This document shows, one piece after another, positions 1-32,000 of a stretch of 32,000 bases of DNA. This DNA comes from Candidatus Jordarchaeales archaeon (GTDB lineage: Archaea; Asgardarchaeota; Jordiarchaeia; Jordiarchaeales; Freyrarchaeaceae), in contig JAWAHN010000001.1 of NCBI GenBank assembly GCA_038889235.1, positions 1,004,499 to 1,036,498 of the forward strand. Direction: 5' to 3'. A program made the position numbers and the translations under genes. The notes beneath the pieces are model-generated. The model was not told the DNA's origin. It made no database searches and saw nothing but the letters and a program-made list of their open reading frames with translations. How positions within the stretch are numbered: position 1 is the stretch's first letter; the number at the start of each line of letters is the position of its first letter.

Positions 1-898
1 CGTCTGTTATCGTGTCTATGCTCAAAGAAGGTAATGATATTTCAAAGCCAGCGTTTACTGCTTCCCAGCAAAGATCAACTATATCTAACCCTGCCATTGA
101 AGACGCTATAAAAGTGATTTTTTGCACGCCGCTTTGCTTCACCCCTTCATCCATAAGCTTCCTAAGAACTTCCTTACTTCTAGTACGCCTAGGCCTCCCT
201 ATGAAACCTATTAAACAAAATCTGCACCCTCTTTCACACCCTCTAGCAACTTCTAAGAGGAAGGTTCTCCCGAAAACGGGGGCGAGCCTCTCCCCTCCAG
301 CCGGAACCACCTGCCTAATTGGATAGAAGACGTTTTCAATAGATTTACACCACACTCTTCTAACTTTCTCCCCATCATTAAAAGCTGGTGTATAGATCCC
401 CTCTATGTTTGACAGTGCTTCTATGCATGCTTCCCTATCTCTCTCTTCAATGCATATGTCCGCCAACTTGTCTGCCAGAATTTCTCCGTCACCAACCACA
501 AAAACGTCGACGAAATCCGACAGCGGCATTGGATTTTCAGTAGCGCAAACCCCTCCGGCAACGATTAATGGATCATCCTCACTTCTTTCACTTCTCCTAA
601 CAGGTATTTTTGAATCGATGAGCATTCTTACCATATTCACGTAGTCCTCTTCGTATTGAAGAGAAAAACCAATTACGTCGAACTCACTTAACCTTAAACC
701 TGACTCGACGCTCCTAGGCTCTCCCTCAAAAGTATAAAAGAACCTCTCGCATGCAACATCGTCTCTGGAGTTTAGAAGAGCGTAGATTAAGCGGAAACCC
801 AAAGAGGACATGCCAACAGCATAGGTGCTAGGGTAGCATAATGCAAATTTTAAATCTACTTTGCGGTGGTCTTTTCTAACTAAATTGTATTCTTTCAT
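1..898 (-). CDS. Radical SAM protein with N-terminal B12-binding-like region (YgiQ/TIGR03960-like); 3' end runs off the window
   Basis: Not in the ORF track because it has no stop in the window. Hand translation from ATG 898 gives MKEYNLVRKDHRKVDLKFALCYPSTYAVGMSSLGF...IVAGGVCATENPMPLSDFVDVFVVGDGE...LEVARGCERGCRFCLIG. It has the CxxxCxxC motif and a GGTGG RBS. Confidence 0.85.
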   Translation of the reverse strand, partial: MKEYNLVRKDHRKVDLKFALCYPSTYAVGMSSLGFRLIYALLNSRDDVACERFFYTFEGEPRSVESGLRLSEFDVIGFSLQYEEDYVNMVRMLIDSKIPVRRSERSEDDPLIVAGGVCATENPMPLSDFVDVFVVGDGEILADKLADICIEERDREACIEALSNIEGIYTPAFNDGEKVRRVWCKSIENVFYPIRQVVPAGGERLAPVFGRTFLLEVARGCERGCRFCLIGFIGRPRRTRSKEVLRKLMDEGVKQSGVQKITFIASSMAGLDIVDLCWEAVNAGFEISLPSLSIDTITD

Positions 899-1029
899 TT
901 TGACCAAAAACCACCCTTACACTGGCAAAACTTTAGCAAAGTACTGAGAAATATTCCACAGTTAAGATTACATCGCATCAGTAAGTTTAAGAACTTTCCT
1001 TTCAACACATTCTTTTACAAAACAAACGT

Positions 1030-1051
1030 AAAAAAGTAGTAAAGAAAAAGA
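1030..1051 (-). terminator. Putative oligo-T archaeal terminator downstream of actin
   Basis: The minus strand reads TCTTTTTCTTTACTACTTTTTT a few bases after the actin TAG. Confidence 0.4.
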
Positions 1052-1057
1052 GTTTTT

Positions 1058-2203
1058 CTAGAAGCATCTGTGAATTACTCCTACGCCTCCCTCTTGATAC
1101 TCTTTCTTTGTAACCCACATCTTCTGGAACGTCCTTAACGAAGCTAATATTGATCCTCCGATCCAGACACTATATTGTCTCTCGGGCGGCGCAATTATCT
1201 TTATTTCAACATTTTCTGGAACTAGCTCTGATATCTCTTTGTGCAATCTTTCCTTTAAACCTGGAAACATTGTTGAGCCGCCTGAAAGGACTATGTTAGC
1301 GTATAACTCTCTTCTCAAGTCGATGTCGCACTTCTTAATAGTCTCGACTATTGCTTCATCTAGCGGCGGTGCATCTAATCCGATAACTCCCGGGTTGAAG
1401 AAGACTTCTGGTGCTAGGAATCTCTCGGCACCAATAGTAATAGTTTCGCCATCAGGTAGTACGTATGTTTTTTCTATGCCTGAAACTTTCTCTGCAAGTT
1501 TGAGCTCCTTTTCAGGGTCCAATGCCACATAGCAGAGCTTTTCCTTAATGTCCCTGACTATTTCTCTTTCAGCTGTTGAAACGAAGCTGTAACCGCGTTG
1601 TCTTAGGAGCCTTCGCAAGTACTCAGTTATATCCCTCCCTGCAAGATCTATCCTGGTAATGGCGTGTGTTAACGCGAAACCTTCATAGATTGGAACTATG
1701 TGTGTTACTCCATCTCCCGAGTCTACCACTAGACCCGTTGTCCTTCCAGACGCATAGAGCGAGAGAACAGCTTGCATTGCAACATATATAGCCGGTGTAT
1801 TAAATGTTTCAAACATTATTTCAGCCATTTTTTCCCTGTTTTCACGCGGGTTCAGCGGCGGCTCCGTTAGTAATACAGGGTGCTCTGAAGGGTCGACTCT
1901 CAAGTCGTTGAAGAACGTGTAGTGCCAGATTTTTTCCATAGCATCCCAATCTGTAACTACACCATGCTCTATTGGGTAAACTAACCTGAGTACTCCTCGC
2001 AGGTTAAGTGCCTCCTCTCCAATGTAATATTCTCTCGTGTAGTGTTCTACGTCCGTCATTATTGACGCATACTTCGGATATCCTATACAAGTTGGCCATA
2101 CGGAACGAGGCTGATCCTCCCCTGCAAACCCATTCTTAGTTAACCCTGTTCCATTGTCTATTACTATAGGTTTCGCAGCAATCATTTCTTCTTCGCGTGC
2201 CAT
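1058..2203 (-). CDS. Asgard-type actin (eukaryote-like actin; alternative start 2242)
   Basis: Motifs are [13 protein letters not shown] (phosphate 1), [36 protein letters not shown] (phosphate 2), [27 protein letters not shown] and C-terminal HRCF. An AGGAG RBS precedes ATG 2203. Confidence 0.97.
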
Positions 2204-2389
2204 TTTCTCATATCTCCTAACATTTTTTAAAGGTCTCTTCATTCTTCCCCATTTTTCGAAAGAAATTATTGCCTTATGTTCTATTTTAATTTTTTGAATG
2301 TCATTTTTGTCAACAATATAGTTGATAACTACACAATTTTTTCTCTTTTAATGGCGATCTTCTCAAATACGAGATGTTTAGCATGCGTG

Positions 2390-2402
2390 GTGCTTATATA
2401 CG
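2390..2402 (+). promoter_or_regulatory. Putative TATA box for the pilin-like gene
   Basis: TTATATA lies about 50 nt upstream of the TTG start, and a GAGGAGG RBS follows at about 2433-2439. Confidence 0.45.
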
Positions 2403-2449
2403 CTTCTGGAGCTTCAGCAGTAAAGGATGTACGAGGAGGTTTTTAAAAT

Positions 2450-2629
2450 TTGGAGTTAGTTAGAGACGAAAAAGGATCTCCCATGGTGGAAGAGGCCATC
2501 CTCATCGGTCTGTCAGTTTTGGGGTTAGCTATAATGCTAAATATAATGTTCGGCGTCTTTAATTGGTCAGGAAATTTACTAACGAACTTAATCAATTATC
2601 TAAACCACCTATTTGGCAGCATCTTCTAA
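2450..2629 (+). CDS. Small class III signal peptide protein (Flp/type IV pilin-like), 59 aa
   Basis: Below the ORF track cutoff. It reads MELVRDEKG|SPMVEEAILIGLSVLGLAIMLNIMFGVFNWSGNLLTNLINYLNHLFGSIF: a charged leader ending in KG, Glu at +5, then a hydrophobic helix. A strong RBS lies 9-10 nt before the TTG. Confidence 0.75.
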   Translation: MELVRDEKGSPMVEEAILIGLSVLGLAIMLNIMFGVFNWSGNLLTNLINYLNHLFGSIF

Positions 2630-2806
2630 TTCCATAAACTTAACTTTTCAGGAAAAGGCAAAGCAAAAATAAAATATTGTCTTTTTCCTTTATTCCATTC
2701 TTAGTTTTAGTTTTGCGCATAGGTCATACATCAAAGTAGTTAAGAAGGTGGGCATTTGGTTGACTCGCTCTGGAAAGGCCGATTTAACAGGTGCTGGCTT
2801 GTGGGT

Positions 2807-3166
2807 ATGTTCGTCCAACAAACTTTACTTTCTATCGAGGGAGTAAAGATCCCGTCTGTCGAGGAAATACTGCATTCCAATCCCGAGATGACGGTGGCAG
2901 ACGCGATAAACATGCGAAGAGAGTTGTATGGTGTTAAAGTTGACTGGGAGAAGCGCAGACTTATTGTGCACTTCAAGGGAAAATATTATGATGTCACCGA
3001 TCTTCTCATAGACATAGTAAACGAAAACAGTTACGGAGAAAGAGTTGACGAATTAGGGATGGATACCTGCGGCTTCGATTTTTGTAGTGCCGTGAAAGAA
3101 GCACAAAAGAAGATAATTCTTAAGATAGTAACCGGCGAAATGACGCCCACTTATGAAGTAATTTGA
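2807..3166 (+). CDS. Hypothetical protein (~119 aa; alternative start 2756)
   Basis: Fills the gap between genes, has protein-like composition and converges on the Dus-like gene. I recognise no motif. Confidence 0.7.
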   Translation: MFVQQTLLSIEGVKIPSVEEILHSNPEMTVADAINMRRELYGVKVDWEKRRLIVHFKGKYYDVTDLLIDIVNENSYGERVDELGMDTCGFDFCSAVKEAQKKIILKIVTGEMTPTYEVI

Positions 3167-3180
3167 GTACAAGCGAGTAG

Positions 3181-3972
3181 TTAAATTTTCCCATTTTTCT
3201 CCTTTCTTTGCCATTCTTCGATGCCTAGAGCTATTCTCCCCACTATCGTCGGGTCTTTCATGGCTGCTCGTGCAATAGAAACAGCGTCAGCACCTGCCTT
3301 TATCATTTCAATAGCACTCTCAACGTCCCTAATCGAATTATTACCTATTAAAAAAACATTAACGCTTTTGGAAATCTTTCTAATTAAATCTAGGTCTCCA
3401 CAATTCACTCCCTCCTTCATCGCGTCTACATGTATCGCGTCGACCCCTGCTTTTTCAGCAATTCTGGCAACATTCAAGTCGTCCACCACATTCCCTCTCC
3501 ACTTAAGTATAACTTTTATATCGAAAGAGTCTTTTAGACGTGTTATCCACTCAGAAAGCTCATCTAGCCTTTTCAAAAGAGCCTGTCCTGCACCTACTGC
3601 CATAATTTCAGGCTGGCGGCAATGTGCATCTATTTCCAACGCTACCGCGCCACTCTTTGACACCACTTCTCCTGCAAACATAATTCCCTCTAAACTTGTT
3701 GCACGTGCATTTACAGCGACAGGCGCCCCTCCCTCCAGCGCTCTTCTAACCTCCTTTATAAGAAAATCCTCAATCTCTTCTACTTCAACTTCGAACTCTG
3801 TTCGCCCCCTAAGCTTCACGGCCTTGCCAGCCATAACCGTTTCTCGGTCAAAGTTCAAACCTCCTAGAGTTACCATTCCCGCCCCCGCTTTCGCGGCACG
3901 GAAACAAAATTCTCCGTCACATATTCCAGCCATCGCGGCAAGTATCGCCTTACGTTTCAGGACGTCTCTCAT
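3181..3972 (-). CDS. MJ0144-family / NifR3-related Dus-like FMN TIM-barrel protein
   Basis: Motifs are LAAMAGICDGEFC, LEIDAHCRQPEI (Dus-like catalytic Cys position), IHVDAM, LIGNNSIRD and GADAVSIARA. The start overlaps the cofD stop (ATGA). Confidence 0.85.
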   Translation of the reverse strand: MRDVLKRKAILAAMAGICDGEFCFRAAKAGAGMVTLGGLNFDRETVMAGKAVKLRGRTEFEVEVEEIEDFLIKEVRRALEGGAPVAVNARATSLEGIMFAGEVVSKSGAVALEIDAHCRQPEIMAVGAGQALLKRLDELSEWITRLKDSFDIKVILKWRGNVVDDLNVARIAEKAGVDAIHVDAMKEGVNCGDLDLIRKISKSVNVFLIGNNSIRDVESAIEMIKAGADAVSIARAAMKDPTIVGRIALGIEEWQRKEKNGKI

Positions 3973-4904
3973 TTTCCCCTCACCAAGCTCATTATTTCAG
4001 AGGCTAAACGTTGCATATCTCTTTCATCATTCATTAACGTATCCGTGACGTATGGAATAACACCAATAGATCTTACTTTATCCACCAGCGAACTGTCAAC
4101 TCTGTCGAAGACCAAGATTTCGGCCACATCTTTGTAAAATTGTGCCACACCAAGTGGGGAAACTTCAACACCTAGGCTTCGCATAAGCTTTGCCGCCGGC
4201 CCGCTTACAGCTTTCCCTCCCACTATAGGGCTAACTGCAATCTTCCTGCAGCGTACTCTCCTGATAGTTTCTCTAATTTCCTTGATAGAAAGTATTGGTG
4301 CTATACTTGTAACCGGGTTACTTGGTCCTATGATAACTGCTTCCGCTCCTTTTAGTACATCAATAACCTCGCGAGGGGGCCTGGCTTTTTCCGCCCCTCT
4401 ATATTCTACACCAAAAACCTCAGGTTGTCCCTTATACTTAACCCAAAATTCTTGCAAGGAAAGGACGCCAAGGTTAGTGTTTATGTATGTTTGTACCTTG
4501 TCATTTGTCATAGGGAGAATTCTTACTCTGACATCAAGCTTGTCGCACATGATTTTTACTACTTCGGAAAGCTGAAGGCCGCATCTGAGAAGATGTGTCC
4601 TCCATATGTGCGTTGCCAAATCGCGATCTCCCAAAGCGAACCAGGTGGGTAAACCATATCTATGCATCATTTCGAGGCAATTGAAAGTGTCCCCCTTAAT
4701 CCCCCAAAATTTTTCTTCGTCAAGAATACCCGCAACGAGGTAGACTGCGCTATCTAAATCCGGACTTATGTATAGACCATGAAGTTCAATATCGTCGCCA
4801 GTGTTCACTATGACTGAAATGTCTTCTTGCGGAAGAACTTTAAGAAACCCTTTAAGCAGTTTTAGCCCACCAGTGCCTCCTGTTAATAATGCAATCAACG
4901 TCAC
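3969..4904 (-). CDS. cofD: 2-phospho-L-lactate transferase (F420 biosynthesis)
   Basis: Motifs are LTGGTGGLKL, VNTGDD...ISPDLDS, WFALGDRDLATH, IIGPSNPVTSIAPI, VSPIVGGKAVSGPAAKLM and TDTLM. Confidence 0.96.
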   Translation of the reverse strand: MTLIALLTGGTGGLKLLKGFLKVLPQEDISVIVNTGDDIELHGLYISPDLDSAVYLVAGILDEEKFWGIKGDTFNCLEMMHRYGLPTWFALGDRDLATHIWRTHLLRCGLQLSEVVKIMCDKLDVRVRILPMTNDKVQTYINTNLGVLSLQEFWVKYKGQPEVFGVEYRGAEKARPPREVIDVLKGAEAVIIGPSNPVTSIAPILSIKEIRETIRRVRCRKIAVSPIVGGKAVSGPAAKLMRSLGVEVSPLGVAQFYKDVAEILVFDRVDSSLVDKVRSIGVIPYVTDTLMNDERDMQRLASEIMSLVRGK

Positions 4905-4905
4905 G

Positions 4906-5664
4906 TCACCTGAAAAGGTCTCTTTCAGGCGGCATTAAAAGTTCTTTGTAACTTCCGTCACCTTTAATGTACTTGTATCCTCTTATTATTACTACGGGAA
5001 TTCCTTCATCGGCTTGCCCCATGATTAGCTCGGCTGCTGAAGCTAACTCGTCCGCCACGGCGACTATTGTCGAACGCAAGACGTACCCATACAAATCCTT
5101 GTCTCCGCGCCTGTCCCAAAGCGGCTTAAGTCCCGCTACTCCTATAGCTACGTTTACCACTCCCTCCCTGAAGGGTCTTCCAAACGTATCAGAGATTATA
5201 ACAGCAACATCTGCCCCCGTGAGGTTGAAAATGCCCTCTCTAATGCGTCTTGCCGACTCGTCTGGGTCCAAAGGGAGAAGCGTGACTTTCCCCCCTCCGG
5301 ATACATTTGACTCGTCTACCCCCGAATTCGCGCAAACGAATCCGTGAAATGTTTCCGTAATAATTATGTGTCGCATCCTAACAACTTTTTTTGCCTCTCT
5401 CAGGATAACTTCAACCATTTGGGGGGACTTGCCGATTTGTTTGCTTACATTGATAGCGAAAGGTGAGGGTGTAACCTTCGACAAGTCTACAACTCGTCCC
5501 TCAGCCTTAGAAACTATCGATTGCGCCACAACGATGACATCATTATCGAGTATTTTAACACCTTGCTTTTCCGCTGCTTCAACGATCAGCTTCGCTACGT
5601 CATCTCCTTCCTTCACAAGCGGTATACCTTTAATTCCTATTAATTCTATTTTAATTTGTACCAC
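4906..5664 (-). CDS. cofE: Coenzyme F420-0:L-glutamate ligase
   Basis: Motifs are GIPLVKEGDD, VAQSIVSKAEGR, CANSGVDESN, LPLDPDESAR, ISDTFGRPFREG and ADELASAAELIMGQADEGIPV. The protein is 252 aa with no nitroreductase domain. Confidence 0.96.
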   Translation of the reverse strand: MVQIKIELIGIKGIPLVKEGDDVAKLIVEAAEKQGVKILDNDVIVVAQSIVSKAEGRVVDLSKVTPSPFAINVSKQIGKSPQMVEVILREAKKVVRMRHIIITETFHGFVCANSGVDESNVSGGGKVTLLPLDPDESARRIREGIFNLTGADVAVIISDTFGRPFREGVVNVAIGVAGLKPLWDRRGDKDLYGYVLRSTIVAVADELASAAELIMGQADEGIPVVIIRGYKYIKGDGSYKELLMPPERDLFR

Positions 5665-5747
5665 CCTCTTAAGCGCCTCTTCTGCTCTTAGATAGCATCA
5701 CGTTTATCTTAATTCTTTTGAATTAGAGGAAGCGTGGAGGTCGTGCG

Positions 5748-6422
5748 ATGAACAATACATACTTGGTTATTCCTTTTAAAGGACTGGAAACTGCAAAATC
5801 GAGATTATCTCCCTTCCTTCCTCCTGATGCACGACAAAAACTAAGTCTTGCTATGTTACTTGACGTAATAACTGCCGCAAAGAAGTCTAAAATGTTCAAG
5901 AAAATTCTTATTGTGACAACAGACAGAAAATTTAAAGTTTCCTATAAAGGAGTCACCCTCATATTCGAGTCTCCTCCATATGATCTAAACAAAGCAGTTC
6001 AACTCGGAGTCGACTTTTGTTCTAAGCATGGCGCAAAAGCCGCTCTCATCCTACCCGCAGATTTACCACTTATAACGCCAAGCGATATAAAAAACATAAT
6101 TAAGATGGGGGAGCCAGATGAGAAAGTTGTTGTTATTTCTCCGTCAGAGTCAAATGGGACTAACGCACTCTTCATGAAACCTCCCGGGATCATTCCCCCT
6201 TACTTTGGGGAGGACAGCTTCAACAAGCATATTTCTGCATCCAGAGAGCGAGGTGTATCAGTCAAAGTATATACCTCCCCGACAATTAAGACTGACATAG
6301 ATTACATCAACACACTTTTAATAAACGCCCTTAATTTAGGTAAGAACACGAAGAAAGTAATTGATGTAATAAAAAACCATCTGAAAGTGGAAGGTAAAAC
6401 CCTTCAACCATCCGCAATATAA
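5748..6422 (+). CDS. cofC: 2-phospho-L-lactate/phosphoenolpyruvate guanylyltransferase
   Basis: Motifs are VIPFKGLETAKSRLS, AMLLDVI, DLNKAV, ILPADLPL, GTNAL, FGEDSFNKH and DID. It is divergent from cofE. Confidence 0.93.
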   Translation: MNNTYLVIPFKGLETAKSRLSPFLPPDARQKLSLAMLLDVITAAKKSKMFKKILIVTTDRKFKVSYKGVTLIFESPPYDLNKAVQLGVDFCSKHGAKAALILPADLPLITPSDIKNIIKMGEPDEKVVVISPSESNGTNALFMKPPGIIPPYFGEDSFNKHISASRERGVSVKVYTSPTIKTDIDYINTLLINALNLGKNTKKVIDVIKNHLKVEGKTLQPSAI

Positions 6423-6460
6423 AACCCGCTACTCTTCGCCACAAAGACTATTAATGGTTG

Positions 6461-6880
6461 TTACTCTGCAAAAACCTCTTTGATCTCCTTCACCGCATCT
6501 TCTATTATTCGTTCATACCTTCTCTCTTTATGTAGAAGGACCGATGCTGCATCAGCAATCCTCCGTTTAGCTGAAATCGGTAGTATAGCTGCCAGTATAA
6601 ACCTTTTATTTGAGACCTCTATACTTTTGAATACAATAATCCCATCGCTTGTTTCTATAGTTACTTGTTCTAGGTCTCCAAGTCCTATCTGATCTTTAAC
6701 TCTAATGGCAGTCGCGTGAGCTAGACCAGCCATCGCGGCGATTACCTGTTTACTTTCAGGACCGCTCGCCTCAGCAACCACTAGTCCATCCTCCCTAGAA
6801 ATGACACTCGCTGAAAAACCCCCCTTTTTGTTCATGTCCTCTAAAATTTTTGTTAATGTCGAAAGCTTATCTTTAGACAT
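6461..6880 (-). CDS. Roadblock/LC7 domain protein
   Basis: About 140 aa with GFSASVISREDGLVVAE, a helix IAAMAGLAHATAIRV, LGDLEQVTIETSDGIIV and a C-terminal helix. Confidence 0.85.
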   Translation of the reverse strand: MSKDKLSTLTKILEDMNKKGGFSASVISREDGLVVAEASGPESKQVIAAMAGLAHATAIRVKDQIGLGDLEQVTIETSDGIIVFKSIEVSNKRFILAAILPISAKRRIADAASVLLHKERRYERIIEDAVKEIKEVFAE

Positions 6881-7004
6881 CAACACCCACCCTTTTTGTA
6901 GGAGTCTTCTTTTAGTGCAATAATTTCTGTCCTCCCAAACATTTAAATCTAGTCTTTTTACCCTCCTTTTTCAAAGAACATTAAGTGCCTAACGGTGAAG
7001 AGTT

Positions 7005-7979
7005 TTGAAACTAAACTTTGTTATTCCTAAGGGCTCCCTTCAGGAAGCCACGCTGGCTTTGCTTAGACAGGCTGGATACGAGATAAAGGGAAGTGATAGG
7101 TCCTATAGGCCTTGGATAAACGACCCAGAAATAAACCTCAAAGTTCTCAGACCGCAAGAAATACCTACCTTCGTGGAATCAGGGGCTCATGACTTAGGAA
7201 TCACCGGGATGGACTGGGTAGAAGAAACTTCAGCAGACGTCGTAATATTGTCAAACCTAGCTTATGGTAAAGTAAAAATAGTTTTAGCTGTTCCAAACTA
7301 CTGGACTCATATAAATTCCCTTTCAGATTTAATACGTACCTTCGCTGAAAATGGAAAGCCTATACGTATAGCAACAGAATATATAAATATCACAGCTCGG
7401 TACGTATCATCAAACCCCGAATATAAATCACGTTTCGGCTCGCTAACCCCTGAGGTCATAACCCCCTGGTACAGATATGGAGAAAACCCTAACGTAAAAA
7501 TACTGCTTTCCTTTGGCGCTACAGAGGCTAAGCCGCCTGAGGATGCGGAAGCAATAGTCGATAATACCGAAACCGGGACCACTATTCTCTCTAACAACCT
7601 TAAGATAATCGAAGAAATATGTGAATCTCAAGCGGTTCTCATATCTAACAGAGATGCTTTAAGCCACCCTTGGAAAAGAGAAAAGATAAAAGATGTAATG
7701 ACTCTTCTCGAGGGTGCGGTTGACGCGAGAGAACGCTTGCACATATTTATGAATGTGAAGGAAGAAAACTTACAAGCGCTTTTGAAAATACTCCCCGCAC
7801 TCAAAAAGCCGACAATATCTCCACTTGCTGGGGAAGAAGGATGGTACGCCATTAATACCGTTATTCGCAAAGATGAGTTTCTGAGAATAATACCGTACCT
7901 CAGGCAATTAGCGCAAGGACTAGTGGTTTACGAGCCGCGGCAAGTCCTCCCACTCGAAAAAATACAGAACAAGTTCTAA
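7005..7979 (+). CDS. hisG: ATP phosphoribosyltransferase, long form with C-terminal regulatory domain
   Basis: Motifs are IPKGSLQE, LRPQEIPTFVESG..DLGITGMDW, IATEY, SFGATEAKPP and DNTETGTT, followed by a C-terminal ACT-like region LPALKKPTISPL. Confidence 0.95.
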   Translation: MKLNFVIPKGSLQEATLALLRQAGYEIKGSDRSYRPWINDPEINLKVLRPQEIPTFVESGAHDLGITGMDWVEETSADVVILSNLAYGKVKIVLAVPNYWTHINSLSDLIRTFAENGKPIRIATEYINITARYVSSNPEYKSRFGSLTPEVITPWYRYGENPNVKILLSFGATEAKPPEDAEAIVDNTETGTTILSNNLKIIEEICESQAVLISNRDALSHPWKREKIKDVMTLLEGAVDARERLHIFMNVKEENLQALLKILPALKKPTISPLAGEEGWYAINTVIRKDEFLRIIPYLRQLAQGLVVYEPRQVLPLEKIQNKF

Positions 7980-8049
7980 ATGTCTTTCAGGAAAAGTTTA
8001 AATTCCCTCTATCCAGCTAGTATTAGGGATTTCTTCTACTACTTTTGAG

Positions 8050-10722
8050 GTGTCTAGCGTGTCCTTGAGGTTTACCAAAAGAATCCACTCCATACGGTTT
8101 AGTGTGCTTTCTCCAGACGAAATAAGGCGTATGTCCGCTACACGAATAATTACGCCCGACACGTATGATGAGGACGGTACCCCCATAGAGACTGGACTTA
8201 TGGACGAACGTTTGGGGACTGTAGAACCTGGGCGGCGTTGTAAGCTTTGCGGTAACCCCATAGGTGAATGTATCGGCCACTTCGGGCATATCGAACTCGT
8301 CCGCCCGGTGATACACGTAGGCTTTGTTAAAATTCTTCATAAAGTTCTAAGAGCTACATGCCGACGTTGTTGCAGACTTCTGCTTCCAGAGGAACAGATA
8401 AACGCCTTTTTAATAGAAATGGAAAAGTACGAGGCTGAAACCGGAGAATTAAGTGACGAAATAGCTGAAGAGGTATTCCGCCGCGCATCCAGAACCACGA
8501 TATGCCCTCACTGCGGCGAAACCCAACGCAAAGTTAGGCTTGAAAAACCAACTACGTTTTATGAGGAAACAGAGACTGGATCGATAAGGCTCACGCCGAG
8601 TGATGTACGCGAACGGTGCGAACGTGTACCTGACACGGATTGCAAACTCCTCGGAATAAATCCAAAGTACGCCCGTCCTGAGTGGATGGTACTTACAGTT
8701 CTCCCCGTGCCACCGGTCTGTGTCAGACCAAGTATAACCCTTGAATCAGGTGTTCGTTCAGAAGATGATTTAACTCATAAGCTCGTCGATATAATCAGGA
8801 TAAATCAACGTTTAAGGGAGAACATAGAAGCGGGGGCTCCACAACTTATTGTTGAAGACTTATGGGAGTTGTTGCAATATCACGTAACCACTTACTTTGA
8901 CAATGAAATCTCCGGCATACCTCCAGCCCGTCATCGTTCAGGAAGAGTTCTTAGAACTCTTTCCCAGAGATTGAAAGGCAAAGAAGGGCGTTTCAGGAGC
9001 AATTTATCCGGAAAACGCGTAGACTTCTCAGCTAGGACGGTGATATCTCCTGACCCAAACATCGGGATTAATGAAGTAGGAGTGCCTATCGAGGTAGCTA
9101 AAATCCTGACCATACCCGAAAGGGTAACGGAACTCAACATCGAAGAAATGAAAGAACTTGTTATGAGAGGACCTGACGAACACCCTGGAGCAAACTACAT
9201 AATTAGAAGCGACGGGAAACGAATAGACTTGAGGTTTGTCAAAAACAGGCAAAAAGTCGCTGAAGAACTTACTCCCGGATGTATAGTTGAACGCCACCTT
9301 AACGACGGAGATATAGTACTTTTCAATAGACAACCGTCCCTCCACAGAATGAGTATCATGGCACATGAAGTTAGAGTTATGCCCTACAAGACGTTTAGGT
9401 TAAACCTCTGTGTGTGTCCACCTTACAATGCCGACTTTGATGGGGACGAGATGAACCTCCACGTACCGCAATCAGAGGAAGCTAGAGTAGAAGCATACGT
9501 ACTTATGAGAGTTCAAGAACATATCCTAAGCCCACGTTACGGAGGTCCAATCATAGGAGGGCTCCAGGACTTCATTACATCTGCATACCTTTTAACCAGA
9601 AAACAGACATTACTCACTAAAGAAGAAGCTTGTGAACTCGCTCTAGCTGCTGGAATAACCGAGCTTCCTCCACCAGCAGTAACAGAACCAGTTCCTCTTT
9701 GGACTGGAAAACAAATTTTCAGTTTGACCCTACCTAAGGGGCTTACTGCACGTTTCAAATCAAAGCTGTGCAAACACTGTGATACATGCCGCAAGGATGA
9801 GTGTCCTCACGATGCATACGTGGTAGTTATCGACGGAGTTCTTCAGAAGGGTGTCATAGACAAAGCGGCTTTCGGGGCAGGCGTCCCCGAAAGTCTTCTT
9901 CACAAAATAGCAAGAGATTTCGGCACCGATGCTGCAAGGCAATTCCTAGATTCAGTAACACGAATGTTAATCAGGTACATTACGAACAAGGGCTTCACCT
10001 TAGGTCTAGATGACATGGAAATACCTGAAGAAGCGGTTCAACGCATAAACGAAATACTAGAGGAAGGAGAGCGCAGAGTTAACGAACTAATAGAGACCTA
10101 CAGGAGAGGCGAGCTTGAAGCTTTACCGGGACGTACCATAGAAGAAAGTCTTGAAATGTTAATTATGCAAGAACTCAACAATGTTAGAGACAAAGCTGGT
10201 GAAATCGCCAGCGAATATCTAGGTCCAAACAACCATGCAGTAATAATGGCGTTGACAGGTGCACGCGGCACCATGCTTAACCTTGCAATGATGGCTGCAT
10301 GTGTAGGGCAACAATCAGTTAGAGGGCAACGTATACATAGAGGATATCGAGGAAGAACTTTACCACACTTCAAAAAAGGCGACCTGAGCGCTAAATCAAG
10401 AGGCTTTGTAGCTTCCCACTACAGGAAAGGATTAGACCCAATAGAGTTCTTCTTCCACGCGATGGGTGGACGAGAGGGCTTGGTAGACACTGCAGTAAAA
10501 ACGTCGCAATCCGGATACCTACAACGCAGGCTCATTAACGCTCTTCAAGATGTAAAGGTCGAATATGACGGCACGGTAAGAGACTCCACAGGTCGTATCA
10601 TACAATTCAAATACGGAGAAGACTTAGTTGACCCAACTAAAAGTTGGTATGGTAAAGCAGTCAACATTGACACAATAATTGATGAATACATATTGCAGCA
10701 TTCTAAATTATCCAAAAAATGA
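8050..10722 (+). CDS. rpoA1: DNA-directed RNA polymerase subunit A' (Rpo1N); start may be GTG 8059
   Basis: Has the Zn site CKLC...CIGHFGH, KGKEGRFR, NRQPSLH, catalytic YNADFDGDEMN and bridge helix GGREGLVDTAVKTSQSGY. It ends at the usual A'/A'' split. Confidence 0.98.
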   Translation: MSSVSLRFTKRIHSIRFSVLSPDEIRRMSATRIITPDTYDEDGTPIETGLMDERLGTVEPGRRCKLCGNPIGECIGHFGHIELVRPVIHVGFVKILHKVLRATCRRCCRLLLPEEQINAFLIEMEKYEAETGELSDEIAEEVFRRASRTTICPHCGETQRKVRLEKPTTFYEETETGSIRLTPSDVRERCERVPDTDCKLLGINPKYARPEWMVLTVLPVPPVCVRPSITLESGVRSEDDLTHKLVDIIRINQRLRENIEAGAPQLIVEDLWELLQYHVTTYFDNEISGIPPARHRSGRVLRTLSQRLKGKEGRFRSNLSGKRVDFSARTVISPDPNIGINEVGVPIEVAKILTIPERVTELNIEEMKELVMRGPDEHPGANYIIRSDGKRIDLRFVKNRQKVAEELTPGCIVERHLNDGDIVLFNRQPSLHRMSIMAHEVRVMPYKTFRLNLCVCPPYNADFDGDEMNLHVPQSEEARVEAYVLMRVQEHILSPRYGGPIIGGLQDFITSAYLLTRKQTLLTKEEACELALAAGITELPPPAVTEPVPLWTGKQIFSLTLPKGLTARFKSKLCKHCDTCRKDECPHDAYVVVIDGVLQKGVIDKAAFGAGVPESLLHKIARDFGTDAARQFLDSVTRMLIRYITNKGFTLGLDDMEIPEEAVQRINEILEEGERRVNELIETYRRGELEALPGRTIEESLEMLIMQELNNVRDKAGEIASEYLGPNNHAVIMALTGARGTMLNLAMMAACVGQQSVRGQRIHRGYRGRTLPHFKKGDLSAKSRGFVASHYRKGLDPIEFFFHAMGGREGLVDTAVKTSQSGYLQRRLINALQDVKVEYDGTVRDSTGRIIQFKYGEDLVDPTKSWYGKAVNIDTIIDEYILQHSKLSKK

Positions 10723-10794
10723 CAAATAAATAAAAACCTCAAAATTATTTTTCAATTAAACTTTTTCTAGTGTTGCAACGTATTTATCCGTTTG

Positions 10795-11691
10795 CTATCT
10801 TAGCTCTTTTTCAAGGGCCTGAGCTATTAGGGGGGCTACGCTAACCTGACTTACTGGGCTAGGAATAGTATCTGTGGCGATTACGTGTTCTGCTCCCGCT
10901 TTGTATATTTTCTTTAACGCGTTATCAACAAGAATAGCGTGCGTGCAAGCAGCGATTATTGTTTTGGCATGCATATTTTTGAGTAACTGAATTGTTTTTA
11001 CAAGGGTCCCTCCTGTTGAAATTATGTCATCCACTATGATAACATCTCTTCCTTGGACTTGAAGCTGGCGTACGCCTATTTCTACTTCCGTCGAACTTAT
11101 CCTCTTTTTCTCTAGAACATCGTAATCCGTGCAGAGTACTGACGCCACAACTTTTGCCCACTGTTCAGATTCTTCATCGGGCCCTATTACAAGAGGCTCT
11201 TCCATTTTGAAGTTCTTCATTATGTATTGTGCCAGCAGGGGCATAGCGGTAAGGTTCTCAGCGGGTATCTTAAATATCTCACTTACGCTCCCTACTCGGT
11301 GCAAGTGCATATCTATCGTTATAACTTTATCTGTTCCTGTCTTCTCAATAAGAGAAGCTACTGTTTTGAGACTTAATGCCTCCCCCTTGTTAAACCGTTG
11401 GTCCTGCCTCGAGTAAGGAAAATATGGTATCACACTCAATATTCTTTTAGCTCCTAAGTCCCTTAAAGCATCCACTAGGAGGAAGTACTCTATGAGGTGT
11501 TCGTCAGGGGTATGGTGCATCGAATGTATTACTGCAACATGATACCCTTCGACGTCACCTTCCACCCTAACGTATTTTTCTCCGTCGGGAAATTTCTTGT
11601 AGTCGCAATCTATGAATGGCGCCTGAAGCATTTTTGCGACCTTAAGCGCTAAGACCTGTGATGTAGAGCCTCCCACTATTGCAAGCTTCAT
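10795..11691 (-). CDS. prs: Ribose-phosphate pyrophosphokinase
   Basis: Motifs are KFPDGEKYVR, PYFPYSRQD, IDMH, IGPDEES, EKKR, IIVDDIISTGGT and ACTHA. Confidence 0.96.
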   Translation of the reverse strand: MKLAIVGGSTSQVLALKVAKMLQAPFIDCDYKKFPDGEKYVRVEGDVEGYHVAVIHSMHHTPDEHLIEYFLLVDALRDLGAKRILSVIPYFPYSRQDQRFNKGEALSLKTVASLIEKTGTDKVITIDMHLHRVGSVSEIFKIPAENLTAMPLLAQYIMKNFKMEEPLVIGPDEESEQWAKVVASVLCTDYDVLEKKRISSTEVEIGVRQLQVQGRDVIIVDDIISTGGTLVKTIQLLKNMHAKTIIAACTHAILVDNALKKIYKAGAEHVIATDTIPSPVSQVSVAPLIAQALEKELR

Positions 11692-11799
11692 TTTTATCTC
11701 CTTCCTTTACCTAAGGCTGATGAACGCTTCCTTCTTTATAAGTCATCGATATCTTTTTAAAGGTTTAACCTTAGTTAGGGGCTCTGAGGGGAGTTATGT

Positions 11800-12351
11800 T
11801 TGGCTTGGACTATTTGGCTCTTCGGTCTACCCGGCTCTGGTAAAAGCACTATTGCTCACGAGCTGCAGGCTATACTAAAGGAGCGAGGTATTAATGCGCA
11901 AATTCTCTCGACAGACATTCTAAGAAAGGTTGTAACTCCCAAACCAACATATTCGGAAGAAGAACGAGAGATCGTTTATGGCACTCTGGTCTTTATCGCC
12001 CGTTTGCTTAACGATAATGGTGTTAACGTCATAATTGATGCCACGGCTAATAGGAATGCTTACAGGGAAAGAGGAAAAAAAGAAATCAAAAACATAATTT
12101 TCGCTTATGTTAAATGCCCCCTAGAAGTTTGCATACAACGCGAAGCAACAAGGCAGGAAACTTACGGTGCACCTAGGAGAATATATGAAAAAGGTTTGAC
12201 TGGGGAGAGCAAAACCGTTCCGGGTTTAGGTGTTCCATTCGAGGAGCCTGAAAACCCGGATGTTGTTGTCGAGTCTGACAAGCTCTCCCCCAGAGAGTGC
12301 GCTTTAAAGATTCTCGACACTTTAATGAAAAGATTTTATGCATCTAACTAG
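11800..12351 (+). CDS. Adenylyl-sulfate-kinase-like P-loop kinase (substrate uncertain)
   Basis: Has Walker A GLPGSGKST, DILRK, VIIDAT, VKCPLEVCIQRE and VPGLGVPFEEPENPD. Confidence 0.85.
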   Translation: MAWTIWLFGLPGSGKSTIAHELQAILKERGINAQILSTDILRKVVTPKPTYSEEEREIVYGTLVFIARLLNDNGVNVIIDATANRNAYRERGKKEIKNIIFAYVKCPLEVCIQREATRQETYGAPRRIYEKGLTGESKTVPGLGVPFEEPENPDVVVESDKLSPRECALKILDTLMKRFYASN

Positions 12352-13430
12352 TAGCTCTTGAGATAGGAGTTCACTTCCTTTGGATTGAACTCTTCGCACT
12401 CAAGCACGTTGTTAATGAAGTTTAAGAGTTTTCTCCGTGTTTCTGGGGTAAGTGTTGGATACCATTGAGGGTGAGATATCACTGAGCCCCGCCAGGCATA
12501 AAATGGCTGAACCACTTTGAGGAGTTCTTCGTCTCCTGTTTTTTCGAGGTAATTCTCGTAAAATAGGTCGAAAAGTTTTTTAAATGGGTCTGCAAGGTGG
12601 CCGAAAGTAAGCACACTGAAGAATATGTAGTTTATAGTCATAGCGGTCACGTCGTCAGCTGGCTCTCCCCACTCACCTCTGCTTCTGTCTAAAAGCGTGA
12701 AATCCGTTCCCTCTCTAAAAAGAACGTTCCAAGGGTGGTAATCCCCGTGAACCACACTTAACCTGTGAGCACACTTTTTGAGTTTCCACCTCCACTCAAC
12801 GCACTTTTTCTCGATCCTCAGTAAGTCTTCTTCCGTCGCATACGCGGGGTTAGGGGTATATGTGTCAAGCAGCCCCATGAGCCCCTCTCCGTGACCAACT
12901 AAGTCCCTTATTCTTCTAATGTAGATGTGAGGTGCGTCCTTTTTCTCTTTATGAATTTCCACCAGGTAGTTGGAGAGGGCTATTGCTCTATCGATATCTA
13001 ACTGTCTCAATTTCTTCTCCTCAGAAAGCCTATCTAGGTCGAATTTGTACAAATTTCCCTCAGCGTACTCCATGAGAACGAAAAACTCTTCCACGTTCCC
13101 GACAGAAACTATCCCCCCTTCCCTGGTTACCCCTCCACAGTCAAAGGAGCGAACATGCCTGGGAAGCTTATTGTACGTTTGGTGAGCCAGTAAAACAACT
13201 TGTGCTCTGTCCGGCATAAATTCGTGACCATAAGGTCCAGGAACAACAAAGCTCATAACCATCTTTTTTACTTCATTCCCCACCTTCGCCTCTATGAGGC
13301 GAGGAACACCGTAGCCTACTTCCTTTATGTCCTCTTTCTCTCCACCAAGTCTCTTAACATTCAACACCTCAACACTTTTTTCAAAGACTCGAGTAAGATA
13401 TTCTTCAAGTTTCTCTTTTGAAATAGACAA
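12348..13430 (-). CDS. Aminoglycoside phosphotransferase / choline-kinase-like protein
   Basis: Has the Brenner motif VVHGDYHPWNVLF, Mg-binding LLDRS and GEWGEPADD. It is convergent with the P-loop kinase, overlapping by 4 bp. Confidence 0.88.
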   Translation of the reverse strand: MSISKEKLEEYLTRVFEKSVEVLNVKRLGGEKEDIKEVGYGVPRLIEAKVGNEVKKMVMSFVVPGPYGHEFMPDRAQVVLLAHQTYNKLPRHVRSFDCGGVTREGGIVSVGNVEEFFVLMEYAEGNLYKFDLDRLSEEKKLRQLDIDRAIALSNYLVEIHKEKKDAPHIYIRRIRDLVGHGEGLMGLLDTYTPNPAYATEEDLLRIEKKCVEWRWKLKKCAHRLSVVHGDYHPWNVLFREGTDFTLLDRSRGEWGEPADDVTAMTINYIFFSVLTFGHLADPFKKLFDLFYENYLEKTGDEELLKVVQPFYAWRGSVISHPQWYPTLTPETRRKLLNFINNVLECEEFNPKEVNSYLKSY

Positions 13431-13556
13431 TGAAACTACACCCCCTCAAAACCTGTAGTCACTTAACTCGGGTACTTTAATTGAGAAATACCTTTCGTTA
13501 AAAGCTTAATCGTTAAACGTGTGGTTTAATTTCTTCAAGAAAAGAAGAACGGAACA

Positions 13557-13571
13557 CGCAAAGTTAAAATA
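13557..13571 (+). promoter_or_regulatory. BRE/TATA promoter of the tRNA gene
   Basis: CGCAAAG followed by TTAAAATA, about 30 nt upstream of the GC-rich tRNA start. Confidence 0.6.
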
Positions 13572-13603
13572 TTGTTTTCACTCTTCAAACACTCTAGAAG
13601 GGC

Positions 13604-13813
13604 GCCCGGGTCGCCTAGAAGAATTTCTACTTTGGGCAATGGTAGGGCGGTGGAGCCCCTAAAAAAGGGCGCCGTAGCTCGAGATCTTTCCCAAAGAAAT
13701 TTGGGGGAAGATAAACCCACTGGCGGATTCCGTATGGACGCAAGCACCCGCCGCGCGCGTTCGAATGGAAAAGGGAGATTCACTCCCTCCCGGGCATCGC
13801 GCCCCGGGCGCCA
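13604..13813 (+). tRNA. tRNA-Ser(CGA) with multiple introns (four well supported, fifth probable), CCA encoded
   Basis: Removing 13619-13639, 13654-13676, 13684-13714, ~13728-13744 and 13766-13796 gives the 87-nt GCCCGGGTCGCCTAGTGGTAGGGCGGTGGGCTCGAGACCCACTGGCGGACACCCGCCGCGCGCGTTCGAATCGCGCCCCGGGCGCCA. It has a 7-bp acceptor stem, a D-arm with GG, a 5-bp anticodon stem with loop CT-CGA-GA, a long variable arm, a GCGCG-TTCGAAT-CGCGC T-arm and discriminator G73, as expected for Ser. Confidence 0.88.
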
Positions 13814-13825
13814 CCATCCTTTAAC

Positions 13826-14317
13826 TCAGTCTAGTACATATCCTAGCTTCTTTACTAGTTCTCTCCTCTCCTCTTTCTGTTTCTCGTTTTCTACTGCTGT
13901 GACACTAGTCCCATCAACGGCCCCAATAATTGCCCGCCCAAGATCAGTTTCCGCTACTAGTATTTGGACAGGGTTACCAGTTGCTACTATTATGTTGCAT
14001 ACTGCTGGGATCCTTTTAAGGGTGTTTAGCACATTGATTGGATAAGCGTTTCTGACTAAGACAACATATGCATGTGAAGCTCCTATGGCTAAAGCGTTCT
14101 TTGCAGCTAGACTCTTCAACCTCTCGTCATTTCCATTGACTCTTACGAGACGTGGTGCTGCCTCGTTCATTGCTACGCCACATTTAATTCCGGGGACTGA
14201 CGTTAGCAGCTCTCTAAAAATATTGTCGACAGTGTATATTGTAAAGTTGGCCATCCCGCAGATAAATTGATCATCCTTCTCCTTCTCTATTGGGACGACG
14301 TGAATTTTAACACTCAT
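13826..14317 (-). CDS. Adenosine-specific kinase family (PAE2307/DUF355-like) protein
   Basis: Motifs are SVPGIKCGVAMNEA, RVNGND..L..LA.KNALAIGASH, NAYPINVLN..K..P.VC.I..AT.NP and GRAIIGAVDG. An AGGTGA RBS precedes ATG 14317. Confidence 0.85.
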   Translation of the reverse strand: MSVKIHVVPIEKEKDDQFICGMANFTIYTVDNIFRELLTSVPGIKCGVAMNEAAPRLVRVNGNDERLKSLAAKNALAIGASHAYVVLVRNAYPINVLNTLKRIPAVCNIIVATGNPVQILVAETDLGRAIIGAVDGTSVTAVENEKQKEERRELVKKLGYVLD

Positions 14318-14391
14318 GCCCAATCACCTTAAATCAGGTTCGCTGGTACCTTTTCTTAATCTTTTTGGTTTTCCGCCTTCACTTTCAAGTT

Positions 14392-15660
14392 TTAGACCGA
14401 AATTTTCGCTGAAAACGGTTCTCCAAGCAGTTTTTCTGAAGCTTTAGCGACAACTTCTCTATACTTTTCGTCCGTGTAAACTCTTATAATATTCAAAAAT
14501 CCCTTCATTACTGACACTATGTTCGACACATCTTCTAACCGTAGTACCCTCTTTCTTCCGTCCTTCCCTCTTTGAACTATCGGCAAGTTTGCAGCGTCCT
14601 CATCCATAGTCCTGTGGTAGGGAACCGACGGCAAAGTCGGCACATCTATATAAACGTTTTCCACGTCAACGCCGGCTTCCTCCGCTATTTCCTCTTCAAG
14701 CCGTCTTTTAATCGCTTCTTTGGTCATAATTGCTGAAAAAACTCCGTTCCTCACGAAAAATATCTTTTCATAGGACACTTTTGGTAAATCTCGCATCTTG
14801 AGCCTCTCGATGTAAGGCTTAGATCCTTTACATTGAAGCATAAGCCCCCACACAGAGTAGTCATCATAGTTTAAGTACTCCTGAGGGCTCACCTTTACTA
14901 TGTTTATCTCCTCATTAACTTTCTCCAGTCCTTTTTCCAAAAGAATTTGGGCAGCTCTAGACGCTTTATGAAAGTATATGCTCCTAAAAAGCTCAACCCT
15001 GGCCACAAGGAAGGATTCTAAAGTTGGTAGCGCCACTAAGTCTACCGCTAGATTTCCTTCGTGAAGGTCTATGGTGTGTATTAAGCGAAAGACGTCAATG
15101 GAGGCGAACTCTCCCCCAGTGTGGTAGGAGTCTCTCAGAATATAGTCGAGCTTGTCGCAATCAATCGAGCTAGAAATTATTTGACTTAAAAACTCTTTAT
15201 GCTTCTTCTGTAGTTTACCTACGGCTAGAAGTGCTACGTCTTTAGCGTTTAATCCAATCGACTCTACAGCGTCTTTGAGTGAAGTTTGCGTAATTATTTC
15301 CATAGTAATGTCTTCATGTGTCTTTTTAAGGTGCCTAATAAGCAGCGCTTCAAACACATGGCTGAATGGACCATGCCCCACATCGTGAAGCAGCCCAGCT
15401 ATTTTAATCATTTCTACAGCGTCGCTTTCTAAATACCCCTTACTCACTAAGGACTCGGCCATTAAATTTGAAAGGTGCATTACACCGAGGGAGTGTTCAA
15501 ACCGTGTATGGACTCCCGCAGGGTAAACAAATTCGCTTCCAGCTAACTGCCTTATTCTACGCAATCTTTGGACAGCTTCTGTATCTATCACCTTTACTTC
15601 TTCGAAATCGCATTGAATGTAACCATAAATGGGATCTTTGATCAGGATTTTTTTCTTCAC
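14392..15660 (-). CDS. HD-superfamily phosphohydrolase (COG1078, SAMHD1/dNTP triphosphohydrolase-like)
   Basis: Motifs are KDPIYGYI, QRLRRIRQL, HTRFEHSLGV, LLHDVGHGPFSH and DCDKLDYILRD. Confidence 0.92.
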   Translation of the reverse strand: MKKKILIKDPIYGYIQCDFEEVKVIDTEAVQRLRRIRQLAGSEFVYPAGVHTRFEHSLGVMHLSNLMAESLVSKGYLESDAVEMIKIAGLLHDVGHGPFSHVFEALLIRHLKKTHEDITMEIITQTSLKDAVESIGLNAKDVALLAVGKLQKKHKEFLSQIISSSIDCDKLDYILRDSYHTGGEFASIDVFRLIHTIDLHEGNLAVDLVALPTLESFLVARVELFRSIYFHKASRAAQILLEKGLEKVNEEINIVKVSPQEYLNYDDYSVWGLMLQCKGSKPYIERLKMRDLPKVSYEKIFFVRNGVFSAIMTKEAIKRRLEEEIAEEAGVDVENVYIDVPTLPSVPYHRTMDEDAANLPIVQRGKDGRKRVLRLEDVSNIVSVMKGFLNIIRVYTDEKYREVVAKASEKLLGEPFSAKISV

Positions 15661-16964
15661 TCCCCTTTCTCTCCCCTATTCTTTCTAAAAATTTTTTCAC
15701 ATACTTTTTTGACATCTTCTACATATCTTTTTTCCGCGAAAACATAAACCTGCATCAGACTATTATACCTCGCTTTCAAGGTTTGAACTAAATTAGGGTC
15801 GTATTCCTCAAGTCCCCGCCCTCCTGCCCTCACCTCGCTCACTTCGGTGTAGTAATCTCGTGGTAGGTATATGAAAACATCTATTTCTGATATGTCAACA
15901 TCGTGCTGAAGCTTCCTTACTTCCATAATTATTTCGTTTCGCAGCTCATGATAGTCGACCATCCCGAGGGCGGCTCTAGAAACTTTTTCTGGAAATTCGC
16001 TTATGTGTGCGGCATATGCTTTTTTGGGAATTCTACGGTATCTCAATCTGTATGCTAGCTTTCTAGCCTCCTCCACACTGCTATTTGCAAGCATATTTAT
16101 GAACTGGTTGTCGTCGAGAAAAAATAGGTGATAGAAGTCATAATCTCCAAGCCCCTTTAGCAAGAGCTCTAATGCTAGACAACTGGCCGCCAGAGTGGTA
16201 TGATGCAAGTAAACCTTTTTCATCATCCAGAAACGGCTTTCCAGAACGCTTATCGCTGCCCCTATAGCGTCAGTCCTGTTTTTTAATGCAAGCCTTCCAT
16301 CCCCGTCTATTTCAAAAGAGGAGAAAATCCGGTCGTCATAACTTTGAGGAACCCCTGTGTAGTAAGCATCTCTTTTCAAGTAGTCGAGTCGGTCAGCATC
16401 CAGCGGACCATTCACTAATTGGCTCAAGTATCTTGGCTTTCCCTCTCCCATTATTATTTCTACAATGCGGCTTCTGTCTCTCTTACCATACCCTTCTTCC
16501 TCCAAAACCTCTCTTAATGGTATTGCCGCATCCATTATCTCTGGGTTCTCCTTCTGAAATTTCTTATAGCAAACTCCCTCAACTATTTCGCTAACAAATT
16601 TCTCATGCGGTGGTATTATGTTTGGATAAAACCTGCGAAAGAAGTCGGACACTACGTGGCTGAAAACAGGTGTTGCCACATCGTGAAGTAGCGCGGCAAG
16701 CCTTACAAATCTAACTTCTTCGTCGTCTAGTGGTATTTTTGACATCGAAATTATCTTATCGACGCACGCTCGTACGCCGAGGCTGTGCTGAAACCTTGAA
16801 TGTTCTGCCCCTGGGTAAACTAAGAATGCGAAGTCAAGCTGCTTAATTCCTCTTAATCTTTGCAATTCGAACGTATCTAGGATCTTCTTGTCAGTGGAAG
16901 TTAGGAAAATATCACCCCAAACAGAGTCCCTTACTTTCCATTCTTCTGTGCGCAAAAACTTCAC
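15657..16964 (-). CDS. Second HD-superfamily phosphohydrolase (COG1078-like)
   Basis: Motifs are RDSVWGDI, QRLRGIKQL, HSRFQHSLGV, LLHDVATPVFSH, DADRLDYLKRD and YLHHT. It overlaps the downstream HD gene by GTGA. Confidence 0.92.
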   Translation of the reverse strand: MKFLRTEEWKVRDSVWGDIFLTSTDKKILDTFELQRLRGIKQLDFAFLVYPGAEHSRFQHSLGVRACVDKIISMSKIPLDDEEVRFVRLAALLHDVATPVFSHVVSDFFRRFYPNIIPPHEKFVSEIVEGVCYKKFQKENPEIMDAAIPLREVLEEEGYGKRDRSRIVEIIMGEGKPRYLSQLVNGPLDADRLDYLKRDAYYTGVPQSYDDRIFSSFEIDGDGRLALKNRTDAIGAAISVLESRFWMMKKVYLHHTTLAASCLALELLLKGLGDYDFYHLFFLDDNQFINMLANSSVEEARKLAYRLRYRRIPKKAYAAHISEFPEKVSRAALGMVDYHELRNEIIMEVRKLQHDVDISEIDVFIYLPRDYYTEVSEVRAGGRGLEEYDPNLVQTLKARYNSLMQVYVFAEKRYVEDVKKVCEKIFRKNRGEKGE

Positions 16965-18107
16965 CTAAGATGGCGTCTTTTTATAAAGCAGAAGTGAATT
17001 ACTTGCGCCCTCAATTGCAATACCATTTAGCGCTTTCCTGTAAGCTTCAATGTATTCTTTCATCTTAGATAGATAATCGTGGACTTTATTGCAGCTCATA
17101 AGCGTGTATGTGTAACCCCCAAACGAGTAAGCTCTTGCCGTTGGAATGTATACGCTCTCCCCCTCCTCTCTTTCCTCCTTCAAAAGTTCTCTTTCACACA
17201 AAATTTCCAAATGTTTACTGCACATGTCTATTATCGCCTCTTTCATCACCTCATACCTTTTTCTTTCACTCTCGTCAATATGCTCGTTTTCGACCATTTT
17301 TTCATAATAACTCAATCTGGAAAACGCGATGTTCGCTATATCCTTAAGCGTAGGTTGCCCCCCCGTTATCATTATGAAAAAGTTTGCAGCTTCAAGGTAT
17401 GGAAGCGCTAAACGCTGCCCATCTTTCATGTCATCTCCATCTAAACCTCTTTTAGCAAATGAAGGGAGGACTAAATCGTCCACATCCACTCTGATCCTCT
17501 CTTTTTCGTAGATCCCAATATTCCTTTTTCTTTTCGCAACTGGTTGATATTTATAAAAATTATAAGCAAATGAATTATATATGACCTTGTCCTCCATTAA
17601 AAATGATTCTAAGGGTATTCTCCTCTCGCCCCACTTCACATTGAAAAGTACATGGTATGCCGTGTTAACTAAATTTTCATCAATTTTATGGGCCAAATCC
17701 GTTAATTCCTGCACAAAATCAACTAGTGAGTGGACTCTTACACCCATAACCTTCCTAAAATAATCATAGCCGCGCCAAGTCAGTAAAACATGTTCTCTCG
17801 AGTTTATATGTTGAACATATAGAAGCTTTCTCGCAGAAAGCAGACTGACAGCCCTAGGGAAATTTGCGTCTTCAGGACCAAAATAATCTATCACTATATG
17901 GTCTCGCTTTCTAAGCACAAGTGCGTCAAGTATGCAAAGCGCTTTCGCTAAGAGAGTTTTTCCCTCAAAAACTCCATCATGCCTATGCATCAGTAGGAAA
18001 ATAATTTTATCGTGCAATTTTTCTAATATAATCTTCCCTGAAAGCTCTTTTCTAACTTCTTTCGCCATCCGTTGAATGAGGTTTAAGGACGCTTCAATGT
18101 TAATCAT
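16965..18107 (-). CDS. Hypothetical protein, possibly with winged-helix segments (alternative start 18158)
   Basis: A long ORF abutting the HD gene, with a GGAGAAAGG RBS before ATG 18107. Segments such as AVSLLSARKLLYV...VLLTWRG and KHLEILCERELL..ER...SVY look like a wHTH recognition helix and wing; this is by eye only. Confidence 0.7.
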   Translation of the reverse strand: MINIEASLNLIQRMAKEVRKELSGKIILEKLHDKIIFLLMHRHDGVFEGKTLLAKALCILDALVLRKRDHIVIDYFGPEDANFPRAVSLLSARKLLYVQHINSREHVLLTWRGYDYFRKVMGVRVHSLVDFVQELTDLAHKIDENLVNTAYHVLFNVKWGERRIPLESFLMEDKVIYNSFAYNFYKYQPVAKRKRNIGIYEKERIRVDVDDLVLPSFAKRGLDGDDMKDGQRLALPYLEAANFFIMITGGQPTLKDIANIAFSRLSYYEKMVENEHIDESERKRYEVMKEAIIDMCSKHLEILCERELLKEEREEGESVYIPTARAYSFGGYTYTLMSCNKVHDYLSKMKEYIEAYRKALNGIAIEGASNSLLLYKKTPS

Positions 18108-18256
18108 ATCCTTTCTCCGAGTGAGGAAAAATCTCTTTGTATTTATAATTTTTTCCAAAAATTGTATATTCTAGGACTTCCTCCAAAAAATTTGGGATTA
18201 CACGCCTAAGTACATAGTTAGCGTCAAATATTCTCTCCGAAGGGAGTGGCGTTCAA

Positions 18257-19384
18257 GTGAGCAAGAGGCTACTTGGTTTCCTTATCAACCCGATTGCTGG
18301 AATCGGAGGCCGCTACGGCTTTAAGGGATCGGATGACCCCAAGTTGGTAGCTCTAGCTTTAAAGAAGGGGGCAAGGCTTGTTTCCCCTGAACGGGCAGAG
18401 AGAACACTAAAAGTCCTTTATCCTGTAAGGCAGAGTCTGCGTTTGTTATGTCCTCCAGGAATCATGGGTGCCGCCATTGCAAAGAAATACTCCTTTAACG
18501 TAGATGAACTACCTCTCGATATTCGCGAGCAAACAACTCCTCAAGACACCATAAATGCGGCGAAAATTATGCTTGAAGAAAATGTTTCCCTTATCCTTTA
18601 CGCTGGCGGTGATGGTACAACAGTAGATTTACTGAGCGCCGTAGGACAAAATGTACCCATTTTAGGTATACCTGCAGGAGTTAAAATATGGTCTGCAACG
18701 TTTGCAGAGAATCCGGAAACAGCTGGCCAAATAGCCATACGCTTCCTTTGGGAAGAGTTGCCGTTAAGAGAAGCGGAAGTCTTGGACGTTGACGAGGAGG
18801 CTTTCAGAAGAGGCGAGCTAATGGTTAAACTTAAGGGTTATGCACTAACTCCATACGAGCCCTTCTTACTTCAAGGGGCAAAAATGATGACGCCTCCCTC
18901 TTGCTATGAAAGGGACGCCCAATTAGCTATAGCTAACTACATTAAAGAGCTAATGGAGCCTGGTGTTCTTTACATTTTGGGACCAGGATCAACTTGCAAA
19001 GTCATAGCAGACGTCCTGGGCATCGAAAAAACGCCTCTAGGAGTGGACCTAGTTAAAGATGGCAAACTTGTCGTTAAGGATGCTAGCGAAGAAGAAATTC
19101 TCAAAACCCTTGCGCGTGAGAAAGAAGCAAGAATAATAGTTTCTCCCATTGGAAGACAGGGATTCATATTTGGAAGGGGCAACGCGCAGATAAGTAGTGA
19201 AGTTATAAGGAAAGTTGGTCTAAACAACGTCATCATTGTGGCGACTCCGTATAAACTTTCGTCGCTTCCGTTCCTTCGGGTAGACACTGGTGACCCGGAA
19301 CTAGATGCCAAGTTCAGGAACAATTACGTAAAAATAATTATTGGGTATCACGAAGAAACCGTGAAAAAGGTAGGTGGTTTGTGA
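18257..19384 (+). CDS. ATP-NAD kinase family protein (COG3199-like)
   Basis: Motifs are GFLINPIAGIGG...KGSD, YAGGDGT, GIPAGVKIWSATFA, LGPGST, TPLGVD and GRQGFIFGRGNAQIS. Confidence 0.88.
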   Translation: MSKRLLGFLINPIAGIGGRYGFKGSDDPKLVALALKKGARLVSPERAERTLKVLYPVRQSLRLLCPPGIMGAAIAKKYSFNVDELPLDIREQTTPQDTINAAKIMLEENVSLILYAGGDGTTVDLLSAVGQNVPILGIPAGVKIWSATFAENPETAGQIAIRFLWEELPLREAEVLDVDEEAFRRGELMVKLKGYALTPYEPFLLQGAKMMTPPSCYERDAQLAIANYIKELMEPGVLYILGPGSTCKVIADVLGIEKTPLGVDLVKDGKLVVKDASEEEILKTLAREKEARIIVSPIGRQGFIFGRGNAQISSEVIRKVGLNNVIIVATPYKLSSLPFLRVDTGDPELDAKFRNNYVKIIIGYHEETVKKVGGL

Positions 19385-19522
19385 AATTATTCCCACAGTC
19401 TTTAGCTTACCTGCTTTATGAATAACCTTTTTAAGCACCTGCAACTTACTGTTTCCCGTAACGCCAGGATTGTGAGTTTAATTTTTCAACAAAAATTAAT
19501 TGGCTAATTAAAGGTGTTAAGA

Positions 19523-19681
19523 ATGCCTAGGTCGAAGCTCGTTAGTTGTCCTAAATGTGGCTTCTCCTTCGACGTAAGCTACTCTCGCGTCTTTGCATGT
19601 AGTGGTTGTTCTTCCTCCGCCCTAGGGGACTGTGGTTTCATTAGATGTCCAAGATGCAAGCATGAGTTTCCAAGCAGGTAA
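19523..19681 (+). CDS. Small Cys-rich zinc-finger protein, 52 aa
   Basis: Below the ORF track cutoff. It reads MPRSKLVSCPKCGFSFDVSYSRVFACSGCSSSALGDCGFIRCPRCKHEFPSR, with three CxxC pairs plus one extra Cys and an AAGGTG RBS. Confidence 0.8.
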   Translation: MPRSKLVSCPKCGFSFDVSYSRVFACSGCSSSALGDCGFIRCPRCKHEFPSR

Positions 19682-19687
19682 ATTTTC

Positions 19688-20896
19688 CTACTCGACATGT
19701 ACTCTTAAGAGATCTACGTCGCCGGGTTCTCCCGGAATCCGCCTCTTGAGTATTTCAAGGAACTCTCTAACCGACCTTTTGATATCTTTAGACTGCGTGA
19801 TGTACCTTCCAACTATGAGTATGTGCGCTCCAGCATCTAATGCTTCGTCGGCATTTTCTGGAACAATGCCTCCTGCCACGGCAAAAAGCATTTTTTGCCC
19901 CTCAAAGGTCTTCTTAATCTCTTTTATCAGCTCCCACCTAGATCTCCTTCCGGACGACTCTGTATCGATTGCTCTGTGAATTATTACAACATCAGGGAGT
20001 TCTTTCAGCGACTTCAATTTCTCAATAGGGTCTGGGACATCCATCATATCTAGGAAAGCATAAATTCCAAGTCGTCTCGCTTCATAGATGAACTTATCAA
20101 TGGATTCCTTAGATGCGAGCCCAGAAGCAACTACTCCATCAGCAGTCTCCTCATATGCTAGGTCGACTTCTACCTGTGCAGTGTCTAAAGTTTTCAGGTC
20201 AGCTACTATAAACATGTCTGGAACTACTTCTCTAAGTTTGCCGATAACGCTTACACCATGCCTCTTTATCAGCGGAGTGCCTGCCTCGAGTATTATCATA
20301 TCACTCTTCGGTATTTCACTTACTACACGAATAGCCTGCTCCAATGACGGATTATCGAGTGCTATCTGCAAGTATGGAGGCCGCCATAGTCGAGGAACCT
20401 TAAAGCCCATTATTGGGTGCACCGCCCTATCTTTATCATACATTATCTTCTCTAGCGGCGGATATCCTTGCAAGGCTCGTCTTAAAGCAAGCTTTGTAGC
20501 ACTATAATTGTAGTGGTATATCTTCCTGTAATCCTTTGCTTCCGGGTGAACGAAAACGCTTGCTATTATCACCCATTCATCTGCCTTATCCGCTGGAATA
20601 ATCCCTTCCTCTACAGCGTCCGCTATAGCTTTAGCCACAGCAGACTGCGCTGGACCGAATATCTTGTTCGCCTGTTCCATGTTTTTAATAGTGACTTTCG
20701 GGATGATCAATACGTGCGGTTTTGGTGGTAGATTAGGTCTAATCACCCCTAGAAGCGGCGTGTGTCCCTGGGACATATGGGTTAAACCTTGGGCAAACGC
20801 TACTCCAACTGGGCCAAACTTGTCCCCTATGATTAGATCAATGTGCGCTACCTCCGCACCTTTGCCAACCAACGCCTCACCTATGTAAAACTCCAT
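19688..20896 (-). CDS. fae-hps: Bifunctional formaldehyde-activating enzyme / 3-hexulose-6-phosphate synthase
   Basis: The N-terminal Fae part has GEALVG.G.EVAHIDL and [10 protein letters not shown]. The C-terminal Hps part has [21 protein letters not shown] and AVAGGI...LIVGRYIT. Confidence 0.95.
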
Positions 20897-20927
20897 TAAA
20901 ACCCCTCCCGGGGATGTTCTCTTAATA

Positions 20928-21785
20928 TCAATCTACTGATTTAAACCTTCTGAGCATGAACTTTTCTCCCTTTAGTTGTCGCATCTTTTTACTTACTAAT
21001 ATTCTTGCAACTTTTCCACTCCACTTTTCATGAGCTATGTCAACACTTTCTTCAGTTAAAATGAGATCAATATACTCGATCTGTTGCCTTACAGCTTGTT
21101 CAAGAACATCGTCTGCTATGTTATTAACTCCCTTAATTATACCATAAACTAGCAACTGTTCTAGGGGTGAACGCCAATAGTGGTAAGAATAAGAAACTTT
21201 AACTTTCCACCTATTTAGCACTTTTCTTAGAAACCTAGTATTAATGCTGTGCGTTATCACAACAGGTTCACGGTAATTCGTAAGTAAAGTTAACAGTTTC
21301 TCATAGCTTTCCCACACCTTGTTTCCCTCACTAAGATAAGCGTTAAGTAGTTGCTTCCACTCGTTTAAAAAGAGCTTACCGGTAGCTTTGCACTTAAATT
21401 CGAGAAGCAGCTGTTTTTCTGAAAGAGCAGCGCTTTCTATATGCTTTGTTACATCGTGATAACAGTACACGTCAAACTTCATTAACTTATATTTTACCTT
21501 TAACGCGTTTAAAATTGGTGAAAAAACCTTCCCTAGGTAACGAGTCGCAGGTTCACTTGCACCCGTAAGTTCCATATATTCTTTCCACAGCTCTCCCTCC
21601 TCAACTAATTCTAATAAGACGCACCGTGTGGTTTCACTCAACTCCTCTGGTAATGGAATGAAAAGAGCGTCGAACTCTTTACTCAAAATGTACTCTCCCG
21701 CACGCCTGCCCGCCTCCACGAATCTCGGGACATGGAGAAGTATCACACTTCCCATCGTGTCATCTGTTTTAAATGTACTTTTCAT
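20928..21785 (-). CDS. Hypothetical protein (~285 aa)
   Basis: A long ORF with a GAGAGGAG RBS before ATG 21785 and protein-like composition. I cannot name the family. Confidence 0.7.
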   Translation of the reverse strand: MKSTFKTDDTMGSVILLHVPRFVEAGRRAGEYILSKEFDALFIPLPEELSETTRCVLLELVEEGELWKEYMELTGASEPATRYLGKVFSPILNALKVKYKLMKFDVYCYHDVTKHIESAALSEKQLLLEFKCKATGKLFLNEWKQLLNAYLSEGNKVWESYEKLLTLLTNYREPVVITHSINTRFLRKVLNRWKVKVSYSYHYWRSPLEQLLVYGIIKGVNNIADDVLEQAVRQQIEYIDLILTEESVDIAHEKWSGKVARILVSKKMRQLKGEKFMLRRFKSVD

Positions 21786-21964
21786 ATGCTCTCTCCTCTC
21801 ACTTACCATATGTGCTCTTTTCCGCGCTTGCAAGTGTCTTTTATCTCTGGAAGGCGTGTCTCTTGGCCGCAACATTTACCAAAGGAAAAAGAGGGAAAAA
21901 GGAAATAAAAGCGTCATGGCTACATGTGTATGAATACATATTAACTTATGGTGGTGTTCCTGTT

Positions 21965-22543
21965 TTGGCTCCCGATGTAAAGAAGGTTCACAGGTTTGGC
22001 GTCGAAGACGATTTAGACGCATCCTTTCTTCATGAGAAATTTGACGAACTAGAAGAGATAACAGTTTTAGAGTTAGAAAAACTGGCTGATGTTTTACATC
22101 TCCTTTTGGATTTAGAACCTTACACATGTCCAGTAAGAGGTGTAGATACTCCTTGCATTCTATGCGAAGAGAAATGCAGCGCTGCCAATTACCAAGAGAT
22201 CGAAACTAAACTCGGAAAGGGGCGGAAAACGATCAACAGCTCCACGTTCTTTCTCGCCTTTGAGAAACATGACGAGGTTGAAAAGTTTCTAATTAGAAAG
22301 TTAGCACGGGAGTTATCCAAGAAAAAACTTAATGTAATTGACCCAGAAGAAGGGTATGATATCGGCTTTCTCTTTACACATGAAGATAGGTGGAGAATGG
22401 AAGAAATTGTATCCTTTGTGGTGAAACTGTTTGAAAAAGTGAGAGTTTTGCTGCCTGAAGCAAAGTCCCTCCTCAACTCCTGGGTGAGAAAGAAAGTAGA
22501 AGAGATGGAGCGCGAAGAAATGTTAAAGAAAGGGAAGCACTGA
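21965..22543 (+). CDS. ARPC4 (Arp2/3 complex subunit 4)-like protein
   Basis: TINS...DEVEKFLIRKLAR...PEEGYDIGFLFT...IVSFVVKLFEKV...K..LNSWVRKKVEE parallels eukaryotic ARPC4 SINS...DEIEKILCHKFMR...PVEGYDISFLIT...LVDFVIHFMEEI...K..VNARARIVAEE (recalled from memory). A GGTGGTG RBS precedes TTG 21965. Confidence 0.8.
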   Translation: MAPDVKKVHRFGVEDDLDASFLHEKFDELEEITVLELEKLADVLHLLLDLEPYTCPVRGVDTPCILCEEKCSAANYQEIETKLGKGRKTINSSTFFLAFEKHDEVEKFLIRKLARELSKKKLNVIDPEEGYDIGFLFTHEDRWRMEEIVSFVVKLFEKVRVLLPEAKSLLNSWVRKKVEEMEREEMLKKGKH

Positions 22544-22589
22544 CCCAGAATTTTTATTTTCCAAAATCTTTCATTCGCCCGTCTTTATC

Positions 22590-23792
22590 TCACTCTTCTA
22601 ATTCATATTCCTCGAAGGGGATGCCTGCTCTCTCTTTTAGTGCCTTTATTCTTTCAATTACTGTACGTATCTCCCCGCGTATTTTCGAGCGCTGGACAGC
22701 ATATTCTGCTTTCTCTATAGCTCCTGCTTGATACCTCATTGTAATATATTCTAATTGTTCCCTAAGCGATTTGAGTCTGCTCTTGAGCTCCTCTATTTCC
22801 TCGAGTAAAGTTGGAGATGCTGCCTGCTCTTTTATTACCTCGACTGGTAGCTTTGTAACAATTTGTGCTCCTCCTTTCTGAGATAACATTCTCGCAGCAA
22901 ATACCCTAAACTCGTTTACGAATGCGTCGAAGCGTTTTCTCAAATTAACAACTTCCACTAGAATTTTATCCAGTTGAGGGACATACATTGTTACATCAGG
23001 TACTCCTGACACTGCTGCTCTCTCCGAAGGAAGAATTACAGGTGCTTCATGTTGTGAAGTGTCCTCTTCCTCCAACGCGGGGACTGGAAGCGAAATGCTT
23101 TGAGCTTCTTTTCTCTTCTCTTTGAGCCAATTAAAGATATTTAAGGCGAAAAGAGAGTTCTGAGCAGCATTTAATCCACCAGCAGCTCTATCCCTAAATA
23201 TCTCGTATGAACCTAAAGCTACGACTTTGCCCACTCCGAACTCAGCAACAGCGGCAACGATAGCTTCTGGCGGCTCGGCGGTTTTGCTTGCAAAAGCCAC
23301 ACCTTCTGCATTTCCGCCAACAATTTTTAGTCCGCAGCCTGCAGGGTAGCATATCTCGCTAAGTCCTTGCGTAACAGGGTGATCTGAGAAGCGCGTGACT
23401 CTTGGTATGTTTCTGCTCATGTAATTTTGCCTTTCATCAATGACTTGATTATTCTGAAAAGATATCCCAAATCTTTCAGCTATGGCGTTTAAGTTAGTTC
23501 TTAACCCCGGATCCCCTCCTGCATGACTCATGATCAAAAGTCCTCCCCCGCGGGCTACAAAATTCACTATGGCATCCACTTCCGAAGGAGTAAACTTCGA
23601 CTGATCAGGACAGGGGATTACCAGAATATCAAATTTCTCTAGCTTTTCCTTGGTCACAGGCGGCTCTACCAGTCTAATACATTGAAATCCTTCTTTCTCA
23701 AGTAATCCCTTAAGCCCACTATAATTCAGTGCTAAGCGTCCTCGCTCCTTTTGTGTTTCGTCAAAGAGGACCTTGTAATTAAAGGCGCTCAT
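22590..23792 (-). CDS. GIFT/DUF4350 (IFT52-like GATase-fold) domain protein with C-terminal coiled coil and helical hairpin
   Basis: The N-domain reads VLFDE..KE...YSGL...L...VTKEKL..FDILVIPCP..KFTPSE..AI..FV..GGGLLIM...GG...RTNLN.I..RFGI.F.NN.V. A Pro/Ala/Glu linker follows, then heptad repeats. There is no signal peptide or TM helix. Confidence 0.75.
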   Translation of the reverse strand: MSAFNYKVLFDETQKERGRLALNYSGLKGLLEKEGFQCIRLVEPPVTKEKLEKFDILVIPCPDQSKFTPSEVDAIVNFVARGGGLLIMSHAGGDPGLRTNLNAIAERFGISFQNNQVIDERQNYMSRNIPRVTRFSDHPVTQGLSEICYPAGCGLKIVGGNAEGVAFASKTAEPPEAIVAAVAEFGVGKVVALGSYEIFRDRAAGGLNAAQNSLFALNIFNWLKEKRKEAQSISLPVPALEEEDTSQHEAPVILPSERAAVSGVPDVTMYVPQLDKILVEVVNLRKRFDAFVNEFRVFAARMLSQKGGAQIVTKLPVEVIKEQAASPTLLEEIEELKSRLKSLREQLEYITMRYQAGAIEKAEYAVQRSKIRGEIRTVIERIKALKERAGIPFEEYELEE

Positions 23793-24040
23793 ACTTTCCC
23801 TCCCATTACCATTTTAATTTCGCCTACTCGTGAATAAAATAATACTTTCCTGTAGTAGAAATTAATTTCTCTCCTATAAATCAGAGCAACTGCATGTAAT
23901 AAAAGACGTTTTAGCAAACTCCAAAAAATTCCCATTACACTTTCAAGCCTTTGCGCTCTAAACCCTAAGATTGGAGTGGATTTTTCTACTACACAAACTT
24001 ATTTAAGGGTTTACCTTCATAATTACTAGGGAGGGCTCCA

Positions 24041-26689
24041 ATGTACAAGGAAACCACCCTTTTGCAATTCCTTTCCTCTTCTAATGAAAAAACTAAAGAA
24101 AGCGATAAGAAAAATGGTACTAAACCTCCCAACTACACGAATAAAGAAGATAGCATTTTGTCTCAACCTCATACAGATAAGGATACCCATCTTACACCAA
24201 AAGAAACTGGTGCATGCCTCCTTATTTCAGTAGATTATGATGGTGAGCGAAATTGTGCTTATGTGCGCTTATATGATCCAGATAGCGGTAAACTCTTCTT
24301 TTGGTATGACAACACTGGGCATCGCCCCTACTGTCTTTCCGATCTTAGTGTTGAAGAATTGAAAAAGAATCCGAAGTTGATGTCGCATAGCGGCTTGGTA
24401 GGGTTCGAAGAAGTAGAGAAGTATGATCCTCTTCACGACAGAAAAGTGAAAATGACAAAGGTTATTGGGAGTAATCCTCTGGCGATAGGAGGCTCCCCCT
24501 CTTCTATTAGAGAAATTCTTCCCAACGCGTGGGAGGATAAGATACCCTACCATCATTGTTACATTTTCGATAGAAAATTAACTCCCGGAATGTTCTGGAG
24601 AATTAGAGATGGAAATTTGGAAAAAGTTGACCTAAATTTTGGAGAAGAGAAAGCCATTATGGAGTTATTTAAAAATGAACCAAAGGAAGTTCAGGAAATT
24701 TTAGCCGAATTCTTACCATTGTTCATGGCGCCGGTTCCGGACATCAAGCGTGTTGCTGTAGACATAGAGGTCCTCAGTGAGGTTGACAGGATTCCTGACC
24801 CTGAAGCAGCCGAAAACGAAGTGTTATGCGCTGCTTTAGTGTCAAATGATGGAGTTTCTAAGGTTCTCGTTTTGGAAAGAGAGGGTATGAATAAGGGTGA
24901 GGTCCCCAAAGAGTTGGTTGGCAAGTTTACCGTAGAATATTTTGCAAGTGAAATTGACCTCTTAAAGAGGCTTTTTAGTGAAATCGACAGATACCCGGTG
25001 GTTTTAACTTTTAATGGTGACAACTTTGACTTCAATTATTTATACCATAGAGCCTTAAAGTTAGGCTTCTCCAAAGAGGAGATCCCAATATTCCTGACTA
25101 AAGATGCGGCCTGTCTTCGTTACGGTGTGCACATAGACCTCTATAAGTTCTTTCACAACAAGTCGATACAGGTTTATGCCTTCTCGGGCAAATACAAGGA
25201 AGAAACACTTGACGCTATTTCCAAAGCACTTATCAACGTTGGTAAAATACAGATTGAAGAGGACATATCTCAATTACCGCTTCTCCTGTTAGCTGCGTAC
25301 TGCTGGCAGGACGCATACATAACTCTTGAGCTAACGCGTTTCGATGATAACTTGGTAATGAAACTAATCGTTTTAATGATGAGGATTTCACACTTGCCTA
25401 TGGGGGACTTGGTTAGGCAAGGAGTGTCCTCTTGGATTAAGAGTCTTTTCTACTATGAGCATAGAGCGAGAGGGTACCTTATTTCTAGACCGGAGGACAT
25501 ATTATCGATGAAAAACGTAAGAGACACAGAGCCCATAACGAAAGATAAAAAGTTCAAAGGAGCTAAAGTTGTTAAACCGAAACCTGGAGTACACTTCAAT
25601 GTTGCGGTATTAGACTTCGCCTCACTCTACCCGAGCATAATAAAAGAATATAATCTAAGTTATGAGACCGTGAGATGTCCTCATGAAGAATGCCGCACCA
25701 ACATTGTTCCGGAAACATCTCACTGGGTTTGCACCAAGAGACGGGGGATGAGCTCGCTTATAATCGGCTTCCTAAGAGATGTACGTGTTAAATGGTTTAA
25801 ACCTAAATCTAAAGATAAGGGGTTAAGCGAAGAATTACGAAAATGGTATTCCGTTGTTGAACGGGCGCTTAAAGTTTTCATAAACGCGAGTTACGGGGTT
25901 TTTGGAGCCGAACATTTTCCATTCTATTGTTTACCCGTAGCGGAAAGTACTGCTGCTATAGGCAGATATACAATAGAAGCAACTATAAGTAAAGCGCAGG
26001 AGCTCTCCCTAGAAATTATCTATGGAGACACAGACAGCGTGTTTATAAAGAATCCTCAGAGAGAGAAGGTGGAAGAATTAATTAAGTGGGCCCAGACCAC
26101 ACTCAACGTAGATTTAGACGTAGACAAGGTCTACCGCTATGTCGCTTTTTCTGAAAGAAAGAAGAATTATCTGGGAGTCTTCGAGGATGGCGCAGTAGAT
26201 ATCAAAGGTCTCACTGGAAGAAAACGCAACTCTCCACAGTTCATTCAGGAAGCATTTCTAAGAATGGTTGAAGTGTTAAGCAAAGTGCGTTCTGAGAAAG
26301 ACTTTAACGAAGCGAAAGACAAGATAGAAGAAATAGCACGTACATGCTACCTGAAAGTCCAGAGGAAAGAGTACAGCCTTGAGGAATTTGCATTCCGTGT
26401 GCAGCTAAATAAGCCCCTTAAGGGCTATGTAAAAACAACGCCGCAACACGTCAAGGCCGCTATGCAACTCTCTTCCTTTGGGAAAGATATCAAACCCGGC
26501 GACATAATCTCATTTGTCAAGGTTAAGGGGAAGGAGGGGGTCAAGCCCGTAGCTCTGGCCAAAAAAGAGGAAATAGATGTTGAAAAGTACAAGGAGTACC
26601 TCCGTACAGCGTTTGAACAGGTTTTAGATGCATTAGGATTAGATTTCGACAGAATTGTCGGATTAACAAGACTAGAATCCTGGATTTGA
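24041..26689 (+). CDS. polB1: Family B DNA polymerase, PolB1 type
   Basis: Has exonuclease motifs VDIEV and TFNGDNFD, polymerase motifs LDFASLYPSII, ALKVFINASYGVFG and YGDTDS, and a PolB1-like N-terminal region (YDP...WYDNTGHRPYCL). No intein is present. Confidence 0.95.
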   Translation: MYKETTLLQFLSSSNEKTKESDKKNGTKPPNYTNKEDSILSQPHTDKDTHLTPKETGACLLISVDYDGERNCAYVRLYDPDSGKLFFWYDNTGHRPYCLSDLSVEELKKNPKLMSHSGLVGFEEVEKYDPLHDRKVKMTKVIGSNPLAIGGSPSSIREILPNAWEDKIPYHHCYIFDRKLTPGMFWRIRDGNLEKVDLNFGEEKAIMELFKNEPKEVQEILAEFLPLFMAPVPDIKRVAVDIEVLSEVDRIPDPEAAENEVLCAALVSNDGVSKVLVLEREGMNKGEVPKELVGKFTVEYFASEIDLLKRLFSEIDRYPVVLTFNGDNFDFNYLYHRALKLGFSKEEIPIFLTKDAACLRYGVHIDLYKFFHNKSIQVYAFSGKYKEETLDAISKALINVGKIQIEEDISQLPLLLLAAYCWQDAYITLELTRFDDNLVMKLIVLMMRISHLPMGDLVRQGVSSWIKSLFYYEHRARGYLISRPEDILSMKNVRDTEPITKDKKFKGAKVVKPKPGVHFNVAVLDFASLYPSIIKEYNLSYETVRCPHEECRTNIVPETSHWVCTKRRGMSSLIIGFLRDVRVKWFKPKSKDKGLSEELRKWYSVVERALKVFINASYGVFGAEHFPFYCLPVAESTAAIGRYTIEATISKAQELSLEIIYGDTDSVFIKNPQREKVEELIKWAQTTLNVDLDVDKVYRYVAFSERKKNYLGVFEDGAVDIKGLTGRKRNSPQFIQEAFLRMVEVLSKVRSEKDFNEAKDKIEEIARTCYLKVQRKEYSLEEFAFRVQLNKPLKGYVKTTPQHVKAAMQLSSFGKDIKPGDIISFVKVKGKEGVKPVALAKKEEIDVEKYKEYLRTAFEQVLDALGLDFDRIVGLTRLESWI

Positions 26690-26803
26690 CCACATTTGAT
26701 CGTTTATCAAAGAATATTCAGTGCTCTTCCTTTTGAACACTTAGAGTTTAGAGTAAAACTTTTTACTTAGGGACTTTCTTTTTATTTCTTAAAAGTAAGG
26801 TTC

Positions 26804-27814
26804 GTGGTGTTACTTATGGAAATACGTGACCTCTTGGCTCGTAATGTACTGTTAATTGTAGATCCGTATACTCTGGGAAGGGATGCTGACGATTTTATGG
26901 CTGAATTTGGGGGATACATGGGGCAGATCGCTGCTGTGGCGAAGGATGAGGAGGGATTTGCACTTTATGACAGCAAGTATGCTCCCTTACACGAAAAACA
27001 TGGAAACTTTTTTTCAACTATAGCTGAAGCCGCCGGCGCTGTTGGGATCACGCTCTACGCGGTAATCAACACGTTCATTGATAATTACTATGCTGTCGAC
27101 CCTAGTTACAAGACTTATAATTCCGAGGGTGTTGCCGCCGAAGGATTCGTCTGCCCAAATAGGAGTGCTTTTTGGAGCTACTTAGCAAACATAGCTGATG
27201 AACTGTCTGCATATCCAATAAAAGGAATAATCCTCCAGGGCCTCTCTTACATACGCGAAAATTACTGTTTTTGCAATACTTGCAAGAACGAGTTTGCAAA
27301 AGTTGCCGGTCTTAATTTCGTAGCGAGTTTTGAATCACTGCGTGATGACCCCGAAGTTCTCTCCAAATGGTTTGAGTGGCGTGCTGAAAAAATTAAAAGC
27401 GTGGTAGCAAAGATACATGAAGTTGTTAAAGAAAAAGGTGTTGAAGTTCTTCCTATGGTGAACCTTGACCCGGGTGTAGGTTATCAAAATGGGGCTTACA
27501 CGCACTTCGGACAAAAGATAGAAGCCCTTTCAGAGATTACTGGGCATGTTCTGATAAACCTTAATTCATGGTCTCCCGTCCTACCTAAAATTGACACGCC
27601 GGAATTTAACGCCCTAATTCAAAACCTTCTGCCACTCAGAAACATAACCGCCAGACGCAGAAAAATCTCCTTTATGTACTGGGCGTTCACTGAAGAAGAC
27701 GAGTTTGAGTCACTAAAGAAGCTAGCGAGCTTCTTCAACGCAACTAAGATCGTAGCATACCCGAAATTTCCACGTAATTACAGACGTTGGCGCGAACTCC
27801 ACTTAAACATCTAA
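26804..27814 (+). CDS. Glycoside-hydrolase-like TIM-barrel protein (GHL10/GHL6-like), activity uncertain
   Basis: Motifs are FVCPN....W.YL.....EL..Y.IKGIIL, YCFCNTCK.EF, W.EWRAEKI...V..I...VK and FGQ. Confidence 0.65.
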   Translation: MVLLMEIRDLLARNVLLIVDPYTLGRDADDFMAEFGGYMGQIAAVAKDEEGFALYDSKYAPLHEKHGNFFSTIAEAAGAVGITLYAVINTFIDNYYAVDPSYKTYNSEGVAAEGFVCPNRSAFWSYLANIADELSAYPIKGIILQGLSYIRENYCFCNTCKNEFAKVAGLNFVASFESLRDDPEVLSKWFEWRAEKIKSVVAKIHEVVKEKGVEVLPMVNLDPGVGYQNGAYTHFGQKIEALSEITGHVLINLNSWSPVLPKIDTPEFNALIQNLLPLRNITARRRKISFMYWAFTEEDEFESLKKLASFFNATKIVAYPKFPRNYRRWRELHLNI

Positions 27815-27860
27815 AGCACTTTTTAACCTTCTGCATCTGAATTTGTTTCCTTCTTTATCT

Positions 27861-28418
27861 TTAACGTAGAGAGTGCCCGCATCTTTTGCAGAATCTGGCG
27901 TCTGAGGGGAGTGTTTCCCCACAAAAGATGCAAAATATTTTGCTTCCTTCAGAACTTACATTACTTTCAGAGTCTGGTCGCCGCTTATTAAAATAGTAAA
28001 TTCCTCCATCACTAAATGTCCCGATGTTATCCCTTGTGGAGTAATACTCTTTTTGCACTTCACTGATACTCCAAAGCCCCTTAGCATACTCTATAAACTT
28101 GTTATGCATGTAACGTTTTATCTTCAAATAATCATCTTCTGACAACCCTAGAAGTCTTAATGCCTCATCTCTGGTCGCGCACTTTTTCTCCAAACCACAG
28201 CAGTATGCAAGGCTACCGTAGCAAGTCATGGCCATAGCCTTATCTTGAAGGCTTTGAAAAACTGGGTGAATTCGTTCGCTGCCAATGACCAGTATCCCTC
28301 CCGCCTCCACTCTTACGTCGGCAAATCCCTCCTTTATGAGGGCACTCAGAACTTTGTCGGCAGGATATACGCGCCCATCTATCACTATGTTTCCCTCTGC
28401 TTTTGGGGTGCACCCCAT
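27861..28418 (-). CDS. Cys-rich protein with methanogenesis-marker-9-like half domain and C-terminal zinc ribbon
   Basis: Contains TCYGSLAYCCGLEKKCATRDEALRLLGLSEDDYLKIK and C-terminal CIFCGETLPSDARFCKRCG. An AAGGTGA RBS precedes ATG 28418. Confidence 0.7.
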   Translation of the reverse strand: MGCTPKAEGNIVIDGRVYPADKVLSALIKEGFADVRVEAGGILVIGSERIHPVFQSLQDKAMAMTCYGSLAYCCGLEKKCATRDEALRLLGLSEDDYLKIKRYMHNKFIEYAKGLWSISEVQKEYYSTRDNIGTFSDGGIYYFNKRRPDSESNVSSEGSKIFCIFCGETLPSDARFCKRCGHSLR

Positions 28419-28582
28419 TCCAATCACCTTGAAGGAGGAAGAGGGTACATTTTGTCGTCGATTTCTTCTCTTAGCGGTCTCTGTTTAAAAACACCTGTAA
28501 TATTCAGATTTTGTCCATATCAAAAGTTTTAATTTTCGTAGCATGGTATATGAATTAATGGAATTAAAAGGGGCTGACTAAG

Positions 28583-29371
28583 TTGTCTAGTGATGATTTT
28601 GAACGCATACTTGCCCAAGAAGCGCAATTGATGTATCAGCGTGCTAGCGGTTTCTCACCGGTGAAAGGCGATCTGACAGTCTGGAGAGGGGAAATAGAAG
28701 GTAGAGGAGAGTATAGAGGTCTCAAATTTGAGGTTGAAATAAAAATCCCCCCAACTTTTCCACAAGACCCTCCGTCTGTTAGGATGCTTTCCCCTACTGA
28801 TCACCCCAACGTGGATCCAGAAACGGGACGCGTTCGTCTAAGCATTTTAGATCAATGGCGGCCAGAATACCACGTCTACCACGTTGTTAACACAATTAAG
28901 GGAACATTTGCTAGAGTACCTCCTCGCCCCCTCTTTAAACCGCACATAAAGAAAGTTATGGTGTCAGCAATTGCTCCGGGTGAACCTTCACAGGTTGCTT
29001 CACCTGAAACCGCTGAGAAATTAAGCGCATTAGAGAGCCAGATTAAGGAACTTCAAAGAAAACTTCAGGAGAAAGATGAGGAAATTGCCTACCTTAAAGG
29101 TCGACTAACAACGCAAATAACCCCTGAAGTTAAAGCTGACCGCGTTAGCGCTATCAAAGTAGATGTCGATGAGCAGCTAGAATTGGAGAGCGAAAAAATA
29201 GCAATAGAAGACCTATTGAGATCGCTTGAAGAAAAGTTTGAAAGTGGGGAAATAGACCCGACAGACTACACACGCCTATACAGGAAGTACAAGAAAGAGT
29301 GGTATATAGTTACAAAGAAGCTTCGAATGCTTAAAAGTTTACCGAACCCAAGCTCTGGAGGAGAACGTTAA
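28583..29371 (+). CDS. ESCRT-I Vps23/TSG101-like protein (UEV domain, coiled coil, steadiness-box-like C-terminus)
   Basis: The UBC fold reads W.G.I.G...Y....F...I.IP..FP..PP.V...SPTDHPNVDPETGRVRLSIL, with Arg at the E2 catalytic Cys position. A Pro-rich linker, a coiled coil and EDLLRSLEEKFESGEIDPTDYTRLYR follow. Confidence 0.88.
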   Translation: MSSDDFERILAQEAQLMYQRASGFSPVKGDLTVWRGEIEGRGEYRGLKFEVEIKIPPTFPQDPPSVRMLSPTDHPNVDPETGRVRLSILDQWRPEYHVYHVVNTIKGTFARVPPRPLFKPHIKKVMVSAIAPGEPSQVASPETAEKLSALESQIKELQRKLQEKDEEIAYLKGRLTTQITPEVKADRVSAIKVDVDEQLELESEKIAIEDLLRSLEEKFESGEIDPTDYTRLYRKYKKEWYIVTKKLRMLKSLPNPSSGGER

Positions 29372-30039
29372 TGAGCATGGCCGAAAAAGTGAAATCACAG
29401 CGTGGAAACGAAAATTTGCGGCTTCAGTTGGAAGGAGAGCTATACGGATGCATCGCTACACTTGACATGCTAAGCAAGGTTTATGAAAACGGGTTAATCG
29501 ATGCAGATACCTATAGAAGACAATTAGAGTGGCATGTTAAACGCATTGTAAATGTGCGCTCAAGACTTGAAAGAGAGGGCTTCGATCTAAGGAAATTTGT
29601 TGAGGAAAACCAAATACTTAAAGATTATCCTTTCGCCTCTGCTAAGCTTCGGCTAATATCACCCGACGGCGCTACAATAAGGTCTGAAGATGAAATTCCT
29701 ATAGAAGCGCTTAAAGTTTCCCCCTCTGTTCTCGCTTCGAAAACTGCTGATGTTATCTCAAACTTGATAACATTAATGGATTCGTTGCAGCTGAAGGATT
29801 ACGCCCGAGTGGACGTTATTGTCCCCATACTTGATGAGCTACTTCTCCAACTTGAAAAGTTCCCCGGGTTGGATGGAGCGGAATACTGGGTTTACAAAGA
29901 GGCTAAAATTTGGCGTGACAAGCTGAAAGATCTACCCCCTGACATGATTCTTGAAGAAGAAGATGCTAAAAAAATGGGGTACAACGCATACCGCTGGTAT
30001 CGTGACTTTAAGCAACGGCTTAAAGACCTAACACTGTGA
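29371..30039 (+). CDS. ESCRT-I Vps28-like protein
   Basis: The N-terminal part reads ELYGCIATLDMLSKVYENGLIDADTY. The C-terminal bundle ADVISNLITLMDSLQL...VDVIVPILDELL...W...L......L resembles Vps28 ADVVSLFITVMDKLRL...MDEIQPDLREL. It overlaps the upstream stop by 1 bp. Confidence 0.9.
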   Translation: MSMAEKVKSQRGNENLRLQLEGELYGCIATLDMLSKVYENGLIDADTYRRQLEWHVKRIVNVRSRLEREGFDLRKFVEENQILKDYPFASAKLRLISPDGATIRSEDEIPIEALKVSPSVLASKTADVISNLITLMDSLQLKDYARVDVIVPILDELLLQLEKFPGLDGAEYWVYKEAKIWRDKLKDLPPDMILEEEDAKKMGYNAYRWYRDFKQRLKDLTL

Positions 30040-30788
30040 GGGAGGTCAGCATTTTGGGTTTACGCGAAATCCGTGAAAGAATTGAGATGAAGAAAAGTAT
30101 GGAAAAAAAGGCTCTCGAACTTAAACTGGAAGAACTAGAGAAGGAGCTTGAAAACGCGATGATGGTCAAAGAGAAGATAGAAAGTATCGCTGAAAAGTAC
30201 GGAGTTATCATAGCGGCTAGTCCTAAATTTCAAGAGGAAGTAAAGCTTCTAAGAGAAAAATACGGGATACCCGAAAGCGCGGTCATATCTCAAATAGTGA
30301 AAGAGGAAGACGTGTTAAAAGAAAGAATGTTTGGCCTATCTAAGAGCATAGATTACGAAAAACTTGGATTATTGATCTATCAACGTGCACTTTTCAGGCG
30401 TAAGGAAACGGGAGGGGTCATGTCCCTTGGGGAAGTGTGCCTCCTGATAGACACAGGCAAGCTCAAAGGTAAAATTAAAATGGATGATGTGAAGCGCGCT
30501 CTTAAAGAATTGGAGAAAAAACGTGTAATTCCCGGGTTACGCCAGCTTAAATCAGGAGTGGAAATCGCTATATTTATTCCGGCTGAGTTAAGTGACGATC
30601 AAAATGAAGTTCTAAATTTGGCTAGTGAAAAAGGCTTCATCACGTTAGAAGAATTAATGGTGAAGACTGGTTGGACAAAAGAGCGAGCTGAAAGAGTACT
30701 AAAATCGTTAGAAGAAAGTGGGATTGCCAGGAAAGAAGAAAGTTATGCATATGGAGAAAAATATTACTTCCCCGGACTAACTCGTTGA
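30036..30788 (+). CDS. ESCRT-II Vps22/SNF8-like (EAP30) protein with tandem winged helices
   Basis: Motifs are AEKY...I..SPKFQ, YEKLGL.I.......K.TGGVMSL.EV, DDVKRALKEL, ELSDDQNEVL.LA..KGFIT..EL....GWTKERA..VL..L...G.A and YYFPGL. There is a GTGA overlap with Vps28. Confidence 0.9.
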   Translation: MREVSILGLREIRERIEMKKSMEKKALELKLEELEKELENAMMVKEKIESIAEKYGVIIAASPKFQEEVKLLREKYGIPESAVISQIVKEEDVLKERMFGLSKSIDYEKLGLLIYQRALFRRKETGGVMSLGEVCLLIDTGKLKGKIKMDDVKRALKELEKKRVIPGLRQLKSGVEIAIFIPAELSDDQNEVLNLASEKGFITLEELMVKTGWTKERAERVLKSLEESGIARKEESYAYGEKYYFPGLTR

Positions 30789-31561
30789 ACTTGTTTTATC
30801 TTTTCCTTCCCCTAGTGGTTTTCCATCTATTGTCATCATAGGCCTTGCAGGTATACCCGCCCAAACTTGGTTTGGCGGTATTCTAGTGCCTGATAGTACT
30901 AAGGACATCGCCCCAACTACAGAGTTATCTCCTATTTCAACATCTGGGAATATTACGCTGTTTCCGCCTATGACAACATTCTTTCCTATCTTAACTCTTC
31001 CTATGCGCAATTTCCCCCTGTCGAACACATGCCCCGAAATTATGGATCCACCTCCAGCTATAGAACCATCTCCCATTTCCACTAGATATGGGTCTGCTAC
31101 AAACGAAGCCATGGAACCCTTTCCCATTTTAGCTCCAAGTCGTCTTAGCACGTATGCTCCAAGCCCTGGCATGCCAAATGGCCTGTTCCTGGCGAGGGGC
31201 TTCCCTACGCCAGTTCGAACCCTATATAGTGGAGAGCAAGGCATGTTACTAATCCGTTACGAAGCCAGTTCACCACGTTGGGGTTTCTTGGGCTCATCTC
31301 GTGCACTCCCTCCTCTACCGGCCTTATGGATCGTCCTGCCATGAACAGCAACGTTAAATTAAATGTCCACCTCGCGATAACATAGTATGCAGGTGCCAGA
31401 GCTACTAGCAGAAATAATGGTAACCTGAGAACTTCCATCATGAAGTAGACTAAAACCACGACTGGAATTATCCCTACAGTAGATGCGGCCAATAGGTACC
31501 CGACTAATAACCCGAGTAAGTTCGGAACTTTTTCCTCCCTTTTTTCATTGCTCAATTCCAA
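30777..31561 (-). pseudogene. Membrane-anchored hexapeptide-repeat (left-handed beta-helix) acyltransferase split by a one-base frameshift (pseudogene or sequence error)
   Basis: The N-terminal frame (31205-31561) has TM helices and stops at TAG. The C-terminal frame (30777-31244) has LRRLGAKMG and repeats VKIGKNVVIG..SVIFPDVEIGDNSVVGAMSLV...GIPA. The two frames overlap by about 40 nt. Confidence 0.75.
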
Positions 31562-31653
31562 CCCCCCAAAGTTATTCTATTATGTTTACTTTTCATCAAA
31601 TAGAGAATAAAAATTCTTTCAGCATTTTCCATTATCATTACAGTTATTCATAA

Positions 31654-32000
31654 CTAGAACACATCCTCTTTTAATTTCAAGAGGAATTTGCTCAGGGCTG
31701 CTGTAATGCCTACTTGTAAGGGTAGCATGCTGTAAAGTAATGGTTCGGTATATGGTGCTATGAGCCAAACGAGTAGGAGTAGTGGTAGGAACATAACGAT
31801 TCCTGCCACTATGGTTACTCTGCTTTCAATTTCTAAATTGTACCTTTGGTAATTTTCTTTGATTTTACTCCTAGCTTCCATTATTGCCAGTCTCCAGTCT
31901 GCATGTAGCTTCGCTGGCTTAAGTAGCATGTAACCCTGCTTTCTAAGTACTTTTAGGGGGGTTTTTTCGATTATGTCCAAAAAAGATTCATCGGCGCTCT
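31654..32000 (-). CDS. C-terminal part of a membrane protein, possibly type II secretion F / TadB-TadC-like; 5' end outside window
   Basis: The frame is open to the window edge. A cytoplasmic helical region is followed by two hydrophobic helices (VTIVAGIVMFLPLLLLVWLIAP; LLYSMLPLQVGITAALSKFLL). Confidence 0.5.
   Translation of the reverse strand, partial: SADESFLDIIEKTPLKVLRKQGYMLLKPAKLHADWRLAIMEARSKIKENYQRYNLEIESRVTIVAGIVMFLPLLLLVWLIAPYTEPLLYSMLPLQVGITAALSKFLLKLKEDVF

Follow-up and report, generated by a model that had tools for sequence, protein, structure and literature searches.

Coenzyme F420 is central to methanogenesis, anaerobic methane oxidation, antibiotic biosynthesis and the activation of anti-tuberculosis prodrugs. 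The hypothetical lactate kinase 'CofB' has been sought since 2001 and was never found. The nearest chemical precedent for the reaction proposed below is that of MurB (UDP-N-acetylenolpyruvoylglucosamine reductase), an FAD enzyme of another fold that makes a lactyl ether by reducing an enolpyruvyl ether. In F420 biosynthesis itself, FbiB's C-terminal domain and stand-alone nitroreductases (NTRs) of Mycobacterium and Thermomicrobia (TIGR03553; PDB 4xom, 4xoo and 4xoq) use FMN to reduce the enolpyruvyl group of the side chain, and the stand-alone enzymes were experimentally established as DF420 reductases in Thermomicrobia (Braga 2020, as cited in PMC8764529). For archaea a separate reductase, 'CofX', has been postulated with no gene assigned (Bashiri 2019, PMC6450877), as the earlier note on this DNA had correctly stated, and no enzyme forming 2-phospho-L-lactate (2-PL) is known (PMC8764529; PMC6450877). 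Our literature search found no paper that assigned the function of 'CofX' or of a 2-PL source ('CofB') to a protein. The 'Ca. H. archaeon' of PMC8764529 is a Hydrothermarchaeota archaeon and not a member of Asgard.

The other relevant group is the dihydrouridine synthases (DusA/B/C, Dus1-4; PF01207; E. coli DusB 6ei9 and T. thermophilus Dus 3b0v), proteins of 300-350 aa that combine an FMN TIM-barrel domain with a C-terminal helical tRNA-binding domain. A further set of proteins, the MJ0144 family or 'archaeal Dus' (TIGR00736), carries a name that implies an RNA function, which is a predicted one.

The cofE-cofD-X locus

The window, i.e. the whole stretch of 32,000 nucleotides analysed here, contains a gene of this family, here called X, together with three genes of F420 biosynthesis (Table 1). 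The earlier note had described a tight cofE-cofD-X operon with a divergent cofC and a CofE lacking a nitroreductase domain, and all of this was borne out when the junctions were re-read and the proteins were compared with profiles. The cofE stop codon TGA (4908-4906) is followed by a single base (4905) and then by the GTG start of cofD at 4904, and the cofD stop codon TGA (3971-3969) overlaps the ATG of X (3972-3970). The purine-rich GGTGAGGGG within the 3' end of cofD is, from its sequence and position, a possible ribosome-binding site for coupled translation of X. CofE is a single-domain protein in which profile comparison found no nitroreductase domain, and the FbiB C-terminal nitroreductase (TIGR03553) had no match at E≤1e-10 across the whole window genome. 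Unlike the divergent cofC of the window, cofC is found on the same strand and directly 3' of X in related Jord/Freya genomes. The gene orders in relatives were cofE-cofD-X-cofC (L007-L013) and cofD-X-cofC-cofG-cofH (L087).

Table 1. Positions of the cof genes, X and the sequence elements between them in the window.
Feature	Position	Strand	Basis
cofC (2-phospho-L-lactate / PEP guanylyltransferase), 224 aa	5748..6422	+	TIGR03552 160 bits, PF01983 112 bits
Spacer of 83 bp separating the start codons of cofC and cofE, which diverge; putative shared promoter region	5665..5747	.	sequence read, promoter inferred
cofE (F420-0:gamma-glutamyl ligase), 252 aa, one domain	4906..5664	-	TIGR01916 315 bits (residues 6-252), PF01996 282 bits
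cofD (LPPG/EPPG:FO phospholactyl transferase), 311 aa	3969..4904	-	TIGR01819 348 bits, above cut-off
Purine-rich GGTGAGGGG within cofD 3' end, 3 nt upstream of X ATG	3976..3984	-	sequence read
ATGA overlap of cofD stop and X start	3969..3972	-	sequence read
X (263 aa), FMN TIM barrel of the MJ0144 family ('archaeal Dus'), candidate enolpyruvyl reductase for the side chain of F420	3181..3972	-	TIGR00736 216.1 bits; Pfam Dus 57 bits

Family, fold and conserved residues of X

X is labelled as an archaeal tRNA dihydrouridine synthase in databases. Its match to TIGR00736 (nifR3_rel_arch) covers model positions 1-226 of 231 (E = 4.8e-64) and lies 2.6 bits below the curated whole-protein cut-off of 218.7, a marginal shortfall against a model built on methanogen sequences, and the Pfam Dus match compares with a cut-off of 20.4 bits. 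The X protein of the window shares 44-48% identity with proteins of Methanobacterium that bear the MJ0144 family name, and it belongs to that family by homology and by common motifs and length, namely NAHC(R/K)Q.E, K.R.N, H.DAM and GNNS in a single domain of about 230-270 aa. These motifs were invariant in 20 Asgard and methanogen sequences and were found again in the f21 and halobacterial forms and in the fused ones. The invariant residues of X in the alignment are C118, K157, R159, H181, N211 and R235, and five arginines (R55, R57, R90, R159 and R235) are invariant in the family.

When the AlphaFold model of X (pLDDT 95.4) was compared with known folds using Foldseek, Dus came out on top, and DHODH B, DPD, OYE and FabK were also among the nearest folds, all of them enzymes that use FMN in the reduction of activated C=C bonds. 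Class 1B dihydroorotate dehydrogenase (DHODH), dihydropyrimidine dehydrogenase (DPD), Old Yellow Enzymes (OYE) and FabK, and likewise MurB, are flavin enzymes that reduce a C=C in conjugation with a carbonyl or carboxylate group, as X is a candidate to do, but they do so in other pathways and on other substrates. X and Dus have homologous FMN TIM-barrel domains and share the catalytic Cys and Lys (Cys118 and Lys157 of X in the alignment), the arginine of KxR and the histidine of HxR, and the chemistry proposed for X would follow the same logic as that of Dus, with FMN hydride going to C-beta and a Cys proton to C-alpha where the C=C is conjugated with a carbonyl. In contrast to Dus, X proteins are only 236-268 aa long, have NAHC(R/Q)QxE in place of NxGCP (DAHCR in the window) and HxD in place of HxR (HVD, with D183 replacing the arginine), carry an extra invariant RGRxEF loop, and have a distribution and gene context tied to F420 genes. 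The C-terminal helical tRNA-binding domain is missing: in the model the chain stops about 25 residues past beta8 with one helix, whereas Dus-like representatives of 300-340 aa run about 60-90 residues further.

Profile comparison revealed no similarity of X to the nitroreductase families TIGR03553 and PF00881, and X would therefore be an analogue and not a member of the FbiB-C family, whose nitroreductase alpha+beta dimer is unrelated to the (beta/alpha)8 barrel of X. X is the sole Dus-like gene of the window genome, as a second 'Dus' hit (L002) proved to be PyrD. The predicted complex of CofD and X scored 0.02, a value that speaks neither for nor against an interaction. In methanogens X is fused with or close to the Cys-rich 'methanogenesis marker 9' (Mmp9) domain, which is C-terminal on X in Methanosarcinales, whereas Asgard and halobacterial X are stand-alone. 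No fusions of X with CofC, CofD or CofE were found, the only longer form in that search being an X::CitG-like protein (P0121). Two divergent family members (P0170 and P0186) were located in glycosyltransferase and planctomycete-like contexts, so that the link to cof genes holds for the core family but does not extend to all proteins with scores of 130-165 bits.

Distribution of X, CofD and the FbiB-C-like nitroreductase

We searched 151 Asgard genomes for X, CofD and the FbiB-C-like NTR. X was present in 33 of these, all of which had CofD (33/33), and it was located directly downstream of cofD in 32; in the remaining genome both genes were at contig ends. A strong match to the FbiB-C-like NTR (E 1e-20 to 1e-51) was obtained in 54 genomes, in 50 of which the gene, stand-alone or as a CofE fusion, was found upstream of cofD at a distance of less than 130 nt. 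The best solved relative of the Asgard NTR was the M. tuberculosis FbiB C-domain (2.2e-36; the next was 5e-18). X was found in none of the 54 NTR-carrying genomes and no Asgard genome had both. Eight Asgard families were X-type and six NTR-type without any overlap (family-level hypergeometric P ~0.017 for exclusion, ignoring deeper phylogeny), and given that the families showing this complementarity are mutually related, there were few independent switches. In the Asgard genomes, X and the FbiB-C-like NTR exclude each other at one and the same cof locus, with X downstream of cofD and the NTR upstream of it or fused to cofE. Between 10 and 17 Asgard genomes carried CofD with neither X nor the FbiB-C-like NTR. 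A CofD tree divided according to the type of reductase would hint at a specificity for LPPG or EPPG, or at a cofD-X module having been transferred. In the tree obtained, the Asgard CofDs form one clade in which those of NTR-type genomes make up one sub-clade and those of X-type genomes fall in three groups. This indicates replacement of the reductase in situ and says nothing about the substrate.

The gene-neighbourhood survey, which the earlier note had proposed as a check, showed that co-location and co-occurrence of X with cof genes are conserved over distant lineages, the cofD-X linkage being kept in Asgard, Methanobacteriaceae, Halobacteria-like and Methanomicrobia-like genomes. X was present in all 121 Methanobacteriota-type genomes (Methanobacterium phylum), where no FbiB-C-like NTR was found at E≤1e-18, and in 100 of 151 Halobacteriota-type genomes (Methanosarcina phylum); each of the 133 X-positive genomes that were searched for the two proteins also had CofD. 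The Methanobacteriaceae order was cofE-cofD-arfA-X in 24/24 loci with enough upstream sequence. Adjacency of cofD and X was observed in 35 genomes of the Methanosarcina phylum, was seen in 16 high-GC Halobacteria-like and 18 Methanomicrobia-like genomes, and also occurred on the metagenomic contigs L117 and L119, and in Methanosarcina X is 18-27 kb away from cofD. Given that the cofD-X junction recurs in 32/33 X-carrying Asgard genomes and in several other archaeal lineages, the arrangement in the window is far from a chance one. CofD was accompanied by neither X nor the FbiB-C-like NTR in about 48 genomes of the Methanosarcina phylum and in about 50-60 genomes over all groups, and a search of CofD-positive, X-negative genomes for a divergent X gave only HisF-like noise (≤30 bits). 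X is thus not a requirement everywhere, and there must be a third solution or a true source of 2-PL. DUF763 and a geranylgeranyl-reductase-like flavoprotein, which were observed next to cofD, are candidates for such a third analogue.

Proposed reaction of X and competing explanations

The substrate, cofactor and mechanism discussed here are those suggested by the order of the genes, their phyletic distribution, the fold and the conserved motifs described above. X is probably an FMN-dependent ene-reductase that turns the PEP-derived enolpyruvyl group into the lactyl group of F420, which makes it a candidate for 'CofX' and for an archaeal equivalent, built on another fold, of the FbiB C-terminal domain and the stand-alone nitroreductases. 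The suggestion of the earlier note that X reduces an enolpyruvyl group rather than tRNA uridines is supported by the linkage to cofD and by the exclusion between X and the NTR. The favoured substrate is dehydro-F420-0 formed by CofC and CofD, and reduction of PEP or EPPG before CofC/CofD is an alternative that is nearly as likely. The proviso made in that note about a CofC using 2-phospholactate also stands, as archaeal CofC/CofD pairs prefer this substrate (PMC8764529), and X may therefore, unlike the NTR, act earlier in the pathway, on PEP before CofC.

For the preferred reaction, hydride would be transferred from N5 of reduced FMN to the terminal methylene (C3), as in the Dus/DHODH framework kept in X, and C2 would be protonated by the invariant Cys118 of the AHCRQxE loop. 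Lys157, His181 and Asn/Asp115 could polarise the carboxylate, and R55, R57, R90, R159 and R235 may bind the phosphate and carboxylate groups of the substrate as well as the FMN phosphate. The Cys-rich Mmp9 domain of methanogens is a possible electron-input module for X; DPD and DHODH B take electrons via Fe-S partners, a parallel by analogy only. X is a specific and testable candidate for the step that makes the lactyl part of archaeal F420, and its presence in all methanogens sampled, its tie to cofD in four distant lineages and its exclusion with the known reductase in Asgard reduce the question to a one-protein experiment. If the assignment is true, the whole archaeal 'Dus' subfamily would have to be re-annotated and the locus would be a clean non-orthologous displacement within one operon. 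X would then also be a small component of one domain for making F420 in heterologous hosts and might be a methanogen-specific target for methane mitigation.

It is possible, and we put this forward tentatively, that X acts upstream of CofC/CofD and forms 2-phospho-L-lactate from PEP (or LPPG from EPPG). High specificity for 2-PL was found in cognate CofC/CofD pairs of archaea, and LPPG is the preferred substrate of Mjan-CofD (PMC8764529), which would leave little dehydro-F420-0 to reduce, and M. jannaschii and M. mazei, whose CofC was assayed, fall in X-carrying groups. The complementarity of X and the NTR is explained equally well by PEP reduction, and the many invariant arginines (R55, R57, R90, R159, R235) would suit a small, highly anionic substrate. 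On the other hand, GTP-dependent phosphorylation of lactate to 2-PL was reported in extracts by the White lab (as summarised in PMC6450877), and in most lineages X follows cofD and does not precede cofC, gene order being a weak guide to reaction order. If X were a PEP reductase, a 'CofB' lactate kinase would not exist as such, PEP reduction being the source of 2-PL, and dehydro-F420-0 would never accumulate in X-type archaea. The controversy over 2-PL and PEP would then come down to two routes differing only in the timing of the same C=C reduction, which a Dus-like TIM barrel would carry out ahead of CofC and a nitroreductase once CofD has acted. Their distribution would then be a TIM-barrel route in methanogens, haloarchaea and some Asgards and an NTR route in actinobacteria, Thermomicrobia and other Asgards.

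That X is, as annotated, an archaeal dihydrouridine synthase acting on tRNA or rRNA appears very unlikely, even though its homology to Dus (PF01207 57 bits; best solved relative DusB 6ei9), its catalytic Cys and KxR motif and its position as the sole Dus-like gene of the window genome, a gene content compatible with an RNA role, agree with such a function. The class named 'archaeal Dus' was defined by computation alone (Kasprzak 2012, PMC3674756); the substitutions in HxR and NxGCP were also noted for this class, whose motif description matches X, at positions that are essential in TthDus and E. coli DusA (PMC3674756). Together with the missing tRNA-binding domain, these argue against a tRNA substrate, and Methanosarcina-like genomes have a separate Dus gene of canonical length besides X. 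X is moreover present in all methanogens sampled, hyperthermophile lineages among them, in which dihydrouridine is reportedly rare or missing (PMC7668247), and a tRNA enzyme would have no reason to be confined to CofD-positive genomes or to exclude FbiB-C-like nitroreductases. Only slightly less improbable is a reductase of the side chain of tetrahydromethanopterin or a related C1 carrier, acting for example on a ribofuranosylaminobenzene intermediate, with the link to cofD reflecting mixed cofactor 'super-operons'. In Methanosarcinales the order is X::Mmp9 - CitG-like - DUF447 - DmrX (TIGR02700, dihydromethanopterin reductase) and in Halobacteria-like genomes cofD - X - CitG-like (- DUF447), and we take CitG-like, DUF447 and DmrX to be methanopterin-linked genes. 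The natural X::CitG-like fusion (P0121), the cofD genes that adjoin CitG-like-DUF447-DmrX in X-less genomes (L099, L104) and the RFAP synthase and Fae-Hps gene of the window genome point the same way. However, Asgard X never adjoins CitG-like (93 kb apart in the window genome), and CitG-like occurs in 119/151 Asgard genomes including X-less families (25/26 in f7, where X was found in 0/26 genomes, and 25/25 in f9). X is always accompanied by CofD in genomes searched for both, and a methanopterin role gives no reason why X and the F420-specific nitroreductase exclude each other. Halobacteria were dropped as a group separating F420 from methanopterin, since RFAP synthase homologues were found in all five Halobacteria-like genomes examined and in the H. 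volcanii control. The methanopterin explanation is weakened by family f21, which keeps X in the order cofD-X-cofC-cofG-cofH with no match to RFAP synthase, CitG-like or DUF447 in 5/5 genomes of 87-96% completeness.

The cof locus of the window and its surroundings

In the window genome (Asgard, 2.14 Mb; the names of the window's best homologues are Jordarchaeales), the ORF coordinates (5664-3181, minus strand) confirmed the arrangement described in the earlier note, in which cofE, cofD and the gene for the Dus-like FMN protein, here called X, follow each other with a single-base gap and an overlap (the ATG of X overlaps the cofD stop as ATGA) and cofC is divergent. The MJ0144/NifR3-like identity of X also held, with a TIGR00736 score that falls below the cut-off of 218.7 bits, and CofE was, as claimed, a single-domain protein without a nitroreductase domain. 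No match to the FbiB C-terminal nitroreductase was found at E<=1e-10 in the window genome.

Features of the window
Feature	Position	Strand	Length (aa)	Observation
cofE	5664-4906	-	252	TIGR01916 315 bits
cofD	4904-3969	-	311	TIGR01819 348 bits; 1 base after cofE
X	3972-3181	-	263	TIGR00736 (NCBIfam, MJ0144 family) 216.1 bits; Pfam Dus 57 bits
cofC	5748-6422	+		TIGR03552 160 bits; divergent from cofE across 83 bp
Actin	1058-2242	-	394	eukaryote-type; Pfam Actin E 1e-139
ORF	2756-3166	+	136	no family match
Roadblock/LC7 protein	6461-6886	-
Tandem HD-domain / HD_assoc_2 proteins	14392-16964	-	422, 435	followed by a 397-aa ORF without family
Fae fusion	19688-20896	-	402	formaldehyde-activating enzyme + OMPdecase/HPS-family domain
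IFT52 GIFT-domain protein	22590-23792	-
Half-Mmp9 ORF	27861-28427	-	188	second half of the Mmp9 domain (TIGR03277 41 bits); 24 kb off

The actin, whose eukaryote-like type is an already known Asgard hallmark, shows 93% identity at related Jordarchaeales loci, where it likewise adjoins the cof cluster. The 136-aa ORF is also kept beside the cluster in Jord/Freya relatives (49-66% identity), there upstream of cofE and sharing its strand. The Roadblock/LC7 and GIFT-domain proteins are eukaryote-signature-like and typical of Asgard genomes.

Association of X with cofD and exclusion of the F420 nitroreductase

Linkage of the X family to cof genes, which the earlier note proposed to check, recurred among eighty loci from species-representative genomes. 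In Asgard loci cofD was directly upstream of X in 12/12 cases; Jord/Freya relatives have cofE-cofD-X-cofC on a single strand and one genome (G062) has cofD-X-cofC-cofG-cofH. The order purO-cofE-cofD-arfA-X-atwA-Mmp9, where Mmp9 is the methanogenesis marker 9 domain, was found in all 24 Methanobacteriaceae loci having enough upstream sequence. The arfA product, GTP cyclohydrolase IIa, is the source of the precursor for FO and riboflavin. Methanosarcinales have X as a fusion with the Cys-rich Mmp9 domain; CitG-like, DUF447 and DmrX genes come next, with no cof genes close by.

One set of 151 Asgard genomes was searched four times. CofD was present in 102 and X in 33, all of which carried CofD, with X directly downstream of cofD in 32. 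An FbiB-C-like nitroreductase was strongly matched (E 1e-20 to 1e-51) in 54 genomes, and X was found in none of these (0/54); the X-positive genomes had weak and unlinked nitroreductase matches only (E>=5e-18). The nitroreductase gene was under 130 nt upstream of cofD in 50/54 genomes, as a stand-alone gene of 205-233 aa or as the C-terminal half of a CofE fusion of ~470 aa, and 1.4 kb from cofD in two; CofD was not found in two, both incomplete. The genomes counted are related and not independent observations. By family, X was the type in eight, the nitroreductase in six and neither in five, with no overlap between X and nitroreductase families, for which the hypergeometric chance is ~0.017, a figure that ignores deeper relatedness. 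The Asgard stand-alone nitroreductase is specifically of the FbiB-C kind, judging from its match to PDB 4xom (2.2e-36 vs 5e-18 for the next match) and 136-176 bits on TIGR03553. In the CofD tree all Asgard CofDs fell in one clade and those of the nitroreductase type in one sub-clade, which indicates vertical inheritance of the locus and a swap of its reductase gene in situ.

In the phylum of Methanosarcina, X was found in 100/151 genomes and CofD in 148/151, and an FbiB-C-like nitroreductase (E<=1e-18) in just four, where its scores were moderate and it had no linkage to cofD. Direct cofD-X adjacency occurred here in 16 genomes (2.2-4.2 Mb) with X of a low-score class (156-190 bits), which we read as Halobacteria (the sole locus fetched from this class, L115, has 70% GC), and in 18 genomes whose X has an Mmp9-length extension (cofD-X::Mmp9-CitG-like-DUF447-DmrX). 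In the phylum of Methanobacterium all 121 genomes had X and no FbiB-C-like nitroreductase was found in them. Within this sample of archaeal genomes, CofD was present in 133/133 X-positive genomes where both genes were searched, and X never occurred without CofD.

Fold of X and alternative functions

The family is tightly conserved: when 20 homologues from Asgard archaea and methanogens were aligned, the motifs RGRxEF, NxR, E(I/L)(N/D)AHCRQxE, KxRxN, HxDAM, GNNS and SxxR were invariant. It is also compact: ~70 clusters were found at E<=1e-30 among 1.84 billion representative proteins, beyond which there is a drop to matches that have the canonical Dus length. AlphaFold confidently models X as a (beta/alpha)8 barrel (mean pLDDT 95.4), and the nearest solved structures (DusB, human Dus2, T. 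thermophilus Dus, DHODH B, dihydropyrimidine dehydrogenase, Old Yellow Enzymes and FabK) are all FMN enzymes reducing a C=C bond conjugated to a carbonyl. In profile alignments AHCRQPE sits on the NxGCP loop of Dus, so the catalytic Cys is retained, as is the lysine of KxR. Kasprzak et al. 2012 (PMC3674756) placed these proteins in an 'archaeal Dus' group purely by clustering and remarked the substitutions relative to Dus that are also seen in X; in the literature we found no mention of MJ0144 and no paper assigning an F420 reductase function to the family.

An RNA dihydrouridine synthase role is compatible with the gene content of the window genome, since X is the only Dus-like gene there (the other match is PyrD), but we consider it unlikely. 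Dus proteins of 300-340 aa have a C-terminal helical tRNA-binding domain that X lacks, and their essential HxR arginine is Asp in X. X is universal in methanogen lineages including hyperthermophiles, which reportedly have little or no dihydrouridine (PMC7668247), neither co-occurrence with cofD nor exclusion of the F420 nitroreductase would make sense for a tRNA enzyme, and Methanosarcina-like genomes have a separate gene of Dus length. This second, weaker Dus-like gene besides X::Mmp9 (G151, G177, G199, G209, G225, G249, G265 and G273; 321-339 aa, 466 aa in G151; 75-80 bits) is likely the true RNA dihydrouridine synthase.

Another possibility is that X serves tetrahydromethanopterin side-chain synthesis, given its CitG-like, DUF447 and DmrX neighbours in some lineages, which we take from the methylotroph literature to be methanopterin-linked, and a natural X::CitG-like fusion (P0121, 523 aa) in an operon cofD-X::CitG-DUF447. 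However, cofD itself adjoins CitG-like-DUF447-DmrX in genomes without X (L099, L104), and the link is therefore one between two cofactor pathways and not with X in particular. CitG-like genes were present in 119/151 Asgard genomes, including families without X (25/26 in f7, 25/25 in f9), and never adjoin X there, while in family f21 X lies within a full cof cluster and no match to RFAP synthase, CitG-like or DUF447 was found in five genomes of 87-96% completeness. Thus X is separable from the methanopterin markers both ways, and never from CofD. Halobacteria are unusable for distinguishing F420 from methanopterin because they have RFAP synthase homologues.

Operons that run cofD - X (or X::CitG-like, X::Mmp9) - CitG-like - DUF447 - DmrX (L117:5009-8171, L118, L115:4416-6025, L116:2617-7011), in Halobacteria-like and Methanomicrobia-like genomes, are cases where F420 and presumably methanopterin-linked genes are co-transcribed. 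RFAP synthase homologues that pass the curated cut-off were present, alongside CitG-like and DUF447 genes, in the H. volcanii control and in five genomes of 3.1-4.2 Mb (G214, G285, G173, G262, G298) read as Halobacteria, a reading for which the locus was checked in G214 only (L115, 70% GC); this is unexpected if haloarchaea use folates only. In the window organism the Fae fusion and an RFAP synthase (G000:C1:1090712) indicate a methanopterin-type C1 carrier.

Proposed substrate and electron input, and a third route

Bashiri et al. 2019 (PMC6450877) bear out the earlier note's account that PEP-derived dehydro-F420-0 is reduced by FbiB's C-terminal domain and that a separate archaeal 'CofX' has been postulated; they remarked a fusion of CofE and the nitroreductase only in Lokiarchaeum. 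Archaeal CofC/CofD pairs strongly prefer 2-phospholactate (2-PL) (Hasan et al. 2022, PMC8764529), which leaves the origin of 2-PL ('CofB') without explanation. X fits either gap by the same chemistry, in which the methylene carbon would take up a hydride from reduced FMN and Cys118 would protonate C2. We tentatively favor the putative reductase acting on dehydro-F420-0; that it turns PEP/EPPG into 2-PL/LPPG we regard as only somewhat less likely, and the phyletic complementarity of X and nitroreductase cannot separate the two. In methanogens, where X and the Mmp9 domain are fused or have neighbouring genes, this domain may be the electron donor of the FMN, as the examples of dihydropyrimidine dehydrogenase and DHODH B suggest by analogy. 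The window, from a non-methanogen, encodes a half-Mmp9 ORF with the motif CxGSLxxCCxxxKxC...LGLS and a zinc ribbon at its C terminus, which, given the X::Mmp9 fusion of Methanosarcinales, could work with X as a remote partner.

Both X and the nitroreductase are missing from ~48 genomes of the Methanosarcina phylum that carry CofD and from 10-17 Asgard genomes; a third route must exist. In two CofD-carrying genomes with neither reductase (G160, G182) a DUF763 protein, which might be relevant to this class, is encoded directly after or near cofD (L097:6828-7688, L102:5929-7029). In G025 (Asgard family f18), which also has neither, a geranylgeranyl-reductase-like FAD protein (L093:5854-7188) is encoded directly upstream of cofD-cofC and could be a third type of side-chain reductase.

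Follow-up and report, generated by a model that had tools for sequence, protein, structure and literature searches.

A tRNA-Ser(CGA) gene interrupted by five predicted BHB introns lies at 13604-13813 of the window, a 32,000-nt stretch of the genome of a hot-spring Jordarchaeales (Asgard) archaeon. On balance, the likely reading is that the gene yields a functional tRNA, matured in a partly ordered fashion by a two-subunit EndA endonuclease and the RtcB ligase. The genome encodes two EndA paralogs (L108 and L109) and RtcB (L110), whose activities are predicted from sequence. The best match of the catalytic EndA (alpha) is a solved enzyme of crenarchaeal type (3p1z, E 4e-47), and the alignment runs gap-free over the specificity-loop insert, which the partner subunit lacks. 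In the A. pernix EndA, this specificity loop confers broad specificity (PMC3241643).

Anatomy and conservation of the tRNA-Ser(CGA) gene

The introns were placed at 15/16, 30/31, 37/38, the variable arm and 59/60 (I1 to I5) with a home-made beam-search parser, run on genome-wide candidates and awarding small bonuses for BHB features. In the unspliced window sequence ARAGORN reports no tRNA and Rfam has no match at the locus; with the five introns taken out and the exons joined in silico, ARAGORN returns an 87-nt tRNA-Ser(cga) with G73 and a long variable arm. The mature tRNA is a canonical cloverleaf with conserved bases and a 7/5 fold, and the same 87-nt Ser(cga) cloverleaf is obtained after intron removal in four family members. 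The features are as follows.

13564-13571, plus strand: TATA-like box upstream of the tRNA gene, assigned from sequence, with a putative function
13604-13618, plus strand: exon 1, tRNA positions 1-15, with the acceptor 5' strand and the D-stem 5' strand G10-U13 (13613-13616)
13619-13639, plus strand: intron I1 at 15/16, 21 nt, hBHBh', with 4/3/3 central/inner/outer pairs; in all seven orthologs
13640-13653, plus strand: exon 2, positions 16-30, with the D-loop, the D-stem 3' strand G22-C25 (13645-13648) and anticodon stem 27-30
13654-13676, plus strand: intron I2 at 30/31, 23 nt, hBHBh', with 4/4/3 central/inner/outer pairs; in all seven orthologs
13677-13683, plus strand: exon 3, a 7-nt micro-exon, G31-G37, with the anticodon CGA at 13680-13682
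13684-13714, plus strand: intron I3 at the canonical 37/38 site, 31 nt, with a degenerate central helix (2/4) and the anticodon stem as outer helix
13715-13727, plus strand: exon 4, A38, the anticodon stem 3' strand and the variable-arm 5' strand
13728-13744, plus strand: intron I4 in the variable-arm loop, 17 nt, relaxed, with 3/4 central and three inner pairs
13745-13765, plus strand: exon 5, the variable-arm 3' strand, the T-stem 5' strand and the T-loop to A59
13766-13796, plus strand: intron I5 at 59/60, 31 nt, hBHBh'
13797-13813, plus strand: exon 6, U60 to G73 plus the encoded CCA

The central helix is complete (4/4) in I1, I2 and I5 and has three of four pairs in I4, with shuffle P values from 5e-5 to 0.011, and the parse scores of 84-95 compare with 70 or less for decoys. 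An independent DNA run spans 13501-14245 with zero differences, so the gene is not an assembly artefact. Three RNA runs compared with 10800-16799 gave no reads or contigs on the tRNA gene, the raw-read run, sampled at 3%, giving zero reads; a related strain was present in one of the RNA contig sets, though without the tRNA gene. A tRNA-Sec, suggested by the acceptor-stem sequence, was rejected, the anticodon being CGA rather than UCA and the fold 7/5 rather than 9/4; a separate, intron-containing Sec-like gene (G000:C1:335999-336141) resembles the annotated Sec tRNA of G006. The acceptor, anticodon and T stems of tRNA-Ser(CGA) are unlike those of the other three Ser isoacceptors, which resemble one another, and its C52-G62 pair is unusual. 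The neighboring genes have no evident link to the tRNA: 11800-12351 encodes an adenylyl-sulfate-kinase-like protein that scores under the family cut-offs, and 14392-15660 an HD-domain dNTP-triphosphohydrolase-like protein.

The seven orthologs come from the Jordarchaeaceae-level genomes G000 (this genome; 2.14 Mb, 95% complete), G003, G004 and L106 and from the Freyarchaeaceae G005, G006 (the complete Freyarchaeia-1 genome, CP147778.1) and G009. The PRPP synthetase of the host is 80% identical to that of a Ca. Jordarchaeales MAG and 60-62% identical to those of Freyarchaeia. Intron number varies from three to five, with I1, I2 and I3 kept throughout. I5 is absent from the three Freyarchaeaceae orthologs, and I4 from that of G006, whose variable arm is compact; these absences confirm both as inserts. 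I4 and I5 lie outside the coordinates given in an earlier note on this DNA, which had placed the whole anticodon in a 7-nt exon between I2 and I3. That exon is just as described, and G31-G37 is identical in all seven species across the two families. Within the family of this genome the exons share 94-98% identity and I1-I3 48-81%. I5 shows a two-sided change from G57-C to A57-U among orthologs, and the TATA-like octamer is identical, at equal distance, in G003 and L106. Leader pairing with G73-C75 was discarded as a conserved element, being lost in Freyarchaeaceae. At the 3' end of I5, 13789-13795 repeats seven nucleotides of the acceptor 3' strand (13803-13809) exactly, and G1-G5 pair with this copy in the best fold predicted for the precursor; this is seen in this species and not in the orthologs.

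Such interruptions are common in this genome: the parser placed about 2.5 introns per gene in about 43 tRNA genes. These counts are approximate because the parser mis-parsed several Leu genes, Tyr and one gene at C1:907829, and returned no Trp, His, Gly(GCC) or Arg(CCU). Five introns also occur in Arg(GCG) (G000:C1:484983-485157, minus strand; 20/21, 29/30, 37/38, 50/51 and 58/59), which has an 8-nt anticodon exon, and Phe(GAA) has the same 30/31 and 37/38 pair and 7-nt anticodon exon as Ser(CGA). Asp(GUC) (G000:C1:741358-741516), with introns at 32/33 and 37/38 around a 5-nt anticodon exon, is a stricter nested case than Ser(CGA). There are two tRNA-Arg(CCG) genes (G000:C6:391-468 and C1:487191-487347), and the only intron-free tRNA found is on a 5.7-kb contig that may be contamination. 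The three-intron Ser(CGA) gene of G006 (L123:1412-1590; G006:C1 about 1647848-1648026; CP147778.1) is missing from the published Freyarchaeia-1 tRNA table (PMC11291895, Supplementary Data 4), whose low-scoring "Ser AGA" entry was re-parsed here as Cys(GCA); one of its "Met CAT" entries likewise parses as Glu(CUC), interrupted by an intron at 34/35.

The D-arm intron and its bearing on the second intron

The earlier note had I1 ending in GGGC, a copy of the D-stem 3' strand that would pair with G10-U13. The pairing is borne out (GGGC at 13634-13637, shuffle P 0.0006), and the boundary is not: ending the intron there gives only one of four central pairs, and in the BHB register the intron runs two bases further, to 13639. 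This end is favored by the long I1 inner helix of the G006 ortholog, and it leaves a short D-loop, resembling the one in Ser(GGA) of this genome and those in compact Ser(CGA) genes of Asgard archaea. An alternative register at 16/17 (13620-13638), with 4/4 pairs in the four family members, is possible. Since the end of any 15/16 intron must complement positions 10-13, the motif itself accounts for the likeness of GGGC to the D-stem 3' strand, and the "copy" is an ordinary central-helix strand with no added design. An exact D-stem copy is found in I1 of only two of the seven orthologs. Of 15 introns at 15/16 in two genomes, counting those of Ser(CGA), no more than four form the G10 pair.

I2 was likewise said to use G22-C25, G26-U28 and C32-C34, and a full hBHBh' motif was found there: C25-U28 pair with 13671-13674 in the central helix, G22-G24 with C32-C34 in the outer helix, and a 4-bp inner helix completes the structure. 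Only five of 100,000 base shuffles of the intron reach this quality (P 5e-5). The proposal built on it was that I1 sequesters G10-U13, frees G22-C25 and thereby promotes I2, so that I2 would leave before I1 and I3 in a refolding cascade. Several observations are in keeping with such a cascade. The I1 and I2 motifs share no bases and can coexist, the two introns occur together in all seven orthologs, and folding of the full precursor populates the I1 central helix (P 0.57) but not the D-stem. At 37 C the cost of the I2 central helix alone is 0.2-0.9 kcal/mol lower with I1 present, and the native I1 perturbs I2 by 0.6-1.0 kcal/mol less than shuffled I1 inserts, of which 9% and 1% match it. The folding model leaves out tertiary contacts, modifications and enzyme binding, and D/T-loop contacts of this sort could stiffen the D-arm once I1 is deleted.

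Against this, the coupling between I1 and I2 computed from constrained partition functions is about zero in this genome (0.0 kcal/mol at 37 C, +0.4 at 65 C) and ranges from -0.8 to +1.4 kcal/mol across orthologs. Deletion of I1 shifts the predicted I2 cost by -0.7 to +0.4 kcal/mol here; over the orthologs the shift varies in sign, between -2.5 and +2.0, and at 65 C the effect on the I2 central helix is reversed in three of four family members. What chiefly competes with the I2 motif, whether I1 is there or not, is a slipped helix, G22-C25/G31-C34, and not the D-stem, which is missing from the best fold of the delta-I1 precursor as well. Comparative evidence points the same way: the exact D-stem copy is rare, the G10 pair is absent from 11 of the 15 introns at 15/16, and four of the seven 30/31 introns in this genome, those of Met/Ile2(CAT), Val(GAC), Val(TAC) and Ile(GAT), stand in genes with no D-arm intron, beside intact D-arms. 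Their motif costs of 1.3-7.1 kcal/mol compare with 5.8 for delta-I1 Ser at 37 C. No association between 15/16 and 30/31 introns was detected in this genome (2/7 vs 7/35, P 0.63), and tRNA-Ile2/Met(CAT), which has introns at both 15/16 and 30/31 in G006, here has 30/31 and 59/60 and no D-arm intron. The claim that I2 is favored while I1 is present is not supported, and a helper role for I1, like the cascade built on it, appears unlikely on the modeled energies and the comparisons.

Splicing order at the anticodon

In the I3 central helix only U33-A and C34-G pair, with C32.U and G35.A mismatched, and the intron prefers its own hairpin as best fold. The count is two of four pairs in G000, G003 and L106 and three of four in G004, G005, G006 and G009, so that three pairs are not reached here, and the intron matches the "no H" category published for 37/38 introns. 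Its inner helix has six pairs, is rich in wobbles and stands in BHB register without I2 removal. Other I3 cut registers, whether for another anticodon or for A37, were discarded by hand with at most 2/4 central pairs and no inner helix, as was exon skipping through a motif joining the I2 5' site to the I3 3' site (1/4 pairs). A weak 37/38 helix serving as a kinetic timer that protects micro-exons was also rejected, as the eight 37/38 introns that follow a micro-exon average 3.38 central pairs and the 18 that do not average 3.44 (P 0.75). The 37/38 introns of the only three Ser tRNAs to carry one (13684-13714 and those of the genes at C1:648534-648680 and C2:433039-433205) show 2, 2 and 3 central pairs, and eight of nine other 37/38 introns show four; the long variable arm might aid recognition.

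The earlier note held that I3 needs the mature anticodon stem and that I2 must therefore be removed first. In this genome the I3 outer helix is a single pair, G31-C39, with I2 present, and becomes at least the full 5-bp anticodon stem with I2 out. The complete I2 and I3 motifs are mutually exclusive, G31 being unpaired in one and paired in the other and C32-C34 being common to both. With I2 present the I3 motif costs 9-15 kcal/mol here, and removal of I2 is predicted to lower this by 3.2-7.4 kcal/mol between 37 and 70 C, with a drop of 1.9-10.7 kcal/mol over the same range in five other orthologs. In the seventh, G006, there is no drop: the end of its I2 mimics positions 29-30 and pairs with 40-41, giving I3 a 3-bp substitute outer helix, and 2-bp substitutes form with I2 in place in G003 and L106. 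The I3 central helix itself is unaffected by I2, and with the constraint confined to that helix, taking I2 out of this genome's precursor gains 0.3 kcal/mol or nothing at 65 C. On the geometry, the modeled energies in six of seven orthologs and precedent in other systems, removal of I2 before I3 is quite probable. "Obligatory" is too strong a word, since G006 shows no energy gain and the central-helix gain is nearly nil at 65 C; the order is a strong bias rather than a proven rule, and an instance of a known splicing principle. With all other introns gone I3 would still cost 5-7 kcal/mol here, which suggests that it is removed late or last.

It is rather unlikely that there is no real order, with a broad-specificity EndA cutting I3 through its inner helix or a relaxed motif regardless of I2 and fast ligation alone protecting the micro-exon. 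The EndA alpha subunit does carry the loop linked to relaxed specificity, the six-pair inner helix is in register with I2 present, and G006, G003 and L106 make their 2-3 bp substitutes; in this genome, however, two central pairs, a 1-bp outer helix and the high cost of the motif with I2 in place speak for an order, and the 37/38 intron is always last in Cyanidioschyzon merolae. The conservation of three intron positions across two families might be taken to favor the suggestion that the order is a regulated checkpoint on tRNA-Ser(CGA) supply, but we find nothing in its support and regard it as very improbable. Close introns and exons of 5-9 nt are routine in this genome, which has at least 14 internal exons no longer than 9 nt besides its high intron load; identical layouts occur in unrelated isotypes, and the number of introns in the orthologs is not fixed. 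Ser(UGA) is also present, and can read UCG by wobble, which makes Ser(CGA) a poor control point. Least probable of all is that I3 is too degenerate to be removed, the gene decaying or the parse being a pattern artefact. The 2/4 central pairs and the strong competing hairpin would fit such a reading, but the exons are nearly invariant while the introns drift, the identical 2/4 motif recurs in three species and in Ser(GGA), this is the sole Ser(CGA) found in the genome, and the parse scores stand above those of the decoys.

Maturation pathway and known systems

From the gene anatomy, conservation, motif geometry and presence of enzymes demonstrated here, we infer a pathway for the partly ordered maturation favored above. 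In the full precursor I1, I2, I4 and I5 would all be able to form motifs open to cleavage, and their order of removal would not be fixed. I3, with its weak central helix and its need of the anticodon stem as outer helix, would wait for the removal of I2 and probably be among the last introns cut, or the very last. RtcB would have to seal G30-G31 before the I3 cut, as otherwise the 7-nt exon, with a single base pair to hold it, would be lost; the anticodon stem can form across the 30/31 nick, so that ligation must presumably outrun the second cut. The splicing order would then be a by-product of the sites of intron insertion and not a device.

In nested archaeal pre-tRNA introns the last motif forms only once the others are removed (PMC3978253), and nested multi-intron pre-tRNAs are known from Thermoproteales (Sugahara 2007; Tocchini-Valentini 2009; as cited in PMC3978253, PMC3728597 and PMC3241643). 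The present gene shares with these several BHB introns per tRNA, a motif dependent on removal of a neighbor and a two-subunit EndA with the specificity loop. It differs in its Asgard host, in having five introns where Thermoproteales have at most three per gene (PMC4033280), and in that the dependent motif needs removal of I2 for its outer helix rather than, as in Thermoproteales, for its central helix; the dependence is for this reason strong and not absolute. The tRNA-Ile2(CAT) of Freyarchaeia-1 has introns at 15/16, 30/31, 37/38 and 59/60 (Valentin-Alvarado 2024, PMC11291895, Supplementary Data 4), and the published coordinates, re-parsed on G006, give the same layout of these sites and a 7-nt anticodon exon; it is of another isotype and has four introns and a 4/4 central helix at 37/38. 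Splicing order is not discussed in that paper. Asgard tRNA genes of these families have been reported to carry 2.2 inserts per gene, and up to five, alongside a two-paralog EndA (bioRxiv 10.64898/2026.10.13.758758); order, nesting and micro-exons do not figure in its main text, and it gives splicing of the newly found inserts as not yet shown in Asgard cells. In C. merolae, which likewise has D-arm, 37/38 and T-loop introns, order tracks motif stability and the 37/38 intron, even without a central helix, is last by RT-PCR (Soma 2013, PMC3728597). That organism is a eukaryote, its motifs fold independently, and no anticodon micro-exon is described in the parts of the study drawn on here. Ordered splicing of close introns, the 15/16, 30/31 and 37/38 layout with a 7-nt exon and five introns per gene are thus already published, and the gene shows neither a new mechanism nor regulation.

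The papers we located do not treat splicing order in Asgard multi-intron tRNAs. The Ser(CGA) gene is a clear-cut and extreme case of a known kind, with five introns and missed by ARAGORN, and its three-, four- and five-intron orthologs together with the 30/31-only controls of the same genome form a ready set of substrates for the question of how so small an exon is kept during cleavage and ligation by Asgard enzymes. A tentative extension, which we consider rather unlikely, is that recognition of the 2/4 intron at 37/38 depends chiefly on the folded body of the mature tRNA, as with eukaryotic splicing endonucleases, and that this intron is therefore strictly the last of the five to be cut, with cleavage coupled to RtcB ligation so that the 7-nt exon is kept. 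If this is true, the Asgard precursor would offer a natural substrate on which to test how recognition shifted from the motif to the mature domain.

Follow-up and report, generated by a model that had tools for sequence, protein, structure and literature searches.

An ARPC4-like gene lies on the forward strand of the window, that is, of the whole stretch of 32,000 nucleotides analysed here, which also carries the sole actin gene of the genome (Table 1). The open reading frame encodes a product of 192 amino acids and runs up to a stop codon at its 22543 end. The original prediction had placed an ARPC4-like gene at this position, and what was found there is a real gene whose start is backed by homologues. 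The TTG at 21965 is in frame and falls in exactly the same alignment column as the ATG start codons of the close homologues P0005 and P0006. Homologue lengths range from 193 to 201 amino acids. A longer formal reading frame begins with the ATG at 21773 and contains the ARPC4-like gene as its 3' part. This ATG was rejected as the start because it would create an overlap of about 100 bases with the divergent upstream gene and is unsupported by the homologues. A possible Shine-Dalgarno-like element precedes the TTG.

Table 1 Features of the window that are discussed in the text
Feature	Position	Strand	Basis
Fae fused to a HUMPS/OMP-decarboxylase-type domain	19688..20896	-	Fae, E 3e-69
Divergent upstream gene (315 aa)	20928..21875	-	
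GGTGGTG, possible Shine-Dalgarno-like element	21950..21956	+	8 nt before TTG; read from sequence
ARPC4-like gene	21965..22543	+	ORF; homologue-aligned TTG start; Pfam ARPC4; fold match Z 17.7
Acidic extension (residues 1-29) beyond the ARPC4 N-terminus	21965..22051	+	VIA alignment start, pLDDT, composition
Helix 1 (residues 34-47), counterpart of the ARPC4 N-terminal helix	22064..22105	+	DSSP; alignment from ARPC4 residue 2-3
Cys4 knuckle C55-x8-C64-x2-C67-x3-C71	22127..22177	+	Family conservation
Pfam ARPC4 core (strand 3 with INS, helix 2, PEEGYD strand, long helix)	22229..22501	+	Pfam, phmmer
Long C-terminal helix (residues 139-190)	22379..22534	+	DSSP on model
Convergent neighbour with IFT52 GIFT domain (400 aa)	22590..23792	-	Pfam, 58 bits
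Actin, sole actin gene of the genome and candidate partner	1058..2242	-	Pfam Actin, E 1e-139

The frame is kept in six relatives with 68-77 % identity (alignment A1), and the closest public locus, in a genome from the same genus, is 78 % identical. The source DNA was found in hot-spring metagenomes, and the source genome (2.14 Mb, 8 contigs) is 95 % complete. In a metatranscriptome, a contig of 261 nt fell within the ARPC4-like gene (22084-22344) with five differences, and came from a strain that is about 98 % identical. This contig is a weak hint of transcription; RNA libraries can carry DNA. The hot-spring metatranscriptome run X8 gave no contig on the stretch, which is not evidence of silence. 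A 71 %-identical homologue (L004, on contig 28 of G115) was observed in a MAG publicly labelled 'Thermoproteota archaeon'. The label looks outdated, as our genome collection places G115 in the Asgard family of the window genome.

The genes next to the ARPC4-like gene were also inspected. The product of the convergent neighbour consists of the GIFT domain, a linker and a coiled-coil C-terminus, and RNA-library contigs of 904 and 191 nt from a close strain were located on this gene. The divergent upstream gene has no Pfam family. Its product falls in archaeal hypothetical clusters (ESM Atlas) and has a distant likeness to the ChaN/TIKI/TraB haem-binding-type fold (TM 0.47-0.50). As the ESM Atlas record begins at residue 23, the start of this gene may lie at about 21809, with a wider intergenic region. 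Further upstream, the window carries the Fae fusion gene. The Fae-Hps fusion is the usual archaeal form in the ribulose monophosphate pathway.

When the 192-residue product was searched with Pfam, PF05856 (ARPC4) was matched with 31.6 bits against a cut-off of 22.2 (E 1.5e-7). Residues 89-179 were aligned to profile positions 66-162 of 167, and the sequence match is confined to that part. The relatives P0008, P0009 and P0011 likewise pass the PF05856 cut-off. In a phmmer search of all PDB chains, the matches were 3dwl_F, 1k8k_F and 9dlx_F, all of them ARPC4 (E 5e-7 to 2.5e-6), and nothing but ARPC4 was found below an E-value of 0.1. In addition, a profile was made from the six closest sequences and searched against 1.84 billion representative proteins. 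It first retrieved about 27 proteins, mostly of about 150 amino acids (three are longer fusions), and then eukaryotic ARPC4 with E-values of 2e-5 to 1e-3. An ARPC4 likeness had originally been proposed from a run of motifs (INS, DEVEK.L, P.EGYDI.FL.T, V.FV and N...R). All of these are present in the ARPC4 alignments, and the Pfam score, being significant, bears the proposal out.

An AlphaFold2 model was built from an alignment of 27 archaeal-type sequences in which eukaryotic ones were absent. It had a mean pLDDT of 86.5 and a pTM of 0.74, and every element of the ARPC4 fold was present, in the order helix, three strands, helix, two strands and long helix. In the Foldseek search, nine ARPC4 chains ranked first (E 2e-10 to 3e-8; TM 0.72-0.76 by target) and ARPC2 came next (E 5e-3). 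With VIA-align, residues 30-185 of the model were superimposed on ARPC4 residues 2-168 (Z 17.7, rmsd 1.9 Å, 154 residues). ARPC2 followed at Z 7-9 and all others were below Z 5. In the case of the N-terminal helix, for which a parallel in ARPC4 had been suggested, the structural parallel was upheld, but the similarity in sequence was not significant (-1.2 bits). By both sequence profile and fold, the window protein is confirmed as a genuine ARPC4 homologue.

ARPC4 is one subunit of the eukaryotic seven-subunit Arp2/3 complex, which branches actin filaments, and to our knowledge it is the only Arp2/3 subunit with a clear archaeal homologue. The family is already known in Asgard archaea and the sequence finding itself is not new. 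Asgard homologues of 'ARP2/3 complex subunit 4' were catalogued as eukaryotic signature proteins and are uncharacterised (PMC7444086, PMC7522288), and ARPC4 is among the catalogue-matched structural clusters of Asgard archaea and eukaryotes (2026 preprint, bioRxiv 10.64898/2026.10.28.762692). A Cys4 knuckle, dimerisation or any assay was not described in the searchable literature, outside whose scope much of the subscription literature lies.

The acidic N-terminal extension of the original prediction was recovered, as residues 1-36 contain 11 D/E and 4 K/R. The extension has a pLDDT of 49-56, and the VIA alignment starts only at model residue 29-33. It is present in the sequences of A1 and in P0008 and L036, is restricted to families f1 and f2 of the order, and is absent from other families. 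This disordered tail might be a regulatory or partner-binding tail specific to the order, which is among the most speculative steps of our proposal.

A family profile was applied to 400 genomes of the phylum, and the ARPC4-like gene was found in 96 of them, almost always as a single copy. The distribution is patchy: the gene is near-universal in some families and absent in others, including the largest (f20, 0 of 135). Entire actin-bearing Asgard families such as f20 are without the protein, so actin systems of Asgard archaea do not depend on it in general.

Two fused forms were observed. The first, of the Odinarchaeia type (P0010, L050, L051 and L054; 377-408 amino acids), has an ATC-hydrolase/V4R-like domain before the core and a Cys/His element at the C-terminus. 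In the second, the core is followed by a linker and a bundle of four helices. This bundle had no Pfam match and no similarity to either neighbour of the gene in the window. Its model (pLDDT 83.7) gave the C-terminal domain of Vps28 (2j9w, 2g3k) as the best geometric match (TM 0.65-0.69, rmsd 1.8-1.9 Å, probability 0.91-0.97), with a Foldseek E-value of about 1 that is not significant. As a separate observation, the window's genome encodes a protein of 189 amino acids elsewhere (L055:1186-1755; G000 contig 2, 118122-118691, +). Besides an N-terminal helix and a proline-rich linker, this protein has a four-helix bundle whose homology (E 2.7e-6) is to the Vps28-tail-like domain fused to the ARPC4-like protein in another Asgard lineage. 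Judged from their domain composition, the fusions to non-actin modules indicate functions for which actin is not necessarily required. As a functional pointer, the bundle fusion is a weak hint. Bundles of this type were found in 193 of the 400 genomes, often in two to six copies, in frames of 250-750 amino acids and in varied architecture. The bundle was rejected as a clue to a partner because its distribution does not follow that of the ARPC4-like gene.

We also searched for further components of an Arp2/3 complex. Pfam families PF04045, PF04062 and PF04699, which cover ARPC2, ARPC3 and ARPC5 (the remaining ARPC subunits except the WD40 protein ARPC1), had no match in the 95 %-complete genome. 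There is a single ARPC4-like gene and a single actin-family gene, and several other genomes with an ARPC4-like gene also have one actin. Thus, with no match to these three subunits, one actin here and a single actin in several other carriers, the protein does not appear to work inside an Arp2/3 complex. Among actin-binding proteins, profilin (PF00235) gave sub-threshold matches only and gelsolin (PF00626) gave two borderline matches in the genome.

That actin lies in the same window as the ARPC4-like gene had been pointed out previously. The actin gene is indeed present, but its linkage is not conserved: the two genes are 20 kb apart in the window but 0.2-1.7 Mb apart in each of six closed genomes, all from other families. 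The assemblies of two relatives within the family are fragmented. Linkage to actin was therefore rejected as a clue. Gene neighbourhood was rejected as well, because 16-kb regions from 20 genomes in 13 families (12 besides f1) had no neighbour common across families, and hence no conserved operon partner. The GIFT-domain gene and PolB adjoin the ARPC4-like gene only within the order, and the GIFT gene, being convergent, is not co-transcribed with it. One closed genome of 1.4 Mb (G303) had its actin match in two adjacent pieces on C1 (534630-535643 and 535657-535773, within 534630-535773). Such a split would be expected from a frameshift, an intron or a small insert close to the 3' end of the gene.

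The missing subunits, the single actin, the unlinked actin genes of other genomes, the fusions to non-actin modules and the absence of the protein from many actin-bearing Asgard families would all fit a dimeric adaptor of the ARPC4 fold that has no actin role, an older protein-protein scaffold with which Asgard archaea would join other modules and which eukaryotes later recruited into Arp2/3. We consider this a real possibility, although a somewhat improbable one. Against it, the sole characterised relatives (ARPC4 and, more distantly, ARPC2) bind actin filaments and Arps, and conservation with eukaryotes extends to the long helix, the part in contact with actin at branch junctions. The Vps28-tail-like fusion, moreover, is weak evidence for such an adaptor, as the module is promiscuous and does not co-occur with the ARPC4-like gene.

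The four cysteines C55, C64, C67 and C71 are located between helix 1 and strand 1. Among 27 family sequences, no exception was found for C55, C67 and C71, and C64 has a conservation of at least 90 %. Together with S92, N91 and W173, the four cysteines have the top conservation in the family (weighted entropy). The 51 loci gave 40 distinct domain sequences, of which 38 have the pattern C-x5-9-C-x2-C-x1-6-C, and the other two members are without the canonical C-x2-C spacing. The motif is absent from eukaryotic ARPC4. The original prediction had described a four-Cys cluster inserted where ARPC4 has a loop. The cysteines are present, conserved and plausibly metal-binding, but there is no insertion: since 156 model residues cover 166-167 residues of ARPC4, the Cys segment replaces the connector. 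Nor is the feature peculiar to this protein, because the replacement is family-wide.

The simplest reading of the Cys4 motif, judging by its conservation and spacing, is that it is probably a structural zinc site. The four cysteines would bind a structural metal, most likely zinc, and so stiffen a connector that eukaryotes keep as an extended loop. The same four near-invariant cysteines within 17 residues could instead hold an iron-sulfur cluster, in which case the protein would be a switch that responds to redox state or oxygen. The host is an anaerobic hot-spring archaeon by lineage, and the Odinarchaeia-type fused forms add a Cys-rich, sensor-like domain. However, the spacing to the first and last cysteine varies (x5-9 and x1-6), two family members do without the C-x2-C spacing, and the site is on a small surface connector, all of which are typical of structural zinc knuckles. 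Pfam gave no match to an Fe-S family either. We thus regard a cluster-bearing switch as quite improbable.

For residues 30-192, a homodimer was predicted on the basis of the family alignment, with two zinc ions included. The model had a median ipSAE of 0.48, compared with 0.00 for the best of three controls. At least 97 % of contacts were the same across runs, and the partner pLDDT was at least 82. In calibration, 20 of 30 solved homomers reached the mark, as did 1 of 23 solved single chains, counts that are only roughly valid here because of the custom alignment and the zinc riding along. Homo-oligomers had been raised as a possibility from the sequence, and the model, in passing its controls, speaks for a dimer. 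The predicted interface is symmetric and antiparallel. It involves residues 103-120 in helix 2 and residues 147-189 in the long helix, and its two-fold axis is at residue 170, adjoining the conserved W173. Helix positions in the interface are more conserved than other helix positions (0.49 vs 0.39; one-sided Mann-Whitney p 0.01), a difference that could come partly from ordinary helix packing.

At the heart of the ARPC2-ARPC4 clamp are 'two long intertwined helices', and in eukaryotes mother-filament actin is contacted by the long helix of ARPC4 (PMC9295785). The predicted homodimer appears to reproduce the core of this clamp, which is a likeness and does not amount to binding. As it uses long-helix packing of the ARPC2-ARPC4 type, the pass may just as well reflect the model's memory of solved complexes.

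Dimers with the same topology are known elsewhere. Class I type III secretion chaperones are dimeric, with a helix, three strands, a helix, two strands and a helix, and the chaperones SycN-YscB, VecA, STM2138, ExsC and CesT were the next structural matches after ARPC4 and ARPC2 (Z 4.0-4.7). A chaperone-like dimer that holds an extended client peptide is nevertheless hardly credible, as common arrangements also give scores of Z 4-5, a sequence signal is absent and ARPC4 is a far stronger match (Z 17.7).

Taken jointly, the evidence points to a stand-alone Asgard homologue of ARPC4 with a metal knuckle, which would form a clamp-like homodimer and dock on actin. We give this reading about an even chance of being correct. 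Two copies would pair symmetrically and in antiparallel, with helix 2 and the long C-terminal helix in contact, to form a homodimeric clamp core. The dimer may then dock on the cell's actin, binding either filament sides or two protomers, and act as an anchor or scaffold instead of belonging to a branching machine. This docking, like the role of the tail, is the most speculative part. A bolder form, which we think unlikely, is that the ARPC2-ARPC4 clamp descends from such a zinc-stabilised homodimer, of which the Asgard protein is the living representative. It would grip two actin protomers or a filament side alone, as an anchor or nucleation scaffold that predates Arp2 and Arp3, and the acidic tail of Jordarchaeales would regulate the grip.

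At stake is the origin of Arp2/3, namely whether its clamp core existed as an actin-binding homodimer before eukaryotes. The question can conveniently be addressed with a small protein from a thermophile whose 2.1-Mb genome encodes just one cognate actin, and the family-wide Cys4 site offers a concrete and mutable handle.

The window protein was also compared with known systems. Co-occurrence with Arp2, Arp3, ARPC2, ARPC3 and ARPC5 was not found in this genome, and a heterodimeric clamp with ARPC2 is not available to it, because the genome is without an ARPC2 gene. ARPC2 (p34-Arc, PF04045), the clamp partner of ARPC4, is the second-best structural match and has an alpha/beta module and a long pairing helix in common with the window protein. 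However, ARPC2 has two modules and about 300 amino acids, and the window protein has no Pfam match to it. The protein belongs to the published Asgard ARPC4 homologues, among which its acidic N-terminal extension is an addition of this order. The fused ARPC4-like proteins of other Asgard lineages have the same core and Cys knuckle, whereas the window protein has no fused domain.

The closest likeness is to eukaryotic ARPC4 itself. It lacks the 29 acidic N-terminal residues, and its connector between helix 1 and strand 1 is replaced by the Cys4 knuckle in the window protein. It pairs with ARPC2, whereas self-pairing is predicted for the window protein, and in both cases the pairing uses, or is predicted to use, the long C-terminal helix. 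The motifs INS, P.EGYD.SF and K..N.R.R are common to the archaeal protein and eukaryotic ARPC4 (p20-Arc, PF05856), and chain F of the solved complexes (1K8K, 1TYQ, 3DWL, 6DEC and 6W17) has the same fold from end to end with 22-25 % identity.

Follow-up and report, generated by a model that had tools for sequence, protein, structure and literature searches.

A conserved Asgard GIFT-domain protein with an ESCRT-I-like stalk and hairpin

The window analysed here is a stretch of 32,000 nucleotides from a Candidatus Jordarchaeales archaeon (contig JAWAHN010000001.1, positions 1,004,499 to 1,036,498), in which a GIFT-domain gene lies 4.8 kb from an ESCRT-I/II operon. Asgard archaea are without a recognised Vps37 (PMC9192718), and the wider questions are the completion of the Asgard ESCRT-I headpiece and its cargo selection. 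An earlier note, made from the sequence alone, had proposed that the protein may fill the empty place as a Vps37-like third subunit. The question is whether the GIFT protein belongs to ESCRT-I, or whether its helical C-terminus is of a more general kind.

Domain layout and conservation of the GIFT protein

The features of the gene and its product are arranged as follows.

22590..23792, minus strand: whole gene from the ORF list, 400 aa plus stop, intact; a conserved Asgard protein of the layout GIFT, linker, stalk, hairpin
23109..23792, minus strand: IFT52-type GIFT domain, residues 1-228 (Pfam, PDB phmmer, AF2, Foldseek)
22992..23108, minus strand: disordered Pro/Ala/Glu-rich linker, residues 229-267 (AF2 pLDDT <50; variable and gapped in the alignment)
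22881..22982, minus strand: stalk helix, residues 271-304 (both AF2 models; conservation pattern)
22626..22814, minus strand: SB/CdvA-like helical hairpin, residues 327-389 (AF2 pLDDT 92-97; hhalign; structural matches)

The likeness of the N-domain to the IFT52 GIFT domain, pointed out in the earlier note, is borne out directly by both sequence and predicted structure. The protein matches the Pfam model IFT52_GIFT (PF23355) with an E-value of 8.7e-16 and 58.2 bits (cut-off 27.2), and the same model is matched by all 36 family members, with a best E-value of 4e-23. Searching the PDB with phmmer retrieves the IFT52 N-domains of Chlamydomonas and mouse (E 1e-11 to 2e-9), the alignments stopping inside the GIFT domain. 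The AF2 model of the domain, with pLDDT mostly above 90, agrees with the structures 5fmr and 5fms (Foldseek E 1e-15 to 4e-12, TMt 0.78-0.89), which are followed by STM3548, OST48 (6s7t_G) and ThuA-like proteins; the fold class is GATase1/ThuA-like.

Approximately 35 columns of the GIFT domain are invariant in the alignment of 36 sequences, including Q14, E16, R17, G18, C61, P62, S65, G93, D94, G96, N100, N114, D119, N123, H138, Y196 and R200. The domain, which shares its fold class with IFT52, OST48 and ThuA, has a pocket of strong conservation where its strands end C-terminally, and the most likely function of this pocket is the binding of a specific ligand or partner. A GATase1-type enzyme was considered from the invariant Cys61 and His138; Cys61 aligns with Gly in IFT52.

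The layout of globular domain, linker, coiled coil and hairpin, which had also been read from the sequence, is reproduced by AF2. The stalk helix contains a continuous hydrophobic stripe of three to four heptads, in which F295, F298, A299 and Q305 are nearly invariant. It is separated from the hairpin by a second disordered stretch (residues 307-324). The hairpin itself consists of two helices (residues 327-355 and 361-389) joined by a turn at residues 356-360, with G357-A358 at the turn and Y364 and Q367 conserved. The protein is probably cytosolic, because neither a signal peptide nor a transmembrane segment is visible. For the linker and the C-terminal region, the only Pfam matches (E <= 1) are to generic coiled-coil families, none of them specific to IFT52. 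Residues 268-400 gave no usable match in the ESM Atlas.

The family is conserved across Asgards. Its 67 homologues are Asgard in every case with a name, and it occurs in 251 of the 301 Asgard genomes (84 of the 90 high-quality ones). The stalk helix is present in Jord, Frey and Thor-type members and is not evident in members of families f9 and f23. Families f1, f2, f7, f9, f23 and f26 retain the hairpin, whereas Odin-type members (f3), family f20 and Heimdall-type members (f27) have other helical C-termini in its place; this pattern of retention and exchange fits a generic assembly module. The literature searched, including IFT52 or GIFT together with Asgard or archaea, yielded no description of the combination of GIFT domain, stalk and SB-like hairpin, and no link between IFT52 and Asgard archaea. 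The analysis defines a near-universal Asgard family of this architecture.

Relatives of the stalk and hairpin

The C-terminal region resembles the ESCRT-I core, as the earlier note had suggested, in its layout, its profile and its predicted structure. It aligns with the C-terminus of the Vps23-like protein over 115 collinear columns (hhalign 86.5%, P 4.6e-6), and the hairpin alone aligns with the Vps23-like steadiness box (SB) at 89.5%, with reversed controls for these comparisons of 0.3-2.2%. The stalk helices of the two proteins are paired in both hmmsearch and hhalign. The hairpin also matches the N-terminal hairpin of Vps28 at 87.5%, yet the reversed control of this comparison reaches 57%. 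Equally high values are obtained outside ESCRT-I: the tail of the ribophorin I homologue and a SHOCT- and CdvA-scoring hairpin of the same genome both give 90.6%. The hairpin of the Znr/PH/CC/SB protein gives only 62%, and in the hhalign matrix this protein clusters with the Vps23-like protein and Vps28 at 96% as the genuine steadiness-box set.

Searches of the 6757 ORFs of the genome with an HMM of the GIFT C-terminus place the Znr/PH/CC/SB protein first among non-self matches (E 1e-5) and the Vps23-like protein at rank 4 (E 6e-4); the ribophorin I tail is matched weakly (E 0.07). The reciprocal HMM, built on the Vps23-like SB, recovers the Znr/PH/CC/SB protein at 1.8e-7 but does not recover the GIFT protein within E <= 10. 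The likeness of the GIFT C-terminus to ESCRT-I hairpins is significant at the profile level only, and in the hhalign matrix the hairpin is equidistant from ESCRT-I and non-ESCRT hairpins.

A short pattern, L...[YF]..G.I....Y, had been proposed as common to the GIFT protein, the Vps23-like protein and Vps28. It holds for the latter two, which are its only matches in this genome, and fails for the GIFT protein, which has Ile349 rather than Leu at the first position. The relaxed expression gives 40 matches against 28.6 +/- 5.9 in shuffled sequences, barely above chance, and the simple motif was therefore set aside as evidence. In addition, PF24161 was considered as a family shared by some Thor-type GIFT proteins and one Vps23-like homologue, and was dropped: the precomputed listing was not reproduced with Pfam.

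The structural matches have a similar breadth. VIA-align ranks 6vme_B residues 318-388, which we take to be TSG101, first (Z 9.3), followed by the cytoplasmic domain of MK-D1 OST1 (8whn_A, Z 9.2) and CdvA (9s9g_A, Z 9.0), with Vps23 (2f66_A) at Z 8.8. Fifty entries lie within Z 8.0-9.3, among them SMC arms, seryl-tRNA synthetase arms and designed hairpins. For the C-terminal model Foldseek places 8whn at the top, with an E-value of only 0.31; ranks 2-9 are mostly ESCRT-I chains (rmsd 1.1-1.2 A), 6vme_B being aligned over 67-68 columns. Because the ESCRT-I hairpins are tied with generic ones, the list of matches is not taken as proof of ESCRT-I membership. The collinear likeness to the Vps23-like protein (86.5%) and the first-rank TSG101 match would also be expected of a module that docks on ESCRT-I.

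The same hairpin recurs in the Vps23-like protein, Vps28, the Znr/PH/CC/SB protein, a Zn-ribbon protein, a HerA-like ATPase and ribophorin I, which together with the GIFT protein makes at least seven carriers in this genome. The Zn-ribbon protein (locus L005) contains two hairpins and matches SHOCT at 3e-5 and CdvA at 3e-4 in Pfam. A 106-aa protein, the seventh besides the GIFT protein, is a weak case: its hmmsearch E-value is 0.03, and its hhalign value of 3% is lower than that of the reversed control. Two of the carriers are located as follows.

G000:C2:12293-13774: Znr/PH/CC/SB protein, beside Snf7 (ESCRT-III) genes, 96.2% to the Vps23-like SB
C1:359670-361409: ribophorin I homologue, not adjacent to the GIFT gene

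The GIFT hairpin is one of a broad class in Asgards that comprises the ESCRT-I steadiness boxes, CdvA, the OST1 tail and SHOCT-like hairpins, although the GIFT protein itself is unmatched by the SHOCT (PF09851) and CdvA (PF18822) models of Pfam at E <= 1. Four hairpin-bearing proteins of this genome lie in ESCRT loci, and the class may therefore be more closely linked to ESCRT than the word generic implies.

Genomic context and the relation to ESCRT-I

The gene neighbourhood between the GIFT gene and the ESCRT operon is organised as follows.

24041..28427: PolB (plus strand), GHL10-like protein (plus strand) and Zn-ribbon protein (minus strand), between the GIFT gene and the operon
28583..30788, plus strand: ESCRT-I/II operon encoding UEV-Vps23-like, Vps28 and EAP30/Vps22-like proteins, 4.8 kb from the GIFT gene

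The identity of the operon is supported by Pfam matches to UQ_con (1e-18) and Vps23_core (9e-5) in the Vps23-like protein, to VPS28 (1.4e-16) and to EAP30 (2e-17). The Vps23-like protein also reaches Mod_r at E 0.45, and its homologues reach 35.7 bits with Vps23_core. The GIFT gene forms a separate transcription unit on the strand opposite to the operon.

Synteny was followed by comparing the window proteins with 20 loci by phmmer, and Vps28 was placed in five complete or near-complete genomes. The proximity to the operon (approximately 5 kb), mentioned in the earlier note, occurs only in the Jordarchaeal family f1, in this genome and two relatives. Elsewhere the distance between Vps28 and the GIFT gene is 98 kb (Frey), 57 kb (Odin), 615 kb (Thor-type) or 1.06 Mb (f23), and in f9 the two genes are on different contigs. 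Moreover, two genomes that are 96% and 93% complete (G007 and G062) contain Vps28 and give no GIFT match. In Jord, Frey and Thor-type genomes alike, the conserved neighbours of the GIFT gene are the block of PolB, GHL10-like and Zn-ribbon genes. The absence of a conserved ESCRT linkage is thus a direct result of the comparison. Within f1, the distance of 5 kb between the GIFT gene and the ESCRT-I/II operon is an observation that speaks against a generic role.

We consider the most likely reading, held with moderate confidence, to be that of a conserved cytosolic Asgard GIFT adaptor with a generic SB/CdvA-like hairpin for oligomerisation or docking. In such an adaptor the disordered linker would tether the GIFT domain to the heptad coiled-coil stalk and the two-helix hairpin, which together would act as an oligomerisation or docking module and not as a dedicated ESCRT-I subunit. 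Homo- or hetero-oligomers formed via the stalk and hairpin would present several GIFT domains.

Among the alternatives, the best placed, still rather unlikely in our estimate, is a facultative ESCRT accessory, whose SB-like hairpin docks interchangeably on SB-bearing ESCRT proteins and whose GIFT domain recognises cargo. Such a role would be in line with the proposal of Makarova et al. (2024; PMC10936438) that Asgard multidomain proteins containing an SB meet ESCRT-I via this box, with their other domains recognising substrate. The GIFT hairpin is of the same sequence and structure class. In addition, the Znr/PH/CC/SB protein and the HerA-like ATPase are both encoded among Snf7 genes on contig C2, so that ESCRT loci are enriched for this module. 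However, the GIFT gene has no conserved linkage to ESCRT-I, and the OST1 tail and SHOCT-like hairpin are equally similar to its hairpin. GIFT, IFT52, GldG and DUF4350 are unmentioned in the text and supplements of PMC10936438 that were covered. Among the longer homologues that were retrieved, GIFT is fused only in multidomain proteins of the protease/PKD type; no fusion to ESCRT domains was seen, which weighs weakly against an accessory role.

A related and improbable idea is that the hairpin constitutes a shared docking code, whose carriers combine into steadiness-box-type bundles, so that the GIFT protein plugs an IFT52/OST48-type domain into ESCRT-I as a cargo or glycan adaptor. A code of this kind, if true, would connect in a prokaryote machineries that eukaryotes keep apart, and docking of the GIFT protein on ESCRT-I would mean that an IFT52/OST48-type domain was joined to membrane remodelling before eukaryotes.

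The Vps37-like model of the earlier note, in which stalk and hairpin occupy the third headpiece slot with the Vps23-like protein and Vps28 and the GIFT domain is a constitutive part of Asgard ESCRT-I, is unlikely. It draws on the lack of a recognised Vps37, the proximity of the genes in f1, the collinear likeness to the Vps23-like stalk and SB (against a reversed control of 2.2%), the high rank of the Vps23-like protein in the C-terminal HMM search, and the TSG101 and Vps23 hairpins among the top structural matches. However, the HMMs of Mod_r, Vps23_core and VPS28 are silent on the GIFT protein at E <= 1 and are missing from the 25 families with the most frequent matches in the 36 members. The Vps23-like SB HMM misses the protein, and the ribophorin I tail and the SHOCT-like hairpin are at least as close to the GIFT hairpin as the ESCRT-I steadiness boxes are. 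The linkage is gone outside f1; in this genome the gene is on the opposite strand to the operon as a separate unit; Vps28 occurs without GIFT in two genomes; and Odin-type and Heimdall-type orthologues are without the hairpin. Odin ESCRT-I consists of a Vps23 dimer and one Vps28 by SEC-MALS, with no third protein (PMC9192718). The claim of a missing Vps37-like subunit is therefore not supported as stated, since nothing ties the GIFT hairpin specifically to ESCRT-I, and one attractive Vps37 candidate loses its specific tie to the complex. Judged by these comparisons, this genome has a much better candidate for the third SB protein, namely the Znr/PH/CC/SB protein encoded next to the ESCRT-III genes.

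It is very unlikely that the protein is a translocon- or OST-linked factor, whose partner might be the OST1 tail or whose role might be ribosome binding at the membrane. The best fold matches of the N-domain include OST48; however, OST48 is lumenal and membrane-anchored, and the GIFT protein has no visible signal peptide or transmembrane segment, for which reason an OST48 orthologue was ruled out. The C-terminal region has 8whn as its top Foldseek match and second VIA-align match and gives 90.6% with the tail of the ribophorin I homologue, and the MK-D1 OST1 cytoplasmic domain (8WHN) pulled down human ribosomes (PMC11417166). Against these points, the Foldseek E-value is poor, the Z-score is tied with those of many generic hairpins, the tail match is weak at the HMM level, and the GIFT and ribophorin I genes are not adjacent.

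An archaeal forerunner of IFT52 is the least probable reading; in it, the eukaryotic protein would have descended from the Asgard family with the same architecture of GIFT domain, Pro-rich disordered linker and C-terminal helical partner-binding domain. In its favour, the IFT52 N-domains are the best PDB matches in both sequence and fold, Thor-type members reach up to 82 bits with IFT52_GIFT where ABC_transp_aux gives the same protein 27 bits, and nearly all Asgards have the family. Against it, at least 150 cluster representatives, many of them multidomain proteins of 800-3800 aa, score at least 81 bits in phmmer against 47.8 bits for PDB IFT52, so that prokaryotic GIFT-like proteins outscore IFT52, which is therefore by score not the nearest relative of the Asgard family, and the Pfam signal (E <= 1) beyond the GIFT domain is confined to generic coiled-coil families.

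The analysis puts the GIFT family into a group of hairpin-bearing proteins whose possible interaction network is accessible to experiment.

Comparison with known systems

The N-domain of IFT52 (PF23355; 5FMR, 5FMS and 8BD7 chain B) is 23-25% identical to the Asgard GIFT domain over approximately 230 aligned columns. Both proteins are cytosolic, a location that for the Asgard member is predicted, and in each the GIFT domain leads into a linker that is Pro-rich and disordered and then into a helical region at the C-terminus. The invariant Cys61-Pro62 of the Asgard family aligns with Gly-Pro in both IFT52 sequences compared.

The GIFT C-terminus resembles the ESCRT-I core of Vps23/TSG101 and Vps37 (PF09454, PF07200; 2F66, 2P22, 6VME) in its stalk, short linker and hairpin. 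The hairpins have helices of approximately 29 residues, and the Gly of the turn is followed seven positions on by an aromatic residue. The GIFT protein differs from this core in carrying a GIFT domain in place of the UEV N-domain and in having no conserved genomic coupling with ESCRT-I.

OST1/ribophorin I (8WHN; PMC11417166) shares the hairpin motif, which stands at the end of the ribophorin I homologue encoded here, whereas OST1 is a membrane protein with a ribosome-binding tail. The CdvA hairpin and SHOCT (PF18822, PF09851; 9S9G) contain the same turn motif, SHOCT being shorter, with 28 positions. The Znr_PH_CC_SB protein (cog.011556; PMC10936438) is, like the GIFT protein, specific to Asgards and combines globular domains, a Pro-rich linker, a coiled coil and a C-terminal hairpin; unlike the GIFT protein, it has a clear steadiness box and a gene beside the ESCRT-III genes.

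Domain architecture of the GIFT protein

The ORF at 22590-23792 (-) is intact and encodes a protein of 400 aa, here called the GIFT protein, whose closest named homologues come from Jordarchaeales (74% identity) and Freyarchaeota (52%). The source genome, G000, is a 2.14-Mb, 95%-complete assembly, in which the window occupies C1:1004499-1036498 (C1 and C2 are contigs of G000). The earlier note had described an IFT52-like GIFT domain followed by a Pro/Ala/Glu linker, a coiled coil and a helical hairpin, and this observation is confirmed. Pfam IFT52_GIFT matches the N-terminal domain at E 8.7e-16 (58.2 bits, cut-off 27.2), followed by lower-scoring matches to ABC_transp_aux, DUF4350 and ThuA, and plain phmmer against PDB sequences retrieves the N-domains of Chlamydomonas and mouse IFT52 (E 1e-11 to 2e-9). 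In the AF2 model (36 homologues), residues 1-225 mostly have pLDDT >90, and Foldseek places 5fmr and 5fms (E 1e-15, TMt 0.78-0.89) at the head of its matches to the GIFT-domain model, followed by STM3548, OST48 in OST complexes and ThuA-like proteins. The remainder of the AF2 model is composed of the following elements.

Residues 229-267: disordered linker
Residues 271-304: stalk helix
Residues 307-324: disordered stretch
Residues 327-355, 356-360 and 361-389: helix, turn and helix of the hairpin (pLDDT 92-96)

A separate AF2 model restricted to residues 268-400 agrees with the full-length model, and along helix 271-304 a 3-4 heptad stripe runs without interruption. No signal peptide or transmembrane segment is visible, so that a cytosolic location is presumed.

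In the GIFT family (the Asgard homologues), Jord, Frey, Thor-type and Hel-type members share about 35 invariant columns, including Q14, E16, R17, G18, C61, P62, S65, G93, D94, G96, N100, N114, D119, N123, H138, Y196 and R200. These residues are located in the loops after strands, which may form a conserved binding pocket. The invariant Cys61-Pro62 pair directly follows a strand, and His138, Cys153 and Asp94 are also invariant; at the position of Cys61, the phmmer-aligned PDB sequences of IFT52 have Gly instead.

IFT52 is the best solved-structure match of the GIFT domain. Phmmer with residues 1-228 against 1.84 billion representatives gave 2581 matches at E <= 1e-3, the best 150 of which all score at least 81 bits, many being multidomain proteins of 800-3800 aa, against 47.8 bits for PDB IFT52. 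Judged by these scores, IFT52 appears not to be the nearest relative, and the GIFT protein as an IFT52 ancestor is unsupported. No paper linking Asgard archaea with IFT52 or a GIFT domain was found in the literature searched. Two more GIFT-like segments of G000, at C1:755328-755594 and C1:468140-468613 (loci L002 and L003), are each part of a long open frame (855 and 1424 aa).

The hairpin is retained in GIFT proteins of families f1, f2, f7, f9, f23 and f26. Among the sequences covering the other types (P0028-P0061, L028, L029), Odin-type GIFT proteins end in a long coiled coil and a basic tail instead of the hairpin, while in Heimdall-type proteins a long Pro/Thr-rich linker and another, almost invariant helical end of ~45 residues replace stalk and hairpin.

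Likeness of the hairpin to ESCRT-I

The motif L...[YF]..G.I....Y had been put forward as common to the GIFT protein and the Vps23-like (28583-29371) and Vps28 (29371-30039) products of the window operon. The exact pattern holds in G000 for the latter two only; the GIFT protein has Ile, not Leu, at the first position. Since, in addition, a relaxed regex gives 40 matches in G000 versus 28.6 +/- 5.9 in shuffled ORFs, the motif by itself is weak evidence of hairpin kinship. More can be learned from profiles. An HMM built on the GIFT-family C-terminus ranks the Vps23-like protein fourth among 6757 G000 ORFs (E 6e-4), with a match that is collinear across stalk helix, linker and hairpin, and hhalign against nine Vps23-like C-termini reaches 86.5% (P 4.6e-6, 115 columns; column-reversed controls 0.3-2.2%). 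The comparison with the Vps28 N-hairpin carries less weight, because its reversed control reaches 57%.

The hairpin module recurs in G000 beyond the Vps23-like protein and Vps28, in the proteins below (one of them weak).

C2:12293-13774: 493-aa protein with Zn finger, weak Vps36-GLUE/PH match, Pro-rich linker and hairpin, equated here with the Znr_PH_CC_SB family (PMC10936438)
C1:800123-800824: 233-aa Zn-ribbon protein with two hairpins (SHOCT 3e-5, CdvA 3e-4)
C2:14813-17656: 947-aa HerA/DUF87-like P-loop ATPase with a hairpin at the C-terminus
C1:359670-361409 (L007): ribophorin I (OST1) homologue with cytoplasmic coiled coil and C-terminal hairpin, same motif
C2:291012-291332: 106-aa protein, weak match only (hmmsearch E 0.03; hhalign 3%, under its reversed control)

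Table. Pairwise hhalign probabilities for hairpins (SB, steadiness box).
Vps23-like SB, Vps28 N-hairpin: 96.5%
Vps23-like SB, Znr/PH/CC/SB: 96.2%
GIFT hairpin, ribophorin I tail: 90.6%
GIFT hairpin, SHOCT-scoring hairpin: 90.6%
GIFT hairpin, Vps23-like SB: 89.5%
GIFT hairpin, Vps28 N-hairpin (eleven sequences): 87.5% (reversed control 57%)
GIFT hairpin, HerA-like tail: 67.9%
GIFT hairpin, Znr/PH/CC/SB: 61.8%

By these values, Vps23-like, Vps28 and Znr/PH/CC/SB make up a tight, genuine steadiness-box cluster, with the GIFT hairpin outside. The reciprocal Vps23-like SB HMM retrieves Znr/PH/CC/SB (E 1.8e-7) and misses the GIFT protein at E <= 10. Moreover, Pfam Vps23_core, Mod_r and VPS28 have no match in the GIFT protein at E <= 1 and are absent from the 25 most-matched families (best 25 of 225; 36 GIFT-family members), among which the C-terminus matches generic coiled-coil families only; Vps23-like homologues reach up to 35.7 bits with Vps23_core. 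Taken together, the cluster, the reciprocal search and the Pfam negatives place the GIFT hairpin in a broad hairpin class, and not demonstrably in its ESCRT-I subset.

Foldseek with the C-terminal model gave no match below E 0.3. Its top match is 8whn, the cytoplasmic domain of Prometheoarchaeum (MK-D1) OST1 (ribophorin I). Next come several chains from 6vme, the human ESCRT-I headpiece, which superpose over 67-68 columns at rmsd 1.1-1.2 A, with 2p22_B, 2f6m_C and 2f66_A among the other upper rows. VIA-align against 48,161 representative chains, which is independent of Foldseek, puts residues 318-388 of 6vme_B, which we take to be TSG101, at the top (Z 9.3), with 8whn_A in second place (9.2), the CdvA filament of S. 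islandicus in third (9.0) and yeast Vps23 2f66_A in fifth (8.8). The range Z 8.0-9.3 takes in fifty entries, among them SMC arms, the CHMP4B hairpin and designed hairpins. The modelled hairpin falls into the ESCRT-I/CdvA/OST1-tail type and, by structure alone, is not separable from generic hairpins. Pull-down with the 8whn domain recovered human ribosomes (PMC11417166).

Gene neighbourhood and ESCRT loci

Twenty loci around GIFT orthologues were searched with the window proteins. Synteny with ESCRT-I is confined to f1, the Jordarchaeal family of the source, in two genomes of which the entire arrangement (EAP30, Vps28, Vps23-like, Zn-ribbon, GHL10-like, PolB, GIFT, ARPC4-like) is kept. In Frey genomes ARPC4-like, GIFT, PolB and GHL10-like alone are still together, and in four Thor-type genomes GIFT, PolB, GHL10-like and Zn-ribbon, with no match to the window ESCRT-I proteins past the Zn-ribbon gene. 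No window neighbour gene was found beside GIFT in the Odin, f9, f20, f23, f26 and f27 loci. The distance between Vps28 and GIFT is 98 kb (Frey), 57 kb (Odin), 615 kb (a Thor-type genome) or 1.06 Mb (f23), and in f9 the two are on separate contigs. The conserved neighbour of GIFT is the family-B DNA polymerase gene, transcribed divergently at 248 bp in the window, not ESCRT-I, and the GIFT-PolB-GHL10-like-Zn-ribbon block is conserved far more widely than the ESCRT-I adjacency.

This block (22590-28427 in the window) is kept in Jord, partly in Frey, and in Thor-type loci (L010-L013, L017-L019, L021). The ARPC4-like gene at 21773-22543 (Pfam ARPC4, E 2.9e-7) and the GIFT gene converge, with 46 bp between them, and the two are likewise neighbours in Frey genomes (L012, L013).

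Because the GIFT family occurs in 251 of the 301 sampled Asgard genomes (84 of 90 high-quality ones), co-occurrence with ESCRT-I is uninformative. Two genomes, G007 (96% complete) and G062 (93%), contain Vps28 and gave no GIFT match by protein or family search.

The ESCRT genes of G000 are found in three loci, namely the window ESCRT-I/II operon and the following two.

C1:977751-978433: Vps4 and Vps25
C2:13987-14702 and C2:17710-18207: Snf7 genes

The Snf7 genes are located on both sides of the HerA-like ATPase, and the Znr/PH/CC/SB gene adjoins (C2:12293-18207; L004, L006). A HerA-like ATPase between ESCRT-III genes is unusual; this one has a terminal SB-like hairpin.

Assignment of the GIFT protein

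The earlier interpretation is supported in part: the GIFT domain and the ESCRT-I-core-like stalk and hairpin stand, and the specific role in completing an ESCRT-I trimer is unsupported. We regard it as about an even chance that the protein is a conserved cytosolic GIFT adaptor, with stalk and hairpin as a putative generic oligomerisation or docking module. A putative facultative role as an ESCRT accessory is unlikely; diverse multidomain Asgard proteins with SB have been proposed to dock on ESCRT-I, and Znr_PH_CC_SB was named a likely ESCRT-I component (Makarova et al., PMC10936438). That the GIFT protein is a Vps37-like third subunit completing the trimer is more doubtful still. HMMs, specificity, synteny and phyletic pattern all fail to support it, and it has two competitors: Znr/PH/CC/SB is the better third-hairpin candidate, the lack of a Vps37-like partner holding for the operon only, and published work reports Asgards without clear Vps37, an Odin trimer of a Vps23 dimer and one Vps28 with no third protein, and free-standing steadiness-box proteins in Loki and Thor (Hatano et al., PMC9192718).

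No description of the GIFT, stalk and hairpin architecture was found in the literature searched, and GIFT, IFT52, GldG and DUF4350 are not mentioned in the text or supplements of PMC10936438 (for one supplement, in the part searched). With its conserved GIFT domain, the protein joins the SB-like-hairpin proteins already known from Asgard archaea.
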